64,000 nt of DNA, from positions 256,001 to 320,000 of the forward strand of contig CBDBZY010000003.1 of the NCBI GenBank assembly GCA_965213685.1, read 5' to 3'. Made by a program: the position numbers and the translations under genes. Of this stretch, positions 1 to 64,000 are shown piece after piece; positions within the stretch are counted from its first letter, which is position 1; the number at the start of each line of letters is the position of its first letter. This stretch comes from a bacterium (GTDB lineage: Bacteria; UBA8248). The notes under the pieces were generated by a model. The model ran no database searches, had not been told where the DNA came from, and was given only the letters and a program-made list of their open reading frames with translations.

Positions 1-2042
<2,042 letters not shown>

Positions 2043-2089
2043 GCGTCCCGCCGGTCGCGCGGGGCGGGGAGCGTGGGAATGACAGGAAG

Positions 2090-2926
2090 ATGACAGCGGC
2101 GCGAGTGGTGGTGAAAATCGGGGATGTCGCCTTCGGGCGGGCGGGAGCGATATGCGTCATCGCAGGCCCCTGCCTGATCGAGAGCGAGGAGCTGGTGGCG
2201 CATTGCGCGAAAAAAGTGAAAGAGGCGGTGGACGCATGTGGCGTCGGCGGGGTTTTCAAGGCTTCGTATGACAAGGCGAATCGCAGCTCGGGGAGGTCTC
2301 CCCGCGGGCCCGGCATGGATAGGGGATTGAAAATACTGGAGATGGTGAGAAGGGAGACCGGCCTGCCGGTGATGTCGGACGTGCACAGCCCGGAGGAGGC
2401 CGAGCGGGCGGCCCGCGTTCTGGACGCCATACAGATTCCCGCTTTTCTGTGCCGCCAGACGGACCTCCTCCGCGCGGCGGGACGAACCGGAAAGCCCGTG
2501 AACGTGAAAAAAGGGCAGTTCATGGCGCCCGAGGACATGAAGCATGTCGTGGGAAAGCTCGAGGAGGCGGGTTGTCGGCAAATACTTCTCACGGAGAGGG
2601 GAACGAGCTTCGGCTACCATGACCTGGTTTCCGATATGCGCGCGCTCGTGCGGATGCGCGAATCCGGCTATCCCGTCGTCTTTGACGCGACGCACAGCGT
2701 TCAGGCACCGGGCGGGCTTGGCGAAATCTCGGGAGGGGACAGGAGCATGGTTCCCCATCTCGCGCGCGCAGCGGCCGGCGTGGGCGTTGATGCGTTCTTT
2801 CTCGAATGCCACCCGAAGCCGGACGAGGCGCTCTCCGACGGTCCCAACATGGTGGACGTCGACGACCTCCAGCCCCTTCTCGCCTCTTTGCGCGCCATAG
2901 ATTTGGCGCGCCTCCGCTCCCGATAG
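2090..2926 (+). CDS. kdsA: 3-deoxy-8-phosphooctulonate (KDO8P) synthase
   Basis: IAGPC, FKASYDKANRSS, QIPAFLCRQTDL, NVKKGQF, FDATHSVQ. Confidence 0.97.
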   Translation: MTAARVVVKIGDVAFGRAGAICVIAGPCLIESEELVAHCAKKVKEAVDACGVGGVFKASYDKANRSSGRSPRGPGMDRGLKILEMVRRETGLPVMSDVHSPEEAERAARVLDAIQIPAFLCRQTDLLRAAGRTGKPVNVKKGQFMAPEDMKHVVGKLEEAGCRQILLTERGTSFGYHDLVSDMRALVRMRESGYPVVFDATHSVQAPGGLGEISGGDRSMVPHLARAAAGVGVDAFFLECHPKPDEALSDGPNMVDVDDLQPLLASLRAIDLARLRSR

Positions 2927-3345
2927 ATCGGCGCCCCCCCTGCGTCCACATATCTCGCGGGTTTTGCCCCCCCTGTGTCGCCGAGGCGTTTTTCGTCCGA
3001 CGCGCGCCCGGTTCCGGCGGGAGGCGGGAAACGGGAATTGGCGCGCCTTTCGGGTGTTTTGGTAGAATGGCGACAAATATGGTTTGCGCCGGCGCGTTCG
3101 AGAGCTCACATGAGCGCTTTGGCGGGAGAGTCCGATGCGGCGTCCGCTGTGGGCGCGCCGCCCCGGATGAAGCTGGGTCGCGGCGGGGATGGCCGGGCGG
3201 GCGTATGGGAATCGGTCGTCCTCCACCGGAAGATGCTGGATGCGGTGCTGGATGCGATGATGGACAACAGGCGGTATAAAGGATGCGGAGGGTTTTGTTG
3301 TTTGGCCCGCACCGCGGGAATGGTCGCCACCTTTAGCGGGGAGGG

Positions 3346-4185
3346 TTGATGATGGGCGTTCTGACGATCTCCAGAGAGCTCGGGAGCGGTGGTGATGGGA
3401 TAGGAAAGGTGGTCGCCCAGGAGTTGGGGTGGTCTCTCCTGGACAACGATGGATTCGCGGAGGCTGCGCAATCCTACGGGTATGTTCGGGCGGAGCTGGA
3501 GCAGGTGGACGAAAGAAAGCCCGGCTTGATCGATCGCTTCTTTCGGGACAGGCAGCTCGTGTATCTCGATATCATGCGCGCCATCGTGTATGAGTCGGCC
3601 TTGAAAAACGATTTCGTCATATTGGGGCGCGGTGCCCACATCCTCCTGGAGGGAATCGAGGGCGTCTTCCGGACGCGCATCCTAGCCCCGGAAGATTACC
3701 GGCGGCGCACGCTCGTGAAGAACGAGGGGGTTACGCCGTCGATGGCGGAGCAGTTTATCCATCACAACGATCATGAAAGAATGGCGTATACGCGCCATTT
3801 CTTTGACGTCCGATGGGGAGAGCCGAGCCATTTTGACCTGATGTTGAATACGGGATTGTTTCATGAGGACATGGCGACGCGGCTGCTGGTGAACATCATG
3901 AAAGAGGAGAAATTCTTGTGCCTGCAGCCGTCGGAGTCCCAAAAGCTCCGGAACCTGGCGTTCGGGCAGAAGATCAAGGCGACGATCATGACGGACGAGC
4001 GGATTGACGCGAGCGGCATCGTCGTGGAGTGTCCCGAGCCCGGCAGGTTGTTGCTGCACGGGCGCGTCAACAGCGACGAGGAGAAGGAGTTGGCGGAATC
4101 CATCGCCAGGGGATACGCCGGCGTCCGGGAATTGCAAAGCGAACTGGTTGTGATGCCCCCTATCGAGGGATGGTATCCCGTATGA
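3346..4185 (+). CDS. cytidylate kinase-like family protein with C-terminal BON domain
   Basis: TISRELGSGG P-loop-like start, VILGRGA, DLMLNT; C-terminal LHGRVNS...AESIARGYAGVRELQSELVV resembles BON. Confidence 0.75.
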   Translation: MMMGVLTISRELGSGGDGIGKVVAQELGWSLLDNDGFAEAAQSYGYVRAELEQVDERKPGLIDRFFRDRQLVYLDIMRAIVYESALKNDFVILGRGAHILLEGIEGVFRTRILAPEDYRRRTLVKNEGVTPSMAEQFIHHNDHERMAYTRHFFDVRWGEPSHFDLMLNTGLFHEDMATRLLVNIMKEEKFLCLQPSESQKLRNLAFGQKIKATIMTDERIDASGIVVECPEPGRLLLHGRVNSDEEKELAESIARGYAGVRELQSELVVMPPIEGWYPV

Positions 4186-4811
4186 GCCGGACAAATGCGC
4201 TGCGAGCCAGGCTGCTGCCTGAAAAGCGCCCCGCATTCCGGGCGTGCCTCGCTTGCGGTCTTGCGATGTTGGTTTCCGGTTGTGGCCTCGTCGTGCACCA
4301 GGCCCTCTACGAGAAGGACAGGGAGCAGACCCAAAAGGAGGTGAACGCGATCCGCAGCCAGCTGCTCGCCCACACGCAAATACTGGCGAATCACGGCAAA
4401 TCGGTGAACGAGTTCAAGTTGCAGCTGCGCGACGCGGTGATGGACGTCAAAAAGAAGGTGGCGGCCTTGCAAGCCGCACCCGGGCGCGTGGCGGCACCCC
4501 CGAAGCGGACGCAAAAAAAGGAGCCGGCCAGCGGGCCCGCCAGCCGGGGCGGGGCGTCCGGAGAGACGAGATATGTTCGCCGCACATACCAGGGCATCCC
4601 GCTCAACTACGCGGGCGGCTATCGCGAGCCGCGCGGTGCGCGCTATCCATACAGACTGGCCCCGGGCACGCGCATGGCCGTCCTCTCCCGGGACAGGCGC
4701 GGCTTCACCAGGGTACAGGTGCAGTCCGGACGTTGGAAGGGAAAGAAAATGTGGGTGCGCACGCGCTGGCTGACGGAACGGGCGCCCGGGAGCGGACGCG
4801 GGGAGAGTTGA
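4182..4811 (+). CDS. hypothetical lipoprotein (coiled coil, linker, SH3b-like C-terminus)
   Basis: ATGA overlap with upstream stop; lipobox-like LVSGC; LAPGTRMAVLS...FTRVQV...MWVRTRWL resembles SH3b. Confidence 0.55.
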   Translation: MSRTNALRARLLPEKRPAFRACLACGLAMLVSGCGLVVHQALYEKDREQTQKEVNAIRSQLLAHTQILANHGKSVNEFKLQLRDAVMDVKKKVAALQAAPGRVAAPPKRTQKKEPASGPASRGGASGETRYVRRTYQGIPLNYAGGYREPRGARYPYRLAPGTRMAVLSRDRRGFTRVQVQSGRWKGKKMWVRTRWLTERAPGSGRGES

Positions 4812-4815
4812 TTTT

Positions 4816-5958
4816 CTAGATGTTTGCGAGGCCTTCGACGAGGTCGTCTCTCAAAACCTCGAAATCCTCGAGTCCAACGGAATATCGAATCAATTCCGCC
4901 GACACCCCGCGACTTTTCGCCCCCTCCATCCCGATATCCGCATACGCCATCCGGGCGTGGTGCTCCACCTGGCTTTCCGTGCCCCCGAAGCCCGGAGCGA
5001 GGACAGGAATTTGGAGCGCGTCCACGAGCGCGCCCGCCTTCTCCGGGCCGCCGTCGAGCTCGAAGCTGAGGAGCCCGCCGAAAGCGTCCATATATCGCGC
5101 GGCCTGGGCGTGATCCGGGTGAGAGGCGAGGCCCGGGTAATGAACGCGGGATACTTGGGGTTGGGCGGAAAGAAACTCCGCCAGCCGCAGCGCCGTTTCG
5201 CTCATGCGTCGGACGCGCAACTCGAGCGTCTTTAGTCCGCGCTCGACCAGGAACGCCTCCTGCGGCCCCAGAATCGAACCGAGCAGCGTCTGTTGCTCGC
5301 GCAGGGCGTTGACCATCTCCTGGCGGCCGGAAACCGCGCCTGCGATGACGTCGTTGTGCCCGCCGATATATTTCGTCGCGCTCTGAATCGCCAGATCGGC
5401 CCCCCGCTCCAGCGGGCGAAGCAGGGCGGGGGACGCGATGGTGGAGTCCACGATGAGCAGGGCGCCGCGCTTGCGGGCCCATTCGGCCATTTGCTCGATG
5501 TTCGGCGTTCGCAACGTGGGGTTGGAGGGCACTTCCGCAAACAACACCCGAACCCGGGCGTCGGAGATCGCCTCCAGGGATGCGGCCGCATGATCCGGCA
5601 GGATGTCGACGCGCACGCCGTAGCGTGAAAGGAGACCCTCCACGATGTCCCTCGTGTGCCGATAGGATTCCCGAGGGATGACCATTCGCGCCCCGGGTGC
5701 CAGGAGAGAGAGGAATACGGAGGCGACCGCCGCCATGCCGCTGGAATACAACAGGGAGGCTTCCGCCCCTTCCATGAGGGCGAGCCTGCGTTCGGCGGCT
5801 TCGTTTGTCGGGTTGCCGACTCGCGAATAGAAAAACCCCCCCCTCTCGCCGCGATGGAAGCTGTCCAGGTCGGCCGAGCTCCCGAAGGTGAAGGTGGCGG
5901 TCTGGAAAATGGGCGGTGCGAGCGCGTTTTCGGCCTGGCGGCGATCGGCTCTCCTCAT
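4816..5958 (-). CDS. Cys/Met metabolism PLP-dependent enzyme (cystathionine gamma-synthase-like)
   Basis: PIFQTATF, YSRVGNPT, SSGMAA, SATKYIGGHND, LIRYSVGLED; start uncertain. Confidence 0.9.
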   Translation of the reverse strand: MRRADRRQAENALAPPIFQTATFTFGSSADLDSFHRGERGGFFYSRVGNPTNEAAERRLALMEGAEASLLYSSGMAAVASVFLSLLAPGARMVIPRESYRHTRDIVEGLLSRYGVRVDILPDHAAASLEAISDARVRVLFAEVPSNPTLRTPNIEQMAEWARKRGALLIVDSTIASPALLRPLERGADLAIQSATKYIGGHNDVIAGAVSGRQEMVNALREQQTLLGSILGPQEAFLVERGLKTLELRVRRMSETALRLAEFLSAQPQVSRVHYPGLASHPDHAQAARYMDAFGGLLSFELDGGPEKAGALVDALQIPVLAPGFGGTESQVEHHARMAYADIGMEGAKSRGVSAELIRYSVGLEDFEVLRDDLVEGLANI

Positions 5959-6028
5959 TTTTTTCGACAACGTGGCGCGTCTCCCGGTTCGTGGATGCGG
6001 CGGGAAAGGGGAAGCCGAGCGGCGAAGA

Positions 6029-7372
6029 CTACTTGCAGGACAATGCCCCCAGCGTTTTCTCGACGGCCTCCTGGACGGCGTGGATATCATCGGGAAGTTC
6101 GACGGGGGCGTTGGCGAAGCGGCTGTCGATGCCCGGAATGTCCTTTTGGTGATAACGGACCTTGAATTCGGTAAATTTCAGCCCATGGGCCGTCGAGATG
6201 ATCACGACGCGATCCCGGGGATGGACTTCTCCGCGCGCGACGATTTTTTCCAGAGCGGCCAGCGCCACGCCGGTTTGCGGGCAGTTATACATCCCCGTCC
6301 TGTCGGCCCGGGCGGCCGCGTTGGACAACTCCTCCTCGCTCGCCTGCTCGACGGAGCCCTCGAATGTCTTGAGGGTACGGATGGCCCTCTCGACGCTCAC
6401 CGGATTCCCGATCTGGATGGCTGTCGCCAGCGTGGGCTCGGCGTCTATGGGATGAAATTCCCGGAAGCCGGTCATATAGCTTCGGTACAGGGGGTTGGCC
6501 TTCTCCGTCTGGGCGCAAACGACGCGCGGGAGCTTGTCAATCAACCCCAGGTCGCGCATCTGCAGGAAACCCTTTCCCAGTGCGCTCACGTTCCCCAGGT
6601 TTCCGCCCGGAATGATGATGAGGTCGGGAACCTCCCAGCCGAACTGCTGGACGAGTTCGATGCTGATGGTTTTCTGCCCTTCGATGCGAAGGGAGTTCAT
6701 GCTGTTGGCGAGGTATATTCCCTGCTCTTCGCACACTTGCCGGACGATGCGCATACAGCCGTCAAAATCGGTGTCGATGGCCATCACCAGCGCGCCGTTC
6801 GCGATGGGCTGAATCAGCTGCGCCACGGACACCTTCTCGCGCGGCAGAAAAACGATGGCGGGGATGTCGGCCGCGGCGGCATACGCGGCGAGTGCGGCGG
6901 AGGTGTCGCCCGTCGATGCGCAGGCGAGTGCGCGAAGCTTTTTCCCGTCGGCCATCATCTGCCGGGCGGCGGACACCAGGACCGTCATGCCGAGGTCCTT
7001 GAAAGAGCCCGTGTGGCTGTTTCCGCATTGCTTGATCCACAACTCGCCGATTCCGAGCTCCCGCCCCAGGCGATTCGCCCAAAAAAGGTTTGTCCCGCCC
7101 TCGTAGAAGGAGATGATGTTTTCCGCGTGGATCAGCGGGCAAACCCATTCCTTCTTCCCCCAGACGCCGCTGCCATACGGCCAGGTGTTGCGCTGGTAGC
7201 GGTCGTCGAACAGATGGCGCCACTCGGATGCGCTGCGCATTCGCAGGGTTTCCAGATCGTGCGTGACCTCGAGGAGACCCCCGCATTCGCGGCATTGATA
7301 TACGGAGTCGAAGATGGAATAGGTCGCCCCGCATTCCGGGTGGATACATTGGAACCAGCAGTTGCAATCCAT
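6029..7372 (-). CDS. thrC: threonine synthase
   Basis: [52 protein letters not shown]. Confidence 0.95.
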
Positions 7373-7505
7373 ATCTTCCCCAAGAGCGAAGGGCGAGGCC
7401 CGGCGTCGCCCGAAGGAAGCGGAATTATCGCAGGGGCACCCCCGGGCCGCAAATCGGCGGACGCCCCGCGCGGTGCGCCATGCCGGGGCGTTGCGCGCCT
7501 CAGGC

Positions 7506-8762
7506 CTAGGTGGCGGCGGGCTGAACGATGCGCACCTCTTTTTCGTTGATGAAACTGACGATCACGGCCGCCTGGAAGCAGAGGTAGGCGGCCAGGGCGA
7601 ACGCGAGGTCGTAGCTGCCGGTCACGTCATAGATGTATCCGCTCAGCCAGGCGCTCAGGCCCGAGCCGAGCTGGTGGCTGAACGTGATGAGGCCAAACAA
7701 TATCGCCACGTTTCTGGCGCCGAAGAAATCTCCCGTCAACGCCGAGGTAAGGGGGACGGTCGCTATCCAGGAGAGGCCGATTATCATGGGCGTCGCCCAG
7801 ACGGTGAAATCGTTTTTGAAAAAGATGAACAGAATGAATCCGAGGCCCCGGAAGGCGTAGATCATGCCCAGTGGAATTTTTCTGCCGATTTTGTCCGACA
7901 GCGGGCCCACGGCCAGAACGCCCACGGTGTTGAGGCCGCCGCCCAGTGCGAAGGAGGTGGCGGCGACGGCGGCGGAGAACCCCACGTCCGTCGCAAACGG
8001 CACCCAGTGGACGGAAACGACGGTCACGGTGAAGCCGCAGGTGAAGAAACTGGTGAGCAACAGCAGAAACGGCGCCTTGTGGAGACACTCTATCCAGGGC
8101 AAGTCATAGGGAACGACCATCTGGATGTGCTTGCCGAAGGTCGTCGCCTTCCGCTGGGTTTCTTGGGCCCCGGGAGAATTCTTGACGACGAACACCGAGA
8201 TGGGGATCAGGGTGAACAGGAAGATGACGCCGATGACGAGCGAGGTCGTTCTCCAGTCCAGAAAGCCGATGAGATACGCGAAGAGGGGGAGCAGCATGAG
8301 TTGCCCCATGCTTGACCCGGCGCTGACGATGGACATGCCCAGCCCGCGCCTGTCCGGAAACCAGCTCGACACCAGCGGGGTATAGGCCGTCACGCTGTTC
8401 CCGATCCCCCCGACGCCCAGCAGGATGCCGAAAAACAGGTACACGCCCCACAGGGAGTGCACCTGGTGGATTCCCAGCATGGAGATCGTCGTGAGGACCG
8501 ACCCCCAGATGATGATCGTCTTGGGCCCCCAGCGCCGCATCATCAGGCCGCCCAGCGGCTGGGACGCTCCGTAGAGGATGAGGCAAAGGGAAAAGGGGAG
8601 GGACAACGCGGCGCGGCTCAGGTTGAAATCCGCGATCATCGGCTTCAGGAAGAGGCCAAAGGAGTTTCTGGTGGCCAGCCCTAGGAACATCATCGTGAAG
8701 CAGCCGGCGAGGATGAACCAGCCGTAGTATATCCTGGGTGGGGAAGTGTTTTCTTCGCTCAC
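7506..8762 (-). CDS. MFS transporter
   Basis: About 12 hydrophobic segments, YYGW start motif, [20 protein letters not shown]; GGAGGT RBS before GTG 8762. Confidence 0.9.
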
Positions 8763-8898
8763 GGGCACCTCCGTGATGTTTTCAAGTGTCGGGAATTTCC
8801 GGTTTGTCCCGCATCTTATACCACGAAACGGGCGCATGACACGCACCCGGGGCGCGTTTCCCCCGGAATGGCCCGGAATGGGCGGAGCGATTCCTATT

Positions 8899-8977
8899 GT
8901 TTTTCAGAATGTGATACAGATGTGGGGAATCGCGAGGAGGGCACCCCTGCATGAAGCGTGTGGAAGCGCGGGATTTG
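8899..8977 (+). repeat. copy 1 of ~75 bp imperfect direct repeat (aminotransferase promoter/RBS/first codons)
   Basis: GTTTTTCAGAATGTGATACAG...GGGAATCGCGAGGAGGG...CCTGCATG(A/G)AGCGT(G/A)TGGAAGCGC recurs at 9609-9680. Confidence 0.95.
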
Positions 8978-8986
8978 GTGGAATGA
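8951..8986 (+). CDS. putative 11-aa leader peptide MKRVEARDLVE (degenerate aminotransferase N-terminus)
   Basis: GAGGAGG RBS upstream; TGA overlaps ATG of the DUF4145 gene (ATGA). Confidence 0.45.
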   Translation: MKRVEARDLVE

Positions 8987-9609
8987 GCGTGTTTCCGGCC
9001 GATTGCCCGCGCTGTGGCGTCAAGCGCGTGGCGTTCACGGTAAAAGGTGAGTGGCGATACGAGGAATATCCGCCGCGGTGGGATACACTTGCCGTCTGCG
9101 GCCATTGCCGGCGCGGGATCGTGGCGACATTCGAGGTGGTGCTTGCTTCGGACTCTCCGATGGAAACCAGGACGCTCTCCAGCGAGTCATATCGTCTTTT
9201 GGCGATTGCTCCCAAACCGCCCGGCACCCGTGCGCCGCCTCATACGCCCGACACCGTCGCCGAATTCTTCAGGCAGGGTGCGGACAATCTGCCACGGAAC
9301 CCGGACGCCGCCGGTGCCATGTTCCGCAAGGCGCTCGAAGTCGGCCTGAAGGATAAATATCCGGCGCTCGAGGGCAGCTTGAAAAAGCGCATCGACAAGG
9401 CGGCGGCGGACGACTATTTGACGCGCGATCTGGCGGATTGGGCGAATCAGATACGGCTCGACGGCAACGAGGCCGTTCACGGCGAGGCTCCGCTCTCCCG
9501 GGAAGATGCGTCCCGCCTGCATGAATTTACCAAACTCGTATTTTGGTATCTGTTCACCTTGCCCGGCAGGTTGGAAAAGGCGCGTGGCACCGCTGCGGGT
9601 CAAGGGTAG
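8983..9609 (+). CDS. DUF4145 (HEPN-like) domain protein with N-terminal Zn ribbon
   Basis: CPRC...CGHC; AAGAMFRKALE, SLKKRID, IRLDGNEAVH. Confidence 0.8.
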   Translation: MSVFPADCPRCGVKRVAFTVKGEWRYEEYPPRWDTLAVCGHCRRGIVATFEVVLASDSPMETRTLSSESYRLLAIAPKPPGTRAPPHTPDTVAEFFRQGADNLPRNPDAAGAMFRKALEVGLKDKYPALEGSLKKRIDKAAADDYLTRDLADWANQIRLDGNEAVHGEAPLSREDASRLHEFTKLVFWYLFTLPGRLEKARGTAAGQG

Positions 9610-9680
9610 TTTTTCAGAATGTGATACAGGGGAATCGCGAGGAGGGTGCCTGCATGGAGCGTATGGAAGCGCCGAATTTC
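9609..9680 (+). repeat. copy 2 of imperfect direct repeat
   Basis: Matches 8899-8977; begins at the DUF4145 stop codon. Confidence 0.95.
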
Positions 9681-11000
9681 CTGGTTCCCCATCCCGGCCC
9701 CAGGACGCGGGCGGAACTCGCGCGCCTCCGGAATGCGGAAAGCCGCGCGGCGCTCAGCTTCGGCATGAGCCCGGAGACCGTCGTGGCGGAGCGGGCGCGG
9801 GGTGCGGTGATCGAGGATGTCGACGGCAACCTGTTCCTGGATTTTGTCGCCGGATTCGGTTCCCTGAACGCGGGCCACTGCCACCCCGGGGTTGTCTCGG
9901 CGATGCAGGCGCAGGCGGAGAAAGTCCACCAGGCTATGTCGCTGGGCTCCAGCGTGAGAAACCGGTTTCTGGAGAAGGTTCTCTCGCTGCATTCCGGGGC
10001 CGCGCCCAAAAGCGCGATTCTCGGCTCCTCGGGAAGCGAGGCTGCCGAGATCGCCCTGAAGATGGCCCGCCGGGCGACGGGGCGGGATGAAATCGTCGGC
10101 TTCACGGGCGGGTTTCATGGAAGAACCCTGGGCGCCCTGGCGCTGATGGGCAGAAAAAACCAGCGCGAGGGGCTGGGAGCGCTGGTTCCGGGGGTGCACC
10201 ACGTCCCCTATCCCTATCCGTATCGAAACCCCTTCGGCGATGGCGCGGAGAAATGCGCGGAGGGAACGATTCGCTACATCGACGAGTTTCTATCGAATCC
10301 GGTGAGCGGCTGGGGCGACGTGGCGGCCGTCATCATGGAGCCGGTACAGGGAAACGGCGGCATGATTCCGGCCCCCATCGGATTCTTGCAGGCGCTTCGG
10401 GAGGTGTGCGATCGCCACGGGGTGCTGCTCATCTTCGATGAGGTGATGAGCGGATTCTGCCGCACGGGAAGGATGTTCGCCTACCAGCATGAGGACGTGG
10501 AGCCCGATCTCGTCGTGATGGGCAAGTCGATTTCCGGGGGGTTGCCCCTGGCCGCCTGCGTCGCGAAAAAAGAGATTGCGGACGCCTCGGCCCCCGGAAC
10601 CGAGAGCAGCACCTATGCGGGAAACGTCATGGCGTGCGCCGCCGGGCTGGCGTCGATTGCGGTCTACGAGGAGGAGAACCTCGCCGCGCGCTCCCTGGAG
10701 ATGGGCGCGTATTTCCTGCGAAGGCTGGAGGAGCTGGCGGAGCGGCATTCCATCGTCGGCGAAGTGCGCGGGCGGGGGTTGATGGTGGCCGTCGAGCTGG
10801 TTGCCGATCGCGCGACGCGCGCGCCCTTGTCCGTCGCCAAAAAAGCGAGCGAGGCGGCTTTGAAGCGGGGCCTTCTCCTCTATCCGGGGGGGCATCATGC
10901 GAACGTTCTGGCGTTTTTGCCTCCGCTGATCGTCGAGAGGCACCAGATTGACGCGGCCGTTGGCGTCGTGGATGAGGTGTTGCTCGGGATGGGCGCGTGA
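9654..11000 (+). CDS. class III PLP aminotransferase (4-aminobutyrate aminotransferase-like)
   Basis: DVDGNLFLDF, GGFHGRT, EPVQGNGG, FDEVMSGFCRTG, MGKSISGG, STYAGN. Confidence 0.9.
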   Translation: MERMEAPNFLVPHPGPRTRAELARLRNAESRAALSFGMSPETVVAERARGAVIEDVDGNLFLDFVAGFGSLNAGHCHPGVVSAMQAQAEKVHQAMSLGSSVRNRFLEKVLSLHSGAAPKSAILGSSGSEAAEIALKMARRATGRDEIVGFTGGFHGRTLGALALMGRKNQREGLGALVPGVHHVPYPYPYRNPFGDGAEKCAEGTIRYIDEFLSNPVSGWGDVAAVIMEPVQGNGGMIPAPIGFLQALREVCDRHGVLLIFDEVMSGFCRTGRMFAYQHEDVEPDLVVMGKSISGGLPLAACVAKKEIADASAPGTESSTYAGNVMACAAGLASIAVYEEENLAARSLEMGAYFLRRLEELAERHSIVGEVRGRGLMVAVELVADRATRAPLSVAKKASEAALKRGLLLYPGGHHANVLAFLPPLIVERHQIDAAVGVVDEVLLGMGA

Positions 11001-11088
11001 GGGACGCCATCCGCCTGGCAATGCGATGCTTCCTTTTGTGCTAATATCGTGGAGAAGACGTTCATCTTGCCGCTGCCTGGAGGACGGA

Positions 11089-12423
11089 ATGCGGAGGCGG
11101 AGAAAGTTTCCACGGAGGGCGCATCTGGTGCTCCCGCTCCTGTTGGCGGCGATGGGCGCGGTGCTGGCCGTATTCCACGCCGCCGCCGCGCAGAAGTCGC
11201 CTCCCGTCGTGGTGTTGGACGTGGCCGACGCCATATCGCCCGGAACCTCGGAGTACATCGCTTTCGGCATCGAGGAAGCCGCCCGAAAAAAGGCGCAGCT
11301 CCTGGTCATTCGCCTCGATACCCCCGGCGGCCTGGTCACCAGCACGCGGGATATCGTGAAATCCATTTTCGGCTCGGACGTGCCCGTGGCGGTGTATGTC
11401 GCTCCGGGAGGGGCGCGGGCCGCATCCGCCGGCACGTTCATCACCATGTCGGCGCACATCGCCGCCATGGCACCGGGCACCAACATCGGGGCCGCATCTC
11501 CCGTTTCGGGCGGGGGAAAGCAGATTCAGGGCGACATGCGCAAAAAGGCGATGAACGACGTGGCCGCCTTCGCGCGGGCGGTGGCCTCCCGCACGGGGCG
11601 CAACACCGAGTGGGCGGAGAGCGCGGTTCGCGAGGCGGTGTCCGTGGATGAGGCCGAGGCGCTCCGGCAGAAGGTGATCGACCTGGTGGCCGCGGACGTC
11701 AGGTCCCTTCTTCTGGCGGTTCACGGCAGAAAGATAAAACTCGCCAGCGGCGCCACCGTCACCCTGGCGACGAGGGGCGCCGCGCAGATCGTGCTGGAGC
11801 GCAGCTGGCGCCAAAGGGTGCTCACCCTTCTGAGCGACCCCAACATCGCCTATATCCTGATGCTTCTGGGCATGTACGGGCTGTTCTTCGAGCTGTCGAA
11901 CCCGGGCGCCATCCTGCCGGGCGTGGTGGGCGCCATCAGTCTCCTCCTCGCGCTGTACGCCCTGAAAGTCCTGCCGGTGAACTATGTGGGACTTCTCCTG
12001 ATGGGACTTGCCGTCATCATGTTTCTCCTGGAAATCCAGGTCGTGAGCTATGGGGGGCTCACCATCGGCGGAATCATCGCCATGACGCTCGGCTCGGTCA
12101 TGCTCATCGATTCTCCGGACCCCTATCTGCAAATCAGCCTCAAGGTCATTCTCCCCGCGGTCGCCGGAACGGCCATGTTCTTCGTCTGGCTCGTGGGGAT
12201 GGGCTTCCGCGCCCAGCGGAGGCGGGCGGTTTCGGGCTCCGAGGGAATGCTGGCGCAATCGGGAATCGTGAGCGTCTCGCCCGGGGGAGGCGCGCCGGCC
12301 AAGATTCGGGTGCGCGGCGAAATATGGCTGGCGGACTCCGAGGAGCCTCTGCAGGTCGGCGACAGGGTGCGCGTCGTTTCGGTGGAGGGCCTCAGGCTCC
12401 GCGTCGAGAAGGAGGGTGGATAG
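11089..12423 (+). CDS. nfeD: NfeD family membrane-bound serine protease
   Basis: LDTPGGL, AASAGTFI, AMAPGTNIGAA, C-terminal VRGEIW OB fold; adjacent SPFH gene. Confidence 0.93.
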   Translation: MRRRRKFPRRAHLVLPLLLAAMGAVLAVFHAAAAQKSPPVVVLDVADAISPGTSEYIAFGIEEAARKKAQLLVIRLDTPGGLVTSTRDIVKSIFGSDVPVAVYVAPGGARAASAGTFITMSAHIAAMAPGTNIGAASPVSGGGKQIQGDMRKKAMNDVAAFARAVASRTGRNTEWAESAVREAVSVDEAEALRQKVIDLVAADVRSLLLAVHGRKIKLASGATVTLATRGAAQIVLERSWRQRVLTLLSDPNIAYILMLLGMYGLFFELSNPGAILPGVVGAISLLLALYALKVLPVNYVGLLLMGLAVIMFLLEIQVVSYGGLTIGGIIAMTLGSVMLIDSPDPYLQISLKVILPAVAGTAMFFVWLVGMGFRAQRRRAVSGSEGMLAQSGIVSVSPGGGAPAKIRVRGEIWLADSEEPLQVGDRVRVVSVEGLRLRVEKEGG

Positions 12424-13176
12424 ATGAATTTGAGCTGGATCATCGGCGTCGTCATCGTGTTGCTGTTTTTCGTCAGCGCCATCCGCGTCCTGAACGAGTA
12501 TGAGCGCGGCGTCATCTTTCGGCTGGGCCGCTTCTACGCCACCAAGGGGCCCGGTCTCATCATCGTGCTTCCGGTGATCGATCGCATGACCCGCGTGGGC
12601 CTGCGGCTGGTGACGATGGACGTGCCGCCGCAGGATATCGTCACGAAAGACAACGTGTCGGTGAAGGTGAACGCCGTGGTCTATTTTCGCGTGCTGAATC
12701 CCGAGCGGGCGATCATCGAGGTGGAGGATTTCCTCTACGCCACGGGCCAGTTGAGCCAGACCACGCTGCGGAGCGTGCTGGGCCAGATGGACCTGGACGA
12801 TCTGCTGTCCGAGCGCGAGAAGATCAACACCCAGCTCCAGGAACTCCTGGATCACGCCACCGACCCCTGGGGCATCAAGGTCACCAACGTGGAGCTGAAG
12901 CACGTGGACCTCCCCAGCGAGATGCAGCGCGCCATCGCCCGCCAGGCGGAGGCGGAGCGCGAGCGCCGCGCCAAGGTCATTCACGCGGAAGGCGAGTTCC
13001 AGGCGAGCGCGCGGCTTGCCGAGGCCGCCACCGCCATCGGGCAGGCCCCCGGCGCGCTGCAGCTGCGGTTCCTGCAAACCCTCTCCGAGGTCGCGACCGA
13101 GAACAACTCGACCATCGTCTTCCCCCTTCCGCTGGATTTGCTGCGCCCATTCGTGGAGGGAGGCGGACGTAAGTAG
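12424..13176 (+). CDS. SPFH/stomatin (slipin) family protein
   Basis: [44 protein letters not shown]. Confidence 0.95.
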
Positions 13177-13263
13177 GGGGGAACGAGGGGGGAGGTCGGG
13201 GCCGGCGGCGGCTGGCGGATGCGGGCGGGGCCTCGTCGCCCGTTTCGGCTTCCGGTGGCGCGG

Positions 13264-13602
13264 CTATCGCTTCAACTTCCGGAGGAAGGCGGCCGCCTCC
13301 TCCGCACTGCGAAGCACCTTGTCGTTGTAGTGCGTGATTTGGTTGATCTCTATGCGGTTGCCCGATTCGTCGAGGAGAACCAGATCCTCCAAATGGACGC
13401 CGACGAACCCGTTGTCGCGCAAGGAGCGCATAATCGCCCCCGCGATGCAGAAGGCGCAGGCGAGTTCGTCGGAGCTGAGGGTCGGCGCCAACTCCCCGTT
13501 TTTCTTGCGGACCACGGCGAAATGGCCCTGAACCCACCCGACGTCCTCAAGCAGCCGGGCGGCGCCTTCGAGAACGTCATTTTGCTCTTCTCTGCTCAGC
13601 AT
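13264..13602 (-). CDS. small hypothetical protein, DUF6197-like
   Basis: AARLLE..GWVQG, FCIAGAI, HYND..LRSAEEAAAFL pattern; GGAGA RBS; family assigned from memory. Confidence 0.55.
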   Translation of the reverse strand: MLSREEQNDVLEGAARLLEDVGWVQGHFAVVRKKNGELAPTLSSDELACAFCIAGAIMRSLRDNGFVGVHLEDLVLLDESGNRIEINQITHYNDKVLRSAEEAAAFLRKLKR

Positions 13603-13626
13603 GGCGGTTTTCTCCGATGGGCGCCC

Positions 13627-13731
13627 CGATCCCTTTCTGGCGTGCTTCCGCGCGTTTCAGGCTCCACGACGCCCGCCCCCTCATGGCCCATGACGACGAT
13701 TCCTTTCTGCTGTGCTTCCGTGCTTTTCAGG
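13627..13731. repeat. two 35 bp imperfect direct repeats, 70 bp period
   Basis: CGATCCCTTTCTGGCGTGCTTCCGCGCGTTTCAGG (13627) vs CGATTCCTTTCTGCTGTGCTTCCGTGCTTTTCAGG (13697), 5 mismatches. Confidence 0.85.
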
Positions 13732-13966
13732 GGGGTGAGGAGCAACGTTCCGGCGGCAGGTTTGCTCCCATGCAAGCGCGCAACCCGCTCTCGCCGCCTC
13801 GCTCGGATATGGAATGGCGGCGTGCGCGCCTTTCATATGCCAAACCAGAGAAACCGAGGAATAACCGTATCCATTATCACACACGCATGCAGATTGCCAC
13901 GCGACCCCATGTGCCGGCGGGACGGAGCGCCCTCCGCCGGGGTTTGTTCGCCCGCAGGAAGGTGCA

Positions 13967-14473
13967 TCAGTGGCGAAAGCCTGCGGGGTCGCGCCGGTCG
14001 AACGCATCCCCCCAGATGCCCCGCCGGAAGCTCCTGGCGACGTTCTCGGCTTCTATCAGCTCCTTGCGGTAGCGCACGTTGGGGTGCTTGACGATGGCGC
14101 GGCCCAGCCCTCTGAGCACCATCAGCACGTTCACGTGCGCCCCGTCCGGCAGGAAGACGTAGTATTGCGTCCGTCCGTGGTCATCGACGAGTTTCTTGTC
14201 GAGCTCGAGGGTCACGGTCGTGTTTTCGAGCAGGCGTCTCAGGAAGGCGCGCGCCTCGGTGCTGCCGGGTGCCCCCGGCCCGGGCGCGCCCACCCCGATG
14301 AGGGAGGAGCGCAGGCCGCCGCCCAGCTGGAAGCTCGCGCCGTCATACACCCTGGCGACGCGCGCGGTGAGGCGCTTTCGGAACGGCGCGTCATCCTGGG
14401 CGCGGGCGGCGGGCGCGCCGAGCAGGGCGGCCATGGCGAGCGCGCAGAGAAGCCGGGCGGTTTTTTGCGTCAT
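13967..14473 (-). CDS. secreted thermonuclease (SNase) family protein
   Basis: Signal peptide ending ARA; VARVYDGAS, LIGVGAP, DDHGRTQYYV, ARSFRRGIW. Confidence 0.8.
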   Translation of the reverse strand: MTQKTARLLCALAMAALLGAPAARAQDDAPFRKRLTARVARVYDGASFQLGGGLRSSLIGVGAPGPGAPGSTEARAFLRRLLENTTVTLELDKKLVDDHGRTQYYVFLPDGAHVNVLMVLRGLGRAIVKHPNVRYRKELIEAENVARSFRRGIWGDAFDRRDPAGFRH

Positions 14474-14859
14474 CGTCTCATGGCCTCTTGGTGCCGGTGG
14501 TGATTCTTTCGGGCAGTCCGTTCGCGCGTCCTGCCCTCTCCCGCGCGGATGTTTGGTTGCGACGTCTGACGCCAAGGCCCCCCGGGCGAAACGCTCCGGC
14601 CGCCGCACCCGCAGCACCGCTCATGATACCACAGGCGGAGAGAGGCGGTTTTTGTCGGCCCACAAGAGATGTGGAAGCGGCGGATGCGCGCAGCGGATGC
14701 GGTTCTCTGGCGCCTTGCCCGGACGGCGGGGAAACGCGCGGCGTTTTCTTGTTGCGCCCCCTTTTTGTTGAGATTCCAGGCTGGTTGCCCCTACAATGCG
14801 GAATCGCGCCGGATGCGCTGCGCGCGCGGGTTCATCTTTTCTGGTTCCGGAGCGGGCAC

Positions 14860-15847
14860 ATGGCGAGGGCGGCGGAGATACAAGCGGGCGAGCGGTTCGA
14901 TTCCTTTTTCCGAATCCGCGAGTACGAGGCGCGCCTGAGCAGGACGGGCAGGGAGTATCTCGACTTGTCTCTGGAGGACGGGTCGGGGGACATCCCCGCC
15001 AAGGTGTGGGAGCCGTCCAGCCAGGTGGAGGGCGTAGTGGCGGCGGGGGACTTCATCAAGGTGCGGGCCGTGGCGGAGAACTACAAGGGCGGGCTGCAGC
15101 TTCGGGTGGAGCGGATGCGCCGGGTGAACGATCAGGATTATGCGAGCGGGTTCCGGCGCGAGGACTGCGTGCGGCGCACGACATACGACATCGACGTGAT
15201 GTGGAAGGAGACGAAGCGCATCGCGCAGAGCTGCCATCCCCTCGTGGCCGCATACCTCGTCGCGATACTGGATGCGTATGAGGAGAAATTCCGCGAGTGG
15301 CCCGCCTCCCAGTACATCCACCATCCCTACCTCGGCGGCTTGCTGGAGCACACGCTTTCGGTCACGAAAACGTGCCTCTATCTCGCCGATAAATATGCGG
15401 TCTCCCGCGACCTCCTGGTCGCGGGCGCGCTCCTGCACGACATCGGAAAGTTTGCGGAGCTCTCCACCGAGGGGGCCACGCACTACACGGCGCGAGGCCG
15501 GCTCCTCGGCCACGTGGTGATGGGGCGCGACGTCGTGCGCGACTGGGCGCGGCGCGAGGGCGTTTTCCCCGAGGGGGAGGCACCGGAAGGGTTTCTCCTG
15601 CATCTGGAGCATCTCATGCTCTCCCACCAGGGGCAGCCGGAGTGGGGGGGCGGCGAAGACGCCCATGTCGGCGGAGGCGCTCCTCCTCCACTACGCCGAC
15701 GACATCGACGCCAAATTCAACCTGATGAAGCGCGCGGTCGAAGAGGATCGCGGAGAGGGGGACTTCACGGAGAGGAACCGCGTCATGGGGCGCGCCTTCT
15801 ACAAGGGCGCGCCGTCCCTCCCCCCGGAGGAGGCGGGCGATGCTTGA
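14860..15847 (+). CDS. yhaM: YhaM-like 3'-5' exoribonuclease (OB fold + HD domain), frameshift in G run near 15645
   Basis: LEDGSGDIPAKVW, HHPYLGGLLEHTL, LLHDIGK, SHQGQPEWG, EALLLHYADDIDAK. Confidence 0.85.
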
Positions 15848-16737
15848 GGCGATCCGGAACGAAAGGACGCGGCGAATCGTGATGCTGGCCGTCGATCACG
15901 GCTACTTCCAGGGGCCGACCTCGGGGCTGGAGGAGCCGGGGAAAACCCTCGGGCCCCTGCTGCCCCACTGCGACGCCGTGAGCCCGACGAAGGGCGTTTT
16001 TCTGCACTGCATGCCGCCGGGGAGTGCCGCGCCGGTCATCCTGCGGGCCTCGGGCGGAAACGCCGTCGTCTATTCGGACCCGGTGGCACTGGAGCGCGAG
16101 CTGGCCATTCGGGGCGCCGGCGTCGAGGACGCGGCGGACCGCGACGCCTTGCGGGGGCCGCATCGCCGAGGAGCTCGTGAGCCGCGAGCTGTCGAACGAG
16201 GCCATCACCGTCTCGGCGGCGGAGGCCCGACGCCTGGGCGCGGCGGGCGTTTCCGTCTCGGTCTACGTGGGGGCGCGCTACCAGAAGGAGTCCATCGTCA
16301 ACCTGGCGCGGATGAGCGAGGAGGGGCGCAGGGAGGGGCTGATCGTCCTCGGCATCACGGCGGTGGGCAGGGAGATGAAGCGCGACGCGCGCTACCTGGG
16401 GCTGGCCGCGCGCATCGCGGCGGAGCACGGGGCGGACGTCGTGAAGACGTATTTTTGCGACCGCTTCGAGGAGGTGGTTCGCGGATGCTTCGTGCCCATC
16501 GTCATCGCCGGGGGGAGGAAGATTCCCGAACGCGAGGCGCTCGCGTTTTGCCGCCGCGCGATCGACGCCGGGGCGGCCGGGGTGGACATGGGCAGAAACA
16601 TCTTCCAGAGCGCGCACCCCGTCGCCATGATCCGGGCGGTGCGCGGCGTCGTGCACGACGACCTCTCGCCCGACGCGGCATACGAGATGTTCCAGGATTT
16701 AATGGGAGCGGCCGGGCGCGGGGCGCCATCCGGATGA
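15840..16737 (+). CDS. lsrF: class I aldolase/thiolase, LsrF/DhnA family (frameshift near 16150)
   Basis: MLAVDHGYFQGPTSGLE, RDARYLGLAARIAAEHGADVVKTY, VPIVIAGG, GVDMGRNIFQS. Confidence 0.8.
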
Positions 16738-17765
16738 GAGGGGCGATGCGGGCGGCGGTCTATTACCGAAACGATGACGTCCGGGTCGAGGAGGTGGCGA
16801 GGCCGCGGGCCGGGGCCGGCGAGTTGCTGCTCCAGACCCGCGCCAGCGGCATCTGCGGCAGCGACGTCATGGAGTGGTACCGCGTCGGGGGCGCGCCGCG
16901 CGTCCTGGGCCATGAGGTGACGGGCGTGGTCGCCGAGGCGGGCGGCGGGGTGGAGAATTTTCGGCCGGGGGATCGCGTGTCCGTCACCCACCACGTGCCG
17001 TGCAACCGCTGTGCGCACTGCCTGCGCGGAGACCACACGGCGTGCGAGACGCTTCGCGCCACGAATTTCGACCCGGGCGGCTTCTCCGAGTTCATTCGGG
17101 TGCCCGCGCGCAACGTGGCGGTCGGGACGTTTCATCTGCCCGATGCCGTCTCGGACGAGGAGGGCGTGTTCATCGAGCCGCTCGGCTGCGTCCCTGCGCG
17201 GCTGGAGGCGCTTGCGGATGACGCCGGGGCTGTCTGTCTTCGTGGTGGGGAGCGGCGTCTCCGGCCTGCTGCACGTCCCAGGCCGCCGCCGCCCTGGGCG
17301 CCGGCCCCGTTTTCGCGGCGGACGTCCATCCCTACCGCCTGGAGGCCGCCCGGAGGTTCGGCGCGCGGCCGCTCCCCCCGTGCGAGCGGATGGATGAGGC
17401 GCTGCGGGAGGCGAACGAGGGCCGCCTGGCGGATCGCGTCATTCTCTGCGCCGGCGCGCCGGCCGCACTGGAAAACGGCCCTCTCGTGCGTCGCGCCATG
17501 CGGCGTCGTGCACCTGTTCGCCCCCGCACCGCCGGAGCACCATCCCCCGGTGGACGTCCACAGAATCTGGCGCGAGCAGATCGCCATCACCGCCACCTAT
17601 GGCGCGGCCCCGCTCGATTTGCGGGAGGCGATGGCGCTGATTCGCGCGCGCCGCCTGCCGGTGGAGGAGCTGATCACCCACAGGTTGCCGCTGGGGGACG
17701 CGCAGGAGGGCTTTCGGCTTGTCGCCCGGGCCGGGGAATCCCTGAAGGTGGTGCTGACGCCCTAG
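16734..17765 (+). CDS. zinc-dependent alcohol/polyol dehydrogenase (several apparent frameshifts 17190-17480)
   Basis: GICGSD, GHE, CNRCAHC, GSGVSG in shifted frame, LITHRLPL...SLKVVL. Confidence 0.85.
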   Translation: MRGAMRAAVYYRNDDVRVEEVARPRAGAGELLLQTRASGICGSDVMEWYRVGGAPRVLGHEVTGVVAEAGGGVENFRPGDRVSVTHHVPCNRCAHCLRGDHTACETLRATNFDPGGFSEFIRVPARNVAVGTFHLPDAVSDEEGVFIEPLGCVPARLEALADDAGAVCLRGGERRLRPAARPRPPPPWAPAPFSRRTSIPTAWRPPGGSARGRSPRASGWMRRCGRRTRAAWRIASFSAPARRPHWKTALSCVAPCGVVHLFAPAPPEHHPPVDVHRIWREQIAITATYGAAPLDLREAMALIRARRLPVEELITHRLPLGDAQEGFRLVARAGESLKVVLTP

Positions 17766-17811
17766 GGCGCGCGACCCCTCCCCCTCTCTCGGGCGAAAGA
17801 CGCGGGGCGCG

Positions 17812-18387
17812 GCCGCCTGCGGTTGGGGGGAGCGTCCGCGCGCGGGGCCGGGGGGGGGGGAGGCGCCTATTCCTCCATCGGGTGGTAGGTCAGCTCGCCC
17901 CTCCGGCCCGCCTTCGCCCGCGGCGGCCTCCTCCTCGTAGAGGGCGTCCGGCGGCGTGTCCTCGATGAATTCCGCCCCCTCTTCGGCCTCCTCCCCGACG
18001 GGTGCCGCCGCCTGCGGTTGGGGGGAGCGCTCCGCGCGTGGGGGCCGGGGGAGGCGCCTATTCCTCCATCGGGTGGTAGGTCAGCTCGCCCTCCGGCCCG
18101 CCTTCGTCCGCGGCGGCCTCCTCCTCGTAGAGGGCGTCCGGCGGCGTATTCTCGATGAATTCCGCCCCCTCTTCGGCCTCCCCGCCGACGGGTGCCGCCG
18201 CCTGCGGGTGGGGGGAGCGCTCCTCGCGTGGGGGCCGGGGGGAGGCGCCTATTCCTCCATCGGGTGGTAGGTCAGCTCGCCCTCCGGCCCGCCTTCGTCC
18301 GCAGCGGCCTCCTCCTCGTAGAGGGCGTCCGGCGGCGTGTCCTCGATGAATTCCGCCCCCTCTTCGGCCTCCCCACCGACGGGTGCC
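17812..18387 (-). repeat. three tandem ~191 bp copies of the recD2 3' end plus downstream spacer
   Basis: Stop-codon complement CTA at 17867, 18058, 18249; same sequence as the genuine end at 18598-18742. Confidence 0.97.
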
Positions 18388-18547
18388 GCCGCCTGCCGGT
18401 GGCGGAGCTGATCACCCACAGGCTGCCGCTGGGGGACGCCCAGGAAGGCTTTCGGCTTGTCGCCCGGGCCGGGGAATCCCTGAAGGTGGTGCTGACACCC
18501 TAGGGCGCGCGACCCCTGGCCCCTCTCTCTCCCGGGCGAAAGACGCG
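18388..18547 (+). repeat. second copy of dehydrogenase 3' end (116 bp) plus intergenic segment
   Basis: 18388-18503 matches 17650-17765 with 5 substitutions. Confidence 0.97.
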
Positions 18548-18597
18548 GCCGCCTGCGGTTGGGGGGAGCGCTCCTCGCGCGGGGCCGGGGGAGGCGC

Positions 18598-21084
18598 CTA
18601 TTCCTCCATCGGGTGGTAGGTCAGCTCGCCCTCCGGCCCGCCTTCGTCCGCGGCGGCCTCCTCCTCGTAGAGGGCGTCCGGCGGCGTGTCCTCGATGAAT
18701 TCCGCCCCCTCTTCGGCCTCCTCCCCGACGACGGGCGCCGCCGCCGCGATGAGCGGCGCGAGATCCGCCTCCCGGCGGATTCGTTCCGGCAGGCCGCTCC
18801 ACCTCCTCCGCACGCGCGCGTTGGCTATCGCCATCCCCAGCGCCTTTTTCGCGCCGAGGAGGACCACCAGGCGCCTCGCCCGCGTGAGGGCGGTGTAGAC
18901 GAGGTTTCTTTGCAGCATCGGGTAGTGCTGGGTGTGAAGCGGGATGACGACGGCGGGGTATTCGCTCCCCTGGCTCTTGTGCACGGTGATGGCGTAGGCG
19001 TGCATCAGCTCGTCGAGTGCCCCGCGCGCGTATTCGATGAGACCCGAGTCAAAGGCCACGCGAACGCTCGCGGCCTCGGGATCGACGCCGCGCACGACGC
19101 CGATGTCGCCGTTGAACACGTCCTTCTCGTAGTTGTTCTTCACCTGGATGAGCTTGTCCCCGGTGCGGAACGTCCGCCCCCCGATCCGCAGCGCGGGCGC
19201 ATCCCCGGCGGGGTTGAGGGCTTCCTGCAGGCGCGCGTTCAGGCTCTGCACGCCGAGCACGCCCCGCTGCATGGGGGAGATGACCTGAATCTCCTCGATG
19301 GGGTCGAATCCGAATCGCTCGGGAATGCGCTCGCGGCACAACTCCACGATGCGGTCCGCGCACTCCTCCGCCTCCGCTTCCTCGATGAAATAATAATCAG
19401 ACGAGGGCCGCCCCTCCCGCCCCCCCTTCCCGTCCCGGGGCATCTCGCCCCGGTTCACGCGGTGGGCGTTCTCCACGATCAGGCTCTTGCGCGCCTGGCG
19501 GAACACCTCGGTGAGCCGCGCGACGGGCAGGGTCTCGGACTGGATGGCGTCGCTCAGGACGTTTCCGGGCCCCACGGAGGGGAGCTGATCCACGTCGCCC
19601 ACCATGATGAACGTCGCCGCGTCCTGCACCGCGCGCAGCAGGTGGGCCATCAGATGGACGTCGAGCATCGAGGCCTCGTCAACGATCACGATGTCCCCGG
19701 TCAGCGGGTTTTCCGCGTCGCGCACGAAGCCGCCCGCGTGCCAGCTGAACTCCAGCAGCCTGTGGATGGTGCGCGCCTCGTGGCCGGTGACCTCGGAGAG
19801 GCGCTTGGCCGCCCGGCCCGTGGGCGCGCCCAGGGTGACCTCCAGGCCGAGGAGGTCCTTGTATATCTCGGTGACGGCGCGCACGATGGTCGTCTTGCCG
19901 GTGCCGGGCCCCCCCGTCACGACGAGCACCTTTTCCGTGAGCGCGCCCTCTATCGCCGCGCGCTGATCCGCGGTGGCCATCCCGCCTTCGAGGGCGCTTT
20001 GCGCGAGGCCGCGCAGGCGCTCGCCGGTCGTTGCGCCGGGGACGCCCCGGCCCCGCAACGCGGCGTCCAGGCGAACCTCATCGCGCGGGGTGCGGATGAG
20101 GGTGGCGAGGCGGCGGGCGACCTCGCATTCCGAGGCGTAGAGCGGGCGCGCGTACACCCGCCTGTCCTCGGCCGAGGCGAGGTTCTCGAGCCGGTTCGCC
20201 GATTCGATCACCAGGGCGCCCGTCCTGCCCAGCCCGTCGATGGCGGCGGCGAGGGGCTCCGGGTCCGTCTCGAGCGTCCGGGCGGTCTCCACCACCAGCT
20301 CCCCGTAGGGCGAGAAGCAGTGTCCCTCGCGCTCTGCGAGCTGGTTCAGGGCGTAGACGGCCCCCGCCGCCAGGCGTTCGGGCGAGTCCGCCGGAATCCC
20401 CAGCTTCCGGGCGACTTGGTCCGCGCTCCGGAAGCCCACGCCGTGAATGTCCGTCGCCAGGCGGTAGGGGTCTTCGCGCAGAGTCTGGATGGATTCGTCG
20501 CCGTAGGTTCGCAGAATTTTCTCGGACAGGTGCAGCGGAATGTCGTATTGCTGGAGGAAGAGCATGATCTCCTTGACCTCGCTCTGGCTCTTCCAGCTCT
20601 CGACGATGGCCTCGCGCTTCTTCTCCCCGAGGCCGCTGATCTCGGTGAGCCGCTCGGGGTGCGCGTCCAGTATGTCGAGCGCACTCTCGCCGAAGCGCTC
20701 CACGATCCGTCTGGCGGTGGCGGGGCCGATGTGCCGAATGATGCCCGACGCCAGGTATTTCTCGATTCCCTCAACCGTCGTGGGCGGCAACGGGTGGGCG
20801 AGGTTGGCGTGGAACTGGCGGCCGAACCTCGGGTGATCCTTCCAACTGCCCCGGAACCGGACGCGCTCCCCCTCCCGAATGCTCGAGAGGTGGCCCACCA
20901 CCGCCACGCGCGGGAAGTCCGCGTCGTCCGGCTGGACGAGCAGAACGCTGTAGCCCGTGTCGTCCGCGCGAAAGCGAATCCGCTCCACCGCGCCGATCAC
21001 CTCGTCTCCCTCATGGGGGAACAGTCCCGTTTTTGGGGGCGGCGTCCGGTGCCTGCGGCGGTATCCTCCGGGTTTGCGCGTCAT
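18598..21084 (-). CDS. recD2: ATP-dependent RecD-like DNA helicase RecD2
   Basis: HPRFGRQF, HhH region, TGGPGTGKTT, APTGRAAKRL, VDEASM, GDVDQLPSVGPG, AITVHKSQGSE; acidic C-tail. Confidence 0.96.
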   Translation of the reverse strand: MTRKPGGYRRRHRTPPPKTGLFPHEGDEVIGAVERIRFRADDTGYSVLLVQPDDADFPRVAVVGHLSSIREGERVRFRGSWKDHPRFGRQFHANLAHPLPPTTVEGIEKYLASGIIRHIGPATARRIVERFGESALDILDAHPERLTEISGLGEKKREAIVESWKSQSEVKEIMLFLQQYDIPLHLSEKILRTYGDESIQTLREDPYRLATDIHGVGFRSADQVARKLGIPADSPERLAAGAVYALNQLAEREGHCFSPYGELVVETARTLETDPEPLAAAIDGLGRTGALVIESANRLENLASAEDRRVYARPLYASECEVARRLATLIRTPRDEVRLDAALRGRGVPGATTGERLRGLAQSALEGGMATADQRAAIEGALTEKVLVVTGGPGTGKTTIVRAVTEIYKDLLGLEVTLGAPTGRAAKRLSEVTGHEARTIHRLLEFSWHAGGFVRDAENPLTGDIVIVDEASMLDVHLMAHLLRAVQDAATFIMVGDVDQLPSVGPGNVLSDAIQSETLPVARLTEVFRQARKSLIVENAHRVNRGEMPRDGKGGREGRPSSDYYFIEEAEAEECADRIVELCRERIPERFGFDPIEEIQVISPMQRGVLGVQSLNARLQEALNPAGDAPALRIGGRTFRTGDKLIQVKNNYEKDVFNGDIGVVRGVDPEAASVRVAFDSGLIEYARGALDELMHAYAITVHKSQGSEYPAVVIPLHTQHYPMLQRNLVYTALTRARRLVVLLGAKKALGMAIANARVRRRWSGLPERIRREADLAPLIAAAAPVVGEEAEEGAEFIEDTPPDALYEEEAAADEGGPEGELTYHPMEE

Positions 21085-21154
21085 GGGCCGATTCCGGTCG
21101 TTCGCGGGCGGGCGAGGCGGTCGTGCGGCGCGCGCGCCCCGGATCGGGTGGGGC

Positions 21155-21964
21155 TCAAGGGGCGCCCTCGTCCGTCCCGGCGCTTTTCGCCTCCTCCCAG
21201 AGCGCTTCGAGGGCGTCGGGCGGCGCGTTCTCGGGCGAGAGTCCCCGGGTGCGCAGGGCCGCCTCGATGTAGTGGAAGCGCGCGATGAAGCGTCCGATGG
21301 AGGCGCGCGCCGCCCCCTCGGCGTTCACGCCGAGCTTGCGGGAGAGGTTCACCGCCGCGAACAGAAAATCGCCCATCTCCTCCTCGGCCGCCCTCTCGTC
21401 CCCTGTGCGCATCGCCTCCCGGAGTTCGGCCCACTCCTCCTCCACCTTCTGCGCCGCCCCGGCCGCGTCCGGCCAGTCGAAGCCCACGCGCGCGGCCTTT
21501 CCCTGCAGCCTCTGGGCGCGCTGGAGGGCGGGCATGGCGAGGGGGACGCCGTCGAGAATCGAGGCGGCGGCCCGGGCGTTGTCCGAGCGGTTGTTTCTTT
21601 TGTTGATCTCCCAGTTCCGCAGCACCTCGCGGCTCGTCTCGGCGCGCGCGTCCTGAAACACGTGGGGATGGCGGTCGATCATCTTTTGCGCCAGGGCGCG
21701 GGACGCCTCCTCCGCGTCGAAGAGGCCCCGCTCCTTGGCGAGCTGGCAGTGGAAGAGCACCTGCAGCAGAAGGTCGCCCAGCTCCTCCTTCAGCATCCCG
21801 GGGTCGCCCGCCTCGATGGCCTCCATCACCTCGTAGGCCTCCTCGATCAGGTAGGGCTTGAGGGTGTGATGGTCCTGCTCCCTGTCCCAGGGGCAGCCGT
21901 CTGGTGCTCTCAGGCGCGCCATGACCTCCACCGCGTGCTCAAAACCGCTTTTCTTCTCGCTCAA
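21155..21964 (-). CDS. mazG: nucleoside triphosphate pyrophosphohydrolase
   Basis: GCPWDREQ, EEAYEV, EELGDLLLQV, RHPHVF, VGFDW, EEMGDFLF. Confidence 0.95.
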   Translation of the reverse strand: MSEKKSGFEHAVEVMARLRAPDGCPWDREQDHHTLKPYLIEEAYEVMEAIEAGDPGMLKEELGDLLLQVLFHCQLAKERGLFDAEEASRALAQKMIDRHPHVFQDARAETSREVLRNWEINKRNNRSDNARAAASILDGVPLAMPALQRAQRLQGKAARVGFDWPDAAGAAQKVEEEWAELREAMRTGDERAAEEEMGDFLFAAVNLSRKLGVNAEGAARASIGRFIARFHYIEAALRTRGLSPENAPPDALEALWEEAKSAGTDEGAP

Positions 21965-22107
21965 GGCGCGCCTCGCGTTCGGGAGTCTGCTGCGTTCGGC
22001 CAGTGTCGGCCAATGTACACCGAACGCCTGGAAAAGCCAACAACCCTGCTTAACGGGGAGGGTGCCCATGGCGCGGGATGGGCGAACGCTCCGGGATTGC
22101 GCGCCCG

Positions 22108-22155
22108 GCCCATCATGTGGGATGACGAAATGCATATGAACACAAAATGTTGTGT
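22108..22155. promoter_or_regulatory. tandem NrdR-box-like operators
   Basis: ACACAAAATGTTGTGT (22140-22155) fits acaCwAtATaTwGtgt; weaker GCCCATCATGTGGGAT 32 bp upstream; TTGACA at 22161. Confidence 0.6.
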
Positions 22156-22221
22156 TTCGCTTGACATTTCTCCCCGGATCGGGGAAATTCCCCTTCCGTG
22201 CAAACCCTGAGGAATTTCCCC

Positions 22222-24054
22222 ATGAAAGTAGCCTCGCGCATACGCATACTGCCGGAATCGCTCGCGAACCAGATCGCCGCCGGCGAAGTGGTCCAGCGCC
22301 CCGCCTCCGCCCTGAAGGAATTGGTGGAGAACAGCCTCGACGCGGGCGCGGGGCGGGTGGAGGTCGACCTCGAGTCGGGGGGCGTCGCGCGCGTGCAGGT
22401 CGCCGACGACGGGCATGGCATGAGCGAGGACGACGCGCTTCTTTGCCTCGAGCGCCACGCGACGAGCAAGATAGCGACGGACGCGGATTTGGGCCGCGTC
22501 GCCACCCTCGGCTTCCGGGGCGAGGCGCTGCCGAGCATCGCCGCCGTCTCGAAGATGGTGATCACCGCCAGGAGGCCGGAAGACGCCCTGGGCACGCAGG
22601 TGCGGGTGGAGGGCGGGAGGATACAGCGCGTCACCGAGATGGGGGCGGCGGTCGGCGCCCGGGTCGAGATGCGCTCGCTGTTCTACAACGTGCCGGCGCG
22701 GCGGAAGTTCCTGAAAAGAAGGGAAACCGAGCTCGCCCGCTGTCTGGAGGTGGTGAGCCAGGCGGCCATGGCGAACCCGAACGTCGCCTTCACCCTGCGC
22801 CACGGGAAAAAGACGCTGCTGGAGCTGGGCGGCTCCGGGGAGACTCTGTCCCGCGCGGCGGAGCTCGTGGGGAAGGCGGCGGTCTCCCACTTGATAGAGA
22901 TTCCGACCGCAACGTCCGGGAACATGCGGTTCGGCGGCTGGGCGGGAGCGCCCGGCCTGAACCGCTCCACCCGCGACGCGCAGTATCTCTTCGTGAACGG
23001 GCGCCCCATCCGCGACCGCCTCCTCGTCCACGCGGCGTATGCGGCCTACCGGGGCTTCCTGCCGGTGAAGCGCCATCCGGTGTTCATCCTCTTTGTGGAT
23101 GTGCCGCACGAGGACGTGGACGTGAACGTCCACCCCGCCAAACAGGAGGTGCGCTTTCGCTTCGCGTCCGGCGTGTATGACCTGGTGCGCGAGAGCGTCT
23201 CCGCCGTCCTGGGCGCGCGTCCACGGCCGAGGCCGAGGGGCGCGTTCGCCCGCCCGGCTCCCGCACGGGCGGAGGGGGCCGCGCGCATCCTGGCTCCCCG
23301 CCCGCCTGCGTCTGTGAAGCCCCCCTCCCTGGTGGGCGGCGGCGGATACTTCGGGGCGGGGGACGACGCCGCCTCCGCGCGGACGCTGGCCGGCTCCGCC
23401 TCGTCGGGTGCCCCGGCGGGGCGCTCCCCGCTGGAGCGAACCCTCGAGCCGCCTCATCCGGCGGACCCCGTGCTTTTGTCCGAATGCCGCTATCTCGGCC
23501 AGTGGGAGGGATGCTTTCTGCTGTTCAGCGCCCCGCAGGGGCTGGTGCTCGTCGATCAGCACGCCGCGCACGAGCGGGTGCTCTACAACCGGTTTCGGGA
23601 TCAGTTCCGAGACGGGTGCGTGCAGAGCCAGGCGTGCCTCGTGCCCGAGGAGGTGCGCCTGCGGCCCGAGGAGGCGCTGAGCCTGGAGGCGCATCAGGAG
23701 GACCTCCTGCGCTCGGGGTTCGAGCTGGAGCGCGCGGGGGCCGGCGAATACCGCATTCTGGCCGTGCCGGCGCTTCTGGCGGACAAGGACCCCGCAGGGG
23801 CTGTGCGCCAGATAATAGAGGGGCTGGCGGAGCTGGATCAGCCCGTCAGCTTCGCCGACCTGATCGACGGCGTCATCGCGCGGATGAGCTGCCGGGACGC
23901 TGTGAAGGCTGCGCAGCTCCTGCGCCCCGAGGAGGTGGCCGTCCTGGTCGAGGAGCTGGAGAGAACGCCGGGCCGGTGGACCTGCCCGCATGGCCGGCCC
24001 ATCATGCTGGTGATGGGCACGGAGCCGGTGCGGAGGCGCTTCCTGCGGAGCTGA
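22222..24054 (+). CDS. mutL: DNA mismatch repair endonuclease MutL
   Basis: NQIAAGEVV, RHATSKI, GFRGEAL, DVNVHPAKQEV, DQHAAHERV, TCPHGRP. Confidence 0.97.
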   Translation: MKVASRIRILPESLANQIAAGEVVQRPASALKELVENSLDAGAGRVEVDLESGGVARVQVADDGHGMSEDDALLCLERHATSKIATDADLGRVATLGFRGEALPSIAAVSKMVITARRPEDALGTQVRVEGGRIQRVTEMGAAVGARVEMRSLFYNVPARRKFLKRRETELARCLEVVSQAAMANPNVAFTLRHGKKTLLELGGSGETLSRAAELVGKAAVSHLIEIPTATSGNMRFGGWAGAPGLNRSTRDAQYLFVNGRPIRDRLLVHAAYAAYRGFLPVKRHPVFILFVDVPHEDVDVNVHPAKQEVRFRFASGVYDLVRESVSAVLGARPRPRPRGAFARPAPARAEGAARILAPRPPASVKPPSLVGGGGYFGAGDDAASARTLAGSASSGAPAGRSPLERTLEPPHPADPVLLSECRYLGQWEGCFLLFSAPQGLVLVDQHAAHERVLYNRFRDQFRDGCVQSQACLVPEEVRLRPEEALSLEAHQEDLLRSGFELERAGAGEYRILAVPALLADKDPAGAVRQIIEGLAELDQPVSFADLIDGVIARMSCRDAVKAAQLLRPEEVAVLVEELERTPGRWTCPHGRPIMLVMGTEPVRRRFLRS

Positions 24055-24092
24055 GCCGGCTCCCCGGGCGCGCCCGCTTGGGGGAAACGCCC

Positions 24093-24122
24093 TTGACACC
24101 CGGGGCGCGCGCGGAGGACAAT
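24093..24122 (+). promoter_or_regulatory. putative sigma70 promoter for guaBA
   Basis: TTGACA-N18-GACAAT. Confidence 0.45.
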
Positions 24123-24220
24123 GGCGAGGCAAGAAGGCCGGGTTGGGGGGGGACTGGACGTAAGGTTTTTGCCGCCGCCGCGTCCTGATGGAGAAGCCCG
24201 CTGGCTTCGGCTTCTTGTGA

Positions 24221-27591
<3,371 letters not shown>

Positions 27592-27831
27592 GCGCTGAAA
27601 ATCCGCATCGGGTTGTGTTTGTTGAACGGGATGGATATTTTGAGAGGCGCAATTCTGATCGCTGCGTGAAATGTCGCGTTGCCTGCTGTTTCGCGCCGCC
27701 GATGCCGCCGAATTAAGGCTTGCTTGCTTGCGTGCGGTGTCGGAGGCGAAGGGGGCGACGGGTTCTGAGATGCCGCCGACTAAAGTTTGCTTGCGTTCTT
27801 GCGGGGGGTGAGGAAAGTGGGTCGAACGAGG

Positions 27832-28344
27832 ATGGCGTCTGTCGTTTTCGCATCGGTTTTTCTGTGGGCGTCGGCGGTCTCGCAGGCGGCCGCCAGCGGC
27901 CATTCGGACCATTCGGGGCACGGGCACGGAACGCCAAAGCCCCATGCACACGGGGTGAATCCCCATGCACACGGGATGAAGGAGCATTCCGTCAGGGTGA
28001 TTCCGCCGAACGCCCCGAACCCGCCTGAAGTGAAGATACGCCTGGAGCGGGACGCGCACGATCCGAGCGGGGTCAACCTGTTCCTGGAGGTGAAAAACTT
28101 CCGCTTCACTCCGGAGGAGGTCAACAAAACCTCGAAAATTCACGAGGGGCACGCGCACCTCTACGTCAACGGGAAGAAGAGAACCCGGCTGTACGGGCGG
28201 GCGCATTTCATCCAGGGTTTGCCCCGGGGAGCGGTGCAGATACGGGTCACGCTGAACACGAACAAACACGAAGACCTCAGCCACAAGGGCAGGCTGATTC
28301 AGGACACGGCGGAGTTCCACAACAGGACGGAAAAACGCCTTTGA
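27832..28344 (+). CDS. secreted His-rich hypothetical protein (possible metal binding)
   Basis: Signal peptide; GHSDHSGHGHG, PHAHG twice; EGHAHLYVNGKK..RLYG...VTLNTNKH. Confidence 0.7.
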   Translation: MASVVFASVFLWASAVSQAAASGHSDHSGHGHGTPKPHAHGVNPHAHGMKEHSVRVIPPNAPNPPEVKIRLERDAHDPSGVNLFLEVKNFRFTPEEVNKTSKIHEGHAHLYVNGKKRTRLYGRAHFIQGLPRGAVQIRVTLNTNKHEDLSHKGRLIQDTAEFHNRTEKRL

Positions 28345-28381
28345 ACCTGGGAGGCCTGGCGCCTCCGGGCGCGTCGCCGCG

Positions 28382-28762
28382 GTGCGGGAGGGGAGACGTG
28401 TGCTGATATGGGCGCATTTCGTTCTGGCCGTGCTGGCGATAGCGCTCGGCCTCGTCAACCTCGCATCGGCGAAGGGGACGCCGCGGCACCGCGCCATCGG
28501 CTGGTGCTGGCTGCTCGTCATGTCGTTCGTGACGGTGTCGTCCTTCTGGATACGGGAGCTGAACGAGGGCGAATTCAGCTGGATACACCTCCTCAGCGTC
28601 TGGACGATCTTCTGCATGGCGGCGGCGGTCGTGGCGATACGGCGCGGCCGGGTGCGGACGCACGCGGCGTTCATGACGGGGACGATGATCGGCGCGTTCG
28701 TCGCGGGCGCCTTCGCCATGCTGCCCGGCAGGTTCATCAGCAAGCTGCTGGGCTATGGCTAG
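28382..28762 (+). CDS. DUF2306 family membrane protein
   Basis: KGTPRHRAIG, FSWIHLLS, H..FM, AFAMLPGR. Confidence 0.8.
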   Translation: MREGRRVLIWAHFVLAVLAIALGLVNLASAKGTPRHRAIGWCWLLVMSFVTVSSFWIRELNEGEFSWIHLLSVWTIFCMAAAVVAIRRGRVRTHAAFMTGTMIGAFVAGAFAMLPGRFISKLLGYG

Positions 28763-28763
28763 G

Positions 28764-28789
28764 CAAGCCGCCCGGGTCGATGGTGGGGG
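28764..28789 (+). repeat. degenerate copy of guaA 3' end (possible att remnant)
   Basis: CAAGCCGCCCGGGTCGATGGTGGGG vs CAAGCCGCCCGGCACGATCGAGTGGG at 27561; first 12 bp identical. Confidence 0.5.
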
Positions 28790-28920
28790 CGACCTGTTGA
28801 GGCGCCGCTGGAATCGCCGCATTTTCGGAACGCCGCCCGGCGCCACCCCCGGATGACGCCCCGCCCCGGCGGGAGGGCGCACAGAGCGCAAGCCGTTTTT
28901 TCCGCCGGATGGGAGGAGAC

Positions 28921-31900
28921 ATGCCAGCCGAGTTCGTTCATCTGCACCTGCATTCCCAATACAGCCTCCTCGACGGCACCACGCGCATCCATGACCTGGT
29001 GAAGCGCGCAGCCGCGCTGGGCCAGCCGGCCGTGGCACTCACCGACCACGGGAACATGTTCGGCGCGGTGAAGTTCTACGAGGCGGCGAAAAAGGCGGGC
29101 GTCAAGCCCATCATCGGCTGCGAGGTATACGTCGCCCCCGGCAGCAGGTTCGAGAAGGGGGCGACGAACGGCGGCGGGCGCGCCTACCACATGCTGCTGC
29201 TGGCCCAGAACCAGACGGGCTACAACAACCTGTGCGAGATGGTGACGCGGGGCTTCACCGAGGGGATGTATTATTTCCCGAGGGTGGACCGCGAGCTGCT
29301 GAGCCGGCACGCCGAAGGCCTCATCTGCACGTCCGCCTGCCTGCGCGGGGAGGTGAACGACCACCTGCTCCACGGCCGCGAGGAGGCGGCGCGCGAGGCG
29401 GCCGGGTTCTACAAGGAGCTTTTCCCGGGCCGGTATTACCTGGAGCTCCAGGACCACGGCCTGGAGGAGGACAGGCGGGTCATCCCCAAAGTCATCGCCC
29501 TCGCCAGGGAGATGGGGCTGCCGCTCGTCGCCACGAACGACGTGCATTACCTGAACAAGGGGGATCACAGCGCCCAAGAGGTGCTCATCTGCATCCAGAC
29601 CGGCAAGACCCTGAACGACCCCAAGCGCATGTCGATCAAGAGCGAGGAGTTCTACCTCAAGGACGCCGCCGAGATGGAGGCGCTCTTCGGCGAGACGCCC
29701 GAGGCCCTCGCCAACACGCTCGCCATCGCCGAGGCGTGCGATTTCGACTTCCGCTTCGGTGCGGCCCACTATCCGGATTTCGAGACCCCCGACGGGGCCG
29801 GGAAGAAAGAATACCTCCGCCGCGTCGCGGAGGAGGGGCTCGCGCGCATACTCGCGCGCTCGGGTGCGGAGGGGGCGGAGGCCCGCCGCTACCGCGAGCG
29901 GCTGCGGATGGAGCTCGAGGTCATCAACAGCCAGAATTACGAGGGCTATTTCCTCATCGTGGCGGATTTCATTCGGCACGCGAAGGAGCAGGGGATTCCC
30001 GTGGGCCCGGGCCGGGGGTCGGCGGCGGGGAGCCTGGCCGCCTACGCGCTCGGGGTTACGGGCATCGACCCGCTGCGATACGGTCTCCTCTTCGAGCGCT
30101 TCCTGAATCCCGAGCGCATCAGCCCGCCGGACGTGGACATCGACTTCTGCATGGACAGGCGCGACGAGGTCATCCGCTACGTGCAGGAGAAGTACGGGCG
30201 CGAGAACGTATGCCAGATCATCACGTTCGGGAGCATGCTGGCGAAGGGCGTACTGCGCGACGTCGGGCGGGTCATGGACATGCCCTATGGCGAGGTGGAC
30301 CGCATCGCCAAGCTGGTGCCCAACGAGCTGAAGATCACCCTGGACGACGCGATGGAGAAGGAGCCGCGCCTCCGCGACACCGTGGCGCGCGACCCCAAGA
30401 TCGGCAGCCTGATGGACACGGCCCGAAAGCTGGAGGGCAACATCCGCCACGCGGGGACGCACGCGGCGGGCGTGGTCATCGCTCCCTCGAGGCTCACCGA
30501 CTTCGTGCCGCTCTACCGGGCGTCGGGCGGCGAGGTGATGACCCAGTTCGACATGAAGGACATCGAGGGGATCGGCCTTCTCAAGATGGACTTTCTGGGC
30601 CTCAAGACGCTGACGGTGCTCGACCGCGCCGAGAAGCTCGTGCGCGAGGGGGGCGGGGCGCTCGACCTGGAGACGCTCCCGCTCGACGACGCGGGGACGT
30701 ATCGCCTGCTTGCCGAGGGCAGGACGACCGGCATCTTCCAGCTGGAGAGCCGGGGCATCCGCGAGTATCTGCGGAAGCTCGCGCCCACGGGGTTTGAGGA
30801 CTTGATAGCCATGGTGGCCCTCTACCGGCCCGGCCCGCTGAACAGCGGCATGGTGGATGCGTTCATCGACCGAAAGCACGGACGCGCCGAGATCGATTAT
30901 TTTTTCGACGAGCTGCGGCCCATCCTCGAGAGCACCTATGGCGTCATGGTGTACCAGGAACAGGTCATGCAGATATCGAACGCGCTCTCCGGCTTCTCCC
31001 TGGGGCGGGCGGACGTGCTGCGCAAGGCGATGGGCAAGAAGAGCCCGGAACTCATGGCGGAGCAGCGGCGCGACTTCGTCGAGGGGGCCGTCGAGCGGGG
31101 GCGCGAGAGAAAGAAGGTCGAATTCCTGTGGGATCAGATTCAGCAGTTCGCGGGCTACGGCTTCAACAAGAGCCACAGCGCGGCCTACGCCCTGATAGCC
31201 TACCGCACGGCGTATATGAAGGCGCACCATCCGCGCGAGTTCATGTCCGCCCTCCTCACGTGCGACCGGGAGAACGCCGACAAGGTGATCAAGGACATCG
31301 CCGAGTGCCGGAGCATGGAGATATCCGTGCTGCCGCCGGACGTGAACGCCAGCCAAAAGGATTTCACGGTGGAGGCGGACGCGATCCGCTTCGGTCTGGC
31401 GGCGGTGAAGAACGTGGGAGAAGGGCTGGTGGACGCCGTTCTGGCCAGCCGGAACGCGGAGGGGCCGTTCGCGAGCCTGGAGGATTTTTGCCGGCGCGTG
31501 CCGCACGCGCACCTGAACCGCCGGGCACTCGAGAGCCTGATCAAGGCGGCGGCCTTCGACTCTCTGGGGGTGGGGCGCGCCCAGGCGACGGCGTCGCTCG
31601 ATGTCGTGCTGGAGGCGGCGGTTCGCGAGCAGAAGAGCGTCGCCGTCGGGCAGGGCTCCCTCTTCGGGGGGGAGGAGGCCGCGCGGGGCGCGCTGCACCT
31701 GCCCGAGGTGGCGGAGTGGGAGGACAGCGAGCGTCTGGCGAACGAGCGCGAGGTGCTGGGCTTTTACGTGTCGGGCCACCCGCTCGACGATCACAGGGAG
31801 GTCATCGCCCGCTTCGCCAGCATCGACACGCTGCGGCTCGCCGAAGTCGCGGGCGGGCGGAAGATCAAGATGGCGGGGCTCATCCGCTCCTCGCGGCTGC

Positions 31901-32352
31901 GCACGACGCGCTCGGGTCGCCGCATGGCGAATTTCGTGCTGGAGGATCAGGTGGGCACGGCGGAGATGACGTTGTTCCCCGACGTGTTCGAGAATTGTCA
32001 CGAAATCCTGGAGAACGAGGAGCCCGTTCTCATCGAGGGCGTCGCCGAGACCTCCGACGACGGGGTGCAGGTGGTGGTGCGCGCCATCGAGCCGCTGTCC
32101 GGCGCGGAGCGGAACCACGCGAGCAGGGTTCTGGTGGATCTGGGGCCGGAATGCTGCGCCCCCAATCGCCTCGAATCCCTCCGCGAGGTGCTGGCCAGGC
32201 ACCCGGGCAACTGCGCCGTGCATTTCACGCTGCGCCTGCCCGGCCAGGAGGTGCGCGTCGAGGCGGGCCGGGAGTATGTGGTGGCGCCGACGCCGGAGCT
32301 GGCGGCCGACATCGGAGAGCTGGCCGGCGCCGGAGCCGTTCGCTTTGAGTAG
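28921..32352 (+). CDS. dnaE: DNA polymerase III alpha subunit
   Basis: FVHLHLHSQYSLLDG, GPGRGSAAGS, FERFLNPER, PDVDIDF, GLLKMDFLG, YGFNKSHS. Confidence 0.98.
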   Translation: MPAEFVHLHLHSQYSLLDGTTRIHDLVKRAAALGQPAVALTDHGNMFGAVKFYEAAKKAGVKPIIGCEVYVAPGSRFEKGATNGGGRAYHMLLLAQNQTGYNNLCEMVTRGFTEGMYYFPRVDRELLSRHAEGLICTSACLRGEVNDHLLHGREEAAREAAGFYKELFPGRYYLELQDHGLEEDRRVIPKVIALAREMGLPLVATNDVHYLNKGDHSAQEVLICIQTGKTLNDPKRMSIKSEEFYLKDAAEMEALFGETPEALANTLAIAEACDFDFRFGAAHYPDFETPDGAGKKEYLRRVAEEGLARILARSGAEGAEARRYRERLRMELEVINSQNYEGYFLIVADFIRHAKEQGIPVGPGRGSAAGSLAAYALGVTGIDPLRYGLLFERFLNPERISPPDVDIDFCMDRRDEVIRYVQEKYGRENVCQIITFGSMLAKGVLRDVGRVMDMPYGEVDRIAKLVPNELKITLDDAMEKEPRLRDTVARDPKIGSLMDTARKLEGNIRHAGTHAAGVVIAPSRLTDFVPLYRASGGEVMTQFDMKDIEGIGLLKMDFLGLKTLTVLDRAEKLVREGGGALDLETLPLDDAGTYRLLAEGRTTGIFQLESRGIREYLRKLAPTGFEDLIAMVALYRPGPLNSGMVDAFIDRKHGRAEIDYFFDELRPILESTYGVMVYQEQVMQISNALSGFSLGRADVLRKAMGKKSPELMAEQRRDFVEGAVERGRERKKVEFLWDQIQQFAGYGFNKSHSAAYALIAYRTAYMKAHHPREFMSALLTCDRENADKVIKDIAECRSMEISVLPPDVNASQKDFTVEADAIRFGLAAVKNVGEGLVDAVLASRNAEGPFASLEDFCRRVPHAHLNRRALESLIKAAAFDSLGVGRAQATASLDVVLEAAVREQKSVAVGQGSLFGGEEAARGALHLPEVAEWEDSERLANEREVLGFYVSGHPLDDHREVIARFASIDTLRLAEVAGGRKIKMAGLIRSSRLRTTRSGRRMANFVLEDQVGTAEMTLFPDVFENCHEILENEEPVLIEGVAETSDDGVQVVVRAIEPLSGAERNHASRVLVDLGPECCAPNRLESLREVLARHPGNCAVHFTLRLPGQEVRVEAGREYVVAPTPELAADIGELAGAGAVRFE

Positions 32353-33046
32353 CGCCTCCATCCGGGCGGTCTTCCTGGGCCGGTTGGCGTTCGGCGAAGC
32401 GTGGGCGTTGCAAAAGCGCCTGTGGGTCGAGCGCGCCGAAGGCCGCCTGCGGGACGACGTGTTCCTCCTCCTGGAGCATGAGCCGGTCATGACGCTGGGC
32501 AAGGGCGGGGACGAGGCGCACGTGCTCCGGCGGCGTTCTCCCGTCGACGGCGCGGAGGTGCCCCTCGTCCGCATCAACCGGGGCGGCGAGGTCACCTTTC
32601 ACGGGCCGGGCCAGTTGATGCTCTACGCCATATGCGACCTGCGCGAGCGCGAGCGCGACGTGCACCTGCACTGCAGGAGGCTGGAGGAGGTCTTCTTGCG
32701 GTATCTGCGAAACCGGGGCCTCTCCCCCCGCCGGAGAAAGGGGCACCCGGGCCTTTGGGTGCGGGAGGGGAAAATTCTCTCCCTGGGGGTGGGGGCGAGA
32801 CGCTGGGTGACGATGCACGGCGTTTCGCTGAACGTTTCGCCCGACCTGCGGTATTTCGGGATGATGCACCCTTGCGGCGAGCCGGGCGCGCGCATAACCT
32901 CCCTCGAGAAGCTCCTGGGAGATGCGCCGCCGCTCGCGGAGGTCGCGCGGGAGGTGGCGCCGCTGTGCGCGGAGATATTCGGCGCGCGCGTCGTGGCGGA
33001 GGACGATCCCTCGCGGATCCGGGGAGTCGCGCCCGTTGCCTCGTGA
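32345..33046 (+). CDS. lipB: lipoyl(octanoyl) transferase
   Basis: LLEHEPVMTLG, RGGEVTFHGPGQL, KILSLG, TMHGVSLNV, PCG. Confidence 0.93.
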   Translation: MSSASIRAVFLGRLAFGEAWALQKRLWVERAEGRLRDDVFLLLEHEPVMTLGKGGDEAHVLRRRSPVDGAEVPLVRINRGGEVTFHGPGQLMLYAICDLRERERDVHLHCRRLEEVFLRYLRNRGLSPRRRKGHPGLWVREGKILSLGVGARRWVTMHGVSLNVSPDLRYFGMMHPCGEPGARITSLEKLLGDAPPLAEVAREVAPLCAEIFGARVVAEDDPSRIRGVAPVAS

Positions 33047-33852
33047 GCCCCGAGGCGCCGGTGGCGGGAGGCGCCGCTTCGCCGCGATCCTGGCGGGCGC
33101 CCTCCTGCCGCTCGCCGCGACGCCCGCCCTCGCCGCCTCGGCCGCGTCCTGGTGGGGCTTCACCCCCGGCGTGTGGGAGCTTCTGAAAAAGGGGGGCTAC
33201 ACGATGATCCCCCTGGGGCTCTGCTCGGTCATCGCGCTCATGGTGGCGCTCGAACGCCTCGCCTCCCTCCGGCGGAAGAAAATTCTGCCCGACGGGCTGG
33301 TCGTCCTCTCCGGGCAATGCTGGCGGCGCGGTGATTTCGAGGGGGCGGCCCGCGCCTGCGAGCGGTTCGATGCGCCGCTCGCCCGCGTGTTGCAGGCGGG
33401 GCTGGCGCGGCGGCACCTGGGCGTCGGCGAGATGGAGCGCGCCATGGTCGGCGCGGGCCAGCACGAATCGACCGTCCTCTCGCGCAACCTCCGCGCGTTG
33501 GGCGTCATCGCGAACCTGGCGCCGATGCTGGGCCTTTTCGGCACCGTCGTGGGCATGATTCGCGCCTTCGACGTCATCAGCCGCGCGGGGACGGGAAACC
33601 CGAACCTGGTGGCGGAGGGCATCTCCGAGGCGCTGCTCACCACGGCGGCGGGCCTGTTGATAGGCATTCCCTCCCTGGCTGCGTATCACTTTTTTCGTTC
33701 GCGCGGCGACCGCTTTCTGTTCGAGATGGAATCGGTTCGCCCTGTCGTTTCTGGAGACGCTGGCGGCGCGAGCCGACCCCCCGGACGGCGCCGGCGCCGT
33801 GGCGGGCCCGCCCCTCCCGGAGCGCCTGGACGAACCGCGCGAGGAGGCCTGA
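33036..33852 (+). CDS. exbB: MotA/TolQ/ExbB proton channel protein (frameshift near 33737)
   Basis: GGYTMIPL, APMLGLFGTVVGMI, GISEALLTTAAGL. Confidence 0.88.
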
Positions 33853-34259
33853 ATGCGCTTTCGCAGCGATGCGGAGGAGGACGACTACAGCCTCCAGCTC
33901 ACGCCGTTGATAGACGTCGTTTTTCTGCTCCTGATCTTTTTCATGGTCTCCACCTCGTTCGTGGATTTCACCCGGAGGATCGACATCGAGTTGCCCGAGG
34001 CGAAATCAGGCGTCGAGGTGGTGGAGAAAAAGCCGTTTCTCGTCGAGGTCGGCGCGAAAGAAGCGAATCTCCCTGAACGGGAAGACGGTGCTGCTCGAGG
34101 ATATCGAAAGCAGGCTCAAAGCGGGGATGCGGGGGGGCGAGTTCCGCCCCTCCCTGACGATCAAGGCGGACAGGCGCCTCGATTACGGCTATGTGATTCG
34201 GGTGATGGACCGCATCTCCCGGGCGGGCGTCCGGGGACATCTCGCTGGCCACGAAATAG
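33853..34259 (+). CDS. exbD: ExbD/TolR biopolymer transporter (frameshifted)
   Basis: LTPLIDVVFLLLIFFMV; IKADRRLDYGYVIRVMD in second frame. Confidence 0.88.
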
Positions 34260-34330
34260 CCGCCGGACCCCGGACGGGGGGAGGGCGGGGCCCCCTCCCC
34301 GCCGGATGTTTTTTGCGGTGGAGAAAGAAC

Positions 34331-34998
34331 GTGGCGCACAGGCGAGCCGACCGCACGGTTTCCATGCCCCGCAGCTCCGGGATCGCCACGCGCGTCCTTC
34401 TGCTCCGGCATGGCGCGGCCGAGGGTTCCCGGGAGGGGATATTCTATGGCGCCACGGACGTGCCCCTGCTGGCGGAGGGCGAGGCGCAGGTGCGGGAGGC
34501 GGCGGCGCGCGTCCGGGCCTGGCTGATGGAGCGGGAGACGGTGCTGTTCGCCAGCCCGCTCGCGCGCTCGGTGAGAACGGCGGAGATTTTGTCCGGGGAG
34601 ATGGGCCTGGGGCGCAGCCCCGAAATCGTTCCCGGCATCGCCGAGCTGCGCCTGGGGGATTGGGAGGGGGAGACCCATTCTTCCCTGATGGAGAAGGGAC
34701 CCCGGGCGCCTGGCCGCGCATTACGAGAATTTCCTCCACTCCCGACCGCCGGGCGACGGGGAGTCCCTGGCGGAGCTCGCCGCGCGGGTTTTGCCCGCGT
34801 TTCGTGGGGTGTGCGCCCGGCAGAGGGGTCGCAACGTCATCGTCAGCGCCCATGCGGCGGTGAACCGGGTGATTCTGTGTGTGACGCCCTCGGCGCGCCC
34901 GCTCGAGAGCTCTTTTCCGGCTGGAGCAGGACTTCGCGGCGCTGAACGTGATCGATCTGCATGAGGGCGCCCCCCTCGTCCGCGCGATGAACGCCTGA
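34331..34998 (+). CDS. histidine phosphatase family protein (CobC/GpmB-like, frameshifted)
   Basis: LLRHG, SPLARS, ELRLGDWEG; GES and SAHAAVNR in other frames. Confidence 0.75.
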
Positions 34999-35343
34999 GG
35001 AGAGGGGTCTCGGCCCCGCCCCGCCCGCGGGCACCCGGAGCCCCGGGCGAAACGCCGATGCGCGGGCGGCTGAAGGAGCCCGGGGGTCTTTCTCCTGCCC
35101 CCTCGTTGTGGTATGGCGATATATGGATTCCCGTAGATATAGTGATCCCCGCATGCGTCGCAGGCGGCAGGGTGGCGAATTTTCCCCCGGCGCGCCGCCG
35201 GAGGGAGAATGCCCCGGGGGGAGGCGGGATGGGGAGGCTGTTTGGCGGTATCCCGGCGGCGATGGCATAGGGATGGCGAACCCCCGTTTTATAGGGTCGC
35301 TCCCTCATGCGCCGCTCTTTCATACAAGAGGGTCACGAATCGG

Positions 35344-36736
35344 ATGGAGTTGCTTGAGAAAATACGAAAAAAGCAGGTGCGCGCGTGCGTGATGGGTCTG
35401 GGGTATGTCGGACTCCCCCTCGCCCTGGAGTTCGTGCGCGCAGGCCTCGAGGTCGTCGGCCTGGACGTGAACCGCGATCGCGTGCGCACCCTCGGAGAGG
35501 GGCGGAGCTATCTCACGGAAGTCTCCTCGGAAAGCGTGTCGGAAGCCCTGGAGACGCACCGGCTGGAGTTCACCACCGAGCAGCGCGTGCTCGGGGAGGT
35601 GGACACCGTCAACATCTGCGTTCCCACGCCGTTGGGCAAGACCGGCGACCCGGATTTGTCCTTCGTGCGCTCCGCACTGGAGAGCATCCAGGAGTTCGGG
35701 AGGCGGGGGCAGCTGTATGTGCTCGAGAGCACCATCTATCCCGGAGGAACCGAGGAAATCGTCCTTCCCGCCCTCTCCAGGGGGGGGATTGAAGGTGGGC
35801 GAGGATTTTTGCCTGGTTTTTTCGCCCGAGCGCGTGGACCCGGGCAACGAGTCCTACAACGTGAACAACATACCGAAGATCATCGGCGGCGTGACGGAAA
35901 GATGCGCGGATTGTGCCTGTGCCCCTGTATGAGGGGAGCATCGAGCATATCGTGCGCGTCGGCTCGCCCCGGACCGCGGAGATGGTGAAATTGCTGGAAA
36001 ACACCTTCCGGAGCGTCAACATCGGCCTGGTGAACGAAATGGCGAAAATGTGCCATATCCTGGGCGTGGACGTCTGGGAGGTGATTGAGGCGACGAAGAC
36101 GAAGCCCTTCGGCTTCATGCCCTTTTATCCCGGACCGGGCCTTTGGGGGGCATTGCATCCCCGTGGACCCGATCTACCTCTCGTGGAAGGCGCGGCAGAT
36201 GGGGTTTGAGGCGGAGTTCATCGAGTTGGCCGACAAGGTGAACAGTTCGATGCCGCCGTTCGTCGTGGAACTCGTCGTCAACGCCCTGAACGAGAGGGGC
36301 CAGGCGCTGAAGGGGGCCAGAATCCTGCTGGTGGGGGTGACCTACAAGGCGGACGTGAACGATCTGCGGGAGAGGCCCCGCCCTGGGACGTCTGGTTTCA
36401 TCTGGCCCGCAACGGAGCGGTCGTCCTCGTATTCGGACCCCTACGTGCCGGAGATCGACATCCATCCGATACGGGCGCTCTCTCAGCCCATCAGCGCAGC
36501 CTCGCTCCGGGAGTATGACTGCGTGGGTCGTGCTGGCGAACCACAGGGCGGCTGGACAGAAGAGCATTCACGAGAACGCGCGCTGCATCGTGGACACCCG
36601 GAACGCTTTTGCGGATTTTGCGCAAAACGGCCGCCTGTACAGACTGGGATGCGGCATTGCGATGGCGGACGGACGCGCGGGGGGGGGGGGGGGGGGGGGC
36701 GTTTTCCCCGCTCCCGGAAAATTCCGCCGGGGGTAG
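35344..36736 (+). CDS. nucleotide sugar dehydrogenase (UDP-GlcNAc 6-dehydrogenase-like), multiple frameshifts
   Basis: GLGYVGLPLA, ICVPTPL, ESTIYPG, SPERVDPGN, AEMVKLLENTFR, GGHCIPVDP, YKADVNDLRE. Confidence 0.88.
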
Positions 36737-36766
36737 TTGACATCCCCTGACCAAATGGGGTTTTAT
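36737..36766 (+). promoter_or_regulatory. putative sigma70 promoter of rplM-rpsI
   Basis: TTGACA-N18-TTTTAT upstream of rplM. Confidence 0.45.
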
Positions 36767-36845
36767 GCGCGTTCCCGTCCTCCCTCGGGAAGACGGCTCG
36801 TCACCCGCAAAGCGGGTGTGGCCCACAAATCGGGAAGAGAGTCTG

Positions 36846-37299
36846 ATGAGAATGTACGCAAGGACGCCCACCCCTCACGAAAGAGCGGGCGAACGCCCAG
36901 CGCGGCTGGGTGCTGGTGGACGCCAGGGATTCAAACCCTGGGCGTCTCTCCACGCGCGTGGCGACGCTGTTGCGCGGAAAAACACAAGCCGGACTGGACG
37001 CCGCACGTCGGACAACGGGGAGTACGTCGTCGTCGTCAACGCGGAGCGCGTCATACTCACGGGCCGCAAATTGTCGGAAAAAAAGTATTACCGCCATTCC
37101 GGCTATCCCGGACACCTCAAGGAGGTGACGGCGGCCCGCATGCCTGGAGACGCATCCCGAGCGCGTGATACAACATGCCGTGCGGGGCATGCTGCCCAAA
37201 AGCAAGCTGGGGCGCTCCCTGCTGCGAAAACTGAAGGTATATGCGGGCGAGAATCATCCGCATCAGGCGCAAACCCCCGAAGCGATTCGGCTCGACTGA
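36846..37299 (+). CDS. rplM: 50S ribosomal protein L13 (apparent frameshifts)
   Basis: [43 protein letters not shown] spread over frames. Confidence 0.92.
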
Positions 37300-37325
37300 A
37301 ACTCCGAGAGGCTCTGAACGCGAAC

Positions 37326-37727
37326 ATGGCCACCATACCGAAGCACTACGCCACAGGAAAACGAAAGACCTCCGTCGCGCGCGTCTGGATAGAGCCGGGC
37401 GACGGGAGAATTCTGGTCAACAACACCCCGGCGAACGAGGTATTTCCTCCGCGGACACCTCGCTCATGGTGATCAAGCAGCCCTTCGACCTCACCGGGAC
37501 CTGGGGGGGCTATGACGTGCGGGCCACCGTCAGGGGCGGAGGCCTCACCGGCCAGGCGGGCGCCGTTCGCCACGGCATCTCGAAAGCCCTCCTGGGCGTG
37601 GACCCCCGCGTTTCGGTCCATTCTGAAAAAGGGCGGGGCCTCATCACGCGCGACTCCCGCGTCAAGGAGCGCAAGAAGTACGGCCTCAAGGGGCGCGCGC
37701 AAGAGCTTCCAGTTCTCCAAACGCTGA
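37326..37727 (+). CDS. rpsI: 30S ribosomal protein S9 (apparent frameshifts)
   Basis: [46 protein letters not shown]. Confidence 0.94.
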
Positions 37728-37745
37728 TCCATCCGGCAGCCGTTC

Positions 37746-37776
37746 GGGGGCTGGCTTTCGCCGGCCCCCCTTTTTT
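37746..37776 (+). terminator. intrinsic terminator after rpsI
   Basis: GGGGGCTGGC-TTTC-GCCGGCCCCC hairpin followed by T6. Confidence 0.85.
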
Positions 37777-37868
37777 GTGCGAAAAAATGGATTGTGGTAG
37801 ATATTCGTTGTCCTCAAAGCGTGCGGGGGGGTGCGCGGCCGGGGAAACGCGCCGGGGGAGAGGGAGAC

Positions 37869-38913
37869 ATGCCGAGAATCGCCGTGGTGGGCGCCACCGG
37901 ATATACGGGATTCGAGCTGTTGCGGCTTCTCGGTTCGCACGGCGGGGTGGACGTCACGGCCCTGACGTCCGAGACCTACGCCGGCAAGAGGGTGGAGCAG
38001 GTGTTTCCCGCCCTCGCCTCCGTGACGGACGGCACGCTCGAGAGGTTCTCCCCCTGCCGTCTGCGAGGGGGGCGGACCTCGTGTTCTGCTGCCTGCCCCA
38101 CCGGGTGGCGATGAACACCGTGCCCGCGCTGCTGGAGGCCCGGGCACCGGGTGGTGGATTTCTCCGCCGATTATCGCCTGCGGGATGTCGGTGCGTATGA
38201 AGCCTGGTACAAGACGCAACACGCCTCGCCCGGAGCGGATTCCGGACGCCGTCTACGGGATGCCCGAGCTCTATCGCGGGAGGATTCGGCGGGCGCGCCT
38301 CGTCGCCAACCCCGGGTGCTATCCCACGGGGGCGATTCTGGCGCTCGTCCCGCTTTTGCGGGCGGGACTCATCCGGCGGGAAACCATCATCGTGGACGCG
38401 AAGTCGGGCGTTTCGGGGGGCGGGGAGAAAGGCGGACCTCGCCCTGCAGTTCAGCGAGGTGAACGAGGGTTTCAAGGCCTATGGCGTGGGGAATCACCGC
38501 CACACGCCGGAGATCGAGCAGGGAGCTGTCCGCCGCGGTCGGGGAGGACGTGCGCGTTTCGTTCACGCCCCACCTCGCGCCCATGACCCGGGGCATTCTC
38601 TCGACCATCTACGCCGGGAGCGAGGGGGCCGCCGGCGCCCATGCCGCCTGGGCGGTGCTGCGGGACGCCTACGCGGATGAGCCGTTCATTCGCCTGATGC
38701 CGGGCGGCGCGCTCCCCAACGTGACGCAGGTGGCCGGCTCGAACTATCTGGACATCGGCCTGGTGCATGACGAGCGCACGGCGCGCTTCGTCATTGTGGC
38801 GGCGATAGACAATCTGGTAAAAGGCGCATCAGGGGCTGCGGTGCAGAACATGAACCTGATGCTGGGGCTTCCCGAGGACGCAGGGGGCTCCTTCACCCGG
38901 GTTTTGGATGTGA
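37869..38913 (+). CDS. argC: N-acetyl-gamma-glutamyl-phosphate reductase (apparent frameshifts)
   Basis: [50 protein letters not shown]. Confidence 0.92.
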
Positions 38914-40129
38914 GCGGGCAGGAATGCATCACGACGACGGGCGGCGGCATTTGCGCGGCGAGAGGCGTGCGCGCAGCCGCACTGGCGGCGGGCATCAAGG
39001 CGTCGGGCAAGCCGGATATGGTGCTGCTCGCCTTTGACCCCCCGGCCGCCGCCGCCGGCGTCTATACCCGGAACAAGGTGTGCGCCGCTCCGGTCGCCCT
39101 GTGCAGGGAGCGCATCGGAAGGGCGCCCCTGCGCGCGTTTCTCGTCAACAGCGGCAACGCGAACGCCTGCACGGGCCGGCAGGGCTATGCGGACGCCCGT
39201 GGGCCTGTGCGGAGCGGTGGCGGACGCGCTGGACTGCCCGGAGGAGCAGGTCGCCATGTCCTCGACGGGGATCATCGGCGCTCCGCTCCCGGTGGGACGC
39301 CATGGAGGCGCGGATTGCGGGTCTGGTTTCCGGCCTCTCCGCCGGGGGCGGCCGCGAGGCGGCGGTGGGCATCATGACGACGGACACGCGCCCCAAGGAG
39401 TGCGCCGTTCGGGTGAGCGATCCCGCCGGGGGCGTACGCCATAGGCGGCATCGCCAAGGGCGCCGGCATGATCGCCCCCGACATGGCGGACCATGCTCGC
39501 CTACGTCGCCACCGACGCGGCCGTTCCGCAGGCCAGCCTGCAGGCCGCCCTGCGCGCCGTCGTGCGCAAGACGTTCAACTGCGTGACGATTGATGGCGAC
39601 ACCTCGACGAACGACACGGTGATTCTGGCCGCGACGGGCGCCTCCGGCGTGGCGCTCGCCTCGGCGGAGTCCCTCGAGCGGTTCGAGGCCGGTCTCTACA
39701 GGCTGTGTCGGGAGCTTGCCCTGGCCATCGTCCGCGACGGCGAGGGGGGTGAACAAGGTGGTGGAGGTGAAAATCACGGGCGCCGCCAGCGAGGAGCAGG
39801 CGCGCCTGGCCGCGCGGTCGGTCTCCCAGAGCCTGCTGGTGAAAACGGCGATTCACGGCGAGATGCCCAACTGGGGGCGGATGTTCGCGGCGGCGGGCTA
39901 CAGCGGCGCGGACGTGGCGCCCGAAAACATGTCGCTGCGGATAGAGGACGTGCAGGTGATGCGCGGCGGCGCGCCCGTCCCTGGCTGGGCAGACGCGCTG
40001 GCCCCGGTGCTCAAGCGGCCCGAATACGGCCTCGCGCTGTGCCTGGGGGTCGGGGAGGCGGAGGCCGTTTTCTGGACGACGGACCTGAGCGCCGAATACG
40101 TTCGCTTCAACGCGGACTACAAGACCTGA
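38910..40129 (+). CDS. argJ: bifunctional ornithine acetyltransferase (apparent frameshifts)
   Basis: NSGNANACTG, STGIIG, IMTTDT, DGDTSTNDT, RDGEG, NWGR, DLSAEYVRFNADYKT. Confidence 0.92.
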
Positions 40130-40328
40130 GGGGCGCGTTGGCCTCAGAGGTTTGAACCATCTCCGTCGTTGTGAGACATTTCATGCGCCGGACGGTGGCG
40201 GACGCCGGGGCGGCGGATCCGGCCGGCGGCTCACTCAAGCAAAATCAAATATTTGAAAATTCGGCCTCATCCGCCCGGAGGCTGGCAGGGCCCCCCTCGA
40301 TGAAAGGCGGGGCAGGAGGAGCGTCCCG

Positions 40329-41129
40329 ATGAACCCCATCACATTGCGCCAGTTGCTGGAGTCCGGCGCCCATTTCGGGCACCAGACCACCCGATGGAAC
40401 CCCAAGATGCGCCCCTATATCTTCGGTGCGCGCAACGGGATTTACATCATCGACCTGCAAAAGACCCTGCGGCTGTTCAACGCCGCGCGCGAGGTGATTC
40501 GCGACATCGCGGCCAAGGGCGGCAAGGTGCTCTTCGTGGGAACGAAGCAGCAGGCCCAGGAGATCGTCGCGGAGGAGGCCCGAAGGGTGGGGATGCCCTA
40601 CGTCACCCAGCGCTGGCTCGGCGGCACGCTCACCAACTTCTCCACCATCAAGAACTCCATCGCGCGCCTCCTCGACCTGGAGACCATGAAGAACGACGGC
40701 ACCTTCGATCTTCTGGCGAAGAAGGAGGCCGTCAGGCGGGAGAAGAACATGGCGCGGCTCGAGAAGTTTCTGGGCGGCATCAAGCACATGGATCAGCTGC
40801 CGCAGGCCATGTTCGTCATCGATACGGGCCATGAGTACAACGCCATCCGCGAGGCCAGGAAGCTGGGCATCCCCGTCATCGCCGTGGTGGACACGAATTC
40901 GGACCCCGACGGGGTGGACCACCTCCTGCCGGGCAATGACGACGCCCTGCGATCCATTCGCTTCTTCGTCTCCCGGGTGGCGGAGGCCGTCGCCGAGGGC
41001 GTCACCGCGCGCGAGGAAACGGGAGCCGAGGATGTCGAGGCCGTCGTCGCGTCCGGCGATGCGGTCGCGGTGGAGATGATGGCGGCGGCCGCCGCGACGG
41101 GGGAGGGGAAGGCGGCGCGGGGAGGATAA
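40329..41129 (+). CDS. rpsB: 30S ribosomal protein S2
   Basis: [35 protein letters not shown]. Confidence 0.98.
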
Positions 41130-41179
41130 CCATTACTTTTTTGGGCGACAGCCGGATTTCACGGGGAGAGGATCAGGGG

Positions 41180-42049
41180 ATGGAAGTGACCGCGCAGATG
41201 GTCAAAGAGCTGCGAACCCGCACCGGTGCGGGCATCATGGATTGCAAGGAAGCCCTCCGGGAGAACGCGGGCGATTTTGAGGAGGCGGCGCGCTATTTGC
41301 GGGAGAAGGGGCTTTCCAGCGCCGCCAAGAAGGCGGGGCGCGCGGCGAGCGAGGGCCAGGTGTACGCCTCTCTCGGGGAGGATGGCCGCACGGGCGCCAT
41401 CGTCGAGGTGAACTGCGAGACCGACTTCGTGGCCCGCACGGAGGATTTCCAGGCGCTCCTGGAGAGCGTCGCGGCCCACGTCAGGGAGGAGGGCGGGGAG
41501 AACCTGGCCGAAGCGCTCCGGGAGGGGGTGACGGAGGCCATCGCCAGACTCGGCGAGAACATCGTCGTCGCCCGCGGGGAGCGCCTCTCGCTGGGCGATG
41601 GCGACTCCGGCAGGGTGGCCTCCTACATCCACCCGGGCGGGCGGGTCGGCGTCCTGCTGGACTTGCGGTGCGAGACGGCGCGGCAGGCGGGCGATTCCGC
41701 CTTTGCGGAAACCGCGCGCGATTTGACGATGCACATCGCGGCGAGTAGCCCCCAGTTCCTCTCCGAGGAGCAGATACCCGAGACGGTTCTCCAGGGCGAG
41801 CGCGAGATTCTTCTCGCCCAGCAGAAAGATTCCGGAAAGCCCGTGAACATCCTGGAGCGAATCGTCGAGGGGCGCATCAAGAAGTACAAAAAAGAGATTT
41901 GCCTGCTCGAGCAGCCGTTCGTCAAGGACACCGACAGGACGGTCCGGGAGTATCTGAAGGACAGGAGTGCGGAGGCGGGCGGGGAGATTCGGGTTTCCTC
42001 CTGGGCGCGCTTCCAGCTCGGCGACCTTTCCGGGCGGGATGCGGGGTAG
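41180..42049 (+). CDS. tsf: elongation factor Ts
   Basis: VKELRTRTGAGIMDCK, EVNCETDFVA, LLEQPFVKD. Confidence 0.98.
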   Translation: MEVTAQMVKELRTRTGAGIMDCKEALRENAGDFEEAARYLREKGLSSAAKKAGRAASEGQVYASLGEDGRTGAIVEVNCETDFVARTEDFQALLESVAAHVREEGGENLAEALREGVTEAIARLGENIVVARGERLSLGDGDSGRVASYIHPGGRVGVLLDLRCETARQAGDSAFAETARDLTMHIAASSPQFLSEEQIPETVLQGEREILLAQQKDSGKPVNILERIVEGRIKKYKKEICLLEQPFVKDTDRTVREYLKDRSAEAGGEIRVSSWARFQLGDLSGRDAG

Positions 42050-42112
42050 CGGCCTTCTGGCGATTCTTTCGCGCCGCCCTTTGTCGCGGCGTGAAATTTC
42101 CGGAGATCTTCC

Positions 42113-42835
42113 ATGAGCGGCAACCTGCGATTCAAGAGAATCTTGCTCAAACTCTCGGGCGAGGCGCTGGGGGGAGGCCTCCGGTACGGCATCGACCACA
42201 ACGTGGTGGACGACATCGCGCAGGAGATCAAAGAGGTGCATGCGATGGGCGTGGAGGTCGCCATCGTCGTGGGCGGCGGGAACATCTTCCGGGGGGCGGC
42301 GGCGGCCGCTGCGGGCATGGAGCGCACCAACGCCGATTACATGGGAATGCTCGGCACCGTCATCAACGCCCTGGCGCTTCAGCATGCGCTCGAGAAGGCG
42401 AGCCTCGTCACCCGCGTCCAGAGCGCCATCCATATGGCCGAGTTGTGCGAGCCCTATATCCGAAGGCGCGCGGTGCGGCACATGGAAAAGAACCGGGTGG
42501 TCATTTTCGCCGGCGGCACCGGGAATCCCTACTTCACGACGGACACCACCGCGAGCCTCCGGGCCATCGAGGTGGGCGCCGAGTGCATACTCAAGGCAAC
42601 GAACGTGGACGGCGTTTTCTCCGCCGACCCCAAGGAGGACGATACGGCCGAGTTCATCGACGAGTTGACCTATATCGAGGTGCTGAATCGCCAGCTCGCC
42701 GTCATGGACACGACCGCCGTCAGCCTGTGCATGGACAACGGCCTGCCCATCATCGTTTTCAACCTTCTCGAACCCGGCAACATTCGCCGCGTCGTGGAGG
42801 GAGAGCAGGTGGGGACTTTGGTGAAGTCCTCCTAG
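42113..42835 (+). CDS. pyrH: UMP kinase
   Basis: [26 protein letters not shown]. Confidence 0.98.
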
Positions 42836-42953
42836 GTTCGGCGCGGCGTCCGCCGAAAGAAGCGACGGAGGGGGGGAGCTTGTGGGCGGGGGCCGCCGGG
42901 AGCGGGACGGCGGGCGTCTTTGTTGGGTTTTTCGCATTGGGGGGATATGGGCG

Positions 42954-43508
42954 ATGGACGAGGTTATCGCCGCGTTGAGGAAGAGGATGCAGGCCACGGT
43001 GGAATCGTATAAATCCGAAGCCGCCCGCGTGCGCACCGGGCGCGCGTCCACGAACCTCGTCAGCGGCGTGATGGTCAACTACTACGGGGCGGCCACGCCG
43101 CTCAACCAGCTGGCCACACTGAGCGTGCCGGAGCCCCAGCTCATCATCGTCCAGCCCTTCGACATGAATTCGCTGGGCGACATTGAGAAGGCGATCCAGT
43201 CGGCGGACCTGGGGCTGAATCCCGCGAATGATGGCAAGATCATCCGCGTGCCGGTGCCGGCGCTCACCGGGGAGCGTCGCAAGGAGCTGGTGAAGCTGCT
43301 TCGGAAGACGACGGAGGAGCACAAGGTCGCGTTGCGCAACATCCGGCGCGACGGCAACGACGGCCTCAAGCACCTGGAGAAGAAAAAAGAGATTACCGAG
43401 GACGACGTCCGGCGCGGGCAGGGGGATGTCCAGAAGCTGACGGATCGGTTCGTCTCCGAACTGGACGGCTTGCTTTCCGCCAAGGAGAAAGAGATTCTTG
43501 AGGTCTAG
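42954..43508 (+). CDS. frr: ribosome recycling factor
   Basis: RTGRAS, YYGAATPL, LGLNP, RNIRRD. Confidence 0.97.
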   Translation: MDEVIAALRKRMQATVESYKSEAARVRTGRASTNLVSGVMVNYYGAATPLNQLATLSVPEPQLIIVQPFDMNSLGDIEKAIQSADLGLNPANDGKIIRVPVPALTGERRKELVKLLRKTTEEHKVALRNIRRDGNDGLKHLEKKKEITEDDVRRGQGDVQKLTDRFVSELDGLLSAKEKEILEV

Positions 43509-43527
43509 TCTGTCCACCGGAGGGCGC

Positions 43528-44286
43528 ATGGAACCTCTCATCGACCCGCGCATCGATCTCGAACGGATCCCCCGCCACATCGGGGTCATCATGGACGGGA
43601 ACGGCCGCTGGGCGCAAAAGCGTTTTCTTCCCCGGGTCGCCGGCCACCGCGCGGGCGTGAAATCCGTCGACAAGGTGGTGGCCCATGCGCGCCGCATCGG
43701 CGTCGGCGCCCTCACGCTCTACAGCTTCTCTCTCGAGAACTGGAACCGGCCCAAGGGCGAGGTGGACGCGCTCATGGACATCCTGGCCGAGTATCTCGAG
43801 CGCGAGCTTCCGCGAATGCTCCGGGAGGGGATCCGCTTCAACACCATCGGGCATGACGGGGATTTGCCCCGCTTCGCGCGGGAGAGCATCCGCCGCGTCA
43901 AGGAGCGGACCGCCGACCAGGAGGGGATGGTGCTGACCCTGGCGCTGAGCTACGGCGCGCGCCGGGAGATCACCGACGCCGCGCGGTCCATATCCCGGGA
44001 AGTGCAGATGGGGATTCTGCAGCCTGAGGAAATCGACGAGAGCGACGTGGAGCGGCACCTGTACACGGCGGATTTGCCCCGGCTCGACCTGTTGATTCGC
44101 ACCAGCGGCGAACTCAGGCTTTCCAATTACCTTCTCTGGCAGGCGGCCTACGCGGAGCTGTATTTCACGGACGTGAAATGGCCGGAATTCGGGGAACGCG
44201 AACTCGAAGGCGCCATTCTCGCCTACCAGTCCCGGGTGCGGAAGTTTGGTCTTACCGAGGAGCAGCTCACGACCCGGGGAAACTAG
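43528..44286 (+). CDS. uppS: undecaprenyl diphosphate synthase
   Basis: HIGVIMDGNGRWA, FSLENWNRP, IRTSGELRLSNYLLWQ. Confidence 0.97.
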   Translation: MEPLIDPRIDLERIPRHIGVIMDGNGRWAQKRFLPRVAGHRAGVKSVDKVVAHARRIGVGALTLYSFSLENWNRPKGEVDALMDILAEYLERELPRMLREGIRFNTIGHDGDLPRFARESIRRVKERTADQEGMVLTLALSYGARREITDAARSISREVQMGILQPEEIDESDVERHLYTADLPRLDLLIRTSGELRLSNYLLWQAAYAELYFTDVKWPEFGERELEGAILAYQSRVRKFGLTEEQLTTRGN

Positions 44287-44289
44287 GTC

Positions 44290-45102
44290 TTGACCCGTTT
44301 CATCAGCGCCCTGGCGCTCGCGGCGCCCATCCTCGGCATCCTGTTTTTCGCCCCCCTCCCCGCTTTTTCCTGCGTGGTCATCCTCCTCGTCTTGCGCGCG
44401 GGTTGGGAGTTTCAGGCGCTGCTCCATCTTTGCGGGTGGCGCGCCGGCGCGTGGGAGGGGGTGCTGGATGCGCCCGCCTTCGCGCTGGCCGTGTGGGTGG
44501 GCGGCGTTTGGCCGGGCCTGGTGCTGGCGCTCGTTTTCCTGCGCCTCCTCGCCAAGACGCTCTCCGGCCAGGCCACCCGGAGGGGCTTCGCCCTGGCCGG
44601 CGCCTCTCTCCTCGGCGTGGCGTGGGTGGGCGGTGCCGGCGGGCTCCTCGTGCTTACCCGGACTTTGCCGGGCGGGCGGGCAGCCGTCTTCTTTCTGCTC
44701 GTCGTCGTCTGGACGAACGACATCGCGGCGATGTTCACCGGCAAGACGCTGGGGCGCAGAAAACTCGCGCCGAGAATCAGCCCCGGAAAAACGGTGGAGG
44801 GGGCGATCGGGGGAATTCTGGCCGGTGCTCTCGCGGGCGTCGTCGCGGCGGCGTATGCGGAGGTCCCGGGCGTCGGTCCGTGGCTCGCCGCTCCCGTGGC
44901 GGGGTGCCTGGGGCTGTTCGCGCTGCTGGGGGATTTGGGGGAATCGACCCTGAAGCGCGCGGCCGGGCGAAAGGACGCATCCGCCATCATCCCCGGTCAC
45001 GGGGGGCTGCTCGACAGAATCGACGGTTTGCTCATGGCGAGCCCCGCATTCTACTATTTTCTGTATTCCATGACGTCCTGGTCCACCATCCATAGCGGGT
45101 GA
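44290..45102 (+). CDS. cdsA: phosphatidate cytidylyltransferase
   Basis: ISPGKTVEG, GDLGESTLKR, KDAS..IPGHGGLLDRID. Confidence 0.95.
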   Translation: MTRFISALALAAPILGILFFAPLPAFSCVVILLVLRAGWEFQALLHLCGWRAGAWEGVLDAPAFALAVWVGGVWPGLVLALVFLRLLAKTLSGQATRRGFALAGASLLGVAWVGGAGGLLVLTRTLPGGRAAVFFLLVVVWTNDIAAMFTGKTLGRRKLAPRISPGKTVEGAIGGILAGALAGVVAAAYAEVPGVGPWLAAPVAGCLGLFALLGDLGESTLKRAAGRKDASAIIPGHGGLLDRIDGLLMASPAFYYFLYSMTSWSTIHSG

Positions 45103-45110
45103 GACGCACC

Positions 45111-46292
45111 ATGAAGCGGCGAAAGATGGCCATATTGGGTTCCACGGGCAGCATCGGGGAAAACACCCTGAGCGTCGCCGCGCAATTTCCCGAGAAAATC
45201 GACGTGGTGGCGCTCGCCGCCGGAAGAAACGCGGGTCGGCTCCTGGAGCAGGCGCGGCGGTTTCGGCCCGAGGTGCTGTCCCTCGCCGATCCGGGCGACG
45301 CCGCGCGGGTCCAGGACGCCCTCCCGCCCGGAATCCGGGTGCTCTCGGGGGAGGAGGGCTTGCGCGAGGTGGCCGCGGGAGCGGGGGCGGACCTCGTGGT
45401 TTCCGCCCTGGTGGGCGCGGCGGGCCTGGCGCCGACGCTGGCCGCCATCGAGACGGGCGCCTCGATAGCGCTCGCGAACAAGGAGGTGCTCGTCATGGCC
45501 GGGGAGATCGTCACCTCGCGCGCCCTGGCCCGGGGAGGCGAACTGCTCCCCGTAGACAGCGAGCATGCGGGCGTGGCGCAGGCGATGGCGGACAGGCCGC
45601 AGAGCCAGCTGGCGCGCGTCATCCTCACCGCCTCGGGCGGCCCCTTTCGGAACCATTCCGTCGAGGCGATGCGCGAGGCGTCTCCCCGGGAGGCGTTGAA
45701 CCACCCGAACTGGAAGATGGGCCCCAAGATCACGATCGATTCCGCGTCGATGATGAACAAGGGGCTGGAGATCATCGAGGCGCGCTGGCTCTTCGGGCTG
45801 CGGCCCGAGCAGGTCGACGTGCTGGTGCACCCGCAGAGCATCGTGCACGCCCTGGTGGAATTTGTGGACAGGAGCGTCGTGGCGCAAATGAGCGTGCCCG
45901 ACATGCGGATTCCCATCGCGCAGGCCGTCTTCTCTCCCGAGAGGCTGGCCGTCGACGCGCCGAGGCTGGACCTGGCGCAAGTCGGCTCCCTGACGTTCGA
46001 GAGCCCGGACCCCGAGCAGTTTCCCTGTCTCGCCCACGCGAAGGCCGCGATGCGCGCGGGAGGGACGGCGCCCGCCGTCCTCAACGCGGCGAACGAGGTG
46101 GCCGTCGCCTCGTTTTTGGCCGGCGCGTCGAAATTCATGGACATCCCCGGCGTGGTCGGCGCCGCCCTGGACGCGCACGAGAGGATGGAGGCGGATGCGC
46201 TGGAGGCCGTCCTGGAGGCGGATCGCTGGGCGCGGGGGTATGCCGCCGCCCGTCTGGGCGGAGCTGCCGCCGTCGCCAAGTCGAATCCGTGA
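45111..46292 (+). CDS. dxr: 1-deoxy-D-xylulose-5-phosphate reductoisomerase
   Basis: LGSTGSIG, ANKE, PVDSEH, HPNWKMGPKITIDSA, NAANE. Confidence 0.97.
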   Translation: MKRRKMAILGSTGSIGENTLSVAAQFPEKIDVVALAAGRNAGRLLEQARRFRPEVLSLADPGDAARVQDALPPGIRVLSGEEGLREVAAGAGADLVVSALVGAAGLAPTLAAIETGASIALANKEVLVMAGEIVTSRALARGGELLPVDSEHAGVAQAMADRPQSQLARVILTASGGPFRNHSVEAMREASPREALNHPNWKMGPKITIDSASMMNKGLEIIEARWLFGLRPEQVDVLVHPQSIVHALVEFVDRSVVAQMSVPDMRIPIAQAVFSPERLAVDAPRLDLAQVGSLTFESPDPEQFPCLAHAKAAMRAGGTAPAVLNAANEVAVASFLAGASKFMDIPGVVGAALDAHERMEADALEAVLEADRWARGYAAARLGGAAAVAKSNP

Positions 46293-46756
46293 AGGGCGGC
46301 GCGGGCGGGGAGCTGCCGCGACTCGTCGCCACGCTCGGCGGGATCGGGAGGGCGCCCCTCGCACCGGGCACGGCGGCCTCCCTGCTCGCCGTGGCGGCGT
46401 ATTGCGCCCTCTGGGGGATGGGCCGCCACCTCCCCGCCCTGTTTGTGCTCCTCCTGGCGCCGCTTGCCGTGTGGGCGTCCGGAAGGTATGAGGCCGCCGC
46501 GCACCGGCGGGACCCGCCGGAGATCGTCGTGGACGAATGGGTGGGCCAGTTCGTCTGCCTCCTTGGTACCGAGCCGACGCCGGGCGCCCTGGCGGCCGGC
46601 TTTTTCCTGTTTCGGGTGCTGGACGTCATCAAGCCGCCGCCGCTTCGCCGTCTCGAGAGGCTGCCGGGCGGGGTGGGCGTCGTGGCGGACGACGTCGGCG
46701 CCGGCGTCCTAGGCTGGGCGGTGCTGCGCGGCCTGTCGCATTTCGGCGTCGTCTGA
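46289..46756 (+). CDS. pgpA: phosphatidylglycerophosphatase A
   Basis: APGT, DPPEIVVDE, FRVLDVIKP, GVVADD. Confidence 0.92.
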   Translation: MKGGAGGELPRLVATLGGIGRAPLAPGTAASLLAVAAYCALWGMGRHLPALFVLLLAPLAVWASGRYEAAAHRRDPPEIVVDEWVGQFVCLLGTEPTPGALAAGFFLFRVLDVIKPPPLRRLERLPGGVGVVADDVGAGVLGWAVLRGLSHFGVV

Positions 46757-46777
46757 TTTTCCGGGAGGCGGAGAGGG

Positions 46778-47269
46778 ATGGCGGAATCTTTGGAGGAGCA
46801 GGTCGGAGCGCACCTGGGGGACAGGGGCTGGCGCATCGCTACGGCGGAGAGCTGCACGGGCGGACTCATAGCCAGCCGCATCACCGATGTCTCGGGCAGC
46901 TCCGCCTATTTCGAGCAGGGCTTCATCACCTACAGCAACGAGGCGAAAATGGCGCTTCTGGGCGTGCCGCCGGAGATCGTGGCGACCGAGGGGGGGCCGG
47001 GTGCGGTGAGTGCGGCCTGCGCGCGCGCGATGGCCGAGGGCGTTCGCAGGGCGTCGGGGAGCGAGGTCGGCCTCTCCGTCACCGGCATCGCCGGCCCTTC
47101 GGGCGGAAGCCCCGAGAAGCCGGTGGGCACGGTGTACATGGCCGTCGCCCTGCCCGCGGGCGTCGCCTGCCGGCGCCACCTGTTCCATGGCTCCCGCCTG
47201 GAGGTGAAGGCCCAGGCGGTGCGGGCCGCACTCGAGATGGCCCGCGACGCCCTGGAGGCGTCCGACTGA
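46778..47269 (+). CDS. cinA: CinA C-terminal domain (NMN deamidase, PncC-like)
   Basis: AESCTGG, YSNEAK, GAVS, TGIAGP, KPVGTV. Confidence 0.93.
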   Translation: MAESLEEQVGAHLGDRGWRIATAESCTGGLIASRITDVSGSSAYFEQGFITYSNEAKMALLGVPPEIVATEGGPGAVSAACARAMAEGVRRASGSEVGLSVTGIAGPSGGSPEKPVGTVYMAVALPAGVACRRHLFHGSRLEVKAQAVRAALEMARDALEASD

Positions 47270-47354
47270 GATTTTCCCGAAAGCGCGCGGGTGCGATGGC
47301 GGGGGCTTTCTCATGCCCCCGAAAGCGTCCGTCCGATGGGAAGGAGGGCAGCCT

Positions 47355-47933
47355 GTGCGCGCCTTTCTGGCGATTCCGTTCCGCGCCGATGCGCATCGGC
47401 TCCTGAAATCGCTTCAGGAGTCGCTGTCCACCATGCCCGCCCTCGGCGATTTTCGCTGGGTGCGGCCGGAGAACACGCACGTCACCCTGCGCTTTCTGGG
47501 CGACGTCGGCGAGGAGCGGGCGGAGGCGGCGGCGGACGCGCTGCGTCGCGCGGCAGCGGGCGCACCCACCTTTGACGTTCCTCTGGAGCGTTTTGGCGTC
47601 TTTCCGCACCTCAGGCGTCCGGGTGCGCTCTGGGCGGGTCCCGCCGAGACGCCGGAGCCTCTCGCGCAGCTTGTGGCGCGTCTTTCCCGTCATCTGGCCG
47701 AGGCGGGGTTTCCTGCCGGGGAGGGGCGGCGCTTCCGCGCGCATGTGACGCTGGCGCGGCGCCGCTCCCGCCGTCGTCCGCCCGCGAGCATGGAGGGGGA
47801 GCTGGAGGTCGCCGAGCGGCGGTGGCTGACGCCCCCGCCCGTCTTCCGCGCGCGCGAGGCCGCGCTCTTCCGAAGCGAACTCCTCCCCTCCGGCGCCACC
47901 CACGCAGCACTCGCGCGGGTGCCGCTGGGCTAG
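47355..47933 (+). CDS. thpR: RNA 2',3'-cyclic phosphodiesterase
   Basis: Two HxT motifs (HVTLRFLG, HVTLAR); conserved position before recA. Confidence 0.92.
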   Translation: MRAFLAIPFRADAHRLLKSLQESLSTMPALGDFRWVRPENTHVTLRFLGDVGEERAEAAADALRRAAAGAPTFDVPLERFGVFPHLRRPGALWAGPAETPEPLAQLVARLSRHLAEAGFPAGEGRRFRAHVTLARRRSRRRPPASMEGELEVAERRWLTPPPVFRAREAALFRSELLPSGATHAALARVPLG

Positions 47934-47987
47934 GCAGAGCCAGAGGACAGGGTGGGAGGATGGCGCGGCCTCGGCGCATGATCAGGG

Positions 47988-48160
47988 ATGATGCCCGATA
48001 ACGGCGAGGAGGACGAGCCATGTCCGTGGGGCGGGAGAAGATTTGACGAGCTTTCCGAGGAACTGAAAGACCGACTGCGGAGCCACAAGGTTGTTGCCTA
48101 CGAGATTGCCACCGAGAATGAAAACTCGATAAGAGACTTGTTCATCCGCCTGCAAGGCGG
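47988..48160 (+). pseudogene. remnant of the C-terminal part of a DUF262 (GmrS/ParB-like) domain
   Basis: FDELSEELK...YEI...IRDLFIRLQGG resembles the F-x-R-L-N/Q-x-G motif; N-terminus absent; abuts HNH ORF out of frame. Confidence 0.55.
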
Positions 48161-48943
48161 GTGGATTCTCTCCTGGATGAGTATGTCGATGGGACGTGGG
48201 AGTCCAGGCTGGCCGGCAAGTTGCATACATTTGAAGCGCGATGCAAGGAAGCGGCCAAGGCGGAGAAAGAGCACCAGGACACGGAATATGCTGGATATTA
48301 TAGAGAATACGCTCAACTGACGAAGACGTCGGCTGATCAGGCGTCTACAATTCGGAGGAGGCACGCCTTTTTCGCCCAGGAAATGCTGAAGCTGCTCTCT
48401 CCGAAGAAACGGGACCCGAGGCGATCATTTACCGATTTTGAGCGGCAGGCGGTGTTCTATCGGGATGCGATGTTGTGTCAATACTGCAGGATGAGTGGAG
48501 GAGATGACCACAGGGTGTCGTGGGAAGAGGCGCAGGCGCACCACGTCCGTCCTCACAACGAGGGCGGGGCAACCAGCATCGAGAACGCGGCGCTGGTCCA
48601 TCGGGATTGTCATCCGAAGGGTCCGCAGGCCGTCAGGGAATTTCAGAATTGGTGGGGGAGAAGAACCTCAAATGGACGCAGCTCCACGAATGGCGGGAGC
48701 CTCCCCCGTTCCTTTCCGCCACCGGATGGCACAAAGGCGAGGTTCCGCTATAAGCGCCGGGACTTCCATGGGGAGATTCGGGACGGGAAGCTGGTTGTGA
48801 ACGGAACGCCCTATGGAAGTTTCTCCGGTGCATCGGGGGCGGTCAGCGGCGGTAAATTCGGGAACGGATGGAAAGCTTGGAAGTTGCAGCTCCCGGATGA
48901 GGAAGACTGGACGTTGGCCGACGAATGGAGGTGGCGGGGCTAG
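48161..48943 (+). CDS. HNH endonuclease with C-terminal RAMA-like domain
   Basis: RD..CQYC, HHVRPHNEGGATSIENAALVHRDCH; GKLVVNGTPYGSFSGAS...NGWKAW. Confidence 0.75.
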   Translation: MDSLLDEYVDGTWESRLAGKLHTFEARCKEAAKAEKEHQDTEYAGYYREYAQLTKTSADQASTIRRRHAFFAQEMLKLLSPKKRDPRRSFTDFERQAVFYRDAMLCQYCRMSGGDDHRVSWEEAQAHHVRPHNEGGATSIENAALVHRDCHPKGPQAVREFQNWWGRRTSNGRSSTNGGSLPRSFPPPDGTKARFRYKRRDFHGEIRDGKLVVNGTPYGSFSGASGAVSGGKFGNGWKAWKLQLPDEEDWTLADEWRWRG

Positions 48944-49054
48944 AAAGTTCTTTTCCTGAAAACCCCCGCCCCCGAAGAATTCCTGGGAGGTGCCCCCTGT
49001 GCGTCTGCATGTGCCGCGAATCGTCGAATTTTTGCGGATTTTCGCTTTTTATAC

Positions 49055-49084
49055 TTGACCATCACGAGCGGATTCGCGTATATT
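49055..49084 (+). promoter_or_regulatory. putative recA promoter
   Basis: TTGACC-N18-TATATT with T-rich upstream tract. Confidence 0.5.
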
Positions 49085-49123
49085 TGGCGAAAGTGAGCCG
49101 CCGCCCTCCCGGATAGCCCGACT

Positions 49124-49210
49124 GATGCGGACGTCGGGAGGTGACGACCGCGTTCTCTCATCTCGTCGGCGTCGGGACGCCTCGATGCGGACGTCGGGAG
49201 GTGACGGCCG
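49124..49210 (+). repeat. 27 bp direct repeat, two copies, 60 bp period, in recA leader
   Basis: GATGCGGACGTCGGGAGGTGACG(A/G)CCG at 49124 and 49184. Confidence 0.92.
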
Positions 49211-49315
49211 TCCCGTGCGGGTCTCGTTGCGAAGAAAGGGCAAATCCCCTACATTCGGCGCATGTCCGCCGTCGCCCGGACCGGCGCGCATTCCTTCATT
49301 CAAGGGAGTTTTCCG

Positions 49316-50410
<1,095 letters not shown>

Positions 50411-50473
50411 GAGCGAGGCTGGAAGCAGGCCGAACGCGACAGAGCGGATGAGAATCGCGCCCTAATCGGATGA

Positions 50474-51331
50474 TTGGGGGAAAGGTCGCCTTATAAAACA
50501 TCCGCCATACGAGGATTTGGTGGCGTGAGGTTTGATTGCTTCTACACGAATCGGGCAATCGCGGCGAAGTGTTTTGATTTCGTTCAGGAGAGTTGCGGAA
50601 AAGATTTTACTTTATGGGTTGAGCCTTCGGCGGGGGAAGGTGCGTTTCTTGATATGATGCCGGAACCGAAGATCGGGATTGATATTCAGGAATCGAAGCA
50701 TCCTGAAATCAAAACGGCAAATTTTCTCGAATGGGAACCCCCGGTCAACACGGGCAAAATCATCACCATGGGCAATCCCCCTTTTGGGAAAAACTCCAGC
50801 TTGGCGGTCAGGTTCTTCAATCATGCCGCACGTTTTTCCGATACGATAGCCATGATATTTCCGCGCACGTTTCAGAAGGCAAGCATAATAAATCGGTTGC
50901 ACAAGAATTTTCATATGATAGCCGAGATGGGTATTCCGCCTGAATCATTCACCTTATCAGGCAACCCGTATTCAGTTCCTTGTGCCTTTCAGGTATGGGG
51001 GAAAAAGGCGTCCCTAAGACCATGCCTTGATTCCCCCATGACACATACTGATTTTCATTTCACCACCATGGACATGGCGGATTTCGCATTGCAGAGAGTC
51101 GGGGTGAATGCCGGTGCCGTGAAAATGAATATGCGAATCCTTTCCCCGAATTCGCACTATTTCATCCGGGAATGCGTTTCAGGCGTAAAGGACATACTTC
51201 AATCCATAGACTGGGGAGAAGTGAAATACAAAACGGCGGGCAATCCATCGTTGGCAAAGCCGGAGGTTGTTTCGCTTTATTCTCGATACAAGCGGGAATT
51301 GTATCATAGCACGCAACGTGTATTCACCTGA
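50474..51331 (+). CDS. orphan SAM-dependent (probably DNA amino-) methyltransferase, AT-rich
   Basis: D.FYT, EPSAGEGAF (motif I), GNPPFG (motif IV); markedly lower GC than flanks; start uncertain. Confidence 0.8.
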   Translation: MGERSPYKTSAIRGFGGVRFDCFYTNRAIAAKCFDFVQESCGKDFTLWVEPSAGEGAFLDMMPEPKIGIDIQESKHPEIKTANFLEWEPPVNTGKIITMGNPPFGKNSSLAVRFFNHAARFSDTIAMIFPRTFQKASIINRLHKNFHMIAEMGIPPESFTLSGNPYSVPCAFQVWGKKASLRPCLDSPMTHTDFHFTTMDMADFALQRVGVNAGAVKMNMRILSPNSHYFIRECVSGVKDILQSIDWGEVKYKTAGNPSLAKPEVVSLYSRYKRELYHSTQRVFT

Positions 51332-51474
51332 CATACCCGAAAAAATACGACTGCTGCGCTTGACGGGGGGGATTGTCCCCTGCGGATTTGCTTCCGCGCG
51401 GACGATGGGCTAGTTAAGATGATGGAAATCGGCGCGCCAGGCGCGCAGGCGTCCACTCCAACCGGGAACCTCTC

Positions 51475-51984
51475 ATGCCCGTTTTGGAAATTCTCACATA
51501 TCCGGCGCCCGTCCTTCGCCGGAAATGTCGCCCCGTGGAGGCGATCACGGCGCGGGTGCGCGCATTGGCGGCCGCGATGCTCGACACCCTCCATGACGCC
51601 CCCGGAGTCGGCCTCGCCGCTCCCCAGGTGGGCGAGGGAATCCGTTTGATCGTGGTGGACGTCTCGGTCGGGAAGGACCCGGAGCAGGCGCATTCCCTCA
51701 TCAATCCGGCGCTCGAAAGCGCGCAAGGCGAGCGGATCGTGGAGGAGGGGTGCCTCTCGCTGCCGGGCGTGAGCGAGAAGATTCGCCGACATGAAGCGGT
51801 GCGGGTGCGGGCGTGCAACTTGAGAGGCGAGGAGGTGCTCCTCGACGCGCGCGGGGTTCTCGCCTTCGCCCTCCAGCACGAGATCGATCATCTCGACGGC
51901 AGGCTCATCCTGGATCGCCTCAACAAGACGAAGCGAGAGCTCATCAAGCGGCGCCTCAAAAGGCAGGCGAGGGCCGCCTCCTAG
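51475..51984 (+). CDS. def: peptide deformylase
   Basis: GVGLAAPQVG, EGCLS, QHEIDHLDG. Confidence 0.98.
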   Translation: MPVLEILTYPAPVLRRKCRPVEAITARVRALAAAMLDTLHDAPGVGLAAPQVGEGIRLIVVDVSVGKDPEQAHSLINPALESAQGERIVEEGCLSLPGVSEKIRRHEAVRVRACNLRGEEVLLDARGVLAFALQHEIDHLDGRLILDRLNKTKRELIKRRLKRQARAAS

Positions 51985-52077
51985 GTAGTTTCCCCCCTCT
52001 TCTGTTGTATGATCGTTTCGTGGCTGCGCAGCACGGCTCTCGCCGGCGCGTGCGCGCCCTTTCCCGGGAGTGGAGCG

Positions 52078-53025
52078 ATGCGAGCGGTCTTCCTCGGCAC
52101 ATCCGGGTTCGCGGTGCCGGCACTCGAGGCGCTGGCGGCGTCCCCCATGGAGATAGCGGCCGTGTTCACGCAGCCGGACAGGCCTACGGGGAGGGGGCGG
52201 AAGCGCACCCCGCCGCCCGTCAAGGCGCGCGCCCTCGAAGCGGGGCTGCCCGTCCTGCAGCCGGAGAAAATTCGCGCGGCCGACGTCGCCGCGCACCGAC
52301 CCGACGTGGGGGTCGCGGCGGCCTACGGCCAGATTTTGAGCAGGCGGCTGCTGGGCGTCCCCCGGCTGGGGGTGCTGAACCTGCATCCCTCGCTTCTCCC
52401 GCGCTGGCGGGGGGCGGCGCCCATTCCGCGCGCCTTGCTGGCGGGGGATGCCGAGACGGGAGTCTGCGTGATGCGCCTCGTGCCGGAACTCGACGCCGGG
52501 CCGGTGCTCGCGAGGCGCGCCGCGCCCATCGAGCCGAGGGATACCTCCGGCGCGCTTCACGACAGGTTGGCCGCCCTGGGTGCGGAGCTGATGGTGGCGA
52601 CGCTGCGCAGGCTGGATCGTGGGGAGGCGGAGGAGAAGCCCCAGGATGAATCGCTGGTCACCTACGCGGAGAAGCTGCGAAAAGAGGAGGCCAGGCTCGA
52701 CTGGAGCCTGTCGGCGCGCCGTCTCGACAGGCTGATCCGGGGGTTCAACCCCTGGCCGGTGGCCGAGACGGAGTGGCCGGGCCTGCCGAACGGGCCGGTG
52801 CGTATATGGCGGGCCTGTCCGCTGGCGGGCGCGCCTGCGGGCACCGCCGGCGAGATTCTGGGAATGGCCGAATCCCCCGAGGGGGAGGGCATCCGCGTGT
52901 CCACGGGCGCGGGCGATTTGGTGATTCTGGAGCTCCAGCCGCCGGGCAGGAGGAAGATGGACGCGCCGTCTTTCGCCAGGGGGTATCCGTGCCGGCCCTC
53001 CCTCGTGCTCGGAGATGGGCGGTGA
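52078..53025 (+). CDS. fmt: methionyl-tRNA formyltransferase
   Basis: TQPDRP, AYGQIL, NLHPSLLPRWRGAAPI, LDAGP. Confidence 0.97.
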   Translation: MRAVFLGTSGFAVPALEALAASPMEIAAVFTQPDRPTGRGRKRTPPPVKARALEAGLPVLQPEKIRAADVAAHRPDVGVAAAYGQILSRRLLGVPRLGVLNLHPSLLPRWRGAAPIPRALLAGDAETGVCVMRLVPELDAGPVLARRAAPIEPRDTSGALHDRLAALGAELMVATLRRLDRGEAEEKPQDESLVTYAEKLRKEEARLDWSLSARRLDRLIRGFNPWPVAETEWPGLPNGPVRIWRACPLAGAPAGTAGEILGMAESPEGEGIRVSTGAGDLVILELQPPGRRKMDAPSFARGYPCRPSLVLGDGR

Positions 53026-54384
53026 GCCGCGCCTCCGCCCCGTCCGGGGAGGGCGCGCGCTCGGCCGATCCCGTCCGGCGGGCCGCCCACGCCGCCTTGC
53101 TCTCCTTCGGGAAAACCCCGGTTCCCGCCGACCTGCTGGTGAGGCGATTCTCCGCGGCGGATTTCGACGCGCGCGACCGGGCGTTTTTGCGCGAACTGAT
53201 CTTCGGCGTCTTGCGGTGGAGAAGCCGTCTGGATTTTGTGTATGGCCATTTTTTGCGCAAACCCGGCCTGGCACCCCCCGTGCGGGAGGCGTTGCGGCTG
53301 GGAACCTACCAGCTGCTGTTCACGGATCGCGTCCCCCGCGCACAGCGCGGTGGATGGCGCCGTCCGTCTGCTGAGTCGCCATGATCTGGGCTGGGCGAGG
53401 GGACTGGCGAACGCGGTCTTGCGCAGGGTGGCGGCGCGCGACGTTCCCCCGCCGCGGGACGTGGAGGATTATCTGACCCTCTGGGAGTCCCACCCGAGAT
53501 GGCTGGTGAGGCGCTGGGTGCGGGAGCTCGGGGAGGAGGGGGCGCTGCGCCGCTGCCGGGCCAATAACCGGGAGGCGCCGGTCGTCTTGCGCGCGAATAC
53601 GCGGGTCGCGAGCCGCGAAGTCCTGATGGCGCAGCTCAAGCGCGAGGGCCTCGCCACGCGGGCGGGCCGCGCCGATCCCGATTGCCTGGCGTTCCTCGCG
53701 AACGAGAGCGCCCCCGGGGTGCGCTTGAGCGATACGGCGGCCTATCGGGAGGGCCAGTTTGTCGTCATGGACGAGGCGTCGAGCCTGGCGGTGCGCTTCG
53801 CCGGCCCCGCTGCGGGGGAGAGGGTTCTGGACGCCTGCGCGGCGCCGGGAGGAAAGACGGCTTGCCTCGCCTGGGCCGCGGGGGAGGGAGGGAGCGTCGT
53901 GGCGGGGGACAGCGCGTCGCGTCGCCTCGTCCGCCTCCGGGAGAACTGTGCTAGGATTCGGGCGGAGGTGGAGATTTTGCGGATGGACGCGAGAAACCCG
54001 CCTTTTCGCCGACAATTCGACCTGGTTCTGGTGGATGCGCCCTGTAGCGGGCTGGGCGTACTCAGGCGGCACCCCGACGCGAGGTGGCGCGCGGGAGAAG
54101 GGGCGTTGGCGGCGCAGGCGGCGCGGCAGGCGGCGATTCTGCGAGGGGCGGCCAGCGCGGTGCGGCGAGGGGGCAAACTGGCGTATGCGGTTTGCTCGAA
54201 CGAGCCCGAGGAAACCGAAAGCGTCGCTTCTTCTTTTCAGGAGCCCGGGTTTGTCCCCGTATGGGACGGGGGCGCCCTTCCGGCGGGCGCGCAACAATTT
54301 CTGGGCGCCGACGGAGCGCTGCGGATCGCCCCGGAAACGGGACTGGACGGCTTTTTCGCCATGAGCTGGCGCAAAGAGGGCTAG
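53022..54384 (+). CDS. rsmB: 16S rRNA m5C967 methyltransferase (frameshift near 53335)
   Basis: NusB-like N-terminus (LRLGTYQL, NAVLR), DACAAPGGKT, DAPCSGLG. Confidence 0.92.
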
Positions 54385-54386
54385 CG

Positions 54387-55325
54387 TTGCTGCGCGGGAT
54401 ACTCAAGGGCCTTCTGTGGACGGCGCTCCTCGTCTCGCTCGGCGGTGCGGGCGGCGTGGCGGGGCTCTACCTGTTCCGGGGGGGAGAGGGCGTCTTCCTG
54501 CCCCAGGTCGCGGGCCTCGACGTGGTGCGCGCACTGGAGCTGCTCGGTGAGAAGGGCATACCCATGCAGGTGGCCGGGCGCGTTTTCAGCGACGCGGTGC
54601 CCATGAACCATGTCGCGCGCCAGAATCCGCCCGGCGGGCGCCGCATCCGCAGGGGGAGAATCGTCTCCCTCGTCCTCAGCAAGGGTTCGCGGGACGTGGC
54701 GGTGCCTGCGGTGCGGGGAGAAAACCTGAGCCGCGCGGAGACCCTCATCCGCCTGCAGGGGCTTCGGGTGCGCCTGGTGGAGAGATTGTTCGACCCCAGA
54801 CGGCCCGTCGACCAGGTGGTGGGCGTCTGGCCGAGCGAGGGGACGAACGTCAGGCGCGGCGACGGGGTGGTTCTCGTCGTCAGCCAGGGGCCGCGCGACC
54901 GGGCGTACGTCATGCCCTCCCTCATCGGAGAGCCCGTCAACAAGGCACTTGATCGGGTGCGCGCGCTTGGCCTCTCGGCCGGGCGCGTTCGCTACGTGGA
55001 TCGTCCGGGCACCCTGCGCGGCTCCATCGTTTCGCAAATACCGCCGCCCGGCCAGCGCGTCCTCGCGGGCCAGCGCGTTCACGTGGACGTGGCGCGCGGA
55101 GGGGATCAGATTGCGGGAAATTTCATCGTCCTGCGCTACCGCGTGCCGCGCGGAAGGCCGCAGCGCAAACTTCGCGTGGAGGTGGAATCGAACGGCGAGA
55201 CGCGCGAGAAGCTGGCCCGCAGCGTGCGCGCGGGCGAGGAGATTCACCTGCTGGTGCGGGTGAAGGGCAGGACGACGGCGCGCATATTTCTGGATGACCG
55301 ATTGGTCGAGGAGCAGGCGCATTAG
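54387..55325 (+). CDS. membrane-anchored PASTA domain protein (three PASTA repeats)
   Basis: N-terminal TM; repeated P.V.G...A...L...Q.P.G...V.L.VS.G units. Confidence 0.85.
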   Translation: MLRGILKGLLWTALLVSLGGAGGVAGLYLFRGGEGVFLPQVAGLDVVRALELLGEKGIPMQVAGRVFSDAVPMNHVARQNPPGGRRIRRGRIVSLVLSKGSRDVAVPAVRGENLSRAETLIRLQGLRVRLVERLFDPRRPVDQVVGVWPSEGTNVRRGDGVVLVVSQGPRDRAYVMPSLIGEPVNKALDRVRALGLSAGRVRYVDRPGTLRGSIVSQIPPPGQRVLAGQRVHVDVARGGDQIAGNFIVLRYRVPRGRPQRKLRVEVESNGETREKLARSVRAGEEIHLLVRVKGRTTARIFLDDRLVEEQAH

Positions 55326-55339
55326 GCGGGGAAATCGAC

Positions 55340-56017
55340 ATGCCCAGGCCCGACATGACGCCCGGAACAATTCGCGTGGCGCCCTCTTTGCTCTCCTGTG
55401 CTTTCGAGAGAATGGGGGAGGAGATAGGCGCGGTGCGCGCGGCCGGAGCGGACTGGCTGCATTTTGACGTCATGGACGGCCATTTCGTGCCGAACATCTC
55501 CGTGGGGCCTTTGGGGGTGCGGGCGGCGAGAAGAGCCGCCCCGGAGGCGCCACTCGACGTGCATCTGATGATTTCGGAGCCGGACCGGTATGTCGACGCC
55601 TTCGCGGACGCGGGCGCCGACATCTTGACGGTCCACGTAGAGGCCTCGCGACACATTCACCGCACCCTCCAGAACATACGCGGGGCCGGCCTGGGCGTCG
55701 GGCTGACCCTGAACCCCGGAACGCCGCTTCTGGCGATAGAGGATTTGCTCGCGGAGGTGGACATGGTGCTTGTCATGAGCGTCAATCCGGGTTTTGGCGG
55801 CCAGGGCTTCATCCCGGCCTCACTGGAGCGCATCCGGCGCGTGCGAAAGATGGTTCAGGAGCGGGGCCTGTCGGTCCTGATAGAGGTCGACGGCGGCGTC
55901 ACCCCCCGGAATGCGGCGGAGATACGCGCGGCGGGCGCCGAGGCGCTCGTGGCCGGCTCCGCCGTGTTCCGGGCGAAAGACTACGCGGAGGCCATACGCG
56001 GGATCAGGGGCGGCTGA
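55340..56017 (+). CDS. rpe: ribulose-phosphate 3-epimerase
   Basis: HFDVMDGHFVPN, DVHLM, MSVNPGFGGQ, VDGG. Confidence 0.98.
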   Translation: MPRPDMTPGTIRVAPSLLSCAFERMGEEIGAVRAAGADWLHFDVMDGHFVPNISVGPLGVRAARRAAPEAPLDVHLMISEPDRYVDAFADAGADILTVHVEASRHIHRTLQNIRGAGLGVGLTLNPGTPLLAIEDLLAEVDMVLVMSVNPGFGGQGFIPASLERIRRVRKMVQERGLSVLIEVDGGVTPRNAAEIRAAGAEALVAGSAVFRAKDYAEAIRGIRGG

Positions 56018-56087
56018 TCCCCCAGCCGCTTTCGGGCCGCGGCCCGTTTTCCGCGCGGGATTGTGGAGCGGCTGGACGCGCGCCCGG

Positions 56088-56117
56088 TTGACAGGCTCCC
56101 TGGAAAATCCTTATAAG
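56088..56117 (+). promoter_or_regulatory. putative sigma70 promoter of the ffh operon
   Basis: TTGACA-N18-TATAAG. Confidence 0.6.
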
Positions 56118-56188
56118 TTTGTTTCCTCACCCGGCCTTGCGGGGATGCAATCAAAAACACATCCGACATCAATCGCTTGGGGTGTTCG

Positions 56189-57523
56189 ATGTTTGACGGA
56201 TTGAAGGAGCGCCTCGGCGGAATCTTCAAGGAACTGAAGAGCCGGGGCGTCCTGGGAGAAAAGCAGGTCGATTCCGCCCTCCGCGAGATTCGCCTGGCGC
56301 TGCTCGAGGCGGACGTCCATTTTCGGGTCGCCAAGGAGCTGGTGGCGAAAATTCGCGGGGATTTGGTCGGCTCCGAGCGCGTGGCGCACCTCGACCCTTC
56401 CCAGCAGGTCATCAAGGCCGTTCACGGGCGCCTTACGGAGTTGATGGGGAGCAGGAGCACGCCGCTGGCGCGCGCGTCGGGCGGCGTGACCACGCTGATG
56501 CTCGTCGGACTCCAGGGGTCGGGAAAAACGACGACGGCCGGGAAGATCGCCCGGAAACTCAGGAGCAGGGGATTGCGCGTCCTCCTGGTGCCGGCGGACG
56601 TCGCGCGGCCGGCGGCCATCGCCCAGCTGAAGAGGCTGGCTGCGCAGGCCGGCGTCGATTCGTTTGATTCCGAGGGCATGTCGAGTCCCCTGGAGATCGT
56701 CCAGCGCGCCGCTGCGCGCGCCCGGCGGGAGCATTTTGATTACTGCATCGTGGACAGCGCGGGCAGGCTGCACGCCGATGAGGAGTTGATGGATGAGCTG
56801 GGGCGGATGAAGGAGGCGGCACGCCCCGAGGAGGTGCTTCTGGTCGCGGACGCGATGACGGGCCAGGAGGCGGTCGGCCTGGGGCAGGCGTTTTCCGAGC
56901 GGGTCGGCATCACGGGCGTCGTGCTGACGAAGCTCGACGGCGACGCCAGGGGCGGCGGGGCGCTCTCGCTGCGATCGGTGACGGGCGTGCCCGTCAAGAT
57001 GGTCGGCGTGGGCGAGAAGCTCGACGCGCTCGAGGATTTTCACCCCGAGAGAATGGCCTCGCGCATCCTGGGCATGGGGGACGTCATGTCCCTCATCGAG
57101 AAGGCGGAGGCCGCCCTCTCCGCCGGGGACGCGCAGTCCGTGGCGGCGTCCTTCGGAAAAGGGGCGTTCACCCTCGAGACGATGAAAGAGCAGATACTGC
57201 AAATGCGAAAGATGGGGTCCATGGGCGATATCATGTCCATGATCCCGGGCCTGGGAGGCAGGATGCCCGACGTGGAGGTGGACGAGAGAGAGCTGGGGCG
57301 CGCGGTGGCCATCATCGATTCGATGACGCCCGGCGAGCGCAGGAAGCCCGAGATCATCAAGGGCAGCCGCAGAAAGCGCATCGCGACCGGCAGCGGAACC
57401 CAGGTGCGCGACGTGAACCGGCTGCTCAGGCAATTCTCGCAAACGCAGAAGATGATGAAGCAATTTTCCAGGGGCGGCAAGAAAAAACAGATGCAGAGAA
57501 TGCGTCAGATGCTGAACTTTTGA
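56189..57523 (+). CDS. ffh: signal recognition particle protein
   Basis: ALLEADV, GLQGSGKTT, DSAGR, TKLDGDARGG, RILGMGD, Met-rich M domain. Confidence 0.98.
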   Translation: MFDGLKERLGGIFKELKSRGVLGEKQVDSALREIRLALLEADVHFRVAKELVAKIRGDLVGSERVAHLDPSQQVIKAVHGRLTELMGSRSTPLARASGGVTTLMLVGLQGSGKTTTAGKIARKLRSRGLRVLLVPADVARPAAIAQLKRLAAQAGVDSFDSEGMSSPLEIVQRAAARARREHFDYCIVDSAGRLHADEELMDELGRMKEAARPEEVLLVADAMTGQEAVGLGQAFSERVGITGVVLTKLDGDARGGGALSLRSVTGVPVKMVGVGEKLDALEDFHPERMASRILGMGDVMSLIEKAEAALSAGDAQSVAASFGKGAFTLETMKEQILQMRKMGSMGDIMSMIPGLGGRMPDVEVDERELGRAVAIIDSMTPGERRKPEIIKGSRRKRIATGSGTQVRDVNRLLRQFSQTQKMMKQFSRGGKKKQMQRMRQMLNF

Positions 57524-57534
57524 GGAGAGACACG

Positions 57535-57780
57535 TTGAGCGTGAAGATCAGACTGGCACGGGGCGGCATGAAAAAGGCGCCGCGCTACCGCGTCGTCGTG
57601 CAGGATGGGCGCATGCCGCGCGACGGCCGCTTCATCGAGAGCATCGGGCGCTACGATCCGTCGCAGGATCCTGCGTTTATCGGCATCGACCTCGAGAGGG
57701 CGCGGGCGTGGATAGGGAAGGGCGCCATCCCGACCCGGACGGTGCAGAACCTTCTGGACAAGGCGGGCATCAACGATTAG
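57535..57780 (+). CDS. rpsP: 30S ribosomal protein S16
   Basis: VKIRLARGG, RDGRFIESIGRYDP, GAIPT. Confidence 0.97.
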   Translation: MSVKIRLARGGMKKAPRYRVVVQDGRMPRDGRFIESIGRYDPSQDPAFIGIDLERARAWIGKGAIPTRTVQNLLDKAGIND

Positions 57781-57789
57781 GGGCGCCCC

Positions 57790-58299
57790 GTGAGCGGGAA
57801 GGTGGCCGTGGGCGTCGCGTTGCGGCCGCACGGCCTGAAAGGGGCCGTCCGGGTGGAGCCCTGGCTGGACGATGTGGACGCCTACGGGCGCATCGGAGAG
57901 GTGGCGACCCGGGAGGCGCCGCCGAGAAGATTCGAGATAGAGGCCTTCCACCCCGGCGGGAAGGGAGCCGTCGTCTGGAAGTTTGCGGGAATCGATACCC
58001 CCGAGGACGCCGAGGCGCTGCGGGGGATGGTTTTTTTGGCGGACAGAAAGTTCCTCGACGGTCCCGAGAGCGGGGTGTTGTATTTTGAGGATTTCGAGGG
58101 CTGCGAAATCGTGGACGAGGCGGGCGTCCTCCTCGGCCATGTCGTGGACATGCTGGGCGCCGGGGGAAACGACGTCATCGCCATACGCGCACCGGGGGGC
58201 GGAGAGCTCCTCGTGCCCGCGACGCGCGAAGTCGTGTTGAGGCGCGAGGGCGAACGCTGGGTGTTTCGTCCCCCGAGACTGGACGGCGAGGATTGTTGA
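57790..58299 (+). CDS. rimM: ribosome maturation factor RimM
   Basis: PHGLKG, GNDV, LLVP; position in the rpsP-trmD operon. Confidence 0.92.
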   Translation: MSGKVAVGVALRPHGLKGAVRVEPWLDDVDAYGRIGEVATREAPPRRFEIEAFHPGGKGAVVWKFAGIDTPEDAEALRGMVFLADRKFLDGPESGVLYFEDFEGCEIVDEAGVLLGHVVDMLGAGGNDVIAIRAPGGGELLVPATREVVLRREGERWVFRPPRLDGEDC

Positions 58300-58313
58300 G
58301 TGAGGGGAGAGGC

Positions 58314-59036
58314 ATGCGCGTCGACGTTCTTTCCCTGTTCCCCCGCATGGTGGAGGAGGCGTTTCGGGAAGGCGTCGTAGGGCGCGCGATGCGGGGGGGC
58401 CTCCTGCAGCTCCGGGTCTGGAACCTGAGGGATTTCGCCGAGGGGAAATACAGGCAAACCGACGACGCCCCGTTCGGCGGCGGGGCGGGCATGGTGATGA
58501 AGCCCGAGCCGATACTCAGGGCCGCCAGGGCGGTCCGGAAAGACGGGGAGGGCGAGCCGCTCAAGGTGTTGCTCACCCCGCAGGGGCGGTTGTTCGATCA
58601 AGAAACCGCCATGCGCCTCTCCCGCATCCCCAGGCTGCTTCTCATCTGCGGCCGGTATGAGGGCGTGGACGAGAGGGTGAGCGCGTTGTGCGCGGACGAG
58701 GAGATCTCCGTCGGCGATTACGTGCTCTCGGGGGGGGAGATTCCGGCCATGCTCGTGCTGGACGCCGTCGGCAGGCTGATCCCCGGCGTGCTGGGCAACG
58801 ATGATTCCGCCGCACAGGACAGCTTCGCCGGCGGCCTGCTCGACCATCCCCACTACACGCGCCCGGCGGAGTTTGAGGGGATGCGCGTCCCGGAGGTGCT
58901 TTTGTCCGGCGACCATGAGGCCATCCGGCTTTGGAGGAGGCGCGAGTCGCTCCGGAGAACGCGGGAGAGACGGGGAGATTTGTGGGAGCGGGCCGAGTGG
59001 AGCGATGAAGATTTGCGTTTGCTGGAATCTCCCTAG
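58314..59036 (+). CDS. trmD: tRNA (guanine37-N1)-methyltransferase
   Basis: DDAPFGGGAGMV, CGRYEGVDER, SVGDYVLSGGE, PHYTRP. Confidence 0.98.
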   Translation: MRVDVLSLFPRMVEEAFREGVVGRAMRGGLLQLRVWNLRDFAEGKYRQTDDAPFGGGAGMVMKPEPILRAARAVRKDGEGEPLKVLLTPQGRLFDQETAMRLSRIPRLLLICGRYEGVDERVSALCADEEISVGDYVLSGGEIPAMLVLDAVGRLIPGVLGNDDSAAQDSFAGGLLDHPHYTRPAEFEGMRVPEVLLSGDHEAIRLWRRRESLRRTRERRGDLWERAEWSDEDLRLLESP

Positions 59037-59056
59037 ACCCGGGAGGCTCGGGATTT

Positions 59057-59683
59057 TTGGGCAACGTCTATCTCGGGCTGGTGCACCATCCTGTCCTGAA
59101 TCGGGAGGGCGGGGTTGTGACTTCCTCCGTCACCAGCCTCGATTTGCACGATCTGGCCCGCGTGGGCCGCACCTATGGAGCCTCGGGCGTATTTGTGGTA
59201 CATCCCTCCGCTCCGCAGCGGGCCTTCGTCCACCGGGTGATAGGGCATTTCGTGGAAGGGCGGGGGCGCGTGTTGCACCCGCAAAGAGGGGAGACGCTGG
59301 AGTTTCTGGAGGTTTTGCCGTCCCTCGACGCGCTCGTCGAAGAGGTGGAGCGCAGGGAGTCCAGGAGGCCGCAATGCGCGGCGACGACGGCGCGGCGCGT
59401 CCCGCGCGCCGAGGGGTATGGCGCGATGCGAAGCCGGATACGGGGGACGGACGCCCCGCTCGTCGTTTTGTTCGGCACGAGCTGGGGGCTGGCGGACGAG
59501 GTTTTGGATAGGTGCGACGTGGTGTTGCAGCCGGTGCGGGCGGCGGCGGATACGGGGTTCAACCATCTGTCGGTTCGCGGTGCGGCGGCGGTTGTGGTAG
59601 ATCGCATTCTGGGCGAGCGAGAGGTATGCGGCGGAGATTTTCAGGAAAAGGAGCAGGCGGGTGAACATTATCGATCGGATTGA
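59057..59683 (+). CDS. SPOUT-class RNA methyltransferase (TrmD-associated, DUF2168-like)
   Basis: [33 protein letters not shown]. Confidence 0.88.
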
Positions 59684-60008
59684 GCGCGAGGGCATGCGCA
59701 AGGACGTTCCCGAGTTTGAACCGGGGGACACGGTGCGCGTTCACGTGAAAATCGTGGAGGGCGACAAGGAGCGCATCCAGGTGTTCGAGGGCGTCGTCAT
59801 CGGGAGGCAGGGCGGCGGGCTTCGCGAGAGATTCCGCGTTCGCAAACTCTCCTACGGCATCGGCGTGGAGCGGATATTTCCGGTGCACTCTCCCAGGATT
59901 GACAGGATAGAGATTACCCGAAAGGGCCGCGTGCGCCGCGCGAAGCTCTACTACCTGCGGGAGCGCAAGGGCAAGGCGGCCCAAGTGAAGGAGCGCCGCA
60001 GAAGGTAG
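59661..60008 (+). CDS. rplS: 50S ribosomal protein L19
   Basis: [31 protein letters not shown]. Confidence 0.98.
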
Positions 60009-60034
60009 CGCCAGCGCCGCATCGCTCGCCCCAA

Positions 60035-60079
60035 GGGACGAGCCTCCGGCCCCCGGGGGGGGCTTTCCGGGGCCGTCCC
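60035..60079. terminator. GC-rich hairpin between convergent rplS and hydrolase
   Basis: GGCCCCGG/CCGGGGCC stem enclosed by GGGAC/GTCCC; no clear U tract. Confidence 0.4.
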
Positions 60080-61129
60080 TCACCCCTCGATGAAGTTTTG
60101 CACCTCGCTGTAGAGCGCCTCGCGGCACCATTCGTACTGGGCGAAATGCGTGGCGTCTCCCAGGACGACCGAGCGCTTCCCCCGGCTGTTGACCAGCGCG
60201 CGATAGACGGCGGAGAAGACGGGCGCGGTGGAGCTCCTGTCGTGGTCGCCCCGGATGGTCAGGACCGGACAGGTGATCTTGCGCGCGTCGTAGAGCGGCT
60301 TGTTGCGCGCGCGGTCGTACGCGTCCGCCATCGCGCCGTTGGGCACGCGGACGGCGGGCGTTTTTCTGTGGCTGCCCTCCTCGTCGAATCGCAGCTGCTC
60401 CGTCCAGAAGCGCCGAATCGCCTCCTCCGTTCTCCACTTGGCATGCCGCCCCTCGGGGATGCTCCCGTCCCATCGCTCCCGCTGGTAGCTTTCGGTGACC
60501 CAGCGCCACGCCCCGCGCCGGGGGTCCCAGCGGCCGGGCCGCGCGGGGTCTTCCTGGCGGGCGGCCGCCTCGGGGTCGTCGTATGCGTAGAAGGGGGCGT
60601 ACAGCGCGAGGCGGCGGACGCGGCCTTGTTTCCCGGCGGTGAAGGCGGCCGTCGTCGTGGTGCCCCAGGACCAGCCGAGGAGGTTCAGCTTGCCGATGGC
60701 GTTTTGCCCGCAAATGAACCGCACGGCGGCGTCGATGTCGCGCACCGCAGTGAGTCCCCGCACGGCCGGCGGCTGGTCCGCGGGGTTTCTGCGCATTTCC
60801 GGGGGGCGCGTGGAGGGGCCGTACCCCCGAATGCAGAGGGCGTAGACGTGAAAACCGCGGCCTGCGACGAAATCCATCCACGAGTAGCCGGGCAGCGGGA
60901 GGTCGAACGCGACGGGCGACGGGGTGCTTTGCCCATGCACCATCAGCAGCGTGTTGGCCGCCTCGGTCTTCCGCATTCCCCGGGGCTTCTTCTCTCGCAG
61001 GTGCAGCCGGACGCCCGCGTCGTGGGCATCGATGAAGTGGTCTTTTTGAAATATCGCGGCACGCGCCAACGCCTCTTCTCCCGGTGGAGGAACCCCCCGC
61101 ATCCTCTCAAATTCTTGTCCATCCTCCAA
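60080..61129 (-). CDS. alpha/beta fold hydrolase
   Basis: MVHG, IRGYGPS, GWSWG nucleophile elbow, GDHD, ATH; start uncertain. Confidence 0.88.
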   Translation of the reverse strand: MEDGQEFERMRGVPPPGEEALARAAIFQKDHFIDAHDAGVRLHLREKKPRGMRKTEAANTLLMVHGQSTPSPVAFDLPLPGYSWMDFVAGRGFHVYALCIRGYGPSTRPPEMRRNPADQPPAVRGLTAVRDIDAAVRFICGQNAIGKLNLLGWSWGTTTTAAFTAGKQGRVRRLALYAPFYAYDDPEAAARQEDPARPGRWDPRRGAWRWVTESYQRERWDGSIPEGRHAKWRTEEAIRRFWTEQLRFDEEGSHRKTPAVRVPNGAMADAYDRARNKPLYDARKITCPVLTIRGDHDRSSTAPVFSAVYRALVNSRGKRSVVLGDATHFAQYEWCREALYSEVQNFIEG

Positions 61130-61200
61130 GCGCAGCGGCCGGGCGCTCCGCTTGAAGATGCTTCGATTTGGCGATAGATTGCTCCTCTCCGCCGCCTAGT

Positions 61201-61815
61201 ATGGTGTCCCCCATGTATTCCATCGAGCTGGCTCTTGCGAGAGAGGGCGCCTCGGCCGTCGCGGGCGTGGACGAGGCCGGGCGCGGATCTCTGGCGGGCC
61301 CGGTGGTTGCCGCCGCCGTGGTGCTGGACCCGGACGATCCGATCTGCGGGCTGGATGACAGCAAAAAGCTCTCCCCGCGCAAGAGGGAGACGCTGCTCTC
61401 CGAGATTCTCGCCCGCGCGCGCGCCGTGGCCCTGGCGGCGGCCGGCCCGCGCGAGATCGAGAGAGTCAACATCCTGCAGGCGTCGCTTCGCGCGATGGTG
61501 ACCGCCGTGGGAAGGCTTGCGTGTGCCCCTGCGCATGTGCTCATCGACGGGAACATCGCGATTCCCGCGCCATTGCCGCAAACCCCGCTGGTAGGGGGAG
61601 ACGCGCGGTGTGCCTGCATCGCGGCGGCGAGCGTGGTCGCCAAGGTGCATCGGGATCGGCTCATGGCGCGGATGGACGGGCGTTTTCCGGGCTACGGGTT
61701 CCGCAAGCACAAGGGATACCCCACGCAGGAGCACCTCGCCGCCCTGGAGCGGCATGGCCGCTGCCGCATTCATCGCCGGACTTTTCGGGGGGTGCCTCCG
61801 GAGGCCGGGGCGTGA
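61201..61815 (+). CDS. rnhB: ribonuclease HII
   Basis: GVDEAGRG, DDSKKL, IAAASVVAKV, HKGYPT. Confidence 0.97.
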   Translation: MVSPMYSIELALAREGASAVAGVDEAGRGSLAGPVVAAAVVLDPDDPICGLDDSKKLSPRKRETLLSEILARARAVALAAAGPREIERVNILQASLRAMVTAVGRLACAPAHVLIDGNIAIPAPLPQTPLVGGDARCACIAAASVVAKVHRDRLMARMDGRFPGYGFRKHKGYPTQEHLAALERHGRCRIHRRTFRGVPPEAGA

Positions 61816-61822
61816 GGACGCC

Positions 61823-62182
61823 ATGAGTCAGGCGGGCGGAAAACGGGGAGAGGATGCGGCCGTCCGGTTCCTGCGCCGCCGCGGGTATGAAATCGTGGAG
61901 CGCAACTACCGCGGCTCCCGCTACGAGGTGGACATCATCGCGCGCGAGGGGGAGGTTCTCTCCTTCGTCGAGGTGAAGACCCGAGCGGCCGGCAAGTCCT
62001 GGAGCGGTGCGGAGGCCGTCAACCGGGAGAAGCAGCGGCGCATCGCACAGGCCGCGCAGCACTACCTGATGGCTCACCCGCACGAGCGGGCTTGCGCGTG
62101 CCGCTTCGACGTGGTGTTGCTGGAGGTGGAAGCCGGGAAAAGGCCGAGGGCCAAACGACTTCTGCGGAATGCGTTTTCGTAG
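61823..62182 (+). CDS. yraN: YraN family protein
   Basis: GEDAA..FL, RNYR, EVDIIA, FVEVKTR, RFDV. Confidence 0.93.
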   Translation: MSQAGGKRGEDAAVRFLRRRGYEIVERNYRGSRYEVDIIAREGEVLSFVEVKTRAAGKSWSGAEAVNREKQRRIAQAAQHYLMAHPHERACACRFDVVLLEVEAGKRPRAKRLLRNAFS

Positions 62183-62262
62183 CCCCCTTTCCCCTGCGGA
62201 TTTGCGCCGCCGTCGGGAGAAAGTCCCCGTCCGGGGCGCGTTTGCCTTTATCTATCTGTTTC

Positions 62263-63057
62263 CTATCTGTTGCGCGCGGCGATCAGGCGAAGCCCCAGAA
62301 GGGTGAGCGCCGGGTTGCGCACGTCGAAGACGCCCGCCTCCTCGCCATCCGCGCCTTCGTTGAACGTCAGGCTCTGGCCGCCGGTTGCGACGACCTTCGC
62401 ATTTTCGCCGAGTTCGGCCTTCATGCGGCCCACGATTTCCTTGACCAGGCCCCGATACCCGTATGCGATGCCGGATTGAATGCTGTGGACCGTGTTGCGG
62501 CCGATGACCGAGGGGGGGATGGCGGTCTCGACCCTGGGAAGCCGCGCCGTCTTGTCGATGAGCGCATCGAGTGCGATTCCCAGGCCGGGGGCGATGGCCC
62601 CGCCCAGGTATTCTCCGCCGGCGGATATCGCGTCGAAGGTGATGGCCGTTCCGAAATCCACGATGATCAATGGCCCGCCGTACAGGTGGTGGCCGGCGAC
62701 GGCGTTGACGATTCGGTCCGCCCCCACCTCGCGGGGGTTGTCGTATTTTATCGGGATTCCGGTGCGGGTGCCCGGGCCGACGACCAGCGGCTTTACCCCG
62801 AAATGGCGCTTGGACATCTCCTCCAGCGTGGGCCCCAGGGGCGGAACGACGCTCGCGATGACGATGCGGCCCACCTCCGACATCCGATGCCCCCCGACGC
62901 GGAACAGGCCTTCCATGAGAATGGCGAGTTCGTCCGTCGTGCGGCGGGCGACGGAGCCGAGCCGCCAGCTCGCGCGGAGCGTCTCCCCGTCAAAGAGCCC
63001 GACGACGGTTTGCGTGTTGCCGACGTCGATGGCCAGCAGGCGGGAGCCCCTGCTCAC
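62263..63057 (-). CDS. coaX: type III pantothenate kinase
   Basis: DVGNT, VGADR, DFGTAITFD, GGAIAPG, ATGG. Confidence 0.96.
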   Translation of the reverse strand: MSRGSRLLAIDVGNTQTVVGLFDGETLRASWRLGSVARRTTDELAILMEGLFRVGGHRMSEVGRIVIASVVPPLGPTLEEMSKRHFGVKPLVVGPGTRTGIPIKYDNPREVGADRIVNAVAGHHLYGGPLIIVDFGTAITFDAISAGGEYLGGAIAPGLGIALDALIDKTARLPRVETAIPPSVIGRNTVHSIQSGIAYGYRGLVKEIVGRMKAELGENAKVVATGGQSLTFNEGADGEEAGVFDVRNPALTLLGLRLIAARNR

Positions 63058-63821
63058 AGGAGCTCCATCGCACCGGAATCCAGCCTCTGGACGGCGCCGT
63101 CGGCGGCCTGAAGCATCAGGCGGCCCGCCTCGTCAATGCCTTCGCTTCTTCCGTGCACCGTCCTGTCCGCCAGGCGGAGGGATACCCTCTGGCCCAGATG
63201 ATCGCAGCGGCTGAGCCAGCGGCTGCGAATTTCCCCGAAACCGTTCGACAGGAATTCCTTGTACCAGAAGGCGACGCGCCCCAGAAGGGAGTGGAGCAGA
63301 TCCTCCGGGCGGGGGACCCTCCCCCCGGAGAGCAGAACGGAGGAGGCGGCTTCGCGCAACGCGGGGGGGAAATCGCCCCTGCCCGTCGCGACGTTGATTC
63401 CCACGCCCGCGATGACGGCGGGAGGCCCATCTGGGGCGGCCGCGCATTCGCACAGGATTCCGCCGATTTTTTTCCCCTCCACCCGCAAGTCGTTCGGCCA
63501 CTTGAGACCGATGCGGCAGCCCGTCGCCTCCTGGAGCCCCTCCGCGACGGCGACGCCCATGAGGAGCGTCGTGGCGGGAAGAAGTTCGGTCCGGACGTCC
63601 GGCCGAAGCAGGGCGGAGAAATACAACCCGCCCCCCGGCGGCGAAAACCAGGCGCGGCCCCGCCTCCCCCTGCCCCTGGTTTGGGACCTCGCCCGTATGA
63701 CGAGGCCCTCGGCCGCACCCTCTCGCGCTCTGGCCGCCACCAGATCGTTGGTGGAGCCGACCTCCTCGAGCGTTTCGACCCGCCAGCACAGCCCCCGCGC
63801 GCTCGGGGCGATGCGCTTCAT
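63054..63821 (-). CDS. birA: biotin--acetyl-CoA-carboxylase ligase (no HTH)
   Basis: STN, QTRGRGRRGRAW, KWPND, KIGGIL. Confidence 0.95.
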   Translation of the reverse strand: MKRIAPSARGLCWRVETLEEVGSTNDLVAARAREGAAEGLVIRARSQTRGRGRRGRAWFSPPGGGLYFSALLRPDVRTELLPATTLLMGVAVAEGLQEATGCRIGLKWPNDLRVEGKKIGGILCECAAAPDGPPAVIAGVGINVATGRGDFPPALREAASSVLLSGGRVPRPEDLLHSLLGRVAFWYKEFLSNGFGEIRSRWLSRCDHLGQRVSLRLADRTVHGRSEGIDEAGRLMLQAADGAVQRLDSGAMELL

Positions 63822-64000
63822 CTAGTTCTGGAGCTCCAGTATGCGGGCGGTGCTCTCGCGAAGTTTCTCCACCCGCTCGCGGGTTTCGCGCAAGCGGGTT
63901 CTGTCCTTCTCCACGATGGCGGCCGGTGCGCGTTCGATGAAGGAGGCGTTTGCGAGCTTCTTCTCCAGGCCGGATATGGCGTCGCTCGCGTCCGAGATTT
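63822..64000 (-). CDS. valS: valine--tRNA ligase C-terminal arm, 5' outside window
   Basis: Manual translation LEKKLANASFIERAPAAIVEKDR matches the ValS C-terminal motif. Confidence 0.85.
   Translation of the reverse strand, partial: ISDASDAISGLEKKLANASFIERAPAAIVEKDRTRLRETRERVEKLRESTARILELQN

Follow-up and report, generated by a model that had tools for sequence, protein, structure and literature searches.

Between the convergent genes for a zinc-type alcohol dehydrogenase (ADH, plus strand) and RecD2 (minus strand) lies an array of orphan gene tails that very probably arose by nested, microhomology-mediated tandem duplication over the 3' ends of both genes, and that would have no function of its own. 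The array was analyzed within a window of 64,000 nucleotides, the whole stretch of DNA considered here. It is real, being present in DNA and not in the assembly alone, but it is an ordinary duplication scar and nothing new in kind. The orphan pieces comprise three recD2 tails (the last ~45 codons) and one ADH tail (the last 38 codons), and with them the gap between the two genes has widened from about 95 to 832 nt. An earlier note on this DNA had described tandem recD2 tails followed by a second ADH tail and the real end of recD2; we find this layout in the sequence, with the coordinates corrected as follows:

16746..17765, plus strand: ADH, zinc-type alcohol dehydrogenase gene (Pfam ADH_N, E 6e-24)
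17650..17765, plus strand: ADH tail copy 1, forming the part of live ADH that is duplicated, starting with GCCGCCTGC at 17650
17766..17866, no strand: spacer 1, which includes an 11-G run and GCCGCCTGC at 17812
17867..18012, minus strand: orphan recD2 tail c1, upstream end of apparently ancestral type, extra C at 17898 in the assembly
18007..18202, minus strand: ~190-bp unit 2, made of a partial spacer (18007-18057) and orphan recD2 tail c2 (18058-18202)
18197..18393, minus strand: ~191-bp unit 3, made of a partial spacer (18197-18248) and orphan recD2 tail c3 (18249-18393)
18388..18503, plus strand: orphan ADH tail 2, last 38 codons and stop, meeting c3 at GCCGCCTGC (18388)
18504..18597, no strand: spacer 2, with GCCGCCTGC at 18548
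18598..21084, minus strand: live recD2, 828 aa (Pfam AAA_30, HHH_RecD2, SH3_13, UvrD_C_2, OB_YrrC)

Tandem Repeats Finder reports a tandem repeat of period 191 at 17805-18402 (3.1 copies, 93% matches, score 1027). A repeat search recovers a 175-nt stretch four times, starting at 17850, 18040, 18231 and 18580, with 79-95% identity to the reference copy, as well as a 136-nt stretch of the ADH tail twice, starting at 17649 and 18387 (95% identity), so that the second copy of ADH tail plus spacer lies 738 bp away; the copies found by the two programs are far more than expected by chance. Within live recD2 the duplicated tail runs from 18598 to about 18745. The array is found at only one place in the assembly. 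The open reading frames in 17650-18600 are read-throughs of spacer and gene-tail pieces, and there is neither an integrase or recombinase gene nor any cargo among them. The orphan tails had been said to lack start codons, but c3 does lie inside a GTG-started frame of 56 aa (18249-18419).

The three novel joints, at 18007, 18197 and 18388, each fall at the microhomology GCCGCC(TGC), and each reads GCCGCCTGC, with GGGTGCCGCCGCC followed by TGC at every joint. The parental sites are GCCGCCTGC at 17650, 17812 and 18548, and, on the recD2 side, GCCGCCGCC at 18737. This is the arrangement described for tandem duplication mediated by microhomology (MTD), where a single-copy segment between short direct repeats is doubled in head-to-tail order, leaving one of the repeats at the joint, and then reaches three copies (Wei et al., PNAS 2026, PMC13167724): here too the copies stand head to tail, with a short direct repeat at the parental ends and one copy of it at each joint. 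That paper uses repeat arms of 4-25 bp, and in bacteria it describes the duplications as neutral for the most part, with coding sequence depleted of them. Compared with those cases, the present array differs in being nested, with units of two lengths, ~355 bp and ~190 bp, built on the same motif; in having copies that are already 3-4% diverged; and in having end points within two genes, ADH and recD2, both of which are still whole because they converge.

Reads were compared with the window as contigs assembled from them (X4, X6, X1 and X8), which drop rare variants, and those of X4 and X6 support this structure. X4 is possibly the sample from which the window derives, and its contigs match the window as follows:

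17729-17884: spacer 1, one gap, at 17804
17971-18070: c1-to-c2 joint, 0 differences
18154-18266: c2-c3 joint, 0 differences
18345-18476: c3-ADH2 joint, 0 differences
18467-18610: spacer 2, 0 differences
18701-19400: live recD2, 0 differences

The c1-c2, c2-c3 and c3-ADH2 joints are thus crossed without a difference, at depths of 17.4, 13 and 14.5, respectively; the flanks have depths of 16.8 and 16.2 and the shared tail core 38.7, which places the joints at single-copy depth. Apart from the gap at 17804, X4 contigs reproduce the GGC and GGT variants considered below, the two spacers, the second ADH tail and each of the joints without a difference. X6 belongs to the same study as X4, and one of its contigs (18343-18476) likewise crosses the c3-ADH2 joint, and that joint alone, without a difference. 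The listed X4 contigs leave 17885-17970 and 18071-18153 uncovered, including positions 17898, 17917 and 18148/18150, a hole that proves nothing in either direction. In the public metagenome contigs, an exact scan returned no match to the joint motif and none to a 30-nt tail stretch, so that this collection offers no independent assembly.

Comparison with the read-derived contigs shows that the homopolymer insertions of 1 nt which the window has at 17192, 17277, 17472 and 17804 are false. The bases at 17192, 17277 and 17472, all in ADH, are absent from X4, X1 and X8 contigs alike, and upon their removal ADH becomes an open frame, whose alignment with the ADH of G001 has 271 matches in 349 columns, against 214 in 367 before correction. 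Since the window carries homopolymer indel errors of this kind, the frameshifts in ADH are false, and the gene is intact in reads.

A single-copy state prevails among the relatives. In each of the 18 relatives examined, the ADH tail occurs once, as does the full recD2 tail, and each of the 22 other species of the genus has one match to the ADH part and one to the recD2 part; none of these 22 has a tail array. Two further duplications occur in the same genome, one of 408 bp (two copies) across the convergent ends of GH3 and ychF, and one of 541 bp (two copies) across the boundary of E1-beta and E2. As for the spacers themselves, those of G000 have no meaningful similarity to intergenic DNA of the relatives (best E 0.16), and a G-quadruplex considered for the G-rich spacer half was dropped, as three clear G runs were seen by eye and no fourth.

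From these observations we infer the following course of events. The ancestor would have had a single copy each of ADH, a ~95-nt spacer and recD2, with three short direct repeats: GCCGCCTGC twice, once within the ADH tail and once within the spacer, and GCCGCCGCC ~45 codons before the stop of recD2. The first event would have doubled a unit of ~355 bp, by slippage or by template switching between the repeat in ADH and that in recD2. ADH would then be followed by spacer 1, a tail, the joint, ADH tail 2, spacer 2 and recD2. The joint so created would read GCCGCCTGC, so that it now matches the spacer repeat over 9 nt, and in a second event a ~190-bp unit of partial spacer and tail may have doubled in the left arm and expanded to three tails, of which c2 and c3 would be the youngest pair. 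Because ADH and recD2 each keep one full copy, the duplication would cost nothing and persist, and the orphan pieces would drift as non-coding DNA. Live recD2 would afterwards have gained a GAC codon and undergone a T-to-C change, which would make the cassettes appear as a separate lineage. The earlier note had proposed scars of repeated recombination replacing 3' ends. In this the idea of non-functional by-products of repeated recombination-type events is retained, but nothing was replaced, as the layout is that of head-to-tail duplication with every joint at GCCGCC(TGC). Gene 3' ends as direct repeats are also seen with islands that, on integrating, bring a replacement for the 3' end of their target (a tRNA or tmRNA gene) and leave gene 3' ends displaced or duplicated. 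The present locus resembles them in this respect, and differs in having no integrase and no cargo, its unit being a tail plus spacer of 190 bp.

The copies differ in ways that bear on this history. The variants named previously are all in the window: c2 has ENTPP (18148/18150, outside the listed X4 contigs) and VGG encoded with GGC; c3 has VGG with GGT and a silent change at 18303; and the cassettes have one codon fewer than live recD2. Reads verify the VGG edge, and ENTPP is not among the listed X4 contigs. As assembled, c1 has its frame shifted by the extra C at 17898, likewise outside those contigs, as are the changes private to c1. The tail copies lie 6-9 substitutions apart in 205 aligned columns, ADH tails 1 and 2 have 5 differences in 116 nt, and c2 and c3 have derived states in common. 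At the protein level the cassette tails equal the live tail except for 1-3 residues, of which only the VGG edge is read-verified. The cassettes do have a common ancestor distinct from the present live tail, as had been suggested. In X8, a related strain, a contig (18576-18908) passes from spacer through tail into the recD2 body without a joint, with 3 nt absent at 18726 and T at 18736. Here the live gene itself carries the cassette state (codon absent and T at 18736), and the missing Val codon is best read as the older state of the recD2 tail.

Some observations weigh against the course of events given above. Over about 780 nt of ADH, X8 departs from the window at only 7 letters, while the copies of the array are 6-9 substitutions apart, so that either the orphans drifted fast, or they are older than the X8 split, or two diverged alleles were joined at the start. 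The last of these would give the ~355-bp event a different origin, namely an unequal exchange between two diverged alleles, for instance with imported strain DNA, such that the arms were ~4% different from the start. In its favor, divergence between the arms exceeds that between strains in the flanking genes; X8 has both spacer types (depths 12.2 and 9.35, which could mean two strains or a duplication collapsed in contigs); and in its ADH tail X8 shares with orphan ADH tail 2 a C at both 17665 and 17685. Yet three private changes of ADH tail 2 are absent from X8, which is known here from short contigs only, and drift in DNA free of constraint would account for these data as well; we consider this origin improbable. 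X1 provides one 290-nt contig, comprising an ADH tail, a spacer-1-like stretch and a tail, and ending at a position matching 18190.

The same variants raise the question of whether the copies exchange sequence. At two read-verified sites 5 nt apart, the four units display all four combinations (G-C, G-T, T-T and T-C), a pattern that calls either for recurrent mutation or for sequence exchange among units, including the unit adjoining the live gene, and that likewise weighs against the simple course of events. It is conceivable, though very unlikely in our view, that the units exchange sequence and occasionally reach the 3' end of live recD2, forming a small standing donor pool for the variable acidic linker that precedes the conserved PPDxLYExEA and ELTYHPxxE motifs of the RecD2 tail; the boundary in X8 would then be a product of conversion and not ancestral.

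A related idea, put forward in the earlier note, is a silent-cassette reservoir, in which the orphan tails would serve as gene-conversion donors for the live 3' end and thereby diversify RecD2's acidic C-terminal tail. Silent-cassette gene conversion operates in Neisseria pilE/pilS, Borrelia vlsE/vls and the Mycoplasma genitalium MgPa repeats, which concern surface antigens and have many strongly diverged cassettes, with mosaics in the expressed copy. The recD2 locus resembles them in having an expressed gene with promoterless partial 3' copies nearby, and besides the four-combination pattern, the cassette-type boundary of the X8 live tail could be taken as a trace of donation. Against this, there are three near-identical cassettes, the coding difference from the live tail that reads verify touches just one or two residues of the upstream edge, and the contigs reveal no mosaic; in X4 the live tail has no cassette variant at contig level, where rare variants are invisible. 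Diverse cassettes and an exposed, diversifying target are lacking, RecD2 being by its domains a cytoplasmic SF1 helicase under no evident pressure for variation, and the two tail motifs, conserved across 19 species, are identical in all copies here. Moreover, the state of X8 is more simply ancestral, and the other 22 species of the genus have no such arrays. We regard the reservoir as unsupported and highly improbable.

There is equally little room for an assembly artefact in which strain haplotypes or noisy long reads were joined in series. The assembly is error-prone, with four false homopolymer insertions in 17000-17884; the bin is mixed (3.07 Mb of high-GC and 4.9 Mb of low-GC contigs); and the two spacer types are alternative paths in X8. 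But haplotypes of a single-copy locus cannot yield novel joints, and the X4 contigs crossing all three at flank depth are free of the window's indel errors and so do not merely restate the assembly, with X6 bearing out one joint.

A regulatory by-product, whether through the widened gap or through ADH read-through RNA that contains the recD2 3' end in antisense three times and damps recD2 (conceivable because no terminator-like site lies between the genes), is highly improbable, as a signal scan of 17400-19000 found no promoters and no terminators, the spacer folds are ordinary (z-scores +0.16 to -1.35) and nothing comparable is conserved in the genus. Separately, one sub-threshold match to Rfam anti-hemB in the loci of six relatives (20.9 bits, where the gathering score is 49.5) was dismissed.

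For annotators, the locus is a caution that orphan gene tails are easily misread as cassettes, and that homopolymer indel errors in an assembly can fake pseudogenes, as in the case of ADH. Understood as a nested tandem duplication, it provides a natural, read-verified example of how microhomology may build a tandem repeat stepwise, the first duplication making a longer microhomology that seeds the next, and it illustrates why such scars would collect where genes end tail to tail.

The zinc-type alcohol dehydrogenase gene (ADH, + strand), recognizable by its ADH_N domain, and the convergent recD2 (- strand), recognizable by the OB_YrrC, HHH_RecD2, AAA_30, SH3_13 and UvrD_C_2 domains of its product, enclose a set of nested repeats that includes three orphan copies (c1, c2 and c3) of the last ~45 codons of recD2. 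Tandem Repeats Finder delineates a period of 191 with 3.1 copies and 93% matches, and a repeat search of the region recovers a 175-nt stretch four times and the ADH tail twice, 738 nt apart.

Layout of the array (window coordinates)
17650-17765, ADH 3' end, duplicated part
17766-17866, spacer 1
17867-18012, recD2 tail c1
18007-18057, partial spacer
18058-18202, recD2 tail c2
18197-18248, partial spacer
18249-18393, recD2 tail c3
18388-18503, orphan ADH tail 2
18504-18597, spacer 2
18598-21084, - strand, live recD2

Judged by the share of its sequence words present in each, eight sequencing runs contain part of 14500-22500: X4 (0.95), X5 (0.95), X6 (0.88) and X7 (0.66) of study P3, X1 (0.32) and X2 (0.15) of P1, X3 (0.10) of P2 and X8 (0.23) of P4; one run containing part of the window is labeled as a sponge metagenome. 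Read-derived contigs of four of the eight (X4, X6, X1 and X8) were aligned to 17000-19400. X4 contigs cross the c1-c2 joint (17971-18070, depth 17.4), the c2-c3 joint (18154-18266, depth 13) and the joint of c3 with ADH tail 2 (18345-18476, depth 14.5), and a further one covers 18467-18610 (depth 13.3), all with 0 differences. The long left flanking contig ends at 17738 (depth 16.8) and the right one begins at 18701 (depth 16.2), whereas the shared tail core, 18587-18721, reaches a depth of 38.7. As the joint contigs lie at about the depth of the flanks and the core at a multiple of it, the novel joints are present in the reads at about single-copy depth. X4 is possibly the source sample of the window, so that this support does not depend on the assembler yet remains tied to one study; the joint of c3 with ADH tail 2 also occurs in X6, again from P3 (18343-18476, 0 differences).

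The same contigs expose errors in the assembly: one base at 17192 and one at 17277 are absent from X4, X1 and X8, one at 17472 from X4 and X8, and one at 17804 from X4. Each of the four false bases falls within a homopolymer of C, A or G. Upon removal of the three false bases in ADH its frame is open, and 271 of 349 aligned columns match the ADH of another genome, G001, as against 214 of 367 in the uncorrected version; the seeming ADH pseudogene is thus an assembly error. A frame-broken look is also seen in the ORF list for a DeoC-type aldolase (16024-16737) and an HD-domain gene (14488-15882), which may carry the same homopolymer errors.

In each of the 18 relatives examined, ADH and recD2 are convergent, and the ADH tail and the full recD2 tail occur once apiece; across 22 further species of the genus, every one shows a single match to each gene. 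In the 18 relatives the gap between the two genes ranges from 252 to 6164 nt, and in 15 of them (for one on a weak partial match only) it contains a small gene in 1-5 copies, their number varying from species to species. In 11 relatives the copies are in tandem, with a period of ~440-560 bp (gaps of L013-L029; for example, L028:1625-3262 in G017). The 65-100 aa product, which gave no match in a Pfam search, combines a hydrophobic N-terminal helix with a charged C-terminal half. In two genomes, G006 (L017) and G008 (L019), the tandem unit extends 30-38 nt into the coding 3' end of recD2; hence, the recD2 terminus is present there, too, as short orphan copies. The small gene was not found in the ADH-recD2 gap of the source assembly, G000, which has three tandem copies at C40:1696-3029 (period 508) and a single one at the end of C10 (C10:53270-53491).

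G000 is a mixed bin, comprising 49 bacterial contigs of >60% GC (3.07 Mb, 62-69% GC), among them C3, whose positions 256001-320000 form the window, and 22 tandem-repeat-rich contigs of <=60% GC (at or below 54%; 4.9 Mb). Genomes of other species of the genus span 2.9-4.6 Mb, so the high-GC part is of the right size. Other repeats are seen in the assembly. A 408-bp tandem duplication (two copies, 95.8% identical; C5:22042-22857, L031:1543-2358) lies across the meeting 3' ends of two convergent genes, one for a GH3 glycosidase (+) and the other ychF (-), an architecture like that of the ADH-recD2 array. A 541-bp one (two copies, 98.6% identical; C25:33929-35021, L030:1530-2622) takes in the 3' end of the gene for a 2-oxoacid dehydrogenase E1-beta together with the 5' end of E2, and the orphan E1-beta tail that results forms an ORF of 125 aa. 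A 372-bp unit present in 3.8 copies (93% identical; C13:51295-52728, L032:1496-2929) contains no convincing gene, and dense repeats of ~73-75 bp and multiples thereof fill ~11 kb of a high-GC contig (C48:16679-28177).

The parental sites of the array read GCCGCCTGC in the ADH tail (17650) and in both spacers (17812 and 18548), and GCCGCCGCC in recD2 (18737); all three joints (18007, 18197 and 18388) read ...GACGGGTGCCGCC-GCCTGC.... Of the nine occurrences of the 9-mer on the + strand of the window (64 kb), six are in the array region. The simplest order would have two steps: a ~355-bp duplication between the ADH and recD2 repeats, whose joint would have given rise to a match of 9 nt with the spacer repeat, and then a ~190-bp duplication in the left arm, followed by further growth. 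Derived states common to c2 and c3, namely T at 18039/18229, an extra G, and C at 18182/18373, mark these two as the youngest pair. In an X8 contig (18576-18908), 3 nt are missing at 18726 and position 18736 is T, so that c1-type sequence stands in a live gene. The cassette tail is accordingly best read as the older state, the live recD2 of the window having probably since acquired an additional GAC codon (GAC to GACGAC) as well as a change from T to C; the X4 contig 18701-19400 shows both. The X8 ADH tail has C at 17665 and 17685, as in orphan ADH tail 2.

The variants named in the earlier note are indeed present: c2 encodes ...PVGGEAEEGAEFIENTPP..., c3, which differs silently at 18303, encodes ...PVGGEAEE...EDTPP..., and live recD2 has ...PVVGEEAEE.... 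Its statement that the cassettes lack start codons needs amendment for c3, which sits inside a 56-aa GTG ORF. In the assembly c1 has an extra C at 17898, probably a further single-base homopolymer insertion, and a D-to-G change at 17917; these private changes and the ENTPP of c2 are putative, as the listed X4 contigs leave 17885-17970 and 18071-18153 bare, and such holes prove nothing.

That note had viewed the cassettes as recombination scars or as a gene-conversion reservoir for the acidic RecD2 tail. Three points sit uneasily with a plain neutral reading: the units (6-9 substitutions apart in 205 columns) and the two ADH tails (5 differences in 116 nt) are more diverged than X8 is from the window in ADH (7 letters in ~780 nt); all four combinations occur among the units at two read-verified sites 5 nt apart; and X8 has both spacer types, at depths of 12.2 and 9.35. 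These are compatible with drift in DNA free of constraint, with a degree of exchange between units, or with descent from two alleles that had already diverged, and none calls for a function. A scan of 17400-19000 found no promoter-like or terminator-like site, and RNA folds of the spacers were nothing unusual. The RecD2 tail of this genus has two motifs, PPDxLYExEA and a terminal ELTYHPxxE, which are kept in 19 of 19 species and identical in all copies of the array; going by this sequence pattern, the tail looks like a docking tail for a partner. Between the two motifs lie acidic linkers of variable length (window 18598-18760, - strand; recD2 ends of L012-L029).

The array is real, an ordinary scar of nested duplication, and it fits microhomology-mediated tandem duplication, which PMC13167724 describes for bacteria and other life. 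This kind of duplication is already known, and the ADH-recD2 array adds one more case.
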